Assembly (NCBI RefSeq): GCF_037042905.1
Contig: NC_087251.1
Coordinates: forward strand, 18,292,001-18,356,000
Reading direction: 5' to 3'
DNA from: Lytechinus pictus
Lineage: Eukaryota
DNA: 64,000 bases
Part shown: piece by piece, positions 1 through 64,000 of the stretch
Layout: every line of letters begins with the position of its first letter
Numbering within the stretch: the first letter of the stretch is position 1
Position numbers and translations under genes: made by a program
The notes under the pieces: generated by a model
Databases searched by the model: none
What the model saw: only the letters and a program-made list of their open reading frames with translations
Told to the model about the DNA's origin: nothing

Positions 1-53
1 AAGTCTCCCACACAACAGTCCCACTCCCAGATCTGACATCTCATCTTTCCTTC

Positions 54-912
54 TAGACCAAAAGCTTCAGTCTCTGTATTTTGGTTGTTCCGCTGAACTG
101 CGTTGGCTCACTCACCAATACATAGACTGAAGAGCTTGGAGGCCCGTACATACAGACAACGTATTAGCAGGAACGTTAGATCTAACATTCGGCGGAACCC
201 CATTTTCCGATCGTTTTTTTGTACATAAAATGTCACATTATGAAAAAGAAATCACATCCATATTTACGGGAAAATGTTAAAAATTCAGATATATCGTACC
301 TTAGACCGCAGTTACCGCTAATTCCTTTCAAATGATGATCGAAACATCGTCATCTTCGATCCTTTCGTTGGTCAACGTAAGTTGCCATCTTTGAATTTTG
401 ATGACGTCATCATCCTTACAGACGTATTTACCAGTCGCTATATATCGCGATTTGTGCCGCTGCTTTGCGCTTGTAGATGTGCGTGCGTTCGGAACTTGTC
501 GCTCGCATTGATTGGCCAGGATATCGAAAATTTAATCGGAAAGCCTTGATAATTAAGCACAACTCGTTGACGGCTGCCATTTTTTCCTCTCCGGCAGAAA
601 ATTTAAAAAATAAGGAATAACCCGGGGAATAACTCATCGGTAACTAGAACTTACATACAGTAGTATCAAAAGAAAGATTAGACTTCTAACGAAAATAGTG
701 GGCCTTCGCGTTCAAGATAATATAATGTCATTTCGAATCTAAAAGAAATTAAAATCTGGACAAAACCCGTCCTCCGAATTGCCAACCAGATTACACATGC
801 AGGCTCGCACTAACACACTACCGTCGGTGAATGGGGATTAAAAATGTAAAAAAAAAGTAAAATGTCAGAAATTGTTGAATAAATCCCCAGAAACGACGGT
901 TATTCCTGTCTA
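54..912. mobile_element. Non-autonomous DNA transposon, TAGAC...GTCTA termini, 9-bp TSD (AcademH-like)
   Basis: Starts TAGACC (54) and ends CCTGTCTA (912), flanked by the direct repeat CTTTCCTTC (45-53, 913-921). Its ends are homologous, in inverted orientation, to the elements at 19812-20364. Superfamily inferred from termini and TSD length. Confidence 0.75.
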
Positions 913-1856
913 CTTTCCTTCTTGATTTTGATTAGCCGAGAGGCACTGTTCTTTTGGATAAACAGGACTTGCCAGACAAAACCTCCGACAAGTCCTTTCA
1001 TTCATGAATTGCTCCCCAGAGACAGGAGAAATCATATTCATCCAATGATCCACATCCAGTAATGTAATGTTGTGATGAGATGGGGTTTATTACATGTACT
1101 TACACAGAAATAAACGAATGGGACTACAATAGATTATCATGATTATTGAGTAATTTAGTCTACACATTTATCAACGTTTTAATAAACCATGAAATGAAAA
1201 TCAAAATAATTCATTGGGAACAAATAAACTCACAACAGATTTTCCGTCAACCAACCAATTCAATACTTCTTTAATTGACAGCTTTTTGGACAAAATATGT
1301 TCCAAGATCACCGCCATTTTTAAAAGGCACAGCTGATCAAGACTGGTACAGTTTATTTCCTGTTTGATCTCTCGGTCGCGTCGCCGATCGAGAATCGACG
1401 CCAATACAAATCGTGAAACCTCGTCAACTACCCGCCCGAAGAGTTTGGCACAGTTGTCCGCAGCTTCAATTGTACAGCAGAAGCAGCCAACAGTAGCGTA
1501 CTAGCTGAGAAAGGGCATATGTCTGTAGGAATTTCGCGCCGTTTGCGAGCTTGAGATGATAAACAATAGGGAAACAGCGTGCATAAACAGTACAGAATCA
1601 GAGACTGATACTTGTCAAACGTCAAACTTTATAGCTTCATCTACCTAGCGGGACCTAACTTCATACTTCACCAAACTTAGCTTCAATCTTCATCTCTCTA
1701 CTTGTCAATTCATATGCCCGGTCCTAGTACTAGTAGTACATTTTGGCCTACATTTTTCATATTGTTTTGTCATTGATTGACATTGTTTTTTAGATTACAA
1801 CGCTGCACGCTGATTGTTATTAATCGTCGATATTGAGTCTTTTTGCTGTCATCAAA

Positions 1857-4800
1857 ATGCCGAAACGACCGAATCCCTTCTCTGGTGACTTTTGCCCTTT
1901 TCAACTGAAAACATTTGTGACTCAACGACAAGTTAATATGGGGGTCAACAAGGAAGCAAATATGAAAGTGGTCTATGGTGAGCATCACATTATGATTGTG
2001 TTATAATTAAAAGAGCGACTGTAATATTAATGAAGATCTAGATTCTAGAATATGTAGGCCTACCAGTAATTTTTTTCAAGCTCTTGCCCTTGCTTGCCTT
2101 GGCTTGGCCATCTCTGGTTACCGTTTAGTTTACTTCGTCCCTTTGGCTTTGCCTTTTGCATGTTTGGAGCTGCATGAGCTGGGTCTATTTTGTTTTTGTT
2201 TCAAAGGTTATGTTACTAATTCACCCCCAAAATGCAATTAGAATGGATCATATTTTTACAGGAAAGGGGGGTGCTAAGCCTAAGACAAGTTAATATTATA
2301 ATATTTAACTAGAGTCTAGGTCTAGACTCTAGATCTATTTGGAGAGAATTTACTTTTTCATGTGTTTAAATTGAAAGAGTAAAAAGAAATTAAAGTCAAG
2401 ATAGAGAAGCCAAATCATCGGAAATTAATCATGTTGATCTGTTATTGTTGAGACTGCACTGTACATGTACCTTTCTCAGAATTTCAAAAGTGAAAGCTTT
2501 ATTTGTGGTCATGAACTGTAGAAAATGTCATGTTTTATGGATTTTCCACTGATTCTATTTCTATTTCTGAAATTTCCAACAGATCGCACATTACAGCTTT
2601 TGAGAGATGGTCAGAGATCTATGGCTGCTCAAGGTCAAGAGGTCGAGATGATGGAAGACAATCCTGTACAGAATAACAATAATCCCACAACTATTACGGC
2701 TAGTCCAAGCCCTCCATCATGTCACAACGATCAGTATAGATTGAGCATGTCAGGACAACTAGTTTACAGTAATTCTCCCCTTAAGAGTGTTAACAAAAAA
2801 CAAGGTAATGATAAGAGTTATAATTACATATGTAAATGTACGTCCCGCTTTAGGCTTGATTGCCCCTTTTCCACCTTGCCAAAAGAAATAGCCAACAAAA
2901 ATCTATTTGACCGCATATATTGTTCTCATCAATACTTGGGTCAGCTAAAGAAGATTTCTCATGTCCTAAAAGGTCATAAAATTTTGGTCCCTCCAAAAAC
3001 ATGTATGAAGGCATGTAAGTGTGACTTGGGAATTAGGCTGGCCAATAGTGTTTTAGTACCCTTTCCCATCTGGAGCTGTCTTAGCCCTGGTTGGTCCACA
3101 CTTTCCCGTTCATAAATGTACATGGCCAGGTAAATAATTTTCACATCTAGATTTTTGGCAGATCAAACTTCTTTTTTTTTCAGTTTCTCCATTCAGTTTT
3201 GTAGCTTTATAATGTCTTTATGAACAATTTTAATTTGATTTGATAGCCAGTCATTTAGTGGGCTCTGCATTGGAATGAAGTAGCCTAATGGATATTAAAT
3301 GGTTAAGACTTCAGATCAGTGTTTCTTTGTATGTTTGAGGGATTTGTTTTAGGGGGATTCAGGGAGGGGGACATTTTTGCTTTCTCTTTTCACAAAAAAA
3401 TAATGACATCCAATGCTGGAACATATCACACCAATTGAATCCAGTTTTATAACCACTCATTAATATATTTTTTTTCATTGAGGGAAGTCTTTTTTCTATT
3501 TCTTTGATAACATAACCACCTAAAAGTGAGATCAGACAAAAAGTGTACCAGGGAGTTCTAACTCCCAACTCCCTGCATGTACAATACTTCATGCTGAAAC
3601 CCAATGTCCAATAACTGCATGAACATTCAGAAATTTTGATGCATCATGTTATTGTCATCTGTAATTTTGATTCTTAGTTGTGAATGTGTGTAAAAAAAGA
3701 GTGAGTATTACCAAGATGTGAAATTATATTTTGATATCGTCTATTTAAATATTGAAATTTTACTCCTAGAGAAACTACATATTTATAATCAAATATTGTC
3801 TTTCATGGAACAGTTTACACCATGTTTACTCTAACAAAAGGCACAGACTCTCAGAGAGAGATTGTGTTGAAAAAAAATACACAGTGACTTGTGGGCAATC
3901 TTGCCCCAAAATGTTCAAAAGAGCCATGGAAATTCCCCAATTCATTGCAATGTTAAAGCTTATCCAATGTTGCAGATTAAGGCAGTACGTTGTAAAAAGT
4001 AGCCCCTGAAAATACAAGAAAAAAATAATTGCCTGGATCATGTACATGTAGTGAAGATTGGCCCAGTTGCCCTAAGGTACCCAGACAATTACAGTGTGCA
4101 AGTACAGATAAATGTTTATCTAAATGCAGGCATATAGCTTCTATATTTCATTATGAACTGCGAGAATATGTTATCTGTTAAGCTTAGCAGGATCATAAAT
4201 TCCTTTTTTCTCAATTTCTTCCAGATTATTCAAAGGTACTTTGTGTAGTTTGTCAAAACCCTGGTATGCCAGTTCACTTTGTCTGTGCTTACTGTGAGAA
4301 GAATTTGTGCTATGGATGTAGAAAAATCTGTGTCAACTGTGAGAGTGGATTCTGCACAAGTTGCTCAACAGTCAAGTAAGTTTTCACCAAACAATATCAT
4401 TCACTGGTGGGCTGAAAAAAACCTTGTATCTCAAAATTTAAATAGTTTGATGATAGCTCAGAATAAGCTAGATTTTAGAGTTATATTTGTAACATTATTA
4501 TAACATGGGTAGCAACCTTTTGCCTTGAAAGAGTTCTTCACAGGTACAATGATCAGGAGACCGATTTCAGACAATTATGAATCTGCCACTATTGCTATTC
4601 TTGATATCTGTCAAGTCATTGATGATCTCGGGGCGATGCCAGTGTATCTTTAACAGAGGAGAAACACAACCTGGAAAATAGCATCATTTATTTTGTTAAT
4701 AGAATGATAGGGGTGGTATAGAGATACATGACTGCAATCTCTTTATTATCTCTTCCCTTCCTTCCTCTTTTATTTTGTTTTCCACTTCTTGCAAAACCAA

Positions 4801-7365
4801 GGGGGGGGGGGTTCAGTCACCCCCTTTTGCACCATCCCCTGAATGAGCTACATTGCACATGTACATGCAATTTAATTGTTACTGTACTGTAAGCTTCAGT
4901 ATAGCTGACCATTCAATTAAAAAAAATTCAATTAAAAAATGGTCTGTATTGATAATCAAACATGTTAACAATCATACATGAAAAAACAGCAAAAGCTGGA
5001 AAAATCATGTTTACAAGTTGGTGTTGGCTGACTTGGCTCAATTAAATACAGTAAAAACCATAGTAAAATGCATTTAAAAAGGCTATACATTTAAATGTTA
5101 ATACAATTTAGATAAGGCATAAAAGGCAATGAATTAATGAAGTGTAATATGATAATGGCAGACTTGAAGGAGAGAGACTGACACTTATCTAAATGACAAA
5201 AATAATTGTATGGTGGGGTGGGGATGACCATTTTGCATTGTCTTTCCTAGTCGGCACACTCATCTTTTGTTGAGTATGTCAACCAAAAAAGGCAATGGTC
5301 TGTTTTTAAATCTTGTTGTTCTTATTGGAAATTGTTGATAGTTGTTTGTTTGACGAAGAGATATGTTTGTATGTTTTTTTCGAGGTAGCCATGTCTTACA
5401 CAGAGGATGAGTTGAAAGTGATTTTGCAAATTTTTTAGTGTCAGTCTTCTCTCCTCAAGTGTTGGTAAATTACATACTTGACATGCATTTGTGTATGTGA
5501 TGTAATTATGTCCTAAGATAATTTTACATACTCTCCGTTGTATTCTTTCAATAGTATTATTTTGTTTTGCTGTAAGACTGCTATGGATAACTGGAGCACA
5601 ATATTCTAAAATTGGTCGTATACTGTATAACCCATATATTTGTCACTAAATCCTTCAAAGGTAAATTGAACTTTTTCAGTTTCCTTAACATATGGCACCT
5701 TTTAACCAAGTCATTGACATGTACAGTGTAAATTCCATTTCAAATCAGACCATCAGACCATTTGTTTAATAGCAAAATCATTGCTATATCAGGCATCATG
5801 TAGCATCAACAGAAGAAACAAACCCAATTTAGTTGTTTATAATGTTTGTTTATAATGTTTCCCTGCACAGTGCACACATGTGTATACAGGGAAGTAAGAG
5901 ACAAATCTAAGAGTTGCATGACTCGACTTATTTTTTATAATGCATTTACATACATTTACACACTTCACATTTTCCTGTTATTTCAGGAAATTGCTCATGT
6001 CGTACATGTATGTAGGCCTACATGTATTTGTTGCTGTGTGTTTTTACTATATTGCTATTTTTTTTTGCAAATATTTCAATGGGATTACTAAGTACTTGAT
6101 TTGTATATACTTGCACATACAGAGATACAGGCAAACAATAAAACTATGTTTATTTTAGATGTGTCAGATGGTAGACCACTAAACTGTTGGATGATATCGA
6201 TCAATGATGATATTTTAAAGTAAATATCAAATTCCACAATATATTTTCCAGCTATGTTTGTTTGCCATCATTTTTTAAGTTATTATTATCCTGGCTTGGT
6301 GAGTGGGTGTGCTTCAAGGTGCCCCTCCACTTTTTGAAGCACTGAAAAAGTGCCCTTTTTTAACGCAAGAAAATGCCCCCTCATGAACGTGTACTGTGCC
6401 CCTTTCATCGGAAGAGGACCCATTTTAGGTGTTACCAAGTGCCATTTCTCGTATAAATGCCAATTTTTCCCCCAAAAAAATGCTGCTCACGGACGTGTTC
6501 TGTGCCCTTTTCACCTGAGAAGGACCTGCTATATGTCTGAGCAAATGCTCCCTTGCCTTGTAACTACCCTTTCTCGAATCAGTGCCCATTTTTACCCAAG
6601 AAAAGTGCCCTTCATGAACATGTCCTCTGCCCCTTTCACCTGAAAAGGATCCTTTTTATGCCATTAGCAAGTTCCTTTTTGCCATCTTATACAATGTAAG
6701 TGCTTTTTCTTGTATCAGTGCCCCTTTTTACCCATGAAAAGTGCCCCTCACGAACACGTTCTGTGCCCCTTTTACCCGAGAAGGACCTGTTTTATGTGTT
6801 AACGTGTGCCCCTTTCCCTTCTCATAGGTGCCTGTTCTTCATATCAGGAAGTTGTCCTGAAAACCACTCTTTTCGTGCCTGATTAGCACCCGGTTTCTTT
6901 ATTTAGCGCCAGTCTGCTTCCTTATGCAAGTGCAAAATGAATGAAAAAACTTGTGAAAATAATCCTACATGTACGTGCCATAAGTTTCATGAATCATGTC
7001 AGTGGGGTAGATAAGTCATTTCTTCTGCTCTGTTGTTTACATTTGGGTATTTAAGTTAAAAAGATTGTATCATCATATATTTTTAATGTCTCTTCTTTCT
7101 CTCTATCCCTAAATGTCTCTCTTTCTATTATTTATCTTTCCTTTTTTCCTCTCACTCTTTCTATTCCTTTACCTTTTATGTCATCTCTATATTTCTCTTT
7201 TACCCTTTCTCCCCCCTCCCCTCTCTCTCTCTCTATTTCTGTCTCTCCCTTTTCTTCTCCCTTCTCAATCCACCCCTCTCTCTCTCTCTCTCTGTTTTCA
7301 TATTATTATTATCCAGTTATGATGAGAGATGTGACAGGGTGTTCTGCTTGAATTGCTCATACTGA
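1857..7365 (+). CDS. SIVA1: Apoptosis regulatory protein Siva, ~180 aa, 4 coding exons
   Basis: Exons 1857-1977, 2583-2804, 4225-4375, 7317-7365; all GT-AG with compatible phases (1,1,2). Protein MPKRPNPFSGDFCPFQLKTFVTQRQVNMGV...DRTLQLLRDGQ...CVVCQ...CAYCEKNLCYGCRKICVNCESGFCTSCSTVNYDERCDRVFCLNCSY* matches the Siva N-terminus (MPKRxxPF...QLK) and its Cys-rich zinc-binding C-terminus. Confidence 0.92.
6340..6840. repeat. Degenerate GTGCCC-rich dispersed/tandem repeat in SIVA1 intron 3
   Basis: Recurring GTGCCCTT/GTGCCCCTTT and GAAAAGTGCCC motifs. Confidence 0.55.
7085..7295. repeat. CT-rich low-complexity tract before the last SIVA1 exon
   Basis: (CT)n and pyrimidine runs. Confidence 0.8.
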
Positions 7366-8072
7366 GGATGTGGCAATGTAAACCTTGATGTTGGGAAATC
7401 TGTTGACATGAAGATCAATTCCGTTTGGACCAGGATCTGAGCCTGTCGGATAGAGGAAGTTCATCAAAGTACATGTATACCATTGTTGATGACTGAAATA
7501 ACAGGTGACTTTTGCTCTTTGCTCGACAGTGTAAACATGAAAACAAACTGACTTTGTTTCATATCCATATGACATCAATGTATTTTGTGCCAAAGAGAAT
7601 ACTGTGCTAATTTTGAAAGTGCCTGTAGTGAAGCTTGATACATGTATTTACTGATTTTTACTCTTACACTGTAACTCAGTTTTGTTGACCTTTACATGTG
7701 TTTGATCTCCAGGTTATTTAAAATAATGGAGTGAGTCAGTATATGTTCAAATATAGTTTGCAACTTTGCACAGTACCTTAAAATGTCATGTTTCCATTTG
7801 GACTCACTGCATTGTTGCTACTAGATTCATTGAATAGTTATGAAATAAGTCCAATAGTGTTCTTGACAATAAAAGTGTGTGAAGTCAAATCTAATAAACA
7901 AAAAAGGGATATAGACAGGGCTCCACACTAACCCTTTTTTTCTACTGGTCCAACATGTTCATGTCAGACCAGTAGATATCCAGTTTTTCCATTGTAATAC
8001 TGGTCCCCAAAATAAAGAAAAACATAAAAAAGACTTGAGTTTATTTTGCTTTCTTTTATTGCCCCCCCCCCC

Positions 8073-8104
<32 letters not shown>

Positions 8105-10350
8105 GTACAGTACACACACACATGAGAGCCATTTTTCAATTTTGGAGAGTCATTTTTAAGATGCCAGAGCCAGTTTTATAATTTACAAAAGAGGAGAAAA
8201 TAACATTTGTATCAGTTTGATACATGTATACTTTTTACTGGTCATGTCAGACCAGTAAATCTGGATATTTCTAAAAAGTTACTGGCTCAACAGCAATTTT
8301 TACTGGTCTGGGATCGTCAAACCGGCACCAGTGTAGCAGTATAGCATTTCTGGTAAAGAAAGATTAGATGATTTAGGCTACGTGTCCATATTTGATAAAG
8401 ATAACTTGGGATCAAAGCAATCAGATATTAAATGTTTAATTAAAGCCAAATACATTTATGTGATTAATTTTCCTATGAATTGTAAGTGGTATATCCATTT
8501 GCTGCATCTTTTCAGTGTCATGGTTTTTTTTTATACATTTTCTTGCATTTGAAAAGCAGGGTACTGTTTGAATACCGGTACTGGAGGTACATCATAATGA
8601 TAACAAGAAGTGAACATGCAGTTTTACATAAGTACATGTAGGCATATGCAAGCTAAAGTGTACAGGTACATGTATATTGGGAAGGACTTAGGTAAAGTGA
8701 ATAATGAACAAGTCTCTTTATTACAGGGTCCAGGATTCAAATCAGGTCACATGTTTCTTTATTTCCTTATTTACAGAAATTATTATTTTTCAATGCATGA
8801 ATGCCATAATTTTAAACACGATGAGTAGTATTATTAAAAAATCAATGTGAAATAGTATTTCATGAGCACTTTGTATAATTTCACATGTTACTTTGGACAC
8901 TGAGAGATTAAATTAAAGCCCAATCAAGAACTAATTAGGACATTTAGGAGGGATTTCGAAAAAGTACGAATATAAAGAGATATTGCATGAATGCATAATA
9001 ACCATTTGTATCTTTGCTCTGCGTTATAATGCCAAATCACTTGGCTGAAATACTCCCCAGGGAGTGGATATTGTGCATGTATGTATTTTATGTAAAGCAG
9101 AACCTACATGTATTTGTGGCAGCTACATGTATATGTACATGTATGATGTCAAAGTCTTTAAAGCTCTTTTTGAAATCATTGTTACATGTATAAATTGTTA
9201 GTAATATTAATACTACTGTGATTTGAAAAATTGTATAAATTGTTACAGACATATATATGTTACCAGATCAGTAGATGTAAAAATGTATGAAAAGATTGCT
9301 GATATTCAAATTGATGTAGAATTGTTTGATTTACATTGAATTACGTTTTTGTGTTTTGATATTGTCCACTTGAATTTTATGCTTTAATTGTAGTAAGATT
9401 AATTTGAATGATATAAAGTTCTATTTTGTGTTTTGATTTGGTTTCCTTGTGTATTTCTTTGTAATTTCATGTCGTGTAATTGTTATGAATACTTTTTTTT
9501 TACAATGTTGGTAATTACAAGGGTTTGTTTATGTGAAATCATTAAAATGTCATGTTATGTATTACCATGTAACTCAACTGCTGAATCTTATTTCAGAGAC
9601 TTACTCTGAATAATGACTTTCCTCACATGTATTTCATGATCTTGTTGTAACATAGAGATGTGGAGTGCAAAGAGTTGTTACTTGTACAGTATATTGTACA
9701 TTTGTGATGTATAGATGTATCTCATATACACATTGCTTTTCTACTTTTAGAAATATGCAAAAGACTGTTGCCACCTTTTCAATCCAAAGCAGGAATTGCT
9801 CTAGTTTTTATGTATTTGCAGCGATAAAATCACGTTTACTTTGTTTTTTACAAGAGCGCACATTCTCTGTTTCCCTATAAAAAAATACTATTGAAAGCGG
9901 CATCCCAACTTCCAAGTTAATTTGGTCAAAAATTCAATGTCTTGACTTTTAACGAGACTAATCACCTCGTAACTGAAAACACAAAAATTCAGACTACTAG
10001 GACATGATTTTTCTTTGAGAGATCTGTAAAATAATCACATCTGAAATTACTATGTACACATACATGTAGTTATATGCACTGTACATGCATTTTGGTTGAA
10101 AAAGCAGCAGATTTTTCAAACTTAATATGCTACACTGATAATTGTTTTCATATATTTTTGTAAGATGAAATGATGTGACTTGATTGTTTGTACAATAAAT
10201 AAAATGGCCTATCTGATAGGCTATGAATGATATGAATAAATAATACTTTATAAATGCTCCTTTATTTCATTCCATTATATGTTTTGCCTTGTGTGAAGAT
10301 TTTTCATGGTTGAAAGGATTTTGTATTCATGAATAAATATATACAGTATA

Positions 10351-10920
10351 CAGACCTGCCAACCAGTATGTTTAGCCGTATTTAGTACGTTTTTGCAACC
10401 AAAATACGGCAGTACGTTTTTTTCTTTAAAAAATACGTTTTTTTTTTTTTTTTACAAAATCGTAATTTATTGAGAAAAATCATCTCTATATGTCTCTATT
10501 TCATAAAACGTACACAAATATGGTTATTAGATCAATGTAATTTCAGGTAACTTGTTTTTTTTTCAATCATTTTGTAAAAACCAGGGTGAGATATACACAA
10601 GTTTCAATGGGTTTTTTTTTTCATCTGCAAGAGCAGTGCGCATTTTAGCTTGCATGCAGCTTGAGCGCCGTGATGGGCGAGTGCGCCAAGCATTTTTTTT
10701 TTTAATGTTTTATTGATTTTCAAAGGTTTACAATCATCGAATCAATATACATGTAACGAAAGAAAAAATAGTGCGCCAAGCATTTTATTATGAAATACAC
10801 TTTTTTGGGGAAAAATACTAAATATTTATCTCACATGGTAAAAATAACGATTTTTGTGTCAAAATACTGATTTTGAGGTATAAGAATACTGAAAATGCAA
10901 AATACAACTTGGTAGCTCTG
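10351..10920. mobile_element. Non-autonomous TIR element (CAG...CTG) with 6-bp TSD
   Basis: Imperfect TIR CAGACCTGCCAA / TTGGTAGCTCTG; AGTATA on both sides (10345-10350, 10921-10926). Confidence 0.65.
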
Positions 10921-11630
10921 AGTATATACATAAAGGGAGAGAGAGAAATGGTGGGGGTGGTCGTAACTTATATAATCAACTCAAATCCTGGACTGAGTTC
11001 GTTTTGTTTTGTTTTTTTATATTTTTTCAATAAATAATCACATGCCAAAATAGTTACAAAGGATATAAACGATATTATCCAAAACATGAGATTATTTCCT
11101 CAACAATACTGTTTAAAAAAATTCTTCTACAACGTTTCTCGACTTCTAACAATTACAAATCAATCTTTGAAATAAAAAAAATATTCCCAACTCCTGAAAT
11201 ATGCAACTCCGGCTTTCTGTTCCAATTGAAATTTGATAATATACCTGGCATAAAAACACAACAAGATGAATAAAAATTCAATACCTTTTTTTTTACTCGT
11301 ATCCTTTTATTAAAGTAACAACGTTAAAATCGAACCTGATGTCTACAAGATGATATACAATGCTATCAAACCTCCCAATATAATTGTGTTTTCTTGCACG
11401 TTACAAATAAATGAACATTGTCCTGTATTTCACACCATCTTGTGAACATAAATGGTTGTCTCTCAACTTACATTTATACAGATTATAATCTACGCGGTAA
11501 AGCATTATGTAACTGTATTCAAACTTATTATATTTTCTATGACAGCCTGTATATGGAATTACCTTGCAGATTTCTATATCAATCTCTTTTGGCCAAATTT
11601 CTTCCAATCTTTCTTCAGCTTAAAGCTTAA

Positions 11631-12566
11631 GGACGTTCCACAGTTAAAATTAAATCCATGTCATTTTCACCAAACTTTGCACATAGATACTTTAGAACCT
11701 GAATATTCGAAATATGCAAAAATTAACATCGGTCCATGTGCTTGATTTTTTGCTATGGAGCTTCAAAGTTCACCCGAATGAATGTTCTTACGGATTGCGC
11801 ATTCAAAAGAATTTGGTATTTTTAGACCTCGCAAGATCACTACAATGAGTTTAAACCTCTATTACTCAGTCAAAATACATGAAAAAGTCATCAAATTCCG
11901 CAAGAGAGTTAATAAGTGTATCGTTAGAATGGAGAATCTATTTATAGTGCTATTTGTTTGCAATTTTAAGTCTAACAGCACTGTCAGTTCTTAAAAATGG
12001 CGTAAAACATAACAAAAACCCAATCTAAAAAAAGTGAAATTTCAATAACAAAATACAAAAGTACAATAAATGCTGCACTTTATTCATAATCCATGTCATT
12101 TTCACCAAAATTTGCAAAGTTGTAGAAGAAGGTATACCGAAGAGGTGCAAACATTAAAAAATAGGGCTTTATGTGCTTGTTTTCAAACTATCAGCATTTT
12201 CATTAGAGCAAATGTGCTTTTTAAAACACCAAAAATGCGCCAAATGCTTTGTATCTATGAGAAGAAAAAATCAAAACCACTCTACCATTTATTCAAACTC
12301 GGGGTCATATTCGTGATTTTTGGCAGCACTGCAGAGTAAAGTATTTTAAAATTGTAGAGATGTTTTTTTTAACGGTCCATGGAATAATTAAAGTTTTTTA
12401 GCTTCATAAACTAACGCATCGGATCTGCAGTTAGAGTGCAGATGATGAGAAAAATCAGTTCATACCCACAGCTAATTAATCACCTGTTCATCCATTGTGA
12501 CGTCAGCGCGTAGAGTGTAAAATATGCGCAGATCATAATGCGCACAAACATAACTGTGGAACGTCC
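11631..12566. mobile_element. Kolobok-like non-autonomous DNA transposon
   Basis: Perfect 16-bp TIR GGACGTTCCACAGTTA / TAACTGTGGAACGTCC, TTAA on both sides; internal diverged direct repeat AATCCATGTCATTTTCACCAAA at ~11654 and ~12088. Confidence 0.8.
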
Positions 12567-12815
12567 TTAATACTAATATTATTAGAGATAAGACTCTAAA
12601 ATAACTTTGACCCTTTTTATGGGACGGAGTTATTAATAGATATATGGTCAAATTAAATCAGCTTTTTTGAAATAAGCAAAGAACATAAACATACTCCAGA
12701 TTTTTAGGGAACGTCGAAAATTTGAGTAACTTTGAATAAGAATTGGCAACAAAGCATTAAAAGTTCGGAGTAATTGTTATGAAACTCTTATGTATAAATA
12801 TATCTAAACCGCCTC

Positions 12816-15800
12816 CGCATACATTCGTAATTCCGACGCTTCGTTATTCCGAAGGTTCGGTTATTCCGAAGATTCGTATTTCCGAAGGTTCGTCAATCCG
12901 AAAATGAAATGAGGTTCGTAATTTCGAAGGTTCGTTAATCCGAAAACGAAATAAGGTTCGTAATTCCGAAGGTTCGTTATATAGTCCGAAAACGAAATAA
13001 GGTTCATAATTCCGAAGGTTCGTCAGTCCGAAAACGAAATGAGGTTCGTAATTCCGAAGGTTCGTCAATCCGAAAACGAAATGAGGTTCGTAATTCCGAA
13101 GGTTCGTTAGTCCGAAAACGAAATAAGGTTCGTTAATCCGAAAATTAGATAAGGTTCGTATTTCCGAAAATGAAATCAATTCATTTTGGTAACAAAAACG
13201 GTGTTGTCATTACAAGATAACACGATATTATGCAATAATAGTAATAACGATCGATGATACATTGTGTGTGTTGTGGCCAAAGCATGTATTGCATTAAGAA
13301 TAGGCGCCCGTATCAAGCATAGGCTTAATTTCGATTTTATCTGAGCAATTGCTGCCTATAAGCAAATGGTTTAAGGATGCAGGGGATTAAGTTTGTTGGT
13401 TGCGTGCGAGTAACCTCCAGATAATAGGATTTGTATTGGAGGGGATGTCATTTTTAATAACAGCTTCTGCTGGTAATAGAAATAAAAGTAATACTAATAA
13501 TCATAATAATCCAAACGATGATCAAAATAAAAATGGTAATAAAGAATATAAATGTTAATGAAATTTCATTGATCGTTACGCCTAGTGTTGACAATGTTAA
13601 TGACGATCAAAATGATAACAGCTTAACATTTAATTTTTTTTTAAATCATATTCCATGTGAAATTTAAAAATGGAATGCATTTAGGTTCGTATCCATCGAA
13701 CAGTAGGCCCATGTGTGTGTATGTTGCGTCAGTGATGCTTATATATGGGTGTTGTGTGTTCGTGCATATCAGGGCCGAAGCCATGATTTTCTTTGAGGGG
13801 GTTCCGAATTTAAAAAAAAAGAGTGAACCCTTTGTAGTTCATGATCAGTTCCGTTACCTCCCGGGGCTGATCCAGCTTTCCCCAATGCGGGGGGGGGGGT
13901 TCCTTACGTTTTCCCCGATCGGCCGCTTAAATAAATAATGCGAGGGCAAGATCAATTTTTTTTTTAATTGTATGCATTCACACCTGAACAATAATTTTAG
14001 CTCTCATAGTAATTTTTGTATATTCGTATCTAAGTAAACAATTACTGCGAGCAGAAGGCAGAAGCTAAAATTTGCAATACACTGACCTAAAAACAGGAAA
14101 AGAGTACCTGTTTCAGATTGTTAGTGTCTCATGAGGAGGATAAAGAGGCGTATCTCATAAAACAGATAAGGCAAGCGCGAGCTGATATTTCTTTATATTC
14201 AGATTTTCAGATTCAGATTTATTTCCAACAGAAATGACATAAATATTGATACAAATCATTTTTCATACATTATAACAAATATTTACGATACAAAACATTC
14301 ATGATAATTAACATTATTATAAAGATAATACAAAACATTATTGTAGACAAAATTATGATATGTAGTTTAGATAGAAGAAAGGTATATGTGGAAATGGGAG
14401 ATTCACTCAAAAGCATAGCTTGTATAATGTGAACCCCCATCAAGGAAGAGAAAAGAGGAGAGAGAGAAAGAGAGAGACGCAATGGTTGTTATTTGCCTAC
14501 GGAGATTCACTGAATAGATTAAAAAGAACAGGATAATCCACAGAACAAGACAAAACGAAAAAAGAAAACGAAAAAAAAAAAAAACAGGACGACAAAAGGA
14601 AAAATAAACATAAAAAGAATCAGGACGAATTGCGACCGAAAGAGAGGATAAACAAAATGATAAAGACTAACAAAAATAACTTGAAGTCTGAGAGGAGATG
14701 ATAACGAGCGGGAATTAGTAATGAAGAACTCGGTAGGATTTAAGTAACAAGTTTTTCAGTTTTCTTTTAAAATAATGTATGGAAGGGCTGTTTTTTATGT
14801 TATTGTCGAGGGAGTTCCAAAATCTAGGGCCATCGAACATAAATGTACTCTTTGCCAATAAAGTTCTAATTCTGATCTGAAAGCCTGATATCTTAAACAT
14901 TTTCGTTACCTATTATCAAGATGGGTATCTAAAAGAACAATTGATGCGAGCACGAAGCGCGAACATAATTTTTTTTGTATTTCGATCTGAAAATAATTGA
15001 CAGTTTATGGACGTTTTTAATAAAAGAACAAGATATATATCCAATAAACGGTTGTTGCAAATCCGAAGCGCGAACTTTTTCGAGGTTTAGAACTAAAAAA
15101 TGGGTCATTCTATTCACTTTTTAATCATGAAAAATATGAATTTCTTGCTAAGAAATGATGCGAGCGCGAAGCACGCTCTGATTTTTTTTTTTTTTTTTGA
15201 TTTCTTATTGAAATGCCCCAAAGTTTTAGCTTGTGATTCACGCTCGCAACACCTCGCAATAATGCCATTTTAAGAATGATTGACCCCAAAAACGAGTTTT
15301 ACAACTTCAGTTTTGAATTTTTTTTCCAAGCCGCTCGCTCAATATACTCTCTCGCGAAAAATAAAGCCTGAATATACATCTTTCCATAATCAGAAGTCAT
15401 TTCAAAAAGGCTTTTCTCTACTTAATTATTATAAAACACGCAATGACTTCACGCAGATTATAATCTCAAGGTGAAAATAAAACCAAAGTGCCCATTTTGA
15501 CGTATGAGTTTTATTTTTGGCTTTGCCCCCCAAACGAAAATTCGTTCGGCCGCCCTTGCCTTCCCATCCTCATAACAATTGTACAGCAACGGTGCCCCCC
15601 CCCCTTGCCTCTGCCTCTGCTTTCCCGGTTTTCATTTTTCGAACCTTATTTCGTTTTCGGATTAACGAACCTTCGGAACAACGAACCTTATTTCGTTTTC
15701 GGATTAACGAACCTTCGGAACAACGAACCTTATTTCGTTTTCGGATTGACGAACCTTCGGAACAACGAACCTTATTTCGTTTTCGGATTAACGAACCTTC

Positions 15801-15996
15801 GGAACAACGAACCTTATTTCGTTTTCGGATTATCGAACCTTCGGAATAACGCCACAATTGTTCGGATTAACGAACCCTTTTTCGTTTTCGGATTAACGAA
15901 CATCGAGGTATAGGCAATTTACGTGTTTCGGAATTACGAACCTTCGGAATAAAGAACCTTCGGAATTACGAACCTTCGGAATTACGAAGTGTAACC
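12816..15996. mobile_element. Foldback-type element with inverted arms of 42-bp tandem units
   Basis: Arrays of TTCGTAATTCCGAAGGTTCGTCAATCCGAAAACGAAATGAGG at ~12822-13175 and the reverse complement at ~15635-15996; candidate TSD ACCGCCTC / ATCGCCTC. Confidence 0.7.
14198..14880 (-). mobile_element. 5'-truncated LINE (CR1/L2/Crack-like) 3' end
   Basis: Minus-strand peptide RTLLAKSTFMFDGPRFWNSLDNNIKNSPSIHYFKRKLKNLLL is typical of CR1/L2-group ORF2 C-termini; followed by a 3' UTR ending AATAAA-(TCTGAA)n at ~14198-14225. Confidence 0.7.
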
Positions 15997-16041
15997 ATCG
16001 CCTCACCAATTAAGGGTTTCCAAAGGGTAGGTATAGCTTTA

Positions 16042-16225
16042 GGTTTAGGGAACCTTGATTTAAGCTACGCCTACCATTTTTATCTTCATCCATTTCTTTT
16101 ACAACATATCTAAATAAAAATAGTTTCCAAAGGGTTGGTAGGTTTAGGGAACCTTGATTTAAGCTCCGCCTACCATTTTTATCTTCATTCATTTCTTTCG
16201 CAACATATCTGAATAAAAATAGTTG
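16042..16225. repeat. Two-copy ~99-bp tandem duplication
   Basis: GGTTTAGGGAACCTTGATTTAAGCT..CCTACCATTTTTATCTTCAT starts at 16042 and again at 16141. Confidence 0.8.
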
Positions 16226-16305
16226 ACAAAGCTATACGTTGTATAACACTCCAAATTAATAGACCCATGGTTTGAAATCGAAAAGTAAAGTTGGAGAGGG
16301 CTCAC

Positions 16306-16457
16306 AATTGGCGTACCTAGGATTTTCCAGGATTTTCGTCAGGGGGGCAAAAATGTCTTTCAAGCTCGTCAGGGGGGGCAGGGATACATGCATGGGTGGT
16401 GGCTCGTCAGGGGGGCAGACTGCCCCTCTGCCCCCCCCCCCCGTAGGTACGCTAGTG
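16306..16457. mobile_element. MITE with 6-bp TSD
   Basis: Ends ..TGGCGTACCT / AGGTACGCTAGTG, flanked by GCTCAC on both sides. Confidence 0.6.
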
Positions 16458-16516
16458 GCTCACATCTTATTTTTCTGCAAAGTAGATAGGTTCACGGTCC
16501 CTGTTCCGTGCTAAAT

Positions 16517-18263
16517 CATAGGCGGATCCAGGGGGACGAGGGGCCCGGCCCCCCCCCCCCCTATTGGCAGAGAAAAAAAAGGAGGAAAGAAAGGAAAAAA
16601 GAAAAAGAAGGGGAAACATAAGAGGAGGAAGACAAGTGAATAAAATAAGATGAGGGGAAGACTTGGAAAATAATTTTAAAAACCTTTCATGTCACTATAT
16701 AAAATTTTCGCTCGCGCTTCGCGCTCGCATTGGCTTTTAGGTGATTTACATATCTTGCTCAATATGGAGCTTAAATTACCAAATTTTGAAGTCAATATAC
16801 AAAGCATATTACAGCTCGGAAATCGAACTTTCATTATTTTGTTTGATTTACAAATTGATTTTTAAAAAGTGCTCTGTGAAAATTTCAGTTTTATGGTCTG
16901 AATATTAAAATATTCTGCTCGCGCTGCGCGCTCGCAAAGTTCAATTTGTCAGGTACCTATTATTTTCCTGTTTTCCATAAAGTTATCAAAATATCCATAT
17001 TCAGGTCACATTGTCACTGAAACGTATCAGTTAGCGCTGCACGCTCGCATTTTGATTGGTGAGTTATGTATATCTCAATATTTATTCTATAACAAACTAC
17101 TTAAAATCTCAATTTCATGCTTGCAATTTGCGCTCGTATTGATTGTTGAAAATATATTAACTCATGCATCTTATTCATAATTACAAAAGTGCTTTAAATG
17201 TCCAGTTTTCAAGCCATATTATTAACAGATTTCGCGCTCTCATTAGGCTTATTATGTTATCAAATAAGATATTGATTTAATAATCAAACTTTTTTTTTTT
17301 TCAGAATGGAATATCGACAAGTTTCATCTCGCGCTTAGGAAGGGAAATAGGAAGATAGTCACCATTTTCATATAATGTTCTTAAAATGTCCCAGTCCTAT
17401 GTCAACACTCAAAGGAATTATATTGAAACATATCAGCTTTTTTAATGAACCATATCCACCTCACAATTTTCCCTTTTCAGATCGGAATATCAAATATTTT
17501 AAGCTCGCACTTCGCGCTCGCTTTATTGATTTTCATGATAAAAAAAGGTATAGGAATGCCCAGATTCTATAGATCGCGCATGTTTTTTTCAAATAAAATA
17601 GCAGCTTGTTCTCTATTTAATTCATTATCCAATATATTAAAAAAATTCTGCTCACGCTTTGCGCTCGCATTATTAATGTAGAAAGATTTCCAATTACTCA
17701 TCATTTTCATGATTTACATAACATGAATAGAGTGCCACATTTTTAGGTATAAATCTCGAATTTTTCCGCTCGCGCTACGCGCTCGCATCAATTGTTTAGT
17801 TATATACGTAACCATTTAGGATCACAAACATTGCCCAGAATATCTAAATTTTAGGACAAAATACTTGAAATAAAAAAAATAGCTCGCGCTTCGCGCTTGC
17901 ACTATTTAAATAAGGCTTATGATATTATTATATATTTATGTTGATTTATATGAATAAAGCTTAGAAGTGACTATTAGGACCAGTGGCGGACCGTGACCCG
18001 AAGGAGACAAAGCATTGGAGGGGCACAGCATTGTTCACAAAGAATACAGGACGTGCCCCAACAATCGTTTGTCTCCTTCGGGTCACGGTCCGCCACTGAT
18101 TAGGACTACCCCTTCAATTAAACAAACAAAAATCAACTTCGAGCAGCCGATCGGGAAAATGTGGCCGAAAAAATTCCGGGTCCCCCCACTGAACTAGAAA
18201 TACGTATTTCTAGTTCAGTGGTCCCCCCCCCCCCCCTATTGGCGAAGGCTTGATCCGCCCCTG
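16517..18263. mobile_element. ~1.75-kb non-autonomous TIR element rich in GCTCGCGCTTCGCGCTCG motifs
   Basis: Ends CATAGGCGGATCC / GATCCGCCCCTG, CTAAAT on both sides; related partial copies at ~50430-51455 and ~52919-54105. Confidence 0.7.
17981..18098. mobile_element. 118-bp hAT-type MITE nested in the previous element
   Basis: 31-bp perfect TIR CAGTGGCGGACCGTGACCCGAAGGAGACAAA; 8-bp TSD ATTAGGAC; empty site visible in the paralogous copy at ~51360. Confidence 0.9.
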
Positions 18264-18674
18264 CTAAATGAACACAAATCCTGCTTGATGATAGAGATTT
18301 TAAGGCATTGTTGTGATATATTTTGCTATAAAATACGCCCAAAATACGCCGAGGTTTGCAGGAGAGGCCTCGATCGACCGAAGGGATGACCAAGCGCTGA
18401 CCACGTGTTTATTTGTTTGAAAACAAGGTGTAGTCTACTAATAATACACTTCAAAGACTTGCAATTTTTACCGTGCAGCGATCCCGAGGCCGAGGAGTTA
18501 TTTCATTAATCAACCGGTTGGCTTTTTTTTTTGTGGGATTCACCCCTCCCCCCTTCCCCCATCTTCGGATCCCCCATAATTACAGTAATCTCCTGTTTTA
18601 TTTCATTTTATATTCGAAGTTGTTTACTACGGATTAAATATATATAGACTAATCATTACCAAGCGAAAGAGCGA

Positions 18675-18969
18675 GATAATGACGTAAGGTTTAACCAATC
18701 ACAAGAGCGATTTTTTTTTTGCGTAATATTCTATTAATAGAGATAAAAGGGGATTTTTTTTTTCTCACTGCACACGTACACGATACGATGTTTTGTTGCG
18801 TACCGCGACTGACACGTCTTGCATGCTGCAGCCTGCAGGCTTTTGGAGATCGTAAAGTCTGGTACAAAAAGGGCGATTTCCCAAATATTGCTGTCACTTT
18901 AAATGCATCGCATGCCTGCTTACTAACTGACTGTCAGCCTGTATTGCTATCTTCGCTTGACTGGTAAGT
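18675..18969 (+). promoter_or_regulatory. Candidate promoter and non-coding first exon of the cpRAS gene
   Basis: CpG-containing unique sequence with CRE-like TGACGTAA (~18680), CCAAT (~18695) and a strong donor CTG|GTAAGT at 18963/4. The ATG exon (23411-) starts after an acceptor, so an upstream UTR exon is expected. Inference only. Confidence 0.35.
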
Positions 18970-19314
18970 GGGTTTTCATTAGACCCTCCTTAAAACTGTC
19001 TGAAGTGACTTAAGTTAAGTTGCGAGGTTGCGATGAAATGACTGAGGCTGCAGGGCTGACTTTGCATTTTTGCTTGAAATTTGGCCATCTGCCTCTGGCT
19101 TTGCAAATTTTCTTTTCCACTTGTGCTGTCAGTGTCATGACATGTGTTTGCTCTGTTTTGCCAGATATATTATTTTGAACCTTCTCCATATTTTTATTTT
19201 CAACTGTGGGTGGCTGTCGCAAAAAATAAAAGGAACTCTTCCCCAGTCAAAATTTATATAGGCTGACACTTTTTCTTTTAATTTTGAGAATAGGCCTAAT
19301 GACAATGTAATTTT

Positions 19315-19778
19315 CTCGGGGGGGGGGGGGGGGGGCAGTAAAATATATTGCTGTACACATGCGTGACCAAAAAAACGTGTTTAAAGGGGTGTTTTTTTTC
19401 AGTTTTGGACGTGGTCCGCGCGTGGACTCATTAAGGGTAATATAAAAAACACAAATTTTCAAGAAAAAGGGTGGTTTTGAAAGACTGGTCAGTCGCGGGG
19501 TCAAATGTATTTAGGGTATGTTTTTTTCCCCCAAAGCTTTTTTTCAAAGACTAGCCAAAAATGTTTAGGGTATGTTTTTTTTCCCAAGCTTTTTCCCCAA
19601 GGTCATATTTTGGCGACATCTTGTTTAGGGGCCAAAATGTGTAAATAAAGCCTGCGAAAAACTTGTTTAGGGGGTTAATTCTGCACACACAGAAAAACTC
19701 GTTTAGGGGGTGTTTGGAAATTCTGGTCACGCGTGTGTACAGCAATATATTTTACTGGCCCCCCCCCCCCCCCCCGGG
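19315..19778. mobile_element. Non-autonomous TIR element with poly-G/poly-C ends and 8-bp TSD
   Basis: Long imperfect TIR (G)n-CAGTAAAATATATTGCTGTACAC..GCGTGACCA and its reverse complement; GTAATTTT flanks both ends. Confidence 0.8.
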
Positions 19779-19811
19779 GTAATTTTGCATATAGACCCTC
19801 TTGGTTTACCT

Positions 19812-20364
19812 TAGACAGGAATAACCGTCGTTTCTCTGGATTTATTTAACAATTTCTGACATTTGATGAGTGGAGCCAAGTCAGCCAACGTAGTTCAGCG
19901 GAACAACCAAATACAGAGACTGAAGCTTTTGGTCTAGGTTTACCTTTAGACAGCTGGCAGCCTTCTGTTTTGAGGAGTTTTTTTTTTTTAATTTCTCCTC
20001 GTACACAGACGGCTCGCTATCGTGCAGCCACCATTAGGGGGTAAACAACGCAAAATCCCCCCGACGGTGCTCATCGATTTTTGTCTTTATTTCATAAAAA
20101 TATGTATAAAGAACTGGACCAAAATAAAGATTATTATTCCGTTTTGGCCTGAAACGCACCAAAACGGGGAAAATAAACTTAAAAGGGAAAAAACAGTGAC
20201 TTACTTCGGCTGTCGCGCAACTTCATCGGAACTTAATGCATAAACATATGGCCATTGAGTCCCTGTACAGATCGAGCTAGAACTTCGGTCTCTGTATTTG
20301 GTGAGTGGAGCCAACGGAGTTCAGCGGAACAACCGACATAACAGAGACCAAATCTTTTGGTCTA
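19812..20364. mobile_element. Two AcademH-like elements in tandem (19812-19936, 19947-20364)
   Basis: Both run TAGACAG...TTTTGGTCTA and are separated and flanked by GGTTTACCT(T) at 19803, 19937 and 20365. Confidence 0.8.
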
Positions 20365-22497
20365 GGTTTACCTTTGCTTTTTGAAATTGTCTGACATGCA
20401 TCAAGTTTTTACGACCGGGAGATCTACAGGACTACCAACACTCTTGTACAGATGATGATGATGATGAACTAGACTACATTGCATGTTGGTGCCGGGTGGA
20501 TGAAAATCAAGCTTTATTCTATATTACATGTAGAGTCTATTTATGTTTTCTGAAGAAAAGTGGTTCTTGTCAATTTTTTCTTTTGTTTTTTAAAATGACT
20601 GCAAATCGTTTATAAATTGTGTGATTTTATTTGATTTGAAATAATAAAAATTACAAATAGAGTCTATCATTTAGGGGTAGATCCTATTTTAAAGTTTTCT
20701 AGTCAGCCATGGGTCAGCTGATCCTGACCATAAAGCGTTAAGCGTAGACTGAGAAAATTCAGTTACCGGTACATCAAGCCCCAGCATCAAGCTAGCAATT
20801 TAACATGTTCTTTTAATTGTAGGCCTACATTTTGGTGGAAAAATAATGAATTTCAGGCATTTCATGTGATGACCTCAAAATGCCGTCTTTCTCATCAAAA
20901 TCCTTGAATCTTGTGTAAATTAGTGAATGCAGGGGCCGTGGAATGGTTTTGAATGTGTGGGGGGCTGACCATACAAAAATCACAATCAGATGGTCATTTA
21001 AATGTTTTTTACACGGTTTTGGAAATGTGGTTTTCGAAGAAAATCATATATTTCTCTCAAATTTTTATGAGATTTATGGCACACAATACTCATAAGAATA
21101 TAAGAAACATTATCAACTGAATTTTTTGTGATATTGAAAAAAAAAAGATGATTAATCTTTAATAAGTTAAATTGTTAGGTGCGCAGCCCTGGGGCCCCTT
21201 TCACACATGTACACATAGGTTCTTGCATCTAACAGTAAAAATCTGTCTTTTTTTTGTTGTATACCCAGTTGTTGAATGTCATAATGGGTGTATTTCTGGA
21301 CAGTAGTGATTTCAATATAGTTTTGCAAGCAATATTCATAAATTATTCAAGTCTTACACTGTAACGTTAGAAAATTTTCATATTACTTTTAAGAACAAAT
21401 GTTCATAGAATGTTCAAAGAATTCTACAGATTTTTCAATAATTTTATGAGATTCAATGGCAAAAGTGGAGGCTTTGTTTATTTGGATTTCCACCCCCTTC
21501 TCCTATCCAATGTTTGAGATTTCGACCTAAAATACAACATTCTAGGAACTTTTTGTATTATAAAGGATGGGTATCTTCCTAAAAAATAAAGTGGGAACTG
21601 AATATTTTTTACACACTCACCTGAAATGGAACAATATTGAGAAAAATGCATTCTTTGTCCTATTTGATCGTTAATATATTTGTGAAATCTGAATTAGGCA
21701 ACACTGGAGATTTTAAATGTTTCCACAAGAAAGTACATGTATTCCTGTCACTGCATGAAATTTAGAGATCTAAATTTAGCACTTGGGCTATATGATTACC
21801 TTTCTTTCCATGCACTCCCACTCCCTCCATTCAATTCCAGGGTATAAAACCAATAGGCAATATAATACATATACTCTTTCAGGTTGTGGTGCAATGCACA
21901 GTGTATGACTCATACACTCTTGGTCAATACGCTCACTACCTATATTGCTCAATACATAATGAGGAAGGAACGGACTCTGAATACCTGGTAATTGATAGCC
22001 TGTTGTCTTGGTGAATGATAACAATACATAATACCTGACAACTAAATTGTTGAATCGTTAAATTACTGATCAGCAGTTAAATATCACTCCTGAAATTGAT
22101 AGTAAATGTCACAATAAGAGCAAAGCCAAAGTGAAATTTCACAATTCTCAAATATCATTTGTACAGGATATGCAAAGTGAAATAAACACAACTGTTAAAT
22201 TCATACATTACAAGCGGATGAATATAGGCCTTTGTGTAATTATGCCTGTCTAATATTGCTTACAGACAAATCATATTGCTCTTGACAATCCGTTTTTCCA
22301 GAGGATTGCCTAGCATAACGATGTGAATGCAGACTATAGGTATTAAGTTCAATCATTATGTCAAGATTGATGCATATTTTATTGATAATCATGAACAGTT
22401 GGCTACCCAAGAATAGAGTAAACATTAAAAGTTTTGATGGCTTAATCATAAGATCTGTTAACTATTAATTGGTAATGCAATTGTTCATGGTGTCCAG

Positions 22498-22671
22498 GGG
22501 TCCGTTTCATAAAGCTGTTCGTAACTAAGTTAAGAGCGACTTTAAGAACGACTGGTGATCCTTTTTATACTCTAAACCATCGCCAATGAATCTACCATTT
22601 ACCACAAGAAAGGATCACCAGTCGTTCTTAAAGTCGCTCTTAACTTACGAACAGCTTTATGAAACACCCAC
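22498..22671. mobile_element. Palindromic MITE (PIF/Harbinger-like, CAG TSD)
   Basis: ~60-bp inverted arms GTTTCATAAAGCTGTTCGTAA..GAGCGACTTTAAGAACGACTGGTGATCCTTT; CAG on both sides. Confidence 0.75.
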
Positions 22672-23427
22672 CAGAAGTGTGTACATTGCAGTCAAAATGT
22701 TTACTGAATCAAAAGTGGCCCTCACAAGTCAAAACTGGCTTTCAATTTAAAGCCACTTGTAATATTGAGCTCAATATGAGCCAGATTTATTAAAGGTGAA
22801 AACTTGATAGACTTGCCATTACATTGAATTTTAGAAATTATTGTTTTTTCAGTCATACTTAATGTTAAAATCTAGGTGATTAAATTGGTTTCTGAGGATG
22901 ATGTTGCAGTCAGAAGAAGACTCGGTGTTTAAGTCATGTACTGATACTTTGTTGAAAAACGTTTCTCGAATTTGGTTTCCCACACCTGACTCGATTTTGA
23001 TTTATATGATAAAAGTCCTATTCATTACCAAAATATTGTCACCCCAATTTACAGTTAAAGACTTGGTGTTCTGATAATGAAATCATGTTTAACTCCAGAG
23101 TTCATAGTGCACATTCCTATGGAAATTGATTTTAATTAATTGAATTTCCTTCAGCATTCATGAAAAAGATAAGTACAGTGAATACCAAAGATATTCATGT
23201 AAATTCATTTTGTGCACCCAAGCCGCACATTATCCTTTACTTTTTCATTTCATAACATTTCTTGTTAACTTGTCACAAAAGCACAAGGTAATTTATAACT
23301 TGTAAATTGGTATGATACCGTATCTGATATAAGTATTTTAACTAGCCAGTGTTTAGTTTAAATGGGTGCATTTCCTCACTTTCTTGCTGTCGTTTCTATG
23401 TTGTAATCAGATTTACCGGTAGTCACC

Positions 23428-26400
23428 ATGGATTTTGGGAGCAAGTATGTGTTTGTCAAACAACGTGAGGAGGATGAAGAGGAAGAGGTCTTAGATGATG
23501 CTGAAGTATCTACCGGTCTTGATAAGCTCAAAGTTGAGATCAAAACAGACAGTACTAAGACTGGAGAGGTAGGTTTAGCTTAACACAGTTTCATATTTTT
23601 AATGGTTTACCAAAAATATTAAATGCATTTTTGTAACAATATTACTCCTCATTATACATGATATTTTCATCAAATATCTTTAAAGTTTTCACTTGATAAT
23701 CATGATTAGGCTACTCATCTTAATTTCAATCTCGGGATGGGGTAAGGCTACTCAGCATTTCGCTCAATTATTGGTTTATGGATGCTCCACAGAGCTGCGT
23801 AACATGCATTCCATTCTATTGATCGATATCACAATAATTACACTGCCCTGTATGCATGCATCAACTGATATTTCTGGCATGCATTCAAACTACAAATCTG
23901 ATGTGTTAGAATATACATGTAAAGCTGATTAATAGTAACAAGTATGGACCCCCCCCCTCCTTGATGTTTTTTAGCCATAATTACAATTTTTAGCCATTAT
24001 TAGAAATTTGATAATCACTTTCCTTCCGATCACATTTGAAATTTAAAAAAGTTAACACTGCATCCTTGCATGCAGCAACTATCACATTTAACTTTCAATG
24101 CAAGGCAGATCTGAAATTATCAGGCTGTTGTGATTGACTTTCACAGTATATTGTTATGGTATGCAGTGACGTCATATATTTGTATTGTGCTTATTGCATT
24201 GTCATACACGGTGTTGAAGGCCTATTGTTGCTTTTCAAAGAATAAAAATTAATATCAGTAAGGTATGTAAATGAGGTCAAGGATTAATCATAAAACTGAC
24301 TCTACTTCCTCCAAAATTTATAATTGGCCTTTCTGTGCATATATCCATCTATTTGCATATAAGTTATATATGACCGAATTACTGTATTTCAACCTAGTAT
24401 TACATTTTACTGTGCATTAGGGATTACCGGTAGTAAAACTTTGTATCATTTTCTCTAGCCTGCCTTACTTTGCAAATGAAATCATCATCATCTTGATCCT
24501 CATTTTCATCCTACATGTAATCACCCGTATTAAACCATTATCATAACCACCACCATCATCATCATCCGATCTACAAACAACTGTTCGAAGAAATTAGTAT
24601 TGTTATTGTTATTGTTGTTTTGTTTCTGTTATCTTTAGAAATAGTATTAAGTAGCAGTTTTGTTCAATTTAATTTATTCTTCATATAATTTGAATTCGCA
24701 ATTTTGATTCAATTATTCATTTCTCGAAAAAAAAGAAAAAAAATATATTATACACAATCATTATTACATATGATTACATTTGACATTTGATATCTGATAT
24801 GAAACATTCAATATCTAATGTGTTATCAGATATATAAAGCAAGTAAATAATGTATAAACACCACTGTCAAGTGATATTTTAGAAGGTATCAGCACTAAAA
24901 ATATGTGTTTACAAGGGCAAAGTTTGATTAAAACAAACATAAGGGGTGGTTCATGATGGTTGAATTCAAATCCAGAGTGAAATTAAATGTAGGTGGAACT
25001 TCTGTAGTCCCTGAACATCCTTACCCAACATGTATGTAGTAAATCTGTCTAAACAATTTCTTTAAAAAGTCATTACTGGATCCTAGGAACTGCATGATTT
25101 GTAAATCTGTAACCTCTCTAGAATGTCAGTATTTAATCTTATTTAGAATTACACAATTTTTTAAAACAAAATTATTTCATTAATTTCTTTAAAATTAGCT
25201 CTTATTTAATCAAACACATGGCATTTATATTGACTGTTTGTACATGTATGGAAAACTGTTGGCTCTTCCCTCTAAGATTCATAACAAGATATTAAGGATA
25301 CAATGAACACATGTATGCAAAATTTCTATAATATGAGAAATCATAATTCTGTTGTTTATCTTTTCCCCTCCCCTATACAGCCATGTATCATTGACTTATT
25401 GGATACTGCTGGCCAGGAGGAATACTCAGCCATGAGAGATCAGGTAAAAAAAATGTCCTTAAATGTATCTTCTTTTTTTCTTTCTTTGTTGTTGTAGTGA
25501 TTTGTTCCTCCTTTTTCTGAAGTTATGATCTGTCAATTATTTATAATTGAATGGAAGTTCAATGACATTTGCTCTGAATCTTGCACTAACCATTGATTTA
25601 CATTAGACCTTCCAAGTATTATTATTCAAAACCAAATCCAAATTATATCCCAATTCTATCAACTAAATGAAAATAATACAAGCAATCATTGCAGGATTCA
25701 ATATTGTTTTATTTAAGGTTAATAATTGAAGGATATGTGACATCGATATCAATTACAATCAATATATTCAATTTGTTCACTGAATTTGATATTAAAACTC
25801 ACATCCTCATTGATATGTTAATGAGTCACTTCAAGAGATACAAACTTAGCTTATCACAGAGATTACATGTTTGCACATATCTTCTTTAGTGATGTAATCT
25901 TCATTTACAAACAAACACATCCTCTCCAGATTATAAAATTTAGTGTCCGATTTTCATTGAAGTCTGATGTAAGGAGGATTTTGGTCTGTAATGAGTAATA
26001 ATAAATGATTGTAATCATTAAATCTTACCAGAGAGGATGTGATATGGAATCTAGAGTACAAGGATGTCCAAGTTGTTTTTAAAACCTTTTGATGAGGTAA
26101 TGTCACACAGGGAATGTAATTTTGTATTGTTGTCATGTAAACAAAAAATATGGGAGTTTATATGGAATTGAATTGCTTTAAGACAAAACTGAGGAAAAAA
26201 AATTACATCCGGTTCTTAAATTGAGAGATTTGTTCAGGGGCCGTGAAATGGTTTTCAAAGTGGGGGGGGGGGCTGACCATGCAAAAAATCACAATCATAT
26301 GGTCATTTTTACGTTTTTGTACATGGTTTTTGAAAAAAGTGGGGGGGGGCTGAAGCCCCCCCAGCCCCCCCCCCCCCCACTTCCGCAGCCCCTGTTGTTT

Positions 26401-29400
26401 AGTTACAGTTGTGGGGTGTTTGGTTTGACGATTTATTCACAGTTTCATTTGATTTAATGTATATAGAGTTAACCTAGCTGATTTGTTTTCTCTTTTTTCC
26501 CCCTTGTTATGTAATGTACTTTGTATGGATAAGTTTGTTCTTATGTATTATGTGTTTATTGTCTATATGGTGCACTCATCACAAGCACTGCTTACAGCAT
26601 TGCTACAGTCTGCATTGTGTTGTTAAATCTTTGAAATTGTGTTAATGCTTAGAACTATCTTTGGAAATAAATGTTGACTTGAATTGAATTGAATTGAAAA
26701 CTTGTTCAGCATAGACGAATGAAAAATATGACTTACTCTTCTAGTGTATATAAACCCCAACAATACAAAATCGATTAACTTTTCTTTGTTTTGGTCTAAC
26801 TCCAAATTAGTGTGCTTATGCTGTCATTGTAGGATTGCATATGTGAGACATAAGATATCCCATAATCGCATTAATATTTTTAAGCAATTGCTTTCACGGA
26901 AGTACCTATCTACTATATTTCCTGTCTATTAAGATAATGTTTATATTGATTGACAGATTATTTTACATATTTGTTCATTTGTTTGTTTTATGTCTTCAAC
27001 ATCAAAATGCTAAGAAAAATGTATGTATAGATGTTATGAATAGTGCATTTTGTAACATCTAATGTGGATTTTTTCTGCTGTTTTCTATTTTGTTTTTAAG
27101 TACATGAGAACATGCGAGGGGTTAGCTATTGTGTATTCCATCACTGACTTGGTGTCGTTTGAGGAAGCCATCAAGATTTACCAGTTTGGACTCAGGATAA
27201 AAGGAGACGATCATATCCCAGCAGTAAGGAATTACTTGAATTATGATTGTGATTTTAAAAGTATTTAGAAAATTAGAAATGACATCAATCAAATGAGAAA
27301 AAACAATTGTTTTTTTAACAATCCTGAAATTTATACCTATTTAGGAAGCTGTCAAGACTGCAAGCTTCATAAGCTTTGTCGTAGATGACAAAGCTGCTTA
27401 TGCAGCATGGCAAGACATCGTAAAAATTCCAAGTACAACTCTTGCCCAAAGATGATTCCAATCCATATCTACCTTTATAATCATATTACCCAAAACTAAT
27501 AACAAGTATTTAATGCCGTAATGACATAATATATTAATGTCATGTAATGATGTGATGTTTCATTTTAGTATTTAAGGTAAATATGTTTCATTTTATTATT
27601 TGATTTTGAGGTATAACTATATATACGTGTATATGTTTTTTTTTCAGGTACTGATTGGGAATAAGAATGATCTTGAGAGTGAAAGAAAAGTGAGTACTGA
27701 GAAGGGAAAGGAAATGGCAAGAAAGCATAACATGGTATTCTTTGAGACATCAGCTAAGACTGGAGACAATGTCCAGGAATGCTTCAAGGCCCTTGTCAGA
27801 GAGACACCCCGATATAGCAACAGATACAAGGTAAATCTAGACAACTATGTTTGTATCATCTCTAAATGGAAACCTGTGTATGAAAGATGAAAACAATATC
27901 TGAGATTAAGTTCTTTCCACATGATTTATTTAGGACTATTATACATGTTCACTGCCAAGGATTATTCTGATATGCTATCACTATTCGAGCTATGATACAA
28001 AATGGTTGAGATGTTTTGGTAATCATGTGGATGCAGTCCCAGTCATGTATTGCTATGTGCATATGGCTTTCAGCAGATTTGAGTCAAATTCTTTTTTGGT
28101 GGTTCTCAAATGGCACAGCATACTCTTAATATAGTAAGGTGCATAATAACCAACATTTTAAAACAATTTGAGGCAGCTTTTTCCATAATTCAATCTAGTA
28201 TCAAACCAAGAACTACTGAAGGGTATATCTTTAGTTGATAATATGTTGACTCCTGAATCTACAAAATAGTAGAGGAGGCCTCTAGAATTATCCATATATG
28301 AAAGTTATATGTCGATAAAAGTTGTCCATTCAAAGTTTCTATGAATGAAACAGCTGGAGACGAAATGATCTGCTGCAAACTACTAGTAGTCAGCAGATGT
28401 ACCATAATGAATGTTTCTTAATTCTGTGACAACATATTTTTTTCTTTCATAACTTGTTTTGATTTTTCTTTTTATGAATATAGGATGAAAAATATTGTCA
28501 GCTCTTTGTCCAATACTCTGCAATTATAATAAAATGTCATTAACTTTATAAATATCATTTTGCCTTGTAGTTTGTTGTTGTTGGAGGAGGTGGGGTCGGA
28601 AAGTCGTCCATCACTGTCCGTTTTGTTCAAGACGTCTTTGTGGACACTTATGATCCTACCATTGAAGATTCCTACGTGAAGCAGATTGTTGTCAGTGACA
28701 TTCCAGCAGATAAGCTCAACCCTCCTCCCAAACCAGCTCCCATGGTGCCTCCTCCTCCTCCCCAATCTGTTGGGTCACGTAAGTACTATCACAAGTTATA
28801 TTTACCTGGAAATCAAGCACATCAAGTTGTGCGCAGCATGTCTAACTTCAAACGCAAGCCAGACTTGAGCAAAGTACTTAGCCAAAAAGTAAAATTGAAT
28901 ACCAAAGATGGTTAGGCATTTACTGAAGCAGAATACTGATTAAAATTCTTAAATTCTGGCTTAAGTATGATCCCAAATTAACTCATGGATGATTTACTAA
29001 AGACATAACAAAAATTCTGATTTTTTTTTTTAAAGATGCATTCCATCTAGAAAAAAATGAGCACTTTCTTGGATTCATTTAATGAATTTGGGCATATTCA
29101 TGCTATCATTTTTCAAAACAAACTATAAGAATAATTCATAATGGATTATGAATGATTTTTTTTATTTGATTGACCTTAATATTTTGTAGATTCAGTAATA
29201 GCTGATAATGTGTGCTGATTTTAATTGAGAATGCACAGTTGATGCCCAAGATGTCAGGAGGGAGTAATCCTCCCCTGGTAATTTTCCTATAAGTGAGGTG
29301 TTAAAATGAAGAATAAAAAAAGAACTTAAAAAGTTTTTTTTCATTTTGTGCCAAATAAATGGTGATATTCTTTATCAAATTCTGTTTTGCCCCACTCATG

Positions 29401-32400
29401 TTATAAGAATATGAATTGTGTGCACTGAATGAGAAGGATGTGAGCTTTAAAGGTACATGAAACAATGAAACTATAAAAGTGGTACAATCTATAAAATTCC
29501 TTGGTGTTTTTATTGATTCCAAATTAATTTAGCATGAACTTTGGAATGCTCCGTCAGAAGAAATGAAATCAAGTCCTTTATTAAATGTTATTAAAAATAT
29601 CAGCCTCATTTCTATGTTTGTTATGTTATGTCTGTTTAGGGTTTGCCATTTATTATTTATGATTGTCATTAAGTTACGACAAAATGTTAATTTTAGTTGT
29701 TGTTTTTTTTCAGTCATGCTCTGTATACTTCCTGTGCAGTTACCGTATTTGCATGTATATCTATTTTGTTTGATTTTCTGTAGGGCCAAAGTCAGGTGCT
29801 TTTGGTGGACTTTTTAAAAAATCTAAAAAACAAAAAAAGCCAGGTGTGAAAAGTGAGTATCCATACTCATAAGATAAGATCAGATTTTATTAAACTCTAT
29901 CAACCCCATTATATTTAAGGCAAGAAATATAACGTTCTTTTCTAAGTAATAATAATAATAGGCATCTATATAGCGCCATCTATCTAGAAATGATCTATTC
30001 CGAGGCGCATTGTTTATTATTATTATTACCCCGCTCTTGCTCAAGCTACCTTTCAGCGCTCAGTGCATTCAAGTATGTTATCTGTGTAAAAGAAATGTTT
30101 GTGCATCACAATTAACCATAATACTGCCGGGTCATTCAGAGGGGGGGGGGGCGATTCCATCCCCCTCCCCCATGATGTCAGCACACAAATAACTTTCAAT
30201 GGCCTAATCTAGAAAACTGTACAGTCCATTCTTTTTTCAGAATATTTTTTAAACTAATCCTCTATGTTAATTTATGCATAAATCAAAGATATGCTCTAAA
30301 GAAGAAATAATAGCCCCAAATTGGCTCATTTTGTGTAAAGAAACTCTTTATGAGATTCTGATTAAATTTTTCAAAAAATTCAGTGCATCACAATTTTTTT
30401 TTAAATGTTTCCAAGATTTCTTATGTGGTTGATTATTTTGGACCTTGTGTTTTTTCATCGTTATTTTTGTATAGAAATCTTCAGACTTAAATGTGATTTT
30501 AGTCTAAACTTTTATGGAATGCTAGAGTTAATATTCCTTATTCAGGATATATGAAAAGATATACTGATATTATCCTATTCTCTTATTTCATAGCAAAACT
30601 AATAATTGCATACCTTTTCGTGGCAGGATGTAACATATTTGTACACAGTGAATGAAGTGGCAATTGGCACTCAATATTAAAGTGTGGTTTATCTCTTTCT
30701 CCTCTCCCTCTCTTTCTCTCCATGTCTCTCTTTCCCTCTCCTCCCATGGTTACAAATATCACCTACAGCTATGATGCAGCAGATGCCGCAGATGGTGTCG
30801 CAGAATTGTCTGGGTGGACCTCCACCTCCTCAACTGAGACAGCTATTGAAGGGAGGAGCATCAAAGGTAGCCGCACCCAAATCTTATCGCCGAGCTGATG
30901 CCAACGTCATCTTGCTATCTCTGGGATCCCTGGAGAATGACCCAGTCATCATGACAGGTGACCCGGTACGCTGCTCCAACTCCAAGTGCAACATTCTGTT
31001 GTCCCATGTCTCCAGGCTAGAGCCTGTGGAGAATGAGGAGCAGCGAAATTGGGCCTGGTGAGTTTGAGCCACTCTTGCTTATCTTGTGAAATATGACCTT
31101 TCCTAATTACCTTTCAAATCCAAACTGAATAACTTCTGACGACATCAGATATTTATGACTTGATTTTGTTTTCCCTGTTTTCAGTGAGTTTTGTGGCCAG
31201 CAGAATGGAGGACTGGACATTGTAGATGAGGAGGTAAGGAGAAAAAGTCTTGTTTCTTCAAGATTATAGTGACTATGAAATTATAATTCTAACAAACCCT
31301 CTGGTATCAATGGGTTTTAGGAAGTGAATGCATTACTCTATATGCATTACCTTGAAATGCCACCGCGCTGTAAAAGGCTGCAGGGCTAAAGCCAGGGTAA
31401 TAATATCCAAGTCCTTTAGAAGCGCATAGGGACATTATGACATTATGTGATATGAGCTATACAAGAACTGCATTATTATTATTATTTATTTATTATTATT
31501 GTTATTATTTATTATTATTATTAGTATAATTATTTTTAAAGTTATAGAATGATGTTACACTTATGGCATGTCATGAACTCTTTAGCCCTAAAATAGGAAG
31601 TCACAAAATTCACCTGCCTGAATGATATTTGGTAGATTATTCTCTAAAGGGAACACATAAAGCTCAAATTACATCCGCTCATCTTGTCTGTTGTATTTTT
31701 TTTGCAAGACTCATTTAAAGGTCACATCCATCTTTTGAATTCTCTTTGTGTGTGCGTTTGTTTGTTTTTTCTTAGCAAAAGTCTTATATGCCTTTAAAAA
31801 AATTGATGTAGTAACTTTAGTTGACCCTTAAATTTTTGAGCATGCACAATGCTCTTTCCATCGCATGTTCCATATTTTAATTCTTGATGTAGCGTTAAAA
31901 CTGAGAACCAAAAATTTAACAACCTGATCGGCCTGATTGATATTAAAAGGTACCAAAAGAGAGCAGTGTTGATTACCTGTTGGCAGCTGCACCAGAGAAA
32001 GTAGCAGAAGGAGAAGAGAAGGACAAGGATGGCAAACCCTCATCCCATCCTGGTCTAGTTCTTTACTGCGTTGACATGAGTGGTTCTATGGCTGAGAGAA
32101 CACAACTCCCTGAGCTTCAAGGTAATTTAAACAAGTATTCTAATTCTTTTTTACATGTTTTTTAATAGTTCTCCAGGCTCATTATAAACTGTCTAGAATT
32201 TATAAGGAAAATTAGCAGAAATGTAGGACCAACAGAATTATTAGCGAATGGCTGAAAATTGACTGAATATAACACAATGGTGACCTGAATTAGAGATACA
32301 TGAAGAGGCTTTTGGAATGATATCCTCAGTGGACCAAACTTTCAGTGTTTTGTTGTTTGGTGTTTGGTATTCAGTGTTTAAATCACGGAGCAGGCTCCTT

Positions 32401-35400
32401 AAATGAGCTCCAACACCATTTCTGAGTTAAAACTGAAAACACCAATCCCATTTTGATAGCTCAAAACTTGATCAATATCAACGCCAGCCCGATTTCAAGT
32501 ATGGTGTTGTGGCTTTTGGTTTATTTGCCCAATGTTTTATTTGCCCTTAACACCTATGCCAGCTGCAAGCACCAAACTTTCGATAACGCAATGTGAAATA
32601 GGGATAGGTAAGGTCAACTTTGATGATTGGTTCTATTTATATGATTTCTTTTTATCTTGTAGCTGCTTGGATGGCGCAGCGTGGTCAAACAAATTCTAGT
32701 GTTACCCGTTTGGAGTGTATGAAGCAGGCTATTACCAGGTAAGGTATTCATTGCTGGTAACGTATACCAACATAATAGGAAAACCGATAAAACAGGAGAT
32801 TTGTGAGAATTTTAAATAATTTATACAGCTTTTCCATCTACTTTGTGTAGATCGATTGGGAGTGCTTTTCATCAACATTAGTCATCTGACAAGCTGTCAG
32901 ATCCGACAAGTTTATTTGAGTTTGATTGGCTGAGAAGCACTGTCACTATGGTTACTCTCAGATAAGATATACAAGTCCTGTCATGAAACGCTTGGCAGGG
33001 GGTGACAATGTTTGCAGTACTTTTGTCTCAAAATAAATGAAAATAATTGAAATGAAAAGAACAACAGACATATCCCATCCAGAAATAATGAGTTTGAGGC
33101 TCCGTATTTCTTGACAGTTTGCACCTGCAGTTTGGTAGCTCTGTATTTATCAGGGTTTTTTTTATCTGTTTGTGTTTGATATTTTAGTTTGTGTTTTGTT
33201 TACACAATGTTTTTTTTCTTCATTACTTGAATTTGATTGTCTTTCCACTCAGACAACTAGATTTCTTTGAGCTGGATGAAGAGAGTGAAAAGAGGGTTGG
33301 ACTGGTAACCTTTGAGAGTCAAGTGTTAGTTAGAGGAGATGGTAGTCAGACCCAAAGGAGTGTCTCTGACCCCATGACTAATATGCAAGGTCTCATCAAG
33401 AAAGGAAAAGACATGGCATCCCAGTTTAACATCCGCCCTGTCAGCTCTGCAGTTGGGTAAGTGCCTAGCTCTCCCTAGAACAATTAGTTAATTCTGACTA
33501 AACGTCATGCTTGAATACTTGTAAAGTAATGATATTTTTTTATTCTTGGCCCTATTTTACAAAGAGATGTGATAGTTGCAATCAATCTCAATAATGGAAA
33601 GCCATCATTATCATAAATGATGGCATGCTTTTCATAGATTTTTATTTTATTGATCAATCACAAGACAGGACCTGTCACATCTCCCCAACCAATATTCCTA
33701 CTCTCAATGCAACCAACCCTGCCTGGTTTTCTTCATACAGAGACCTCAGGTCCCAGGTATCTAATCTTAAGACTGCCGGTTCCACTGCCCTTGGTCCAGC
33801 TCTGTGTGTCTGTGTAGGTTTACTTGCCAAAGAACCTGGTTCTGAGATTGTCCTGTGCACAGATGGTCAGCCTAACGTTGGGGTAGGATCCTTTGGATTT
33901 GGGCACCACAGAGGAGACAGTTCAGAAGCCATATCTTTCTACAGACAGGTAAGACATACATGTATATCTTAGATTTGTAAAGTCATCAATCTGTGTACGT
34001 TGTATCTACATTTTTACTTTTGATTTATTTACATGATTTAAAAAAGCATTTTATTTATAGAGCTTTGCTTGAGTGATTGCTGTTTAATTTAAATGAGAAA
34101 GAACTTGCATGTATATAGATTGATAAAAAAATATACTCAGTGTGACATTGAATATGCAATATCTTGTCAATATTACAAACCATGTGGCTTAAATATTAAA
34201 ATGCCACCATGCATGTAATATGTAAAGGAAATAAATTATTTATAGTATAGACCTGTAAGTTCCTTTATTTAGTCACCATATTTATTGCAATTACATGAAT
34301 TGTAGATTATGTCACCAAATGATATATATCAGACATTTTTAATGCATCTTCATGCTTCTTACATTGATCATGAAAGTTATGAAAATGACTACACTTTACG
34401 TGCACAAATTCTGTGTGCAAATTCAATAACTCAAATCTAAAATGTGTAGATTTTTATATCTATGAATTTTAATAGTGATATGAATTTCTAATATTTTGAC
34501 ATTTCAAATTGATATGATTTATTGATATTTCATTCTTTAGATTGGCAACATCGCTAAAGAGCAGCAGACAACCATCTCAATCATTGGGATCCAGACGAAC
34601 CAGTCTCTACAGATGGAACACATTAGCAATACTGTCTCCATCACCGGGGGCAATCTCAACCTCCTAGACCCCCATGAACTCACCAGACAGATTCGTCAGC
34701 TGGGTCAGGATCCTGTAGTCGCCAACGACGTTGAGCTCACCCTCGTCCTCCATCCCATTCTCCAGTTTGATGAGACGATGACTGAAGGGGTAAGTCTAGA
34801 TGATACTGGATTTTAAAGGGGCGGGGGCTTAAGTTTGGTGCAGATAACAAAGTGTCATTGTGGTCAGTGAAATCTAAAATCATCAATGCTCCTTGTACTG
34901 CCCTATAATAGACAGTTTTAGATTGGTAGGACAATTAACCCGATGGCATGCTATATGACTGCCGTTGTCCCCATAGTTCATGCCTTGTTGCAAGTTTTGA
35001 TAGCGTCCCCCTATACACTAAGGCACACAGAAAGTAACCAGTACATTCCAATTATAAATGAAAGACACATTTGGTTCTTTTCCAAGTAATGTCCATATTG
35101 TCACTTGCCACCATAGAACTACATTAAGATTTTCTTTTTTTTATAGATCTACATCTTCATTTGTTATATTTTGTTTGTTTTAATATCAGGTGATCCAAGA
35201 TGGAAACCGTTTGACAATTAACATGGGTAATGTCCATCGGTCTACAGACCTGACTTTTCGCTTCAAACTCAAACCAGGACAGAGTGAGGCACAGCAGAGT
35301 ACGCTTCCTTTCCAGGTACGTATCCTCAGGATTTTCTAGTAACCCCCCTCTCAAATTTGTTTTACCAGGTGCAACTATAACCCTGCTCTTTGAGTTTTAT

Positions 35401-38050
35401 TCTAAATTAGTTTTCATGTTAGATTTGCATGATATCAAATCATTTACCAGTCATAATGCTTCATAGGTATTTTCCTTCTGTCTTGCTTTCATTCAGCATT
35501 ACATTTTGTCTTCTTTCGGTAGGTTGAAATCCGTTACACTAAGACCGACGGACGACGTTTCCTAAGGACCATTACCCATGAGCGTAGCACTACATCTGAT
35601 CGATCAACTATGGAAACGGTGAGAATAAACTCTCTTTCTCTCTCTCTCTTTCCTCCTGTCTTATCCTTCTCGCTCTCTCCTCTCTATCTTTTCTCTCTCT
35701 GCCTTTCTTTCTCTCTCTCTGCCTCTCTTCCTCTCTCTATCTCTCTCTGCCTTGCTCCCCATTTTCTCTTTCTAATTTCATTTAATTGTTTTGACCCATG
35801 GTTCACACAAATGACTTTGATGATTCCAAAAGACTGGAACATGTTCTTAGGTGCTAAATCAGTCACACAGTGATACACCGTTAAGAATAAGAACACATTA
35901 ACAGTCAAATGTAAAGCTTTTAACTTACAAATAGCCTCCTGGGTTTGTTCTATTAAAAGTTAGTGCCTCTTAGTTAAAACAAAACTAGATGGCCAGTACA
36001 TAAAACCAATGAAATGGCATGAATGCTTGCCTTTAAGCATGTCTAGTCTCTAAAGGTTTCATCATGTCGTGCCATCTGAAGAGTAATCATCACAATTTTC
36101 TAACCACGAGTTATCGTATCATAAACAGGAGATGAACCCAACTGTAACTGGTCTGGCTACTGTACAAGAAGCAGCAAAGATGGGAGAGAAGGGAGACAGA
36201 TCAAAGGCTAGGGGTCACATGTAAGTATTCCTAGGATTTCTTATTTCTTACCTCTTTTTTTTGTTCAGATATGTATGCATCACATTATTAAGGCCGAAGT
36301 GATGTATTCAGGACATTTGGTGGAAAATGGTGTTCAAACCTGAATGCATCATCAGAGGAAACAAAAGCTAATTTCCTGAAGCATGATTTACAGGAAAGAA
36401 GAGAACTAGCTATAAATGAAACAAAACTGTTATTTGATGTAGTTACAGAATTATGTCATTATATGGTGTGTTTTGTGAATAATTATTTAATAGTAGTTTT
36501 CAAAGTCAGCACCTGCTGCTATATTGAATTCTCGCTACCCCAAATAGGAACAAATATCTCATAATGCGCGAGACGAGATAATTTTCACTCCGTCGGGTCG
36601 TCATCACCACTTCCGGTTCAGAGTCATGCTCGCGCGAGGTTCGCGATACGGAGTTCTCCACTACGCTGAAATCGATGCCAATCAGCGTAATATGTACAGA
36701 TTATAATACTTTTTATCTAATTTGGTCAGTTTTGATTCCATTTGAATTATAAATATAAAAAAAATATATATTTTACGTGAAAATAATTTTTATTCATGTT
36801 TTTATTTGGTTATAAAAAAGTAAACAAAAATTTAAATATCTTAAAATTTTGCATTTAGCGACCGGCCTGACATTACGATCGTATTCCACTAGACGCTAAA
36901 TATATACAGCATTCATTCCGTTCAATTTTTCGTCGACCACAAAATGGATAAAAAATCAGTTTCGGAACTTAAAAAAATCTTAACTGACAGAGGAATACCG
37001 TGCAATGGAAAGCCTCGGGCAGAATTAATGACTTTAGCAGAAAAGGCCGTTAAACTGTATCGTGAAAGAGAGGGTTGTGATCACGAACTTTCCGAGCGAA
37101 AGCGACGTTGTGTTGTTGTGCATGATGGCACTGTTGATCTGAATGGCAAAACAGTGCATTGGACTTCCGAACAGGAAGTTGTAATACCGAAAAGCTATCC
37201 CATAATGCAATGCGCGTTACAGGGATTTTCCCGGATCTCGGCGAAATCGCTATTTGGGGTAGCGAGAATTGCGTAATGTAGGCGAGACTGCCAGAGGCGC
37301 TCCACTTGTTATGAATATTCAATAATATATGCTCTTAACACAATAGTAATTTTCAGGTGTAAAGACTTCCTTAAGGAAGCTGATCACCAATGGCAGTGTT
37401 TGAATCTCTTATTGTTCAATGCAAATTTCTTAATAGATGGTCCATGGCAAAGATGATGCAACGATCCAATGCATCATACGGTAGTGGAGATGTTCTACAG
37501 CAGCAGGCCCAAGCAGAATCTACCATCCAATTTCTAAACCAAGCTGCAGAACTTGATATGGCTTATGGGTATGAAGATGATGTAAGTATTGTCTTGACAA
37601 ACTGGGATCCTCTCTTCTTTTTATGCCTCCAACCAACTGTCAGGAATTATTTTTTATTTGTAATTGTTTGGAAATCGGGTGAATTTAATAGCACTTAGGC
37701 TGTTTTTCTTTCATTTTATTGCTGACATCTATTTTTTATATTTTTACCTCACTGGTTGCTGGAGGCATTATGTTTTGAGTTGTCTGTGTGTATTTTCCTC
37801 CATCCCATCAAATCAACTTCATGGTCCAAGTATATGCATATGGGAGTGACAAAGATTTAATTTGATTATTGAGGTAAAAGGTCACAGAAGTCATATACCC
37901 CAAAATATATTGTTCTTGCAATAACTAGATAATTGTTTAGGGGTTCATATTCTAACATGGTTTTTGTTTGCATATAGAAGTGACAATGGTCTAATTACAT
38001 TTTGGATTCATTAGGTCAAAGGGCACACTGGTCATTGTATACTGTACCTG

Positions 38051-38088
<38 letters not shown>

Positions 38089-38502
38089 GGGGGGGGAGAT
38101 AACTTGAAGAATCATCTTAAAGATCAATTTCGAGCGAGGATGATTTAGGGGTCACACGGTCAAAGTTGAAAGAGATCATCATTTGAAAATTATAGAAGTT
38201 TTGTGTTTGGAATATATTCTTTGTCTGGCAATAATGGCAGCATTTTTTATTGCATTGTCTTTAAAGTTGTTGTTTTTTAATGTTCCTGGAAAATTTATTG
38301 ATGCTAAAGAATAACTGAAATATTGACTCTTCTTTAAACTGTTATTTTGTAGAATGATGCTGTTGCAGCCACAAGCAACTTACACATGCGATCCAAAGCA
38401 GATAAGTTCCGTTCAGCAGAGGCCAAGATGTCTAGTAGTAATCTGAAGCTTAAGAAAGGAAAAGGAGCAGCATTTTCAAAGCAATATTATGGCTACCAAT
38501 AG
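23428..38502 (+). CDS. cpras1: Circularly permuted Ras protein (cpRAS domain, Sec23/24-like Zn finger, VWA), ~880 aa, 18 coding exons
   Basis: Exons 23428-23568, 25381-25443, 27101-27223, 27648-27830, 28571-28778, 29784-29852, 30769-31057, 31185-31233, 31950-32121, 32663-32738, 33253-33456, 33741-33948, 34541-34789, 35190-35315, 35523-35618, 36129-36220, 37437-37581, 38353-38502; all GT-AG, phases consistent, 2643 nt. Motifs in order: MDFGSKYV; G3 [15 protein letters not shown]4 GNKND; G5 ETSAK; G1 GGGGVGKS; G2 [15 protein letters not shown]...WACEFC; MIDAS DMSGS..T..LCTDG; ends KQYYGYQ*. Confidence 0.92.
26235..26394. mobile_element. MITE (CAGGGGC...GCCCCTG) in cpRAS intron 2; partial copy at ~20930-21030
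   Basis: Inverted termini flanked by TTGTT; internal GGCTGACCAT.CAAAAATCACAATCA.ATGGTCATTT shared with the copy at 20930. Confidence 0.65.
31350..31525 (+). mobile_element. 3' fragment of a SINE with (TTA)n tail
   Basis: ..AAGCGCATAGGGAC..GCTATACAAGAACTGCATTATTATT resembles the reverse complement of the SINE tail at 56519 and of the fragment at ~29947-30075. Confidence 0.5.
36527..37270 (+). mobile_element. 744-bp internally deleted DNA transposon carrying a SAP-like ORF fragment, in cpRAS intron 16
   Basis: Perfect 21-bp inverted ends AATTCTCGCTACCCCAAATAG / CTATTTGGGGTAGCGAGAATT; ORF 36944-37276 begins [29 protein letters not shown] (SAP-like). Confidence 0.8.
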
Positions 38503-41500
38503 ATTGTGGCCAAGTCTGTTGGTCAAGACTTGCTTCAACCAAATCTGTTATTTGACCTATCACTAACAAATATGTAAAGGCATGATCCACAGTCATATTC
38601 ATACCTCAATGTTTTACATTTGCTTTACTTTTATTAATTCCACAACTCGACAAACATCCAGTTCCTGATATATCTGTACATAGTGCAATGAAGTTGTGAA
38701 AGTAAATTCTATTGGAATTCATGTCTTGATGCAAAATCATAAATACAAATATATATGGTTATTCCAAAGATGATCCTTATTATTGGAATGGTGAGGTATG
38801 AAATCTCACCTTTTAATCTGTTATAATCATAATCAAAGTTTGATAAAAAGTATTTTAGTATTTTTATTCCTTATTGGTATATCTCTATTTTAGAATAATT
38901 GTGTGTTGGCTGCATTTTTAAATGTTAATGGAATGGATACCAAGTACTGCGAATTCAAACATTTCCGTGTTTGAATTTTATTGATATTCAATGTTTTTAT
39001 AGAGGTTTTTACAGTTTTATTTTTGTTGCAATATTGCTATTAAGGTTAGATTTATTGGCCTTATTCTGATATTATAATTGAGCTTTTTGTCATTCCAATT
39101 GAGTTTGATATGAAGGAGACAGAATAATTCCATGCTATATGTTAATTTGATATTTATTTTTGTATGTTTTTTTAAAGATTAATGTCTATTCTCTGTTTGA
39201 CTTTCACCCCCCCCCCTGTCTCTCTCCATCACTCACTTCTCTCCCTCTATCTGAATCTCTTTTTCACCCACTCTATCACACACATCCCCACTCTGTTCCT
39301 ACCTTCGCTCTACCTTGCCATGCCTCATGAAGATGATTGACATTGCCAAAGTAACAATATATTTTTCTTTTCATCACCTGTGTACATCCTGAACCTTTTG
39401 TCCAAAGATCTTGGCATGTGCATGCAACGAGAGAGATATTCTGAACATATGTTCGACTTCTGCTCATGCCAAATAACATCTGAATTATACCTGTTAATAA
39501 ATGGGCACTATTTTGTATTTTGCAAGGGCTTAAAAATTGTATAAGAAGTAAATTTCCCGTTCCTTTGGACTTTCATTCTTTATTTGTTGGCATGCTCTGC
39601 CTCCATCTGTCGATGTACATTGATTTTTTTTTTTAGTCATGTGACTAAATTGTATTTTTTGTTATTTGTTTGTGTTTTTTTTCTCATTTATGCATCAAGC
39701 TTTATAAAGTGGGAATATGTTGAGTCAACCAAACGTGGTTTTAGGGTATAGTTGTGACTAGAGCAATTTTATTGATGATTAATTCATGTTTAGTTTTCAA
39801 TATTTGCTATTTCTTGTTCCTATATAACTACATAGCTATACAAAGGTCTTTCGTATTTTGTAAAATATGAATTTTCATGTATGTATACATGTATATAAAT
39901 ATTTTTAAATCTTATGGAGTTACTGTTGATGATAAATGTATTTTGTTCTTATTGTGTTTTACTCAGATGTTGCTTCTAACTTGTATTGAAATATATCATA
40001 TTATAGAGGGTTTTACTCTAATACTCTACTATATAAATGACATGATATTCTGTATGTATTAAAGATAACTTCTCACAGGTTGAGAGAAATGAGATTGTTG
40101 TCCTACCCTGAATTGCAAATTCTGCTCTTGTCATTTTCTAAGCAGATACCTGAAATTATGTCTTTCATTTAATTGTCTTTCATCGATATATTGGATATAT
40201 TGCCACGAGATGTATAACTGCATAGGAGACTTGAGAATTCTAAAATGGCCATTGCTATTCCTTCATCTCATTCTATTGTATCTACCTTTTAAACCATTGG
40301 TTAAATGTTGTATTTTTGTTGTCCAGTAATAATCAAAGAACCACATGTATATTACTTGGTAGCTAGTTACCAAAATCAGTGAATAGTTACCAAACTCAGT
40401 AAAATACGCTGTTATGCCTTGCTGAACACAAATAGACATATATTGAAATAAATATTTTTAAAAACTCATCAAGTCGTTGGGTCGTGTAACACTTGTCTGT
40501 TGTAATGTACGTGCTTGTGAAGTAAGTCCAGTTTCATCGACTGGCGTATGCTGTGTCACTAACGACAGGGAGAAAGAGAGAGAAAGAAAGAAAGAAGGAA
40601 GGAAGAAAAAGAAAGCAAGAATTAAGAAAGAAAGAGAGTTTGAGAGAAAAACAGTTTTGGATGGAGAACATGATAGGTTTTAAACTGATGATGTAATAAT
40701 TAAATCTATTGTGTGAGCAGACAATATAAAACAATGGAACTCAATACAATGAGAAGGATGTACACCATCTGAAGGTGCTCAAATAAAAATATGATCAATT
40801 TCATATAATTTCATGACATTTGCTCCGGAGTCAAACTGCATATGAAAAGGGAAACCAAATTAATTAAACGTGTTTTTAAAGGAATCACAGAGCAGTCAGG
40901 CACTTGTTTGAACAAATTAAACAGATAAGTGAGACAATTGTGAATTTTTTAAGCATTGTAGAAAGGTGTCGTGTCTTTCTTTTAAATTGCCTGCATAGAT
41001 AATTATTTTCTTTGTCACTGGCGTAAATTGAGAACGGGGGGGGGGAGAGTAATATCCCCACACTTTTAGGACAGGAGTGATGACATATACAAGCATTTCT
41101 CCCTTAAACACTTTTTAAAAGGAAATTATAACATTTAATCATTAAATAACTTATACTATTGTTGAATCGTACTAAGTTATAGTTATATACTGTTAAAGTG
41201 GTTGTTTTTTCTATTTATTTCACTGTAAAACACACACAAAATCTCTGGCTCGAATGCTAGCTCAACTCCCTCACTTAATTTTTTTCCAAATTCTAAATAT
41301 AATGACTCCCACAAATCCATACGTATTGTAGCCTATGTTGTATCCATTGGATCATAAGAGTGGTCATCATTTAATTCCAACGACCATTAACATTTAGTGC
41401 CTTGGTCTTGAACTTATTTTATCATAACAATCAGTCATGGCTTTAAATCGGAATTGGGTCTATCCTAGTACTTTTGGGGAGGAGAGGGTAGCGTATATCG

Positions 41501-42404
41501 ACCTCATTCTTCAGGAAAAATATATGAGTTATTTTTTTACATTAATCAAACCAATTATGCTGTTAAAATGATTTTTCTTTATTCATTTTATACTCGACTA
41601 CCTACGATATTCATTAACATTGTACGTATTACACATTACAAGTATTTTTGAATTTGAATTGACTTTGTTCGAAATTTTGAATGTCACATTAACTTCATGT
41701 ATCATTTATGAAATTATTCGAAATATCACTTTCCTGAATTTACTTCATTTTTTTTTTGGGGGGGGGGTGCATCAAAATATAATAGATTGCAATAATGTTT
41801 TTTCATTTCCATAAAAAACATCGACGATCGTTTTCTTTTATTAAAAAAAAGAAAATGTCTTTCAATATAGACCAGTCAGTCGTAAGGTGTGTGGTGGAGA
41901 CTGTCAGTCTAATGAACTAACGCATTAAAAACCCTCCCATCTTTTCTAGTGTTACGTAATATATTGACATAATGATATACAATGGTAGCGTACTTAGGGA
42001 AAGTGAAAACTTACTTCTGTACTTAAGAGAGACATCTCGATGCTACCCTTTTCACTCTTGCAAGAAGGGTTTTGTTTTCGATGGTATTGACACATCTGCT
42101 TGCGGTTATTTACTTTTGACAAAAAATGGGAGATGAGATTGAAGGTTGAAGGGAAAGTGGGAGATGCAAAGCTTAGAGACAGAACATTAAGATGGGATAT
42201 CGAGTTTGAAATGCAGCCTTTGTCCATCATATTGGTCTTCGATCGGTTCATATTGAATCCCATACTGTGATATTTTACACTTGTTGGATTTTATGAAGAG
42301 AACATGAATAACAACATGAGATGCAGTTTAGGAACTAAAGGAACATACGAAATATCGGAAGTTTGTGAAAAAATGTGACTTAATCTTTGACGCAGTTTAT
42401 AGCA

Positions 42405-43842
42405 ATGGATTTGAAATTAACATCTCAGACTATATGTTGGGTGTGTTCGCTGGCCGTTTTCTTTGTATTTCTCTCATTGTATGCCTCTCTCAACGACTGG
42501 GATTCCTTCAAGCCAGAACCTTTTTTTCTTGAACAAAGTTTTTCGAATATGAGCTATGTTTCTAGGGAAATCTACAGACAACGAGACAGGTTAAAAACTA
42601 TGACAATTTCAAGCGAGTCTGGAGGTGCTGAAGTTGACATCGAACTTTCGTCTTTTACGGAGGAAGGGATTAATCAAACCTTCGATGAGATGTTAATACA
42701 AAATGGTGACGATGATGAAGATGGATCAGAGGCACCCCGTGAATCTTTGAATACATCTACTGAAGATATGATGTCTTTAAATGAGACAGTCCCTCCCAAA
42801 TATGACCCTCAAGTCTTTGTTGATCTTTACAAGAATATGACGATCACTGATCTGGGAAAAACCAATCCACCACCATGCAGTCATCGTCATCATGGCCCAA
42901 TGGCGGTTCGGTTCAAGCGTCTTCGGAGAGCTCTTCAATCAGAACTCGGATCTATTTTACATGTTTGAGCCATTGTTTGCTACTAAGGAATTACGAAAAA
43001 TAAAAGGTATTGGATTATATACACCTGAGAGTGAACAACTCTCTAGGAGTATCTTGAGGAAAATGTCAAAGTGCAATTTTGATCCCGGTTTTGTGAGTGC
43101 GTTAGATCATTGGAACGGGAAAACTAAGAACAAAGCGATATGTAAAGCATCGCAAAATTGTAAGATAATATCTCCTAGCTGGATGAGTGGTTTATGTCAT
43201 AAGTACAAAGGCCAAATTGTCACCAAGTTGATAAGAGTTAATTTAGAACTCTTAAGACCACTCGTGGTCGATGATCACACCAATCTAAAAATCATCCACT
43301 TAGTAAGGGACCCAAGAGGCTCTGGATTGTCACGGATAAAATACCGTCTTAGTGATATGAAAATCGCTCCAACAGTCCGTTCTCAATTCCCCCAAACTGG
43401 TCGGTTAAAACCTTTAAAACTTTTAAGTGTCACCCCTGAAACAAGTCAGACTATTCGAGGAATGTGCACGTGGATCAGAAATAATGCAATCGTATCACCC
43501 AATTATCTACCTGCTTGGTTACAGGGTCGTTACTACCTGGTCAGGTACGAAGACTTTGCGGACACCCCTCTTAAGATCACCAAAGACCTTTACAAGTTTG
43601 TAGGAATCCCGTTCAAGAAGGAAGTTAGCGAATGGGTGATGAAGAATACGCATGTGGATGACAAAACGAAACTTCATGGATTAAATAATAAATTTTCAAC
43701 TCACCGAGATTCGCATGTGGCAGCTACGCATTGGATCAAAGATCTCACTAAACTGGAAGTCAAGCAGATAGAGGAGGAATGCATGGATGTTTTAGAACTA
43801 ATGGGTTACCAACCCTATAACCAACTTATGCGCGAAATATAA
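42405..43842 (+). CDS. Carbohydrate (Gal/GlcNAc-6-O) sulfotransferase, CHST1-7 family, interrupted by one frameshift near 42841-42880 (pseudogene, null allele or assembly error)
   Basis: Frame A from ATG 42405: short cytosolic tail, TM segment ICWVCSLAVFFVFLSLYASL, acidic stem. Frame B (+1): VIVIMAQWRFGSSVFGELFNQN..FEPL (5'-PSB), IIHLVRDPRG..SR (3'-PB), VRYEDFA; stop at 43842. Confidence 0.85.
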
Positions 43843-44524
43843 CGAGGTGATCATTGAAATTATATTTACACTGACATTGCTGACATTTTTTTTTATTCAT
43901 CTACAGAATCATTCTTAAAATAACTCACCTGCTGTTCTCGAACGTTCAATTTACGCATTATTACAAAATTATATTGAAATTCTTATTTAACTTCCGTCCG
44001 TATATGATAATGCATTTATTTGTGTTCCTGTAATAAAAAGTGCCCATCGACTGTGAGAGAGGGTAACTTGATCGAATGAAAAATGAAATAAGATTAATAG
44101 TCTAAGATATATACGCTTGTATAGTATTGTATGAATGAAAAGTAACAAATAATTTTATTTCCTGGAAAACGTGGATATGATCATTCCATTGGAAAATCTC
44201 TTAAGAGATTTCGAATTCTTTAAATACATACTATAAAGCACATGGACATCGTCTTAGATACATTTCCGTTTATCCGCCTATAAATGAATTAAGATTTCGG
44301 GGTGAAAAGGCGAATGTAACTCTTAAAAAATGCAGTTGCTGGTACTCCCTCCCTCTCTCTTTCTGATACATTTTAAATGTCATTCATCAATATAAATTTT
44401 GAGTCGACGATATCCTCCAGGCAGGGCCATGCAACACACATAGTGTCACAATTATTTTTAACTTGATCATTTTAAAGAACTTCCCGATCATGTCTACTTA
44501 AACAGTTCAATATACTGCATTATC

Positions 44525-44665
44525 ATATTTTTATTATTATTGATATTATTATTTTTATTATTGTTGTTGTTGTTGTTGTTGTTGTTATTATTATTATTAT
44601 TATTATCATCATTATTATCATTATTATCATCATCATCATCATTATTATTTTATAATATCATTATC
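44525..44665. repeat. Compound (ATT)n/(GTT)n/(ATC)n microsatellite
   Basis: Direct reading. Confidence 0.9.
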
Positions 44666-46849
44666 AGGACCTTATTACTGAAATAGCATGGTGTCATTAT
44701 AACGCATGCATGCGATCATAGTGAAAACCATTTCAGATCCCATATTTAATGGAGCAATATACAATAGCCATTTTAAAAGCTTATCGCTTGTTGGAAAAAC
44801 ATGCATCAGCAGATCTGCTGATTTTCTCCATGAGGAATTGGCGTCAAACATTTTGAATGAATTTAGAAAGTTTGAAACAATTATTTTTTTAAAAGTTTAA
44901 ATAGTTGTTGGAATGACGGGTTTGAATAACGTGCTTAAGATTTCAAGCAGCGTTTTACAATAATTATATACACACCTATTTTTCTCCAGGTCAATGTGAC
45001 ATTGACTTCTCAAGTCAAATTTCACATTACATAATGCTAAAAATATCTTTATATTTGTCGGTAGAACAGATAGAATACCTCTATTGTTACTGTTTGCTTC
45101 TTTTCTAAATAGGAGCTTTACTTCGATCGCTTTCAATTGAAGGGAACGCGAACTTTTGATAACAAACAATTAACACGAGTTTCAGGATAGATTCATTAAT
45201 TATTCATAGCTCTCGATGAAGTAATCAATAGGTATTTGCTCTTAGAATGCATTGTGTTAAGCTCCAGGGGTCCTGTGCACCGGTTAAAGTATATTTAAAT
45301 ACGTAAACAGAAACCCACAGATTTGAAGAGAAATACCACTGAAATAGTTATTATTTTGTATTGCAAAAATTGATTTAAATGTTATATTTTGTAAATATGT
45401 ATATTGAACTATCATTATAAATAAATTTAATTTAATTTGATTTAATATAAAGAATACTTATACATTATATCATATGTATGTATTTATATATATAAATATA
45501 TATCTGAAAGTCTGTTAAGTACTATCTCTACATTGTTTAAAAACCTTAAAAGTATGAAGAGTTTCACAACAATATTTTTAGGTTATTTACTATTACATGA
45601 CAAGAAAATGAATTGAATTAAATTGAATTTGAATTTGACCGATATATTATTTAAAATTTCTAATGAATTATCTATTTGTTGAGTTGATAACGATGAGAGT
45701 ATGGTGATATCCATCAAAGAATACGATTTTTTAAAGATTTCACTGTGTGACGTCACATGCGAGCAGAAGTCCCATATGTCGTAATATGCATTCCATAAAT
45801 TTGCATTTTAAGATGATTAATCAGTGGCGTCGCAACGGGGGGGGGGGGGGGGGCAGGAGGCAACCGTCCCAACGATTTTCAAGTAATGATAGTAAAAACT
45901 GAGGAGTACATAGAGCAGGGCCGGTGAAACGAAGTTGAAAATTGGCACCTTTCCTTTCGAAAAGGGCACAATATCTACCCCACTCACACGACTCATGAAA
46001 CTTAATACAAATACGGAGGGGGTGGTAATGATCTAAGGAATCCAAGAAGGATGAGAACTTGAAGCAAATGTACCCTACTCTCCATTTTTCCTATGGCTTC
46101 TTTTCTGAATCTTGGTCTATCAAATCATACGAGTAAAGACATCATCAGGCCTGAAAACCATCATGATAAATGCCAATGTAAGGTGCAAGTAATGATATCA
46201 TTACTGATTATGGTAATTCCCATTATTTCATGACATGCTACTTTTTTTGCATTTAAAACATATATATTAAGTTTGATGGTAGAAAACAATGACCAGATAC
46301 CCAAATCGCCTAAAGAATTTGAATGAATTCACTAAAATCAGTCACGATATCACGCTTACGTTTTCCTCTGCGCAGCGTTTTGTTTCAAATAGCAACAGCC
46401 TCGTAATCCTCGAGATGATTCAAATTTATGTGAAATTCATCAATTTAAAATGTGTTTTTCCAGACTCTTTTAATAGAGCACTTGTTCCAAAGAAAAAGGG
46501 ACGCCATCAAAGCATTAACAGACTGAGCATTTTTTTACAAACTAGAAAAAATAGGGGCATTTATCAAAAGTAAATTATGGCATGCATATTAAAATAGGGT
46601 ATTCAATTAGAGGTCAAAGGGAATGAATTTCAGTATCAAAATCATTATCACTGAAAAAATATCTGCAATTGAAAGGTTGAAGAGATAATCTTTTCTAAAT
46701 CTTTCATTTACCATTTTAAATGGTTCGACCAACACTTAAATTGTTGGATTCAGCGTTATGAAAGGTTGGATATAACATTTGGAAGGAGTGTCACTCCTCC
46801 AATCTTTCAACTGTTGATCTAACACTTTGGGTTTGATTTTAGAGCGAAT

Positions 46850-47172
46850 TAATCAGTCATTCAATCAATTAAACATTCAATTAATTAAACATTCAATGAG
46901 TTAATCTTTCAATCAAATCAATCAGTCATTCAATCGATCAGTCAGTCATTCATTCATTAAATCAGTCAATCAATCAATCAGTCAATCAATCAATCAGTCA
47001 ATCAATCAATGATTTCATAAGTCATTCATTCAATCAATCAATCAATAATAATCAGTCATTCAATCAATCGATCAATCAATCAACGATTCAATAAGTCATT
47101 CATTCGTTAAATCAATTATTATCAATTAATCAATCAATCATTATCAATTAATCAATCAATCAATCAATCAAA
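46850..47172. repeat. (CAAT)n/(CAGT)n degenerate tetranucleotide repeat
   Basis: Direct reading. Confidence 0.9.
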
Positions 47173-47464
47173 TTATCATGAATTTTCATATCAAAGTTAA
47201 TATTAATTTCACCTTTTGTAGCACAATCAAATTTCCAATTATCTTATTCTGTATTATGTATTATTCATATTTACATTTTTTATTAATATGATTATACATT
47301 CTTTGAATTCAATTAATATCAAACAAACAAATAACAAACAAACAAACATATATTTTATCCCTAATCAATAGAGTTCACTTTGAGATATTTCAGTACTTTT
47401 TTATATCAAACTTTAAGAAGACTTCACCGTGAACACAATAATCAAACTACATTATCTATGATAT

Positions 47465-48497
47465 CAATTAATTTGTTTACAAATTTTTCGGCATTACTCC
47501 TATTTGTTAAAGATCGATATGCTCGATCTGTAATGAAAATCATAAGTCAGAAAAATTGGAACCAGTGGGATTCGAACCTGCCATCTACTGCATGCTTTCC
47601 GGGCAGCAACTTAACCACCAGGCTATTCTGGTTCACGGCTAGGCCACGATGAACTGGAATTCAAATACCTTCGATCTTCTTCTTTCTGACTCATTAGTAT
47701 CCGAATGCTGTCCGCCGTGGACAATATAGTAAATGAAGAGGCTTTAATAGGAGGAAATTAAAATTTGTTAACGAATTTTTCGGCATTACTCCTATACTCC
47801 TATTTGTTTAAGATCGGTATGCTCGATCTGTAATGAAAATCATAAGTCAGAAAAAATTGGACTTCGACTTCGTAAACAAATTATAATTTCCTCCTATTAA
47901 AGCCTCTTCATTTACTATCTATTGTCCACGGCGGACGGCATTCGGATACTAATGAGTCAGAAAGAAGAAGATCGAAGGTATTTGAATTCCAGTTCATCGT
48001 GGCTTAGCCGTGAACCAGAATAGCCTGGTGGCTACGTCGCTGCCCGGAAAGCAGTAGATGTCAGGTTCGAATCCCACTGGTTCAAATTTTTTCTGACTTA
48101 TGATTTTCAATACAGATCGAGCATACCGATCTTAAACAAATAGGAGTAATGCCGAAAAATTTGTTAACAAATTATAATTTCCTCCTATTAAAGCCTCTTC
48201 ATTTACCATCTATTGTGCACGGCGGACGGCATTCGGATACTAATGAGTCAGAAAGAAGAAGATCGAAGGTATTTGAATTCCAGTTCATCGTGGCTTAGCC
48301 GTGAACCAGAATAGCCTGGTGGTTAAGTCGCTGCCCGGAAAGCAGTAGATGGCAGGTTCGAATCCCACTGGTTCTATTTTTTTCTGACTTATGATTTTCA
48401 ATACAGATCGAGCATACCGATCTTAAACAAATAGGAGTAATGCCGAAAAATATAGTAAACAAATTATAATTCCTCCTATTAAAGACTCTTCATTTAC
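47465..48497. repeat. 291-bp repeat: about 1.3 inverted units followed by about 2.1 direct units, each with a tRNA-like segment
   Basis: Plus-strand units begin at ~47874, ~48166 and ~48457; 47465-47860 is their reverse complement. Confidence 0.9.
48303..48374 (+). ncRNA. 72-nt tRNA-like Pol III unit (other copies at 48012-48083 on + and 47559-47634 on -); probably tRNA-derived, not a functional tRNA
   Basis: Terminal stem GAACCAG/CTGGTTC, A box TAGCCTGGTGG, stem-loop GCTGC-CCGGAAA-GCAGT, B box GGTTCGAATCC, then a T-run. The T-stem is mismatched. Confidence 0.5.
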
Positions 48498-48786
48498 ATG
48501 AATTAATAATTTATGTACATATCTATACATTTATTGGACATTATGATAAACTTGTTTGATACTGACTGATATATTTTCTTGTCTTCCATTTGTAATCTCA
48601 GACTACATTTCGACATAGTAAAAAAGAGGTTAATGGTGGTTCGAAGCACGGTAAGTCTCTCTTAACAATCCTTTTTGGAACCCTTTAAGGTATAGTGGTA
48701 ATATAATTTATGTGAACACTCTTGGGAGAAAGGGATTCTAATATTCGACGATTTCGTAAAAGTATATTACTTTGATTTTGAAAATA

Positions 48787-48903
48787 TTAATAATAATAAT
48801 AATAATATAGGGTATTTATATTGCGCACATATCCACCTTGTTAGGTGCTCAAGGCGCTCCTATATTACCCGGCTAAGCTAGGCGTTCATAGCGCACACAG
48901 CTA
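48787..48903 (-). mobile_element. Truncated 3' part of the same SINE as 56519-56798
   Basis: Near-identical (AAT)n-ATAGGGTATTTATATTGCGCACATATCCACCTTGTTAGG..GCACACAGCT. Confidence 0.8.
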
Positions 48904-49539
48904 TTAGGAAGTATCCAAGAGAAAGAATGCAAGAAAAATAACAGAAAACATATAGGCCTACTTTACAATGGTCCATACGTTGAATTAAGAAATGAAATCG
49001 ATTGATTTTATTTTGAACAATTATTTTCTATGTATAATGGTTATAATGTTATTTGTACCCTATATCGTGCCATAATCGTTGCAACCTCATCAATTTTTGC
49101 TCTCGAAAGGACGAAGGACTATTTTTTTTTATTCGTTTGCCGTTTTGTCTAAATAATCGAATCATAACTAAACTTTTTGTACCTAATATGAATCACAAGT
49201 TTCACTCCTGTTGCGTGACTGTGATCAATATTCCTCAAAGGTTTATATATTTCAGTAAAATACCATAAAATACATCGTCAATATCTCTATTTTCCACCTT
49301 ACGCTTCTTCTCTCCCATCCTTTGCATACGTATAGAGGCGTCGGAGTGACGATGATAATAATTCTACTTTACTGGAAGAGGTGTCGGTGGACATCGTATA
49401 TAAGTCTTAAATTCAGTTATACAAAACGGTAAAACATTGCCTCCATCTTAGAAAGAAAGAGATAAAATATTCCAGATTTTTTATAGACCTGAAAATAAAA
49501 TGATGAAGAGGAAGAAGATCCCGGTCGAACATTCAGAGG

Positions 49540-52500
49540 TCAAATGGTGACGATCCAGGGAAAAAAGCGCGAAAACTGTACACCACAAAATATCCCCAGG
49601 ATCAGGAAAAATGCCATCATGGATGCTGCTTTGCTCGCCCAAGTCGGGTTAGAGACAGAACTGAAAGAAAATAAAAGAATCACAGTACCCGGATTTGTAA
49701 TTTTACACACTGGCATAAAGCTCGGGGGGGGGGGGCTCCCCTCTCCCATTTCTCAGGACCAAGAAAAAATAAGAAAAAGAAACAGACAGATATGATATTA
49801 TGATTATGAAATACATTATTTTCTGAATATTATGTCAAAATCTATCACAAACTTGGATTTTGGTAATAAAATGTCTAAATTTTTGCTCCCTTGCAAATTT
49901 TTATCAATTTTACACAATACGCCATATCGAGCCTCTTTAAAATTTTGGGCTCTTTACGCCACTGACTTTACATTTTAAGATTTTACTATTATCATTTCGT
50001 AACCAAAAGATTTAGCGATGTTTCGTACATTTACAGCCTTTTTGGCACAAAGCAGTTACAATTTGTCTTAAAAAACACATTCTTTAATTATTTAGGCTTA
50101 CATTCATTTCAAGTACACTTTTTGGTAAGCTATATATTTTGCAATATCACACGTCTTTTACTAAATAAATAACGCAAACTAGGATAAGGAATCCACTTTT
50201 TTTTATTTCGAGGAGACAAGCCTATAGAAAAAACAGCCCTTTTTAAAAGATCGTGTATTCATTATTTTGTGCGAACATTCTAGAAAAGATGACAATTACG
50301 CAAAAATAGGGACAATCATATATAGTTAATAAACTATCTGACATCGCCGGAGAAGAATGGTGAAACATCTCCTGTTAATTGCACAATTATTTATGAAGTC
50401 ATGAAACCCAGATAGGATCAGTTATGATTGTTTTGCAAAGTGTACATCGATAATTATTACTATTATCATTGTTATTATTACGAAGTTACATTTATGCATG
50501 TGTGTGAAATTAGGTAATGAAACTAAGTTTAGGGACATGCCTCACATACAAGCTTTGTTATTTTCGGCAGCCCCTCCGTTTTACTCTAAAAAAATTTATT
50601 TAAGGCAGCTTAATGTTATTAATTGTGTTTATCAAATCTATAGGCCTTATTATGTTTTATATGATATTATGCATTGTTTTATTCTTTATTTTTATGCTCT
50701 GTTTTTTATACAACATTGTGAAACGGAAAACAGTAAATAAAATGAAATGATTAAAACGTATTCAAAATGCCTAAATTCTAGGTCTAAATCTAAAAAAAAA
50801 ACATAAAAAAAAAAAAAAACGCGCACGCAAGTTTATTTAGATTCGCAGCTTATTCTATATTTATAACGTGCTTGAATTATCCAGTTTCAGATCCTTTTCA
50901 TGATTTACAAAACATCAATAGAGTGTCCTGTTCTTAGATCCGAAATCTATTTTTTTCGGCTCGCGCTGCCGTCAATTGTTTAGTTATATACTTATCCCGG
51001 TCGTTTATGATTACTGTACGAAAAGTGCTTAGAATGTCATGTTTTTAGTTTTAAATATCTTTTTTTTTTATTTAATTGTTGAAATATCTATCGTACTCAT
51101 GGTTAACTGCAGTTAACAGCTCCCTTTTCGATCAGGCCAGAACTTATAATTGAAATTTCTTCACGCTCGCAGTAATTATGCATGTAGTTACATACGCATC
51201 TTGTACGGGATCAATAACATTGCCCAGAATATTCAATTTTCTATACAAAATGCATGAAATTTCCAAAGATTTTATAGCTCGCGCTTCTCACTCGAAATAT
51301 TTAAATAGGGCTATTGAGATTACATATTGATGTTAAAGGAATAAAGCTAAGAAGTGATTGTTAGGACTACCCACTCAAAGAAGATCAACTTTGAGCCGCC
51401 AATCGGGAAAATATTGGTAACCCCCCCCCCCCCCCATTGAGCTGGATCGGCCCCTACAGGGGATATAATAAAAAGGATAGTTATAATAATCATCATAGAA
51501 ATAATCATGAAAGTATTTACTACTATAGGTGCAGATCGAAAAGTTTGCGGGGGGATTTGAAATCCCAAGAGCAGATTTTTGGTGGCGAGTAACGCATCAA
51601 GCATAGACCCTACCCATTTGCGGATCTAGCTTTTGCTTATGTGGGAGGGGAGCTCGAGAAATGTTCATTCAGCTTTATACAATATGGGTATAGGGTGGAA
51701 ACATGTTTTAATCCACATTTAACCAAATCGGCCGCTAAGAGATGTTTTTGATGGTGTCTCTGAAGGGGTGGTATTAACAGTGATTTTTTTGCTTTATTCT
51801 TATAAACAAGATAATTAATCTGATTTTTTTTTACAAGGGGACACTCTATTCATATTTTGTAGCATTGAAAAGAATGGATTTCTTTCTAAATTAACTAAGC
51901 GAGCGAGAAGCGCGAAAAAATATTGATATTCCGATTTGAAACAGAAGATTTTAAGTACATTTTCCATATAAAACAATCTGTGTCACTCAACAAACAAAAC
52001 GAGCGCGAAGCGCGAGCTGTCTTCTTTCTCATTTTATACTTATAGAAACGGGCATTATTAACAGGGCCTGTTACAACCGATAATGTCGCACCAACGCATA
52101 ATGTCACACCAACGCATAATGTCGCAGATTGCGACATTATGCCAAGAGCGTCCGACGCATAATGTCGTAGTTTTTCTAACGCATAATGTCGCAGTGGTAT
52201 TTTCTTCAGGACTCGAGCTACAGATAAGATATAAAATATGCTTTCACTAAGTATTTTGAGACACGAGAAAGAGAATTAAGTGATTTGGAAATCAGGATTA
52301 CTTATTGAATGGATATTTATCGGTTTATTGCCATTTCGTCTACTGCCTTTTTCACCACTATCGCATGGTCTGATATCATTTCGTCTACCATTAGTAAGTC
52401 AACAACTATCAACATAGTCCAATAACCATTTCGTCTAAGTACCATCTCGTCTAATAGCCAGTTGGTCTACTAGCCGTTTTGTTTATTATCATTTAGTCTA

Positions 52501-55500
52501 ATTGTATTTTTTTCAATTGGTCCAATATCCACTTTGTCCAATATCACCACGTCTACTACCTTTTGGTCTAATAGCCAATTGGTCTAATAACCACTTGGTC
52601 TACTCTCATTTCGTCCATGTTCCATTTGGTCTGACTTCAGTTGGTTCGCTATCACTTTGTCTAAACCCATTTCGGCTAACAATCATTTGGTATCGTTGCC
52701 ATGGGTCCAATCACCAATAGGTCCAATCACCATCTCGTCCAATCATCATTTCGTCCAATAGGCATATTCATTTCATCTTATAACCATAATGGTCTACTGG
52801 CACTAGACCTCTACGGTGACTCTATGTATCATTGCCGACTTGTTGCAGTACTACTCCTGATTTGTGGTTCAGATCAGCTCGCGAGCGCAAAAAAACCCTT
52901 TTCCATCCGCCGACAGGGCATAGGCGGATCCAGGGAAAGGTCCGCCCCCCCCCCCCCCGCATAAAAAAGGAAGGGGAACGAAAGAAAAGAGAAAAAACGG
53001 GGAAAGAGAGAAGGGAAAATGAGGAAAAATAAGAGCAGACAGAAGAGTGAATAAAATAGGGTGAGGTGAAGACTTGGAAAATCAAAAAAAATCTTTCATG
53101 TCTCAAAAGAGGCGCGATAGCTCAATCGGTAAAACGGGGGTTTCTGATTCCGGTGACATGCATTTGATTCCTAATTGGTGCGTTAGTGTCCCTTGGGTAG
53201 GCATAATAGTCATTATGCCTACCAGGTCCCTTGGAGAGGACTTTAAGCCGTCGGTTCTCTGGTTGCTTGCTTACACGCATTCATGCTTTCTTAGCAACCA
53301 GGTAAAAAAAATCACCATGTACTATATAGGCTAAAATTTTCGCTCGCGCTTCGCGCTCGCATCCACATCCACTTCAGAATTTTCATGCATAGTGCTTGGA
53401 AAAAGTGCATAAATTTACCCCTTTTCGGACTGGAATATGAAGTATTTTTAGCTCGCGCTTCGCTCTCGCTTTATATTTTTATGCTTTTTCAGTTCTGATT
53501 TGCTTTGCAAATTGTACATCGATAATTATTACTATTATTGTTTTTACTATTACGAAGTTATATTTATGCATTTGTGTAAAATTAAGTAATGAAACTAAGT
53601 TTTGGGGCTGGCCTCACATACAAGCATTGCTTATTTTCGGCAGCCCCTCCGTTTTACTCTAAAATACAAAAAAATCATTTAAGGCAGCTTAATGTTATTA
53701 ATTGTGTTTATCAAATGTATATGTTTTATAAGATGTTATGTTTTGTTATATTCTTTATTTTTATGATATGTTCATTATAATAAACAACATTGTGAAACGG
53801 AAATAAAATGAAATGATTAAAACATGTACTGTATTCAAAATGCCTAAATTCTAGGTCTAAATCTAAAAAAAACGCGCACTCAGCACCCAAGTTTATTGAG
53901 ATACGCAGCTTGTTCTATATATTTATAACGTGCTTGAATTATCCTGTCTCAGATTAGAATATCAAAAAACTTCTGCTCGCATTATTAACATTAATGTAAG
54001 GAGATACCTAGTTATCCATCCATTTTACGATTTACAAAACATTAAAAGAGTGTCCTGTTCTTAGATCCGAAATCTATTTTTCTCGGCTCGCGCTGCCGTC
54101 AATTGTGTATTTATGTAACTCGAATCCTGAAGAAAATCCCGGTGATTGGACCAATGGCAACGATACCAAATGATTGTTAGCCGAAATGTGTTTAGGCAAA
54201 GTGATAGGGAACCAACTGAAGTTAGACCAAATGGAACGTGGGCGAAATGAGAGTAGACAAAGTAGATATTGGACCAATTGAAAAAAAATACAATTAGACT
54301 AAATGATAATAAACAAAACGGCTAGTAGACCAACTGGCTATTAGACGAGATGGTAATTAGACGAAATGGTTATTGGACTATGTTGATAGTTGTTGACTTA
54401 CTAATGGTAGACGAAATGATATCAGACCATGCGATAGTGGGGAAAAAGGCAGTAGACGAAATGGCAATAAACGGATAAATATCCATACAAAGAGTAATCC
54501 TGATTTCCAAATTCTCTTTCTCGTGTCTCAAAATACTTAGTGAAAGCATATTTTATATCTTATCTGTAGCTCGAGTCCTGAAGAAAATACCGCTGCGACA
54601 TTATGCGTTGCGACATGTGACATTATGCGTTGACACTTTGCTGCGACATTATGCGTTGCGACATGTGACGTTATGCGTTAGAAAAACTACGACATTATGC
54701 GTTGACTGCGACATTATGCGTCGGACGCTCTTGGCATAATGTCGCAATCTGCGACATTATGCGTTGGTGTGACATTATGCGTTGGTGCGACATTATCGGT
54801 TGTAACAGGGCCTACAAACATTCTACGATTATGTAGACTAAAAATTGCACTTTAAGTTATCTATCTTACATACCGTCCCTATACTAAGACAAATTTCAAT
54901 GTAGAAATGAATTGTCGGATATCACATCTTATCATGAATTACCTTGGACCATCCATCATGATAATGGTTTTGAGGTAGCCGTTAGAGAGCGAGAAAATGA
55001 CGACGAGGATGGCATACCCGATGTCGTTGTCGATCCATATGGGTAGAGTTCGACGATCAGGGCGGTAGTTGCAAAAGATGAATATAACGAACACCAGACG
55101 CAAGGTCACCCAAATCCACGTCAGACGAGGGAATTTCTGAGGCCAAAATGAAACCGAATTCTTCAGCTTTATAATCACTCCATATTACATATCTTCATTT
55201 CATATGTATTTTTATGGGAAACTTAAAGTGTAGTTCGATTTTTTTTTAACTTCATCATTATCGTTTCAAGCATTGTTTCATAATTCTCGAAATTAAATTT
55301 ATTTCCTCCTATGCATCACCACTTTCGCATATTGTTCTACGAGGAATTGATGCACTGGGTTAAGAAAATCACTAATAATGGATATGATACCAGTTAATAC
55401 CAATTACGACAATGATGGTAATGAGAATAACAAGAAATGTTTTATAATAAAATGGACGTAGAAGAAGAAGGAGGAGAGGAGAAGAAGAAGAAGATGAAGG

Positions 55501-58500
55501 AGGAGGAGAAGAAGGAGAGAAGAAGAAGAAGAAGAAAGAAGACGAAAATAACTTACTTACCCATCTAAGGCGAGGTATTCCGGGAATGAGACTTCCCAAG
55601 AAATCACCAAAATTGAAAGTTAAGAAGCAGACAAGGGGTGTAAAGTAAAGGTCAACAAACTCTGACTTGTGGTCATTCGATGACTGAATCTCTACCAAGA
55701 CCCCAGGAAACAGAGAGAGCGTCACGAAGAACGTCATCCAGATATTGAAAATTTGCATTTTTATCTAGAATAAACAGAAAATGTTACTGATTACTTTTAA
55801 ACTAATATAAGATGTTGCTATACCTTGACAAAGACATCCCATTATTTCCATTCTTTTCCAAAAATCAAACCATCTTTTCCTTCATTTATATTGCAATCGA
55901 TTTGAAGAAATTTGATAAAAGGAGATATTCTCAAGAACACAAAAGGTTCCCGGATCAACTATAATGGTGTTATCAAATCTTCATCACCCCCCCCCCCCCC
56001 TTAACTATTTTTTTACATCCAAGACAACCTTAAAGGTTATTATGCATAGACACAAGCTTATCCCTTTTATCAATTTTTGTCTTTCAAGTACATAATATGT
56101 ACTTGAAAGACAAAAATTGATTTTCATCAGCAAAAGTCAAGTCCACCCATGTTGATATGAATCTAAAGAGAAAAATCGACCGAGCATAACGCTGAAATTT
56201 TCATCAAAATCGGATGTACCATAAGAAAGTTAAAGTTTCGCTTATTATTCACAGAACAGTTATATGCACAACTCACTGATATGTAAATGAGAGAGTCGAT
56301 GCTGTCCTTAATTCACTATTTCTTTTGTTTATTTTTGTTTGAATTACACAATATTTCAATTTTTACATATTTGACAATAACGACCAACTTGACTGAACTA
56401 CAAAATGTTAAAACAATGGTAATTCCACATGTTCAGCGAGGAATAAAACTTTGTTACACAAGACAATGAGAGGAAAATTGAAATATATCATATTCCATAA
56501 AATGAAATATAAAAGAAATAATAATAATAATAATAATATAGGGTATTTATATTGCGCACATATCCACCTTGTTAGGTGCTCAAGGCGCTCCTATATTACC
56601 CGGCTAAGCTAGGCGTTCATAGCGCACACAGCTTTTTAAGGAATTACTTCCTACCGGTACCCATTTACCTCACCTGGGTTGAGTGCAGCACACTGTGGAT
56701 CAGTTTCTTGCCGAAGGAAATTACGCCATGGCTGGGATTCGAACCCACGACCCTCTGTTTCAAAGTCCGAAGACTAATCCACTGGGCCACAACGCTCCAG
56801 TGAGTGGGTGGTGTCATACCTCCCCTCACTTGCATACTGATCAGGATGTGAATAGAACTGTTTAGTGAAATTGAGCGAAATCTTAAAATAGCATAACTTT
56901 CTTATTTTATATCCGATTTTGATGAAATTTATCGGATGATGTATACATGCACTTGTACACTGCACTTCACCAGTACGACATTACACCAGAGACGGTGGCC
57001 TCTACATTCGGAAGAAGAAGAAGAAGAAGACATTTTCATTGTTATGCTTGTTGAATTTTTCTCTTTTTATTAAAATCAACTTTTTGTTGGGGTGGACTTG
57101 TCCTTTATATGAGGAGATGGGGGACATTTCTCCCCCATTCCACGTACTTACATCCCAGAATATCTGTGCCAAATTGATAGATGTTAAACAGCATTGTGAT
57201 CGAGAGCTGTTATCTACAAGACCAGAAGCGGCTTTGTTGATTTCATCAGCGGCTTCGTTTCCTCTGGCTACACCGAGATGATACTTCACCATTGTCTATA
57301 TGACATGGGTTAATGATGGAGAAAACAAGATTGTAACTTTATATAAAACGTGAAAATCTGCTGAAATATTCGAACAGCATCCAGAACTCGACTTCGAAGG
57401 TAAAACTATATTTCACACCAACCCTTCTCCCTGCTATTTTAAAGACCCTGACCGGTGTAAAAACAATCATATATCAAAATAAAGGTAATGATTCATACAA
57501 TACGAATATACCAAAAATATCATATATATCTCCTTCCAATAGTTAAAAATATTAAATAAAAATCAAAGAAACTGCTCCTCCAAAGCAAAGTACGCTTCGA
57601 TTGAGCACCCCCACGTCGCCTGGAAATGATGACGTCACGTTGTGTCAGGAGGGTTGTGATTCCATAGGTTTGTGTACAAAAGCATAGGGTATTTTCTTCC
57701 ATTTCCATGTTATGAATCCATTTTTTTTTTTCGTTTTCAGATGAAAATGGCACTCAAAATTATTCACTGTTCAAATTGTTGTAAACCTACAACTATTCAC
57801 TACCTTTTTTGTGATTTCTTTGTTTGGCTCTTATTGGGCCTAAATTGCTATGTCAGGAAAAGTTGTTATACATAATCTAAATGCAGATAGAATTGAAATC
57901 TGCGCCAAATAAGCAGAAAATAAAATATGGCAAAAACTAGTTCAAAACTGCAGATTTCATAAATTCAAGCTTGTGGGTAAAAATATATGTGATATCCCTC
58001 TGTGATAGAAGTGAAGAGAATGAAATGCGTTATCTGGAAAGCAAAAAAATCACCCAGTTTTTTTGTGTACAAACCTATGGAATCCCGACGCTTCTTACAC
58101 AACGTGACGTCACGGCGAGGCAGGTGAAAAGCACAATAAAGCCTATTTTCTAAGCGGGGTTCGAAACCCGATAATTGGAATATTCTTAAGCAAAATACTC
58201 AGCTGGGAAGCGGTGAAAATGCATAAAGCATACCTTGGTGTATTTAGTAGCTTATAAGCTTTCGATTGGTATATAATTTATCAATTTCATTTTCGGGTCC
58301 GGTCTGGATCTTTAAGAGAATCCATTCATGCAATGTCAAATCATTGTTTATTCGTAGCACATTGTGAACAGGGGCGTCAATCCATGTTTTGGATTGGGGG
58401 GGGGGGGGGCAAAAACGAAACAATCCAAAATTAAATCAGAATTTTGCGCGTGTCGAAATATTGTAAATTTTGTAGCTTTAACAGTATATGCCATGTTGAA

Positions 58501-60057
58501 TGGTTTTTAGTGCTTTCCAATACCTTTTAATACATATTTGCATTGCATATTATCTTTTTTTTTCAAGTTTTCAAAATCATTGGGAGGCAAATCAATATGT
58601 TTGCTCCAGGGCCCTGTCCACGGAAGATTATTTTATCGTTATACTGGGGGTGCTGAGCATTGTCACAGCACCCCCAGTAACAATAGATAATCATCCGTGG
58701 CCAGGTCCATGGTTTGCCCCCAACTTCTAATGGGTGTGATCGCCCCCCCCCCCGATCGACGCCTCAGATTATTAGTGTTCTATTATATGGCGACAATAGA
58801 AGAAATTGAATCATTTTACCATTTTGTAGAGAAGACAATAAGAGACGATGCATATAAAAAGAACAACAACAGCAGTAGTAAAGTAGCCGACTGCCGCACT
58901 TCTTTGAGTACCAGCAACTAGAGAAAAACACAATTATAATCCATTCATTTATATAACATGTAATTGTTATATTATAAGAACAAATTAAAGACCCATTTTT
59001 TTAGAGTTATTCATCAGGTCGAAACATTTCACTTCCAGTTCTAGTAAAATGTTATCTTCTAACTAATTAACTCTATGGTTATTGTATTCTTAACATAAAA
59101 TTCATATTCAGGTTTACTCAAGGCCCTGGGAAGCGGGGTGCTGGGGGTGACAATTTCCTTGGGGGTGCGACGTGTATTCTCCATTGGCAGCACCCCCAGG
59201 TATTCTGGAAGATGTGTAAAATGAAAAAAAAAAAGTGTAACCAATATGACCTATATTTTGTAGTGAAACGCTTTTTTTTTATTTTTTTGGCTTTTCAAAT
59301 TTATCTGGACCAATTACATCAGCACTCCCACTTAATCTAATGATAATAATGATCCCTCCATGCAAACCCTCACATCATCAATTTCGATAACCATTATAAT
59401 AACCAATATAACAAGATTTTTAACGTCAACGTAATTCTACATAGTGATACGTATTGATTGAACTTGTAACATATAAATTACAAGTTATTGAATATATATT
59501 AACGCATGCCCACAGATCATATAATGAATCTGTGTGACTGAATCGAATCGATCAATACTTACTTGCTATAGAAATGATTGCAGCGATAGCAACAAAAGTT
59601 CCGCCGAAGCCCTAGTTGGGAAATAAAAAGAAGATCATGGAATGATATTAATATGGGATATTAAGTCATACAGAATTTGCATTTCGATTTTTAGGCCTGT
59701 TAATTTCATAGTATCATTATTATACGATGGCGTATGACCCTCTCCATCACACTCTGTAAAATAATCCAAGTTGAGATTTCATTCTCAATCTCATTAATCA
59801 AGAGTTTCTTCCAACAATCTCATTCGTAATCTCCATCTCTTTCACAATCTCGATCTTATTTATAAACTCAAATTCATCAATGATATGCCTATCAATCTCA
59901 TTCCTAAACCCGACCCCGTGTAAAATATCGATTTATCAATTTTCACTCATAATCACTATCTTTCTCTATAAGGCACTCAAAGTTTACCAATTTGTCTTGA
60001 TTATAATTCTTCAATTTCAATCAAAGAATTACTTCTGTGTGTGACAACGAAAACTTG

Positions 60058-60089
<32 letters not shown>

Positions 60090-61035
60090 CTTATATAAGA
60101 TTGAACTAATTACCTGTCCGACGAGGTAACTCTGGATGTAATTAGGAGGTAGTTTGGCAAGGAGGCAATATAACCCTGATTGATAAATGGCAGCAGAAGC
60201 TATACTTGTAACAAGAGAGAGAGAGAGGGGGGAGAGTGTGTGTGTGGATGTGTTGGTGGGTGTGTGTAAGGTAATGGTAAATGGAGGGAGAGGGGCAGAT
60301 CGAAAATAGAGAGGGAGAGAGAGAGGGAAAATAAAATATAAAATTTATCTTCTATCGTTCAATCTAAAGATGAAAATCACAGGGGCCAAGGAACCGGGAA
60401 GGGTGGACGTGAGGGAGGGCTTGCCCCCCCCCCATTTTTTTTAAATAAACGTGTGCAAACCGTTGAATAGCTGATTGTGTTTTTATATACTTGGATGTAA
60501 AGACTTAAAGAAGGAAGCTTATTTGCCCCTCGTCACATTGGGTTGTCTCTGGTATGGTGAACATTTTAATGGATGAGATTTTAAGTGCCTCTCAATTTCA
60601 TATTTAATCCATTTACACTAGTGGCAGAAACTGCTTCCTTTGCATGGTGAAACATTCCAGCTATTGACACTCTTTGCTGTAAAAATCAAAACCTGTATTT
60701 CTTAAACATCATACTATATGGCCTCTGGTCCTTCTGTTGTCATCAAGATATCGTCAAGCAGTTTCTCCCTCTCTCGATCCATTCCCTTGCCTTTCTTTTT
60801 CATTCCCTTTCCTGGCCCTACTTCCTTTCTAGTTTAAAGTTTCCTTACTTGACTAAAGCCTAAACTTATTGTTTTTATCAAAATCCTAGACTGTGAATAG
60901 GTAAATCAGTTTAAAAATTAATCATAAAAAATACCTCTCATGTCTGCATGTGGAAAAAGGTAAGGATAGATATTTTGTTCTTACCACTGAATAGCACAAT
61001 AGTAATCATCGTTATCCAAAAGAACATTCCCGGCC
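49540..61035 (-). CDS. SLC29A: Equilibrative nucleoside transporter (SLC29/ENT), 3' eight exons (about TM4-TM11); 5' exons not found in window
   Basis: Minus-strand exons 61035-60985 (PGMFFWITMITIVLFS), 60199-60114 (SAAIYQSGLYCLLAKLPPNYIQSYLVGQ), 59611-59563 (GFGGTFVAIAAIISIA), 58917-58820 (SAAVGYFTTAVVVLFICIVSY), 57295-57152, 55764-55561 (FFVTLSLFPGV..FLTFNFGDFLGS), 55136-54943 (LRLVF..CNY..FSLSNGYLKT..GP), 49660-49540 (AASMMAFFLILGIFCG..TI*); GT-AG, phases consistent. Paralog not determinable. Confidence 0.9.
50430..51455. mobile_element. Partial copy of the 16517-18263 family; 50430-50985 is a diverged direct repeat of 53500-54105
   Basis: Shared GTACATCGATAATTATTACTATT..CGGCAGCCCCTCCGTTTTACTCTAAAA; ends GCTGGATCGGCCCCT. 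Confidence 0.65.
52068..54808. mobile_element. 2.7-kb foldback element with ~650-bp inverted arms and cargo, in the last ENT intron
   Basis: Arms 52068-52715 and 54141-54808, termini CTGTTACAACCGATAATGTCGCACCAACGC and its reverse complement, GGC on both sides; arms built from ACGCATAATGTCGC and CCATTTCGTCTA units. Confidence 0.8.
53109..53312 (+). mobile_element. Degenerate tRNA-derived SINE
   Basis: GGCGCGATAGCTCAATCGGTA A-box head, decayed B box, internal hairpin GGTAGGCATAAT/ATTATGCCTACC, A-tail; absent from the paralogous site at ~16690. Confidence 0.55.
56133..57108. mobile_element. Non-autonomous element with AAAG..CAAGTCCACCC / GGGTGGACTTGTCCTTTA ends, interrupted by a SINE
   Basis: Inverted termini and internal inverted TTTCATCAAAATCGGAT / ATCCGATTTTGATGAAA. 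Confidence 0.6.
56519..56798 (-). mobile_element. Full-length tRNA-derived SINE
   Basis: Minus strand GGAGCGTTGTGGCCCAGTGG (A box)..GGTTCGAATCCC (B box), core ..CACTCAACCCAGGTGAGGTAAATGGGTACC.., (TTA)n tail. Confidence 0.85.
57439..58315. mobile_element. Non-autonomous element with TTAAAGA..TCTTTAA ends and internal inverted repeat
   Basis: TGACGTCACGTTGTGT..TTCCATAGGTTTGTGTACAAAA (~57630-57680) is inverted at ~58060-58112. Confidence 0.55.
58607..58711. mobile_element. 105-bp hAT-type MITE nested in a CAGGGGCG element (~58369-58765)
   Basis: Imperfect palindrome CAGGGCCCTGTCCACGGA..TCCGTGGCCAGGTCCATG; TSD GTTTGCTC / GTTTGCCC. Confidence 0.65.
60060..60088. repeat. (TA)n microsatellite
   Basis: Direct reading. 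Confidence 0.9.
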
Positions 61036-64000
61036 CTACAATATAAACAAGAAAATAGTTAAAATATAAAAATTTACATTCACGTAATAATTTGTCTAAA
61101 ACATGCAGTCTTAACATAAATTTCCCTGATTTCTCATCGGAAACAAATTATCATTGGGGACACTATATCCGAACTTAAGTTAGAAATGTTAACCTGGCAA
61201 TTAATAGAATACAATAATGCATTTTTTTCTTATTAACTCCAGGTAATTTTCCAGAACACCATCATACATGGTGTAAAAATAGTTTGTATCTAATCTAATT
61301 TTGTTTCTTTTTGTGTGTGTTATGACTTAAATATTGTTTATTATATCATTACTACAATAATTCGCATCTGTCGTAAACAAATTATGTGTGAAATAAGCAG
61401 GTTACCAATATGAATTTGGCCCATACACACCAGTCCTGTTATGTTCTTGTTAATTCTTTTTTGTAATATTTTCTGAGGCAAACACATATTTTCGTGCGTA
61501 AAATTGTAAATTGATACAATGTGTTTTATATTAATTCACCCATCCTATGTACCCATTCTCTTCATAATAACCAAAATGTGTCATAATCGGGGTTTTTTAA
61601 TGTGAAAATAGATTTTTATGACAAACAGCCAACCTTTTTCTGCTCCTCCATCTCTCAAGGGCATGTTGTTCAAACACTAACAAAAATAAATTGGATAAGG
61701 TTTACATCCTCTTTTGAAATCCTCATTAATTCTTGATTTGAACTTACTGATAGCATGAAATTTGACACGTGCACCTACATCACTTAATCATTTACAATAG
61801 ACATGACATTGCGAAATCAGAACAAACAGACACGCTCTATAAATCACGTCACTAGACATGTAAACAAAATTATTTGATATAAAAATTGTTATGATCGTGA
61901 TAACCAAGTATATAAATATCATTTAGTCTGATTGTTATTGAAAGTTGTTTGTACTATAATCGAATTTGTCATGAAGCTTCCAGCGACATTTGACATTGTA
62001 AAATTAAAAGAAAAAAAAATCTCATACCGAAATTGAAATAGATTGCAAAATGTTTGCCCCTTTTAATCCCTGTCACATATCTAACACCAGCTTAACCGTG
62101 GACGATTCGCAGACAATATAGATCTCTTTACAGATATCGAATCTTTACGACTCGACGCTATGTTCCTGGAACGCCGTGTGCGGCGCTCTTCACATCTTAA
62201 GCTTTTTCGGAACATTTCTTATACTTTCGTTACCAGAATCTTTGTCGTCACTAAATAACGCTCGTTTTTTATGTTGGCATTTTTCATTTTTTTTGGGGAA
62301 ATACATGGATACAACACTAATGGTTTAACTTACATATCACTGACTTGAAATTAAAAAAGTTGAAACTGATTACAAAGAAAATACGGTTTTTTATTATATG
62401 TCACGTGATTGATGACGTTTTTTTTTACCCCTGTACCATAATACGTTCGGGGGAGCCACTTCCTTTCAAAGATGTACAACATGATTGTCTAAGAAAACTC
62501 GTAAAGCCGGTTTAAGTTTCATCGTCGGGCGATATATGTGCGTACAAAAGAATGGGTATCAATAGCAACTAATTTATTATTCTTCAGTTTATTTTCAATG
62601 AATACTCAGGCGTTGTTGTTTTTAGTAGTTTTTCTCATAGTGTAAACAACGTTCCCCGGGTACAGAGGTTTTGTTGCTCTCGGGTACTTTCCGATTTGAG
62701 AATTATCTTGTTCGTTTTGATCATCGTACACGTCTTTTATTCGGAAATATTCGGAAAAGAAAACGCAGCGATATTTAGTGCATCACATATACGGTATGTG
62801 CACACGTACACTGCATATCGCTTCGCATATGTGGGTCATCATTGACATTGTTCGCCGTATTATTCAGGGTGATGGGTAAGTGAAAAGTATGGTCGTGTGA
62901 CCTTACTTCGCGCGTGACCATATTTCGTGGACGGTCGTATATCTCAGAAAGTACTTAATATCGTTATAATCTGATACCACTACCAGAAAAAGCCGTTAAA
63001 AAACTATCCTGTAGTGAGAGTTTCTAGTTGATAAGATTGGAATTTGTTTAAGCTAGGGCTAGGCGATTGGGCAGGCGCGCGCACCTGCCTCGCCCGATCC
63101 TCGCCCATATGCGCCCACCACTAACTTAGCACTTAGCAGGCAGGGTAGGACTTCGGACACATCCACACATAAACATCTCCAACTAAAGTGAGTACACTAA
63201 CTACCCCAATTTTCACTTCCAATCTAAAAAAACACAAGGTGAGAGGATGTATTCCCTGTATGGGCAATGCATCCCCTCACCACCCAATTTTTTTTTATCA
63301 ACAACTGTCCTTTTCCAGCCAAACGTTCTCTGCTCTTTAATTAATGATTAACATGGACAGTGAAACTAGCTGATCTTATCCTCAGCATCCTAACATAGCT
63401 TCAAACCACTACCTCTCTCTAAAAAACGCCCATTATCAACCACAATACAATCCATGAAATAAGCACAATTTGAACACAAAACAAAACCAAAAAGCCTGTG
63501 TATCCATTGACATCTTTTATGATTGATAAGATATCCACGCATAAAGGATTTGGACATGTTCAAAACCATCACCCCACCCCATGTGCGCCACAAATTCTAC
63601 ACCCTACACATACTATAATAGCCCCCTTTCAGCTCACCAAACGCAACATATGTTATTCATATCTGGTTCCAAAATACACTGGATAGAAGACTAGGCCAAC
63701 TTCCAGCCAACTGGGCAGCAGCAATGACATGATTTTGATGCGACGTCGCGTCGTAACTACGTGCCGTGTGCAAATCGTAAATATATCTATTCCCCGCTCC
63801 GACTGTCGTATTCATGTGCGTATATATACGGAGCTCCTAAGGCATTTTAGGTGACATGACTTGTTTTTCTCAGGAATTATCAACTCCTTCCTTCGATTTA
63901 TAAGACATTCCCCATGACTTATTATTCGTTTCCCTTGACTTACAACTCGTTTCCTCGACTTTTCTCTATAAGTCGAGGAACGATTAGATTTTAAAAAAAA

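Follow-up and report, generated by a model that had tools for sequence, protein, structure and literature searches.

What a Ras GTPase whose halves have exchanged places does in a sea urchin, and whether it acts on the usual Ras targets or on the protein that carries it, is the question raised by a locus of Lytechinus pictus within a window of 64,000 nucleotides (the whole stretch of DNA analyzed; contig NC_087251.1, positions 18,292,001 to 18,356,000). The gene occupies positions 23428-38502 of the + strand of the window in 18 coding exons, and its spliced product of 880 residues is identical (880/880) to RefSeq XP_054758753.2, the L. pictus 'circularly permutated Ras protein 1-like'; what lies here is the CPRas1 gene of the sea urchin, annotated in RefSeq beforehand. 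The initial annotation, whose coordinates (25381..28778) span the GTPase part only, had described four exons of this gene and read the GTPase in them correctly, missing the rest of the protein, namely a host of zinc finger, vWA, beta-sandwich and helical domains around an inserted Ras domain. Its assignment to the cpRAS family, which it did not regard as new, agrees with the motif order, the RefSeq identity and the description of the cpRAS-VWA family in 2008 with the sea urchin S. purpuratus listed (Elias and Novotny; PMC2430557). Gene and family are hence already known, and the modest new detail is the architecture.

The permuted order is carried by four exons with AG/GT boundaries that join in phase 0, all on the + strand: exon 2 (25381-25443, aa 48-68), with Ras strand 3 and the G3 motif DTAGQEE including the Q61 equivalent; exon 3 (27101-27223, aa 69-109), with the end of switch II, strand 4 and helix 3; exon 4 (27648-27830, aa 110-170), with G4 NKND, G5 ETSAK, helix 5, the permutation linker 162-167 and the start of strand 1; and exon 5 (28571-28778, aa 171-240), with G1 GGGGVGKS, G2 YDPTIEDSY, strand 2 and the proline-rich start of a linker. 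As had been proposed, the spliced exons read G3 first, followed by GNKND, ETSAK, GGGGVGKS and YDPTIEDSY, the splice junctions being based on identity to RefSeq models and on contiguous open reading frames of relatives. Aligned with KRas, residues 46-165 correspond to Ras 48-166 (E 1.9e-30) and residues 168-211 to Ras 3-46 (E 9.8e-13), and the two halves of Ras are therefore swapped; the best PDB matches of the domain are KRas and R-Ras2 (E 1e-45), and the TIE of the G2 motif is present. The equivalents of G12, G13, K16, S17, T35 and Q61 are all in place and Ras positions 32-40 of the effector loop are identical to KRas, just as the initial annotation had stated, the loop flanks differing from KRas by E31 to T and R41 to V. 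The link between helix 5 and strand 1 is short, as claimed, although its length in the model is six residues (end at 161, start at 168) and not about seven.

Misassembly, an objection raised from the outset, is ruled out because the permuted order forms one colinear stretch in 105 of the 120 homologues listed, which include proteins from the separate L. variegatus and S. purpuratus assemblies and open reading frames from transcriptome assemblies. The other objection, an upstream G1/G2 exon spliced in before G3, falls as well: when all six frames of the whole window were scanned for the motifs, no such exon appeared, and there was one match each for G2, G3, G4 and G5 and one G1 within the gene. 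Another G1-like match, at 48635, stands outside any Ras context. With no further G1/G2 exon in the window and the same order in the homologues, a permutation created by misassembly or by wrongly joined exons is next to impossible.

The Ras domain very likely binds GTP, since its catalytic motifs vary little or not at all among 100 aligned CPRas homologues: G10, G15, K16, S17 and F28 are found in 100, G12 in 99, D33-P34-T35-I36-E37-D38 and D57-A59-G60-Q61-E62-E63 in 100, N116 in 99, and K117, D119, S145 and A146 in 100. A locked scaffold, in which the nucleotide would be bound structurally and never cycled, is very unlikely; the compact and confident model described below could mean a fixed arrangement, but Q61, G12, T35 and the whole of switch II (DTAGQEEYS) are retained across amoebae, excavates and animals and would be needless for a locked fold. 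Within animals the distribution is less patchy than had been implied, the named matches including echinoderms, hemichordates, lancelets, many molluscs, one nemertean, one annelid and sponges.

Around this GTPase lies a host whose predicted fold resembles that of the vesicle-coat proteins Sec23 and Sec24, with its domains in Sec23/24 order. Exon 1 (23428-23568, aa 1-47) supplies the ATG, a conserved MDFGSKYVF motif that belongs to the host part, and an acidic tether. Beyond the Ras domain, exon 6 (29784-29852, aa 240-263) encodes the lysine-rich part of a disordered linker and is skipped in RefSeq isoform X2, exon 7 (30769-31057, aa 263-359) the linker end, a conserved ADANV strand and C331 and C336 of a zinc finger, and exon 8 (31185-31233, aa 359-375) its C359 and C362. 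The vWA / Sec23 trunk domain follows in exon 9 (31950-32121, aa 376-433; first vWA strand and MIDAS D417-x-S419-x-S421), exon 10 (32663-32738, aa 433-458; a vWA insert with W435), exon 11 (33253-33456, aa 458-526; vWA/trunk) and exon 12 (33741-33948, aa 526-595; MIDAS T541 and D567, and also E561), while exon 13 (34541-34789, aa 596-678) brings the last vWA helix (639-650) with E641, R644, R647 and Q651 and the start of the beta-sandwich. The latter continues in exons 14 (35190-35315, aa 679-720) and 15 (35523-35618, aa 721-752), and the helical domain in exons 16 (36129-36220, aa 753-783), 17 (37437-37581, aa 783-831; with E810) and 18 (38353-38502, aa 832-880 and stop), which adds the domain end and a basic tail.

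The full-length AlphaFold2 model is compact (pTM 0.89, mean pLDDT 87.8, residues 1-10 at 97), with disorder confined to linker 234-289. Domain profiles recognize VWA_2 (E 1.3e-8) and Sec23_trunk (E 1.5e-5) in the host, a host profile search reaches Sec24A at E 5.7e-18, and the model superposes on Sec23A with a VIA Z of 24.9 (5.5 A over 491 residues). No C-terminal gelsolin-like domain is found in the model, which consists of helices from residue 747 up to the last residue, 880, and most Sec23A alignments end at chain residue 616-618, that is, model residue 851-856. The MIDAS, which Sec23/24 are not known to retain, is intact (D417/S419/S421/T541/D567), its residues being about 100% conserved in Ras-bearing and GTPase-less hosts alike.

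The N-terminal 40-66 residues of CPRas have been described as poorly conserved and without recognizable homology (PMC2430557), whereas here the N-terminus opens with a conserved motif common to GTPase-less relatives. Of 104 Met-initial GTPase-less relatives, 41 carry this motif, whereas shuffling gives a mean of 0.18 (maximum 2) and none of 79 small GTPases has it; in P0316 it lies ~15 residues upstream of the conserved DTN strand. It aligns with the Sec23 start and is predicted to sit where Sec23 has its first residues, the Sec23A superposition running from model residue 1 and chain residue 17, and that on yeast Sec23 from 12. Because the motif aligns with the Sec23 start and recurs in GTPase-less relatives, the Ras domain is an insertion near the start of a Sec23/24-like host. 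Two proteins carry a Ras domain of normal order at the same host site and keep 10/10 patch residues (see below); both nest among CPRas hosts in the trees, but a sister position is not rejected by the AU test (p 0.105), so that these sequences would be compatible either with insertion followed by permutation or with a later reversal.

How the inserted domain is seated on its host can be approached through structure models. The Ras domain of an orthologue, modeled alone, reaches a pTM of 0.90, and the superposition on Ras that the initial annotation had called for succeeds for the G3-G5 part (1.5 A over 119 residues on Ras 47-166, Z 15.0; 1.5-2.2 A on canonical Ras members); two structure aligners both matched only this part to Ras, the placement of the G1-G2 part, which was not superposed, relying on model confidence. 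In the full-length model the pTM of 0.89 suggests that the Ras domain is packed on the host, a rough calculation with assumed errors giving 0.73-0.75 for a floating domain, although an ordered tether at the N-terminus might by itself be enough to hold it in position. The confidence of switch II (blocks 51-70) shows no gain, at 79 and 71 in full length versus 70 and 88 in the domain alone, and a complex prediction of Ras domain (44-216), host (295-880), GTP and Mg, run with the alignment unused, gave no usable answer (score 0.01) and weighs on neither side.

The host also has a patch that is near-invariant only in Ras-bearing members. E641 is found in 111/111 Ras-bearing hosts, R644 in 107/111, R647 in 110/111, E561 in 104/111 and E810 in 104/106, compared with 20/98, 4/97, 1/98, 3/98 and 22/84 in GTPase-less hosts, the residues having been chosen on the same two groups that they separate. 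Thirteen GTPase-less matches that bear the patch, and which when added put E641, R644 and R647 at 30, 15 and 13% in that group, were considered as counter-examples and rejected: the N-terminal motif is missing from every one of them (0/13) and the tree places them all within the CPRas clade, so we take them to be CPRas truncated at the N-terminus. GTPase-less relatives were also sought with exon 13, but the only matches were seven echinoderm CPRas. Ras-bearing hosts form one clade apart from GTPase-less relatives (SH-aLRT 96; FastTree 0.957), and hence the patch may reflect common ancestry, stabilization of the host or a binding site for a third protein; a mutual-information search for Ras-host covariation among 100 sequences (effective number about 70) gave no pair above noise.

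Since host residues are conserved in a Ras-dependent manner and the full-length model suggests packing, switch I is likely to have the host in its own chain as its first partner. An ordinary tethered Ras switch, whose free effector loop would bind RBD/RA effectors, GAPs or GEFs in trans while the host only localizes it, extends the suggestion of the initial annotation that the GTPase could bind Ras effectors or GAPs, and is unlikely. It would draw on the KRas-like positions 32-40, invariant or nearly so among the 100 homologues, on an R41 equivalent that is R in 93 of them, and on the retention of G12 and Q61, with which GAP sensitivity is expected from established Ras biochemistry; this invariance, however, would be just as expected with a partner in cis, position 31 is highly variable, all four echinoids of the alignment have V at 41, the product ends in QYYGYQ without a CaaX prenylation signal (0/100 relatives have Cys at -4), and the host patch residues are conserved only with Ras present. 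Alternatively, R644 or R647 could serve as an arginine finger in cis, much as Sec23 acts on Sar1, and the protein would then be a self-timing GTPase with a built-in GAP. The near-restriction of both arginines to Ras-bearing hosts, the Sec23-like host and the invariant Q61 favor this option, which is nonetheless quite unlikely: a pair of arginines spaced three residues apart on the same helix as a glutamate would resemble a binding face more, and the catalytic residue of Sec23 sits in the gelsolin domain (PMC11914678), which is absent from CPRas1.

The reading that we prefer, and to which we give about an even chance, is that CPRas1 is a single-chain GTP switch in which the Ras domain binds to, and controls, the host module of the same protein. 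The Ras domain would bind Mg-GTP and hydrolyze it through Q61; its acidic switch I (D198, E202 and D203, the D33, E37 and D38 equivalents) would meet E641, R644, R647 and Q651 on the last vWA helix, together with E810 in the helical domain, in a manner resembling Sar1 seated on Sec23; the nucleotide state would be relayed to the host, whose intact MIDAS may bind a ligand; and the basic linker, which in 90 of 100 homologues contains a 15-residue window with a net charge of at least +4 (a count without control), would replace the missing prenyl anchor in targeting membranes. By analogy, the absence of the gelsolin domain would count against Sar1-like docking. A bolder version holds that Ras entered an ancient Sec23/24-like protein, of a kind found in Asgard archaea too, directly behind its first strand, that switch I grips the last vWA helix, and that the host rather than Ras accounts for the rise of permuted GTPases at this site; as this helix sets MIDAS affinity in integrin I domains, GTP loading would toggle a metal-dependent ligand site, but we regard the version as a whole as doubtful, if with an appreciable chance.

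Should the single-chain switch hold, the Ras domain would likely act on its own host rather than on the usual Ras targets, and CPRas1 would offer a naturally occurring one-chain model for small GTPases on a gelsolin-less coat-like core. E641, R644, R647, the MIDAS residues and exon 6, which is basic and alternatively spliced, provide direct handles on this idea. The gene itself is ordinary; its value is as an entry point to the CPRas family, for which our literature search found no biochemical, genetic or other functional study of any member.

Among known systems, CPRas1 most plainly resembles cpRAS-VWA proteins, with which it shares the order G3-G4-G5-G1-G2, about 880 residues (range 840-970), a domain start at 46-48 (N-terminal region 40-66), strand1-helix1-strand2 directly after helix 5, a disordered linker, a four-cysteine finger, a vWA/Sec23 trunk and a host that falls among the other CPRas hosts and outside the GTPase-less relatives; the S. 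purpuratus protein is 83% identical to the L. pictus product (alignment A1). Canonical Ras (HRAS/KRAS/NRAS, R-Ras2, M-Ras) has all the same G motifs and an identical effector core, whereas CPRas1 departs from its G1-G2-G3-G4-G5 order, lies within a large protein, lacks the CaaX signal and differs at positions 31 and 41. The YRG / YlqF-YawG proteins are likewise circularly permuted P-loop GTPases, but of another family and with a different break, G4-G5-G1-G2-G3 (PMC2430557), CPRas1 opening with G3. Sec23/Sec24 with Sar1 provide the same zinc finger, vWA trunk, beta-sandwich and helical domain in equal order and arrangement (Z about 25) and a tie to a small GTPase; CPRas1, at 14-17% identity to Sec23/Sec24, differs in its intact MIDAS and missing gelsolin domain, and its GTPase, unlike Sar1, shares the chain with the core and belongs to the Ras family instead of the Arf family, with no sign that a coat is formed. 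According to PMC11914678, Sec23 contacts Sar1 via trunk, helical and gelsolin domains, the last supplying part of the Sar1 surface, and Asgard Sec23-like proteins, which share with CPRas1 a Sec23 core without gelsolin domain, show no nucleotide-dependent binding of an Arf-like GTPase. The host half finds archaeal clusters at an Atlas feature score of 0.97 and matches archaeal ArnB (ArnAB, PDB 8s05), another Sec23 core lacking the gelsolin domain, at Z 21.4, the ArnB MIDAS being metal-bound (PMC12852372); these archaeal proteins, whose closeness to CPRas comes from Atlas features only, have no fused GTPase. An arrangement that CPRas1 may have in a single chain, with a small GTPase seated on a coat-like core that lacks the gelsolin domain, has been proposed for COPII ancestors (PMC11914678).

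The permuted GTPase domain is encoded on the forward strand by four exons lying between 25381 and 28778, where the initial annotation had placed them; the exons are bounded by AG and GT and join in phase 0 into a product that reads G3, G4, G5 and then G1, G2. These exons cover Pfam Ras profile positions 49-67, 68-95, 108-160 and then 2-45, and in an alignment against KRas residues 46-165 of the product correspond to Ras 48-166 and residues 168-211 to Ras 3-46. The claimed identity with Ras at G12, G13, K16, S17, T35, Q61 and throughout the 32-40 loop holds in that comparison, whereas canonical Ras E31 and R41 are T and V in the window protein. A six-frame scan of the 64-kb window revealed neither an upstream G1/G2 exon nor a second G2, G3, G4 or G5. 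The predicted gene model, read outwards from the GTPase exons, comprises 18 coding exons (23428-38502) with zero internal stops, and its spliced product is identical at 880 of 880 residues to P0001, the Lytechinus pictus circularly permutated Ras protein 1-like (XP_054758753.2). Exon 6 (29784-29852, +) is lysine-rich and its 23 residues are absent from RefSeq isoform X2; shorter X2 isoforms are also on record for L. variegatus and S. purpuratus.

Elsewhere in the window, intron 16 contains a 127-aa ORF with a SAP domain (36893-37276, +; Pfam E 2.7e-6), possibly a transposon remnant, and a single-exon sulfotransferase-like gene (42384-43842, +) is divided into two frames near 42850 by a frameshift, an assembly error or pseudogenization. 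A donor-like GTAAGT near 18965 (18930-18965, +), noticed by eye only, may mark an untranslated first exon, and a tandem repeat at 15600-15850, with a unit of about 45 bases, yields long repetitive open frames.

The observation at this locus is real, its first reading correct and its substance already known: RefSeq annotates the protein as a family member, and Elias and Novotny in 2008 defined cpRAS and its cpRAS-VWA type, the available part of their paper (PMC2430557) listing Strongylocentrotus purpuratus, pointing out the zinc finger as well as relatives that lack a GTPase, and leaving function open. No functional study was found in the literature under the family's names. In the accessible portions of other papers, CPRas is called possibly ancestral to eukaryotes (PMC13393502) or is mentioned in passing, as a reference (PMC8296547) or as table entries (PMC4082629, PMC11764893). 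Our additions are the recognition of the GTPase as an insert within a predicted Sec23/24-type fold and of a specific host patch whose conservation follows its presence.

The GTPase region used as query matched 326 proteins, and in 105 of the 120 listed the permuted motifs run colinearly in a single stretch, which excludes the local misassembly that the initial annotation had considered; an artefact of assembly or exon joining is a negligible prospect. The other 15 listed are mostly normal-order Ras by motif scan, with two tandem arrangements. Permuted proteins among the matches listed come from echinoderms (sea urchins, starfish, brittle star, crinoid, sea cucumber), other animals (hemichordates, lancelets, many molluscs, Lineus, Owenia, sponges) and non-animals (Capsaspora, dictyostelids, Acanthamoeba, Willaertia), several being open reading frames of assembled transcriptomes; among these 120 of 326, none of the named permuted proteins is from a vertebrate, an arthropod or a fungus. 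Paralogues exist in several molluscs, and the database model of P0096 (Pecten maximus) apparently fuses two tandem copies. P0098 apparently pairs its cpRAS with another permuted Ras-like unit in tandem, and other cpRAS proteins carry a SAM domain together with a zinc finger (P0124), an added RING finger (P0158) or a long downstream hydrophobic region without vWA (P0191).

Across 100 of the 105 permuted proteins (P0006, P0096, P0118, P0163 and P0191 left out), all G-motif residues and the two switches show little or no variation, at an overall identity outside sea urchins of about 31-48%, which is strong though indirect evidence from sequence for a working GTP switch; a locked scaffold is accordingly improbable. 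The R41 equivalent is R in 93 of 100 and V in all four echinoids, and binding of effectors in trans through the Ras domain seems rather unlikely. The host keeps its four zinc ligands and an intact MIDAS (D417, S419 and S421 in 98, T541 in 100, D567 in 99). None of the 100 ends in a CaaX box; in 90 the linker that follows strand 2 contains a basic window of 15 residues, an uncontrolled count. The N-terminal tether is acidic.

An AlphaFold2 model built on this alignment reached pTM 0.89 and mean pLDDT 87.8, falling below 50 only at 234-289, with residues 1-10 at 97. The superposition on Ras that had been proposed succeeded in part: the orthologous S. purpuratus Ras domain, modelled alone (pTM 0.90), matches Ras 47-166 over its G3-G5 portion at 1.5 A. 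Sec23 and Sec24 are the best structural matches of the whole model (Foldseek E 1.6e-24), with aligned ranges that begin at model residue 1 and at Sec23 residue 12 (yeast) or 17 (human); since such a range defines nothing but its two end residues, N-terminal equivalence was tested by sequence. Searching with the host half returned 131 new representatives, 111 without a Ras match, and 41 of the 104 of these that are Met-initial bear the N-terminal motif, always among their first residues; the corresponding counts are 0.18 for shuffled sequences and 0 of 79 for small GTPases. The motif is therefore a host element and, as judged from sequence, the Ras domain is an insertion that separates this motif from the conserved ADANV strand, a reading not stated in the main text of PMC2430557, whose supplement may show an N-terminal alignment. 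Archaeal clusters matched by the host half are most commonly from Promethearchaeota and Thorarchaeota (Atlas feature score 0.97).

Comparing 112 Ras-bearing with 111 GTPase-less hosts (eight partial Ras matches left out), zinc and MIDAS residues are common to both, whereas E641, R644, R647, Q651, E561, W435, P429, P667, E810 and E811 are conserved only with Ras. Patch scores are bimodal: 6-10 of 10 in the 109 Ras-bearing hosts with enough coverage and 0-3 in 98 GTPase-less hosts. The other 13 GTPase-less matches score 7-10 and are read as fragments because they have no N-terminal motif and fall inside the CPRas clade; once they are removed, R647 occurs in 110/111 Ras-bearing versus 1/98 GTPase-less hosts and R644 in 107/111 versus 4/97. 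E641, R644 and R647 were selected in all 200 random half-samples when motif-bearing GTPase-less hosts served as the comparison; in the AlphaFold2 model they lie on helix 639-650, the last of the vWA domain. An arginine finger in cis is a doubtful alternative, slightly less probable than effector binding in trans. Ras-bearing hosts form one clade, and what the patch marks is therefore a function acquired or retained together with Ras, which need not be a contact. P0206 (Pelomyxa schiedti) and P0276 carry a normal-order Ras at the same host site and keep 10/10 patch residues; they nest among CPRas hosts in the trees, an AU test does not reject a sister position (p 0.105), and this order may be ancestral or a reversal.

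Gene, motifs and domain order are observed, and the fold and packing of the Ras domain on its host are predicted. The likeliest reading, to which we give an even chance, is a single-chain GTP switch docked on its own host. The Ras domain would bind and hydrolyse GTP, its acidic switch I might dock on the basic host helix, and nucleotide state could pass to the Sec23/24-like body, whose MIDAS would bind a ligand, probably at a membrane reached via the basic linker. A floating Ras domain would give an expected pTM of about 0.73-0.75 (a rough sum) versus 0.89 in the model; however, the ordered tether could hold the domain without switch contact, and switch II confidence is not higher in the full-length model. 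The boldest form of the single-chain switch, a GTP-gated MIDAS within one chain, is a long shot, if a slightly better one than effectors in trans.

Among known systems, Sec23A superposes on the model with Z 24.9 and rmsd 5.5 A over 491 residues (VIA), followed after Sec23/24 by a bacterial vWA protein and archaeal ArnAB (Z 21-22). Helix 639-650 corresponds in alignment to the final helix of the Sec24A trunk. In Sec23 the last trunk helix adjoins Sar1. ArnB combines a metal-bound MIDAS with a core resembling that of Sec23 (PMC12852372). The accessible text of PMC11914678, in which cpRAS does not occur, describes Sar1 as contacted by the trunk, helical and gelsolin domains of Sec23, and that of PMC9291540 places a key Sar1-contact patch of Sec23 in its helical domain.
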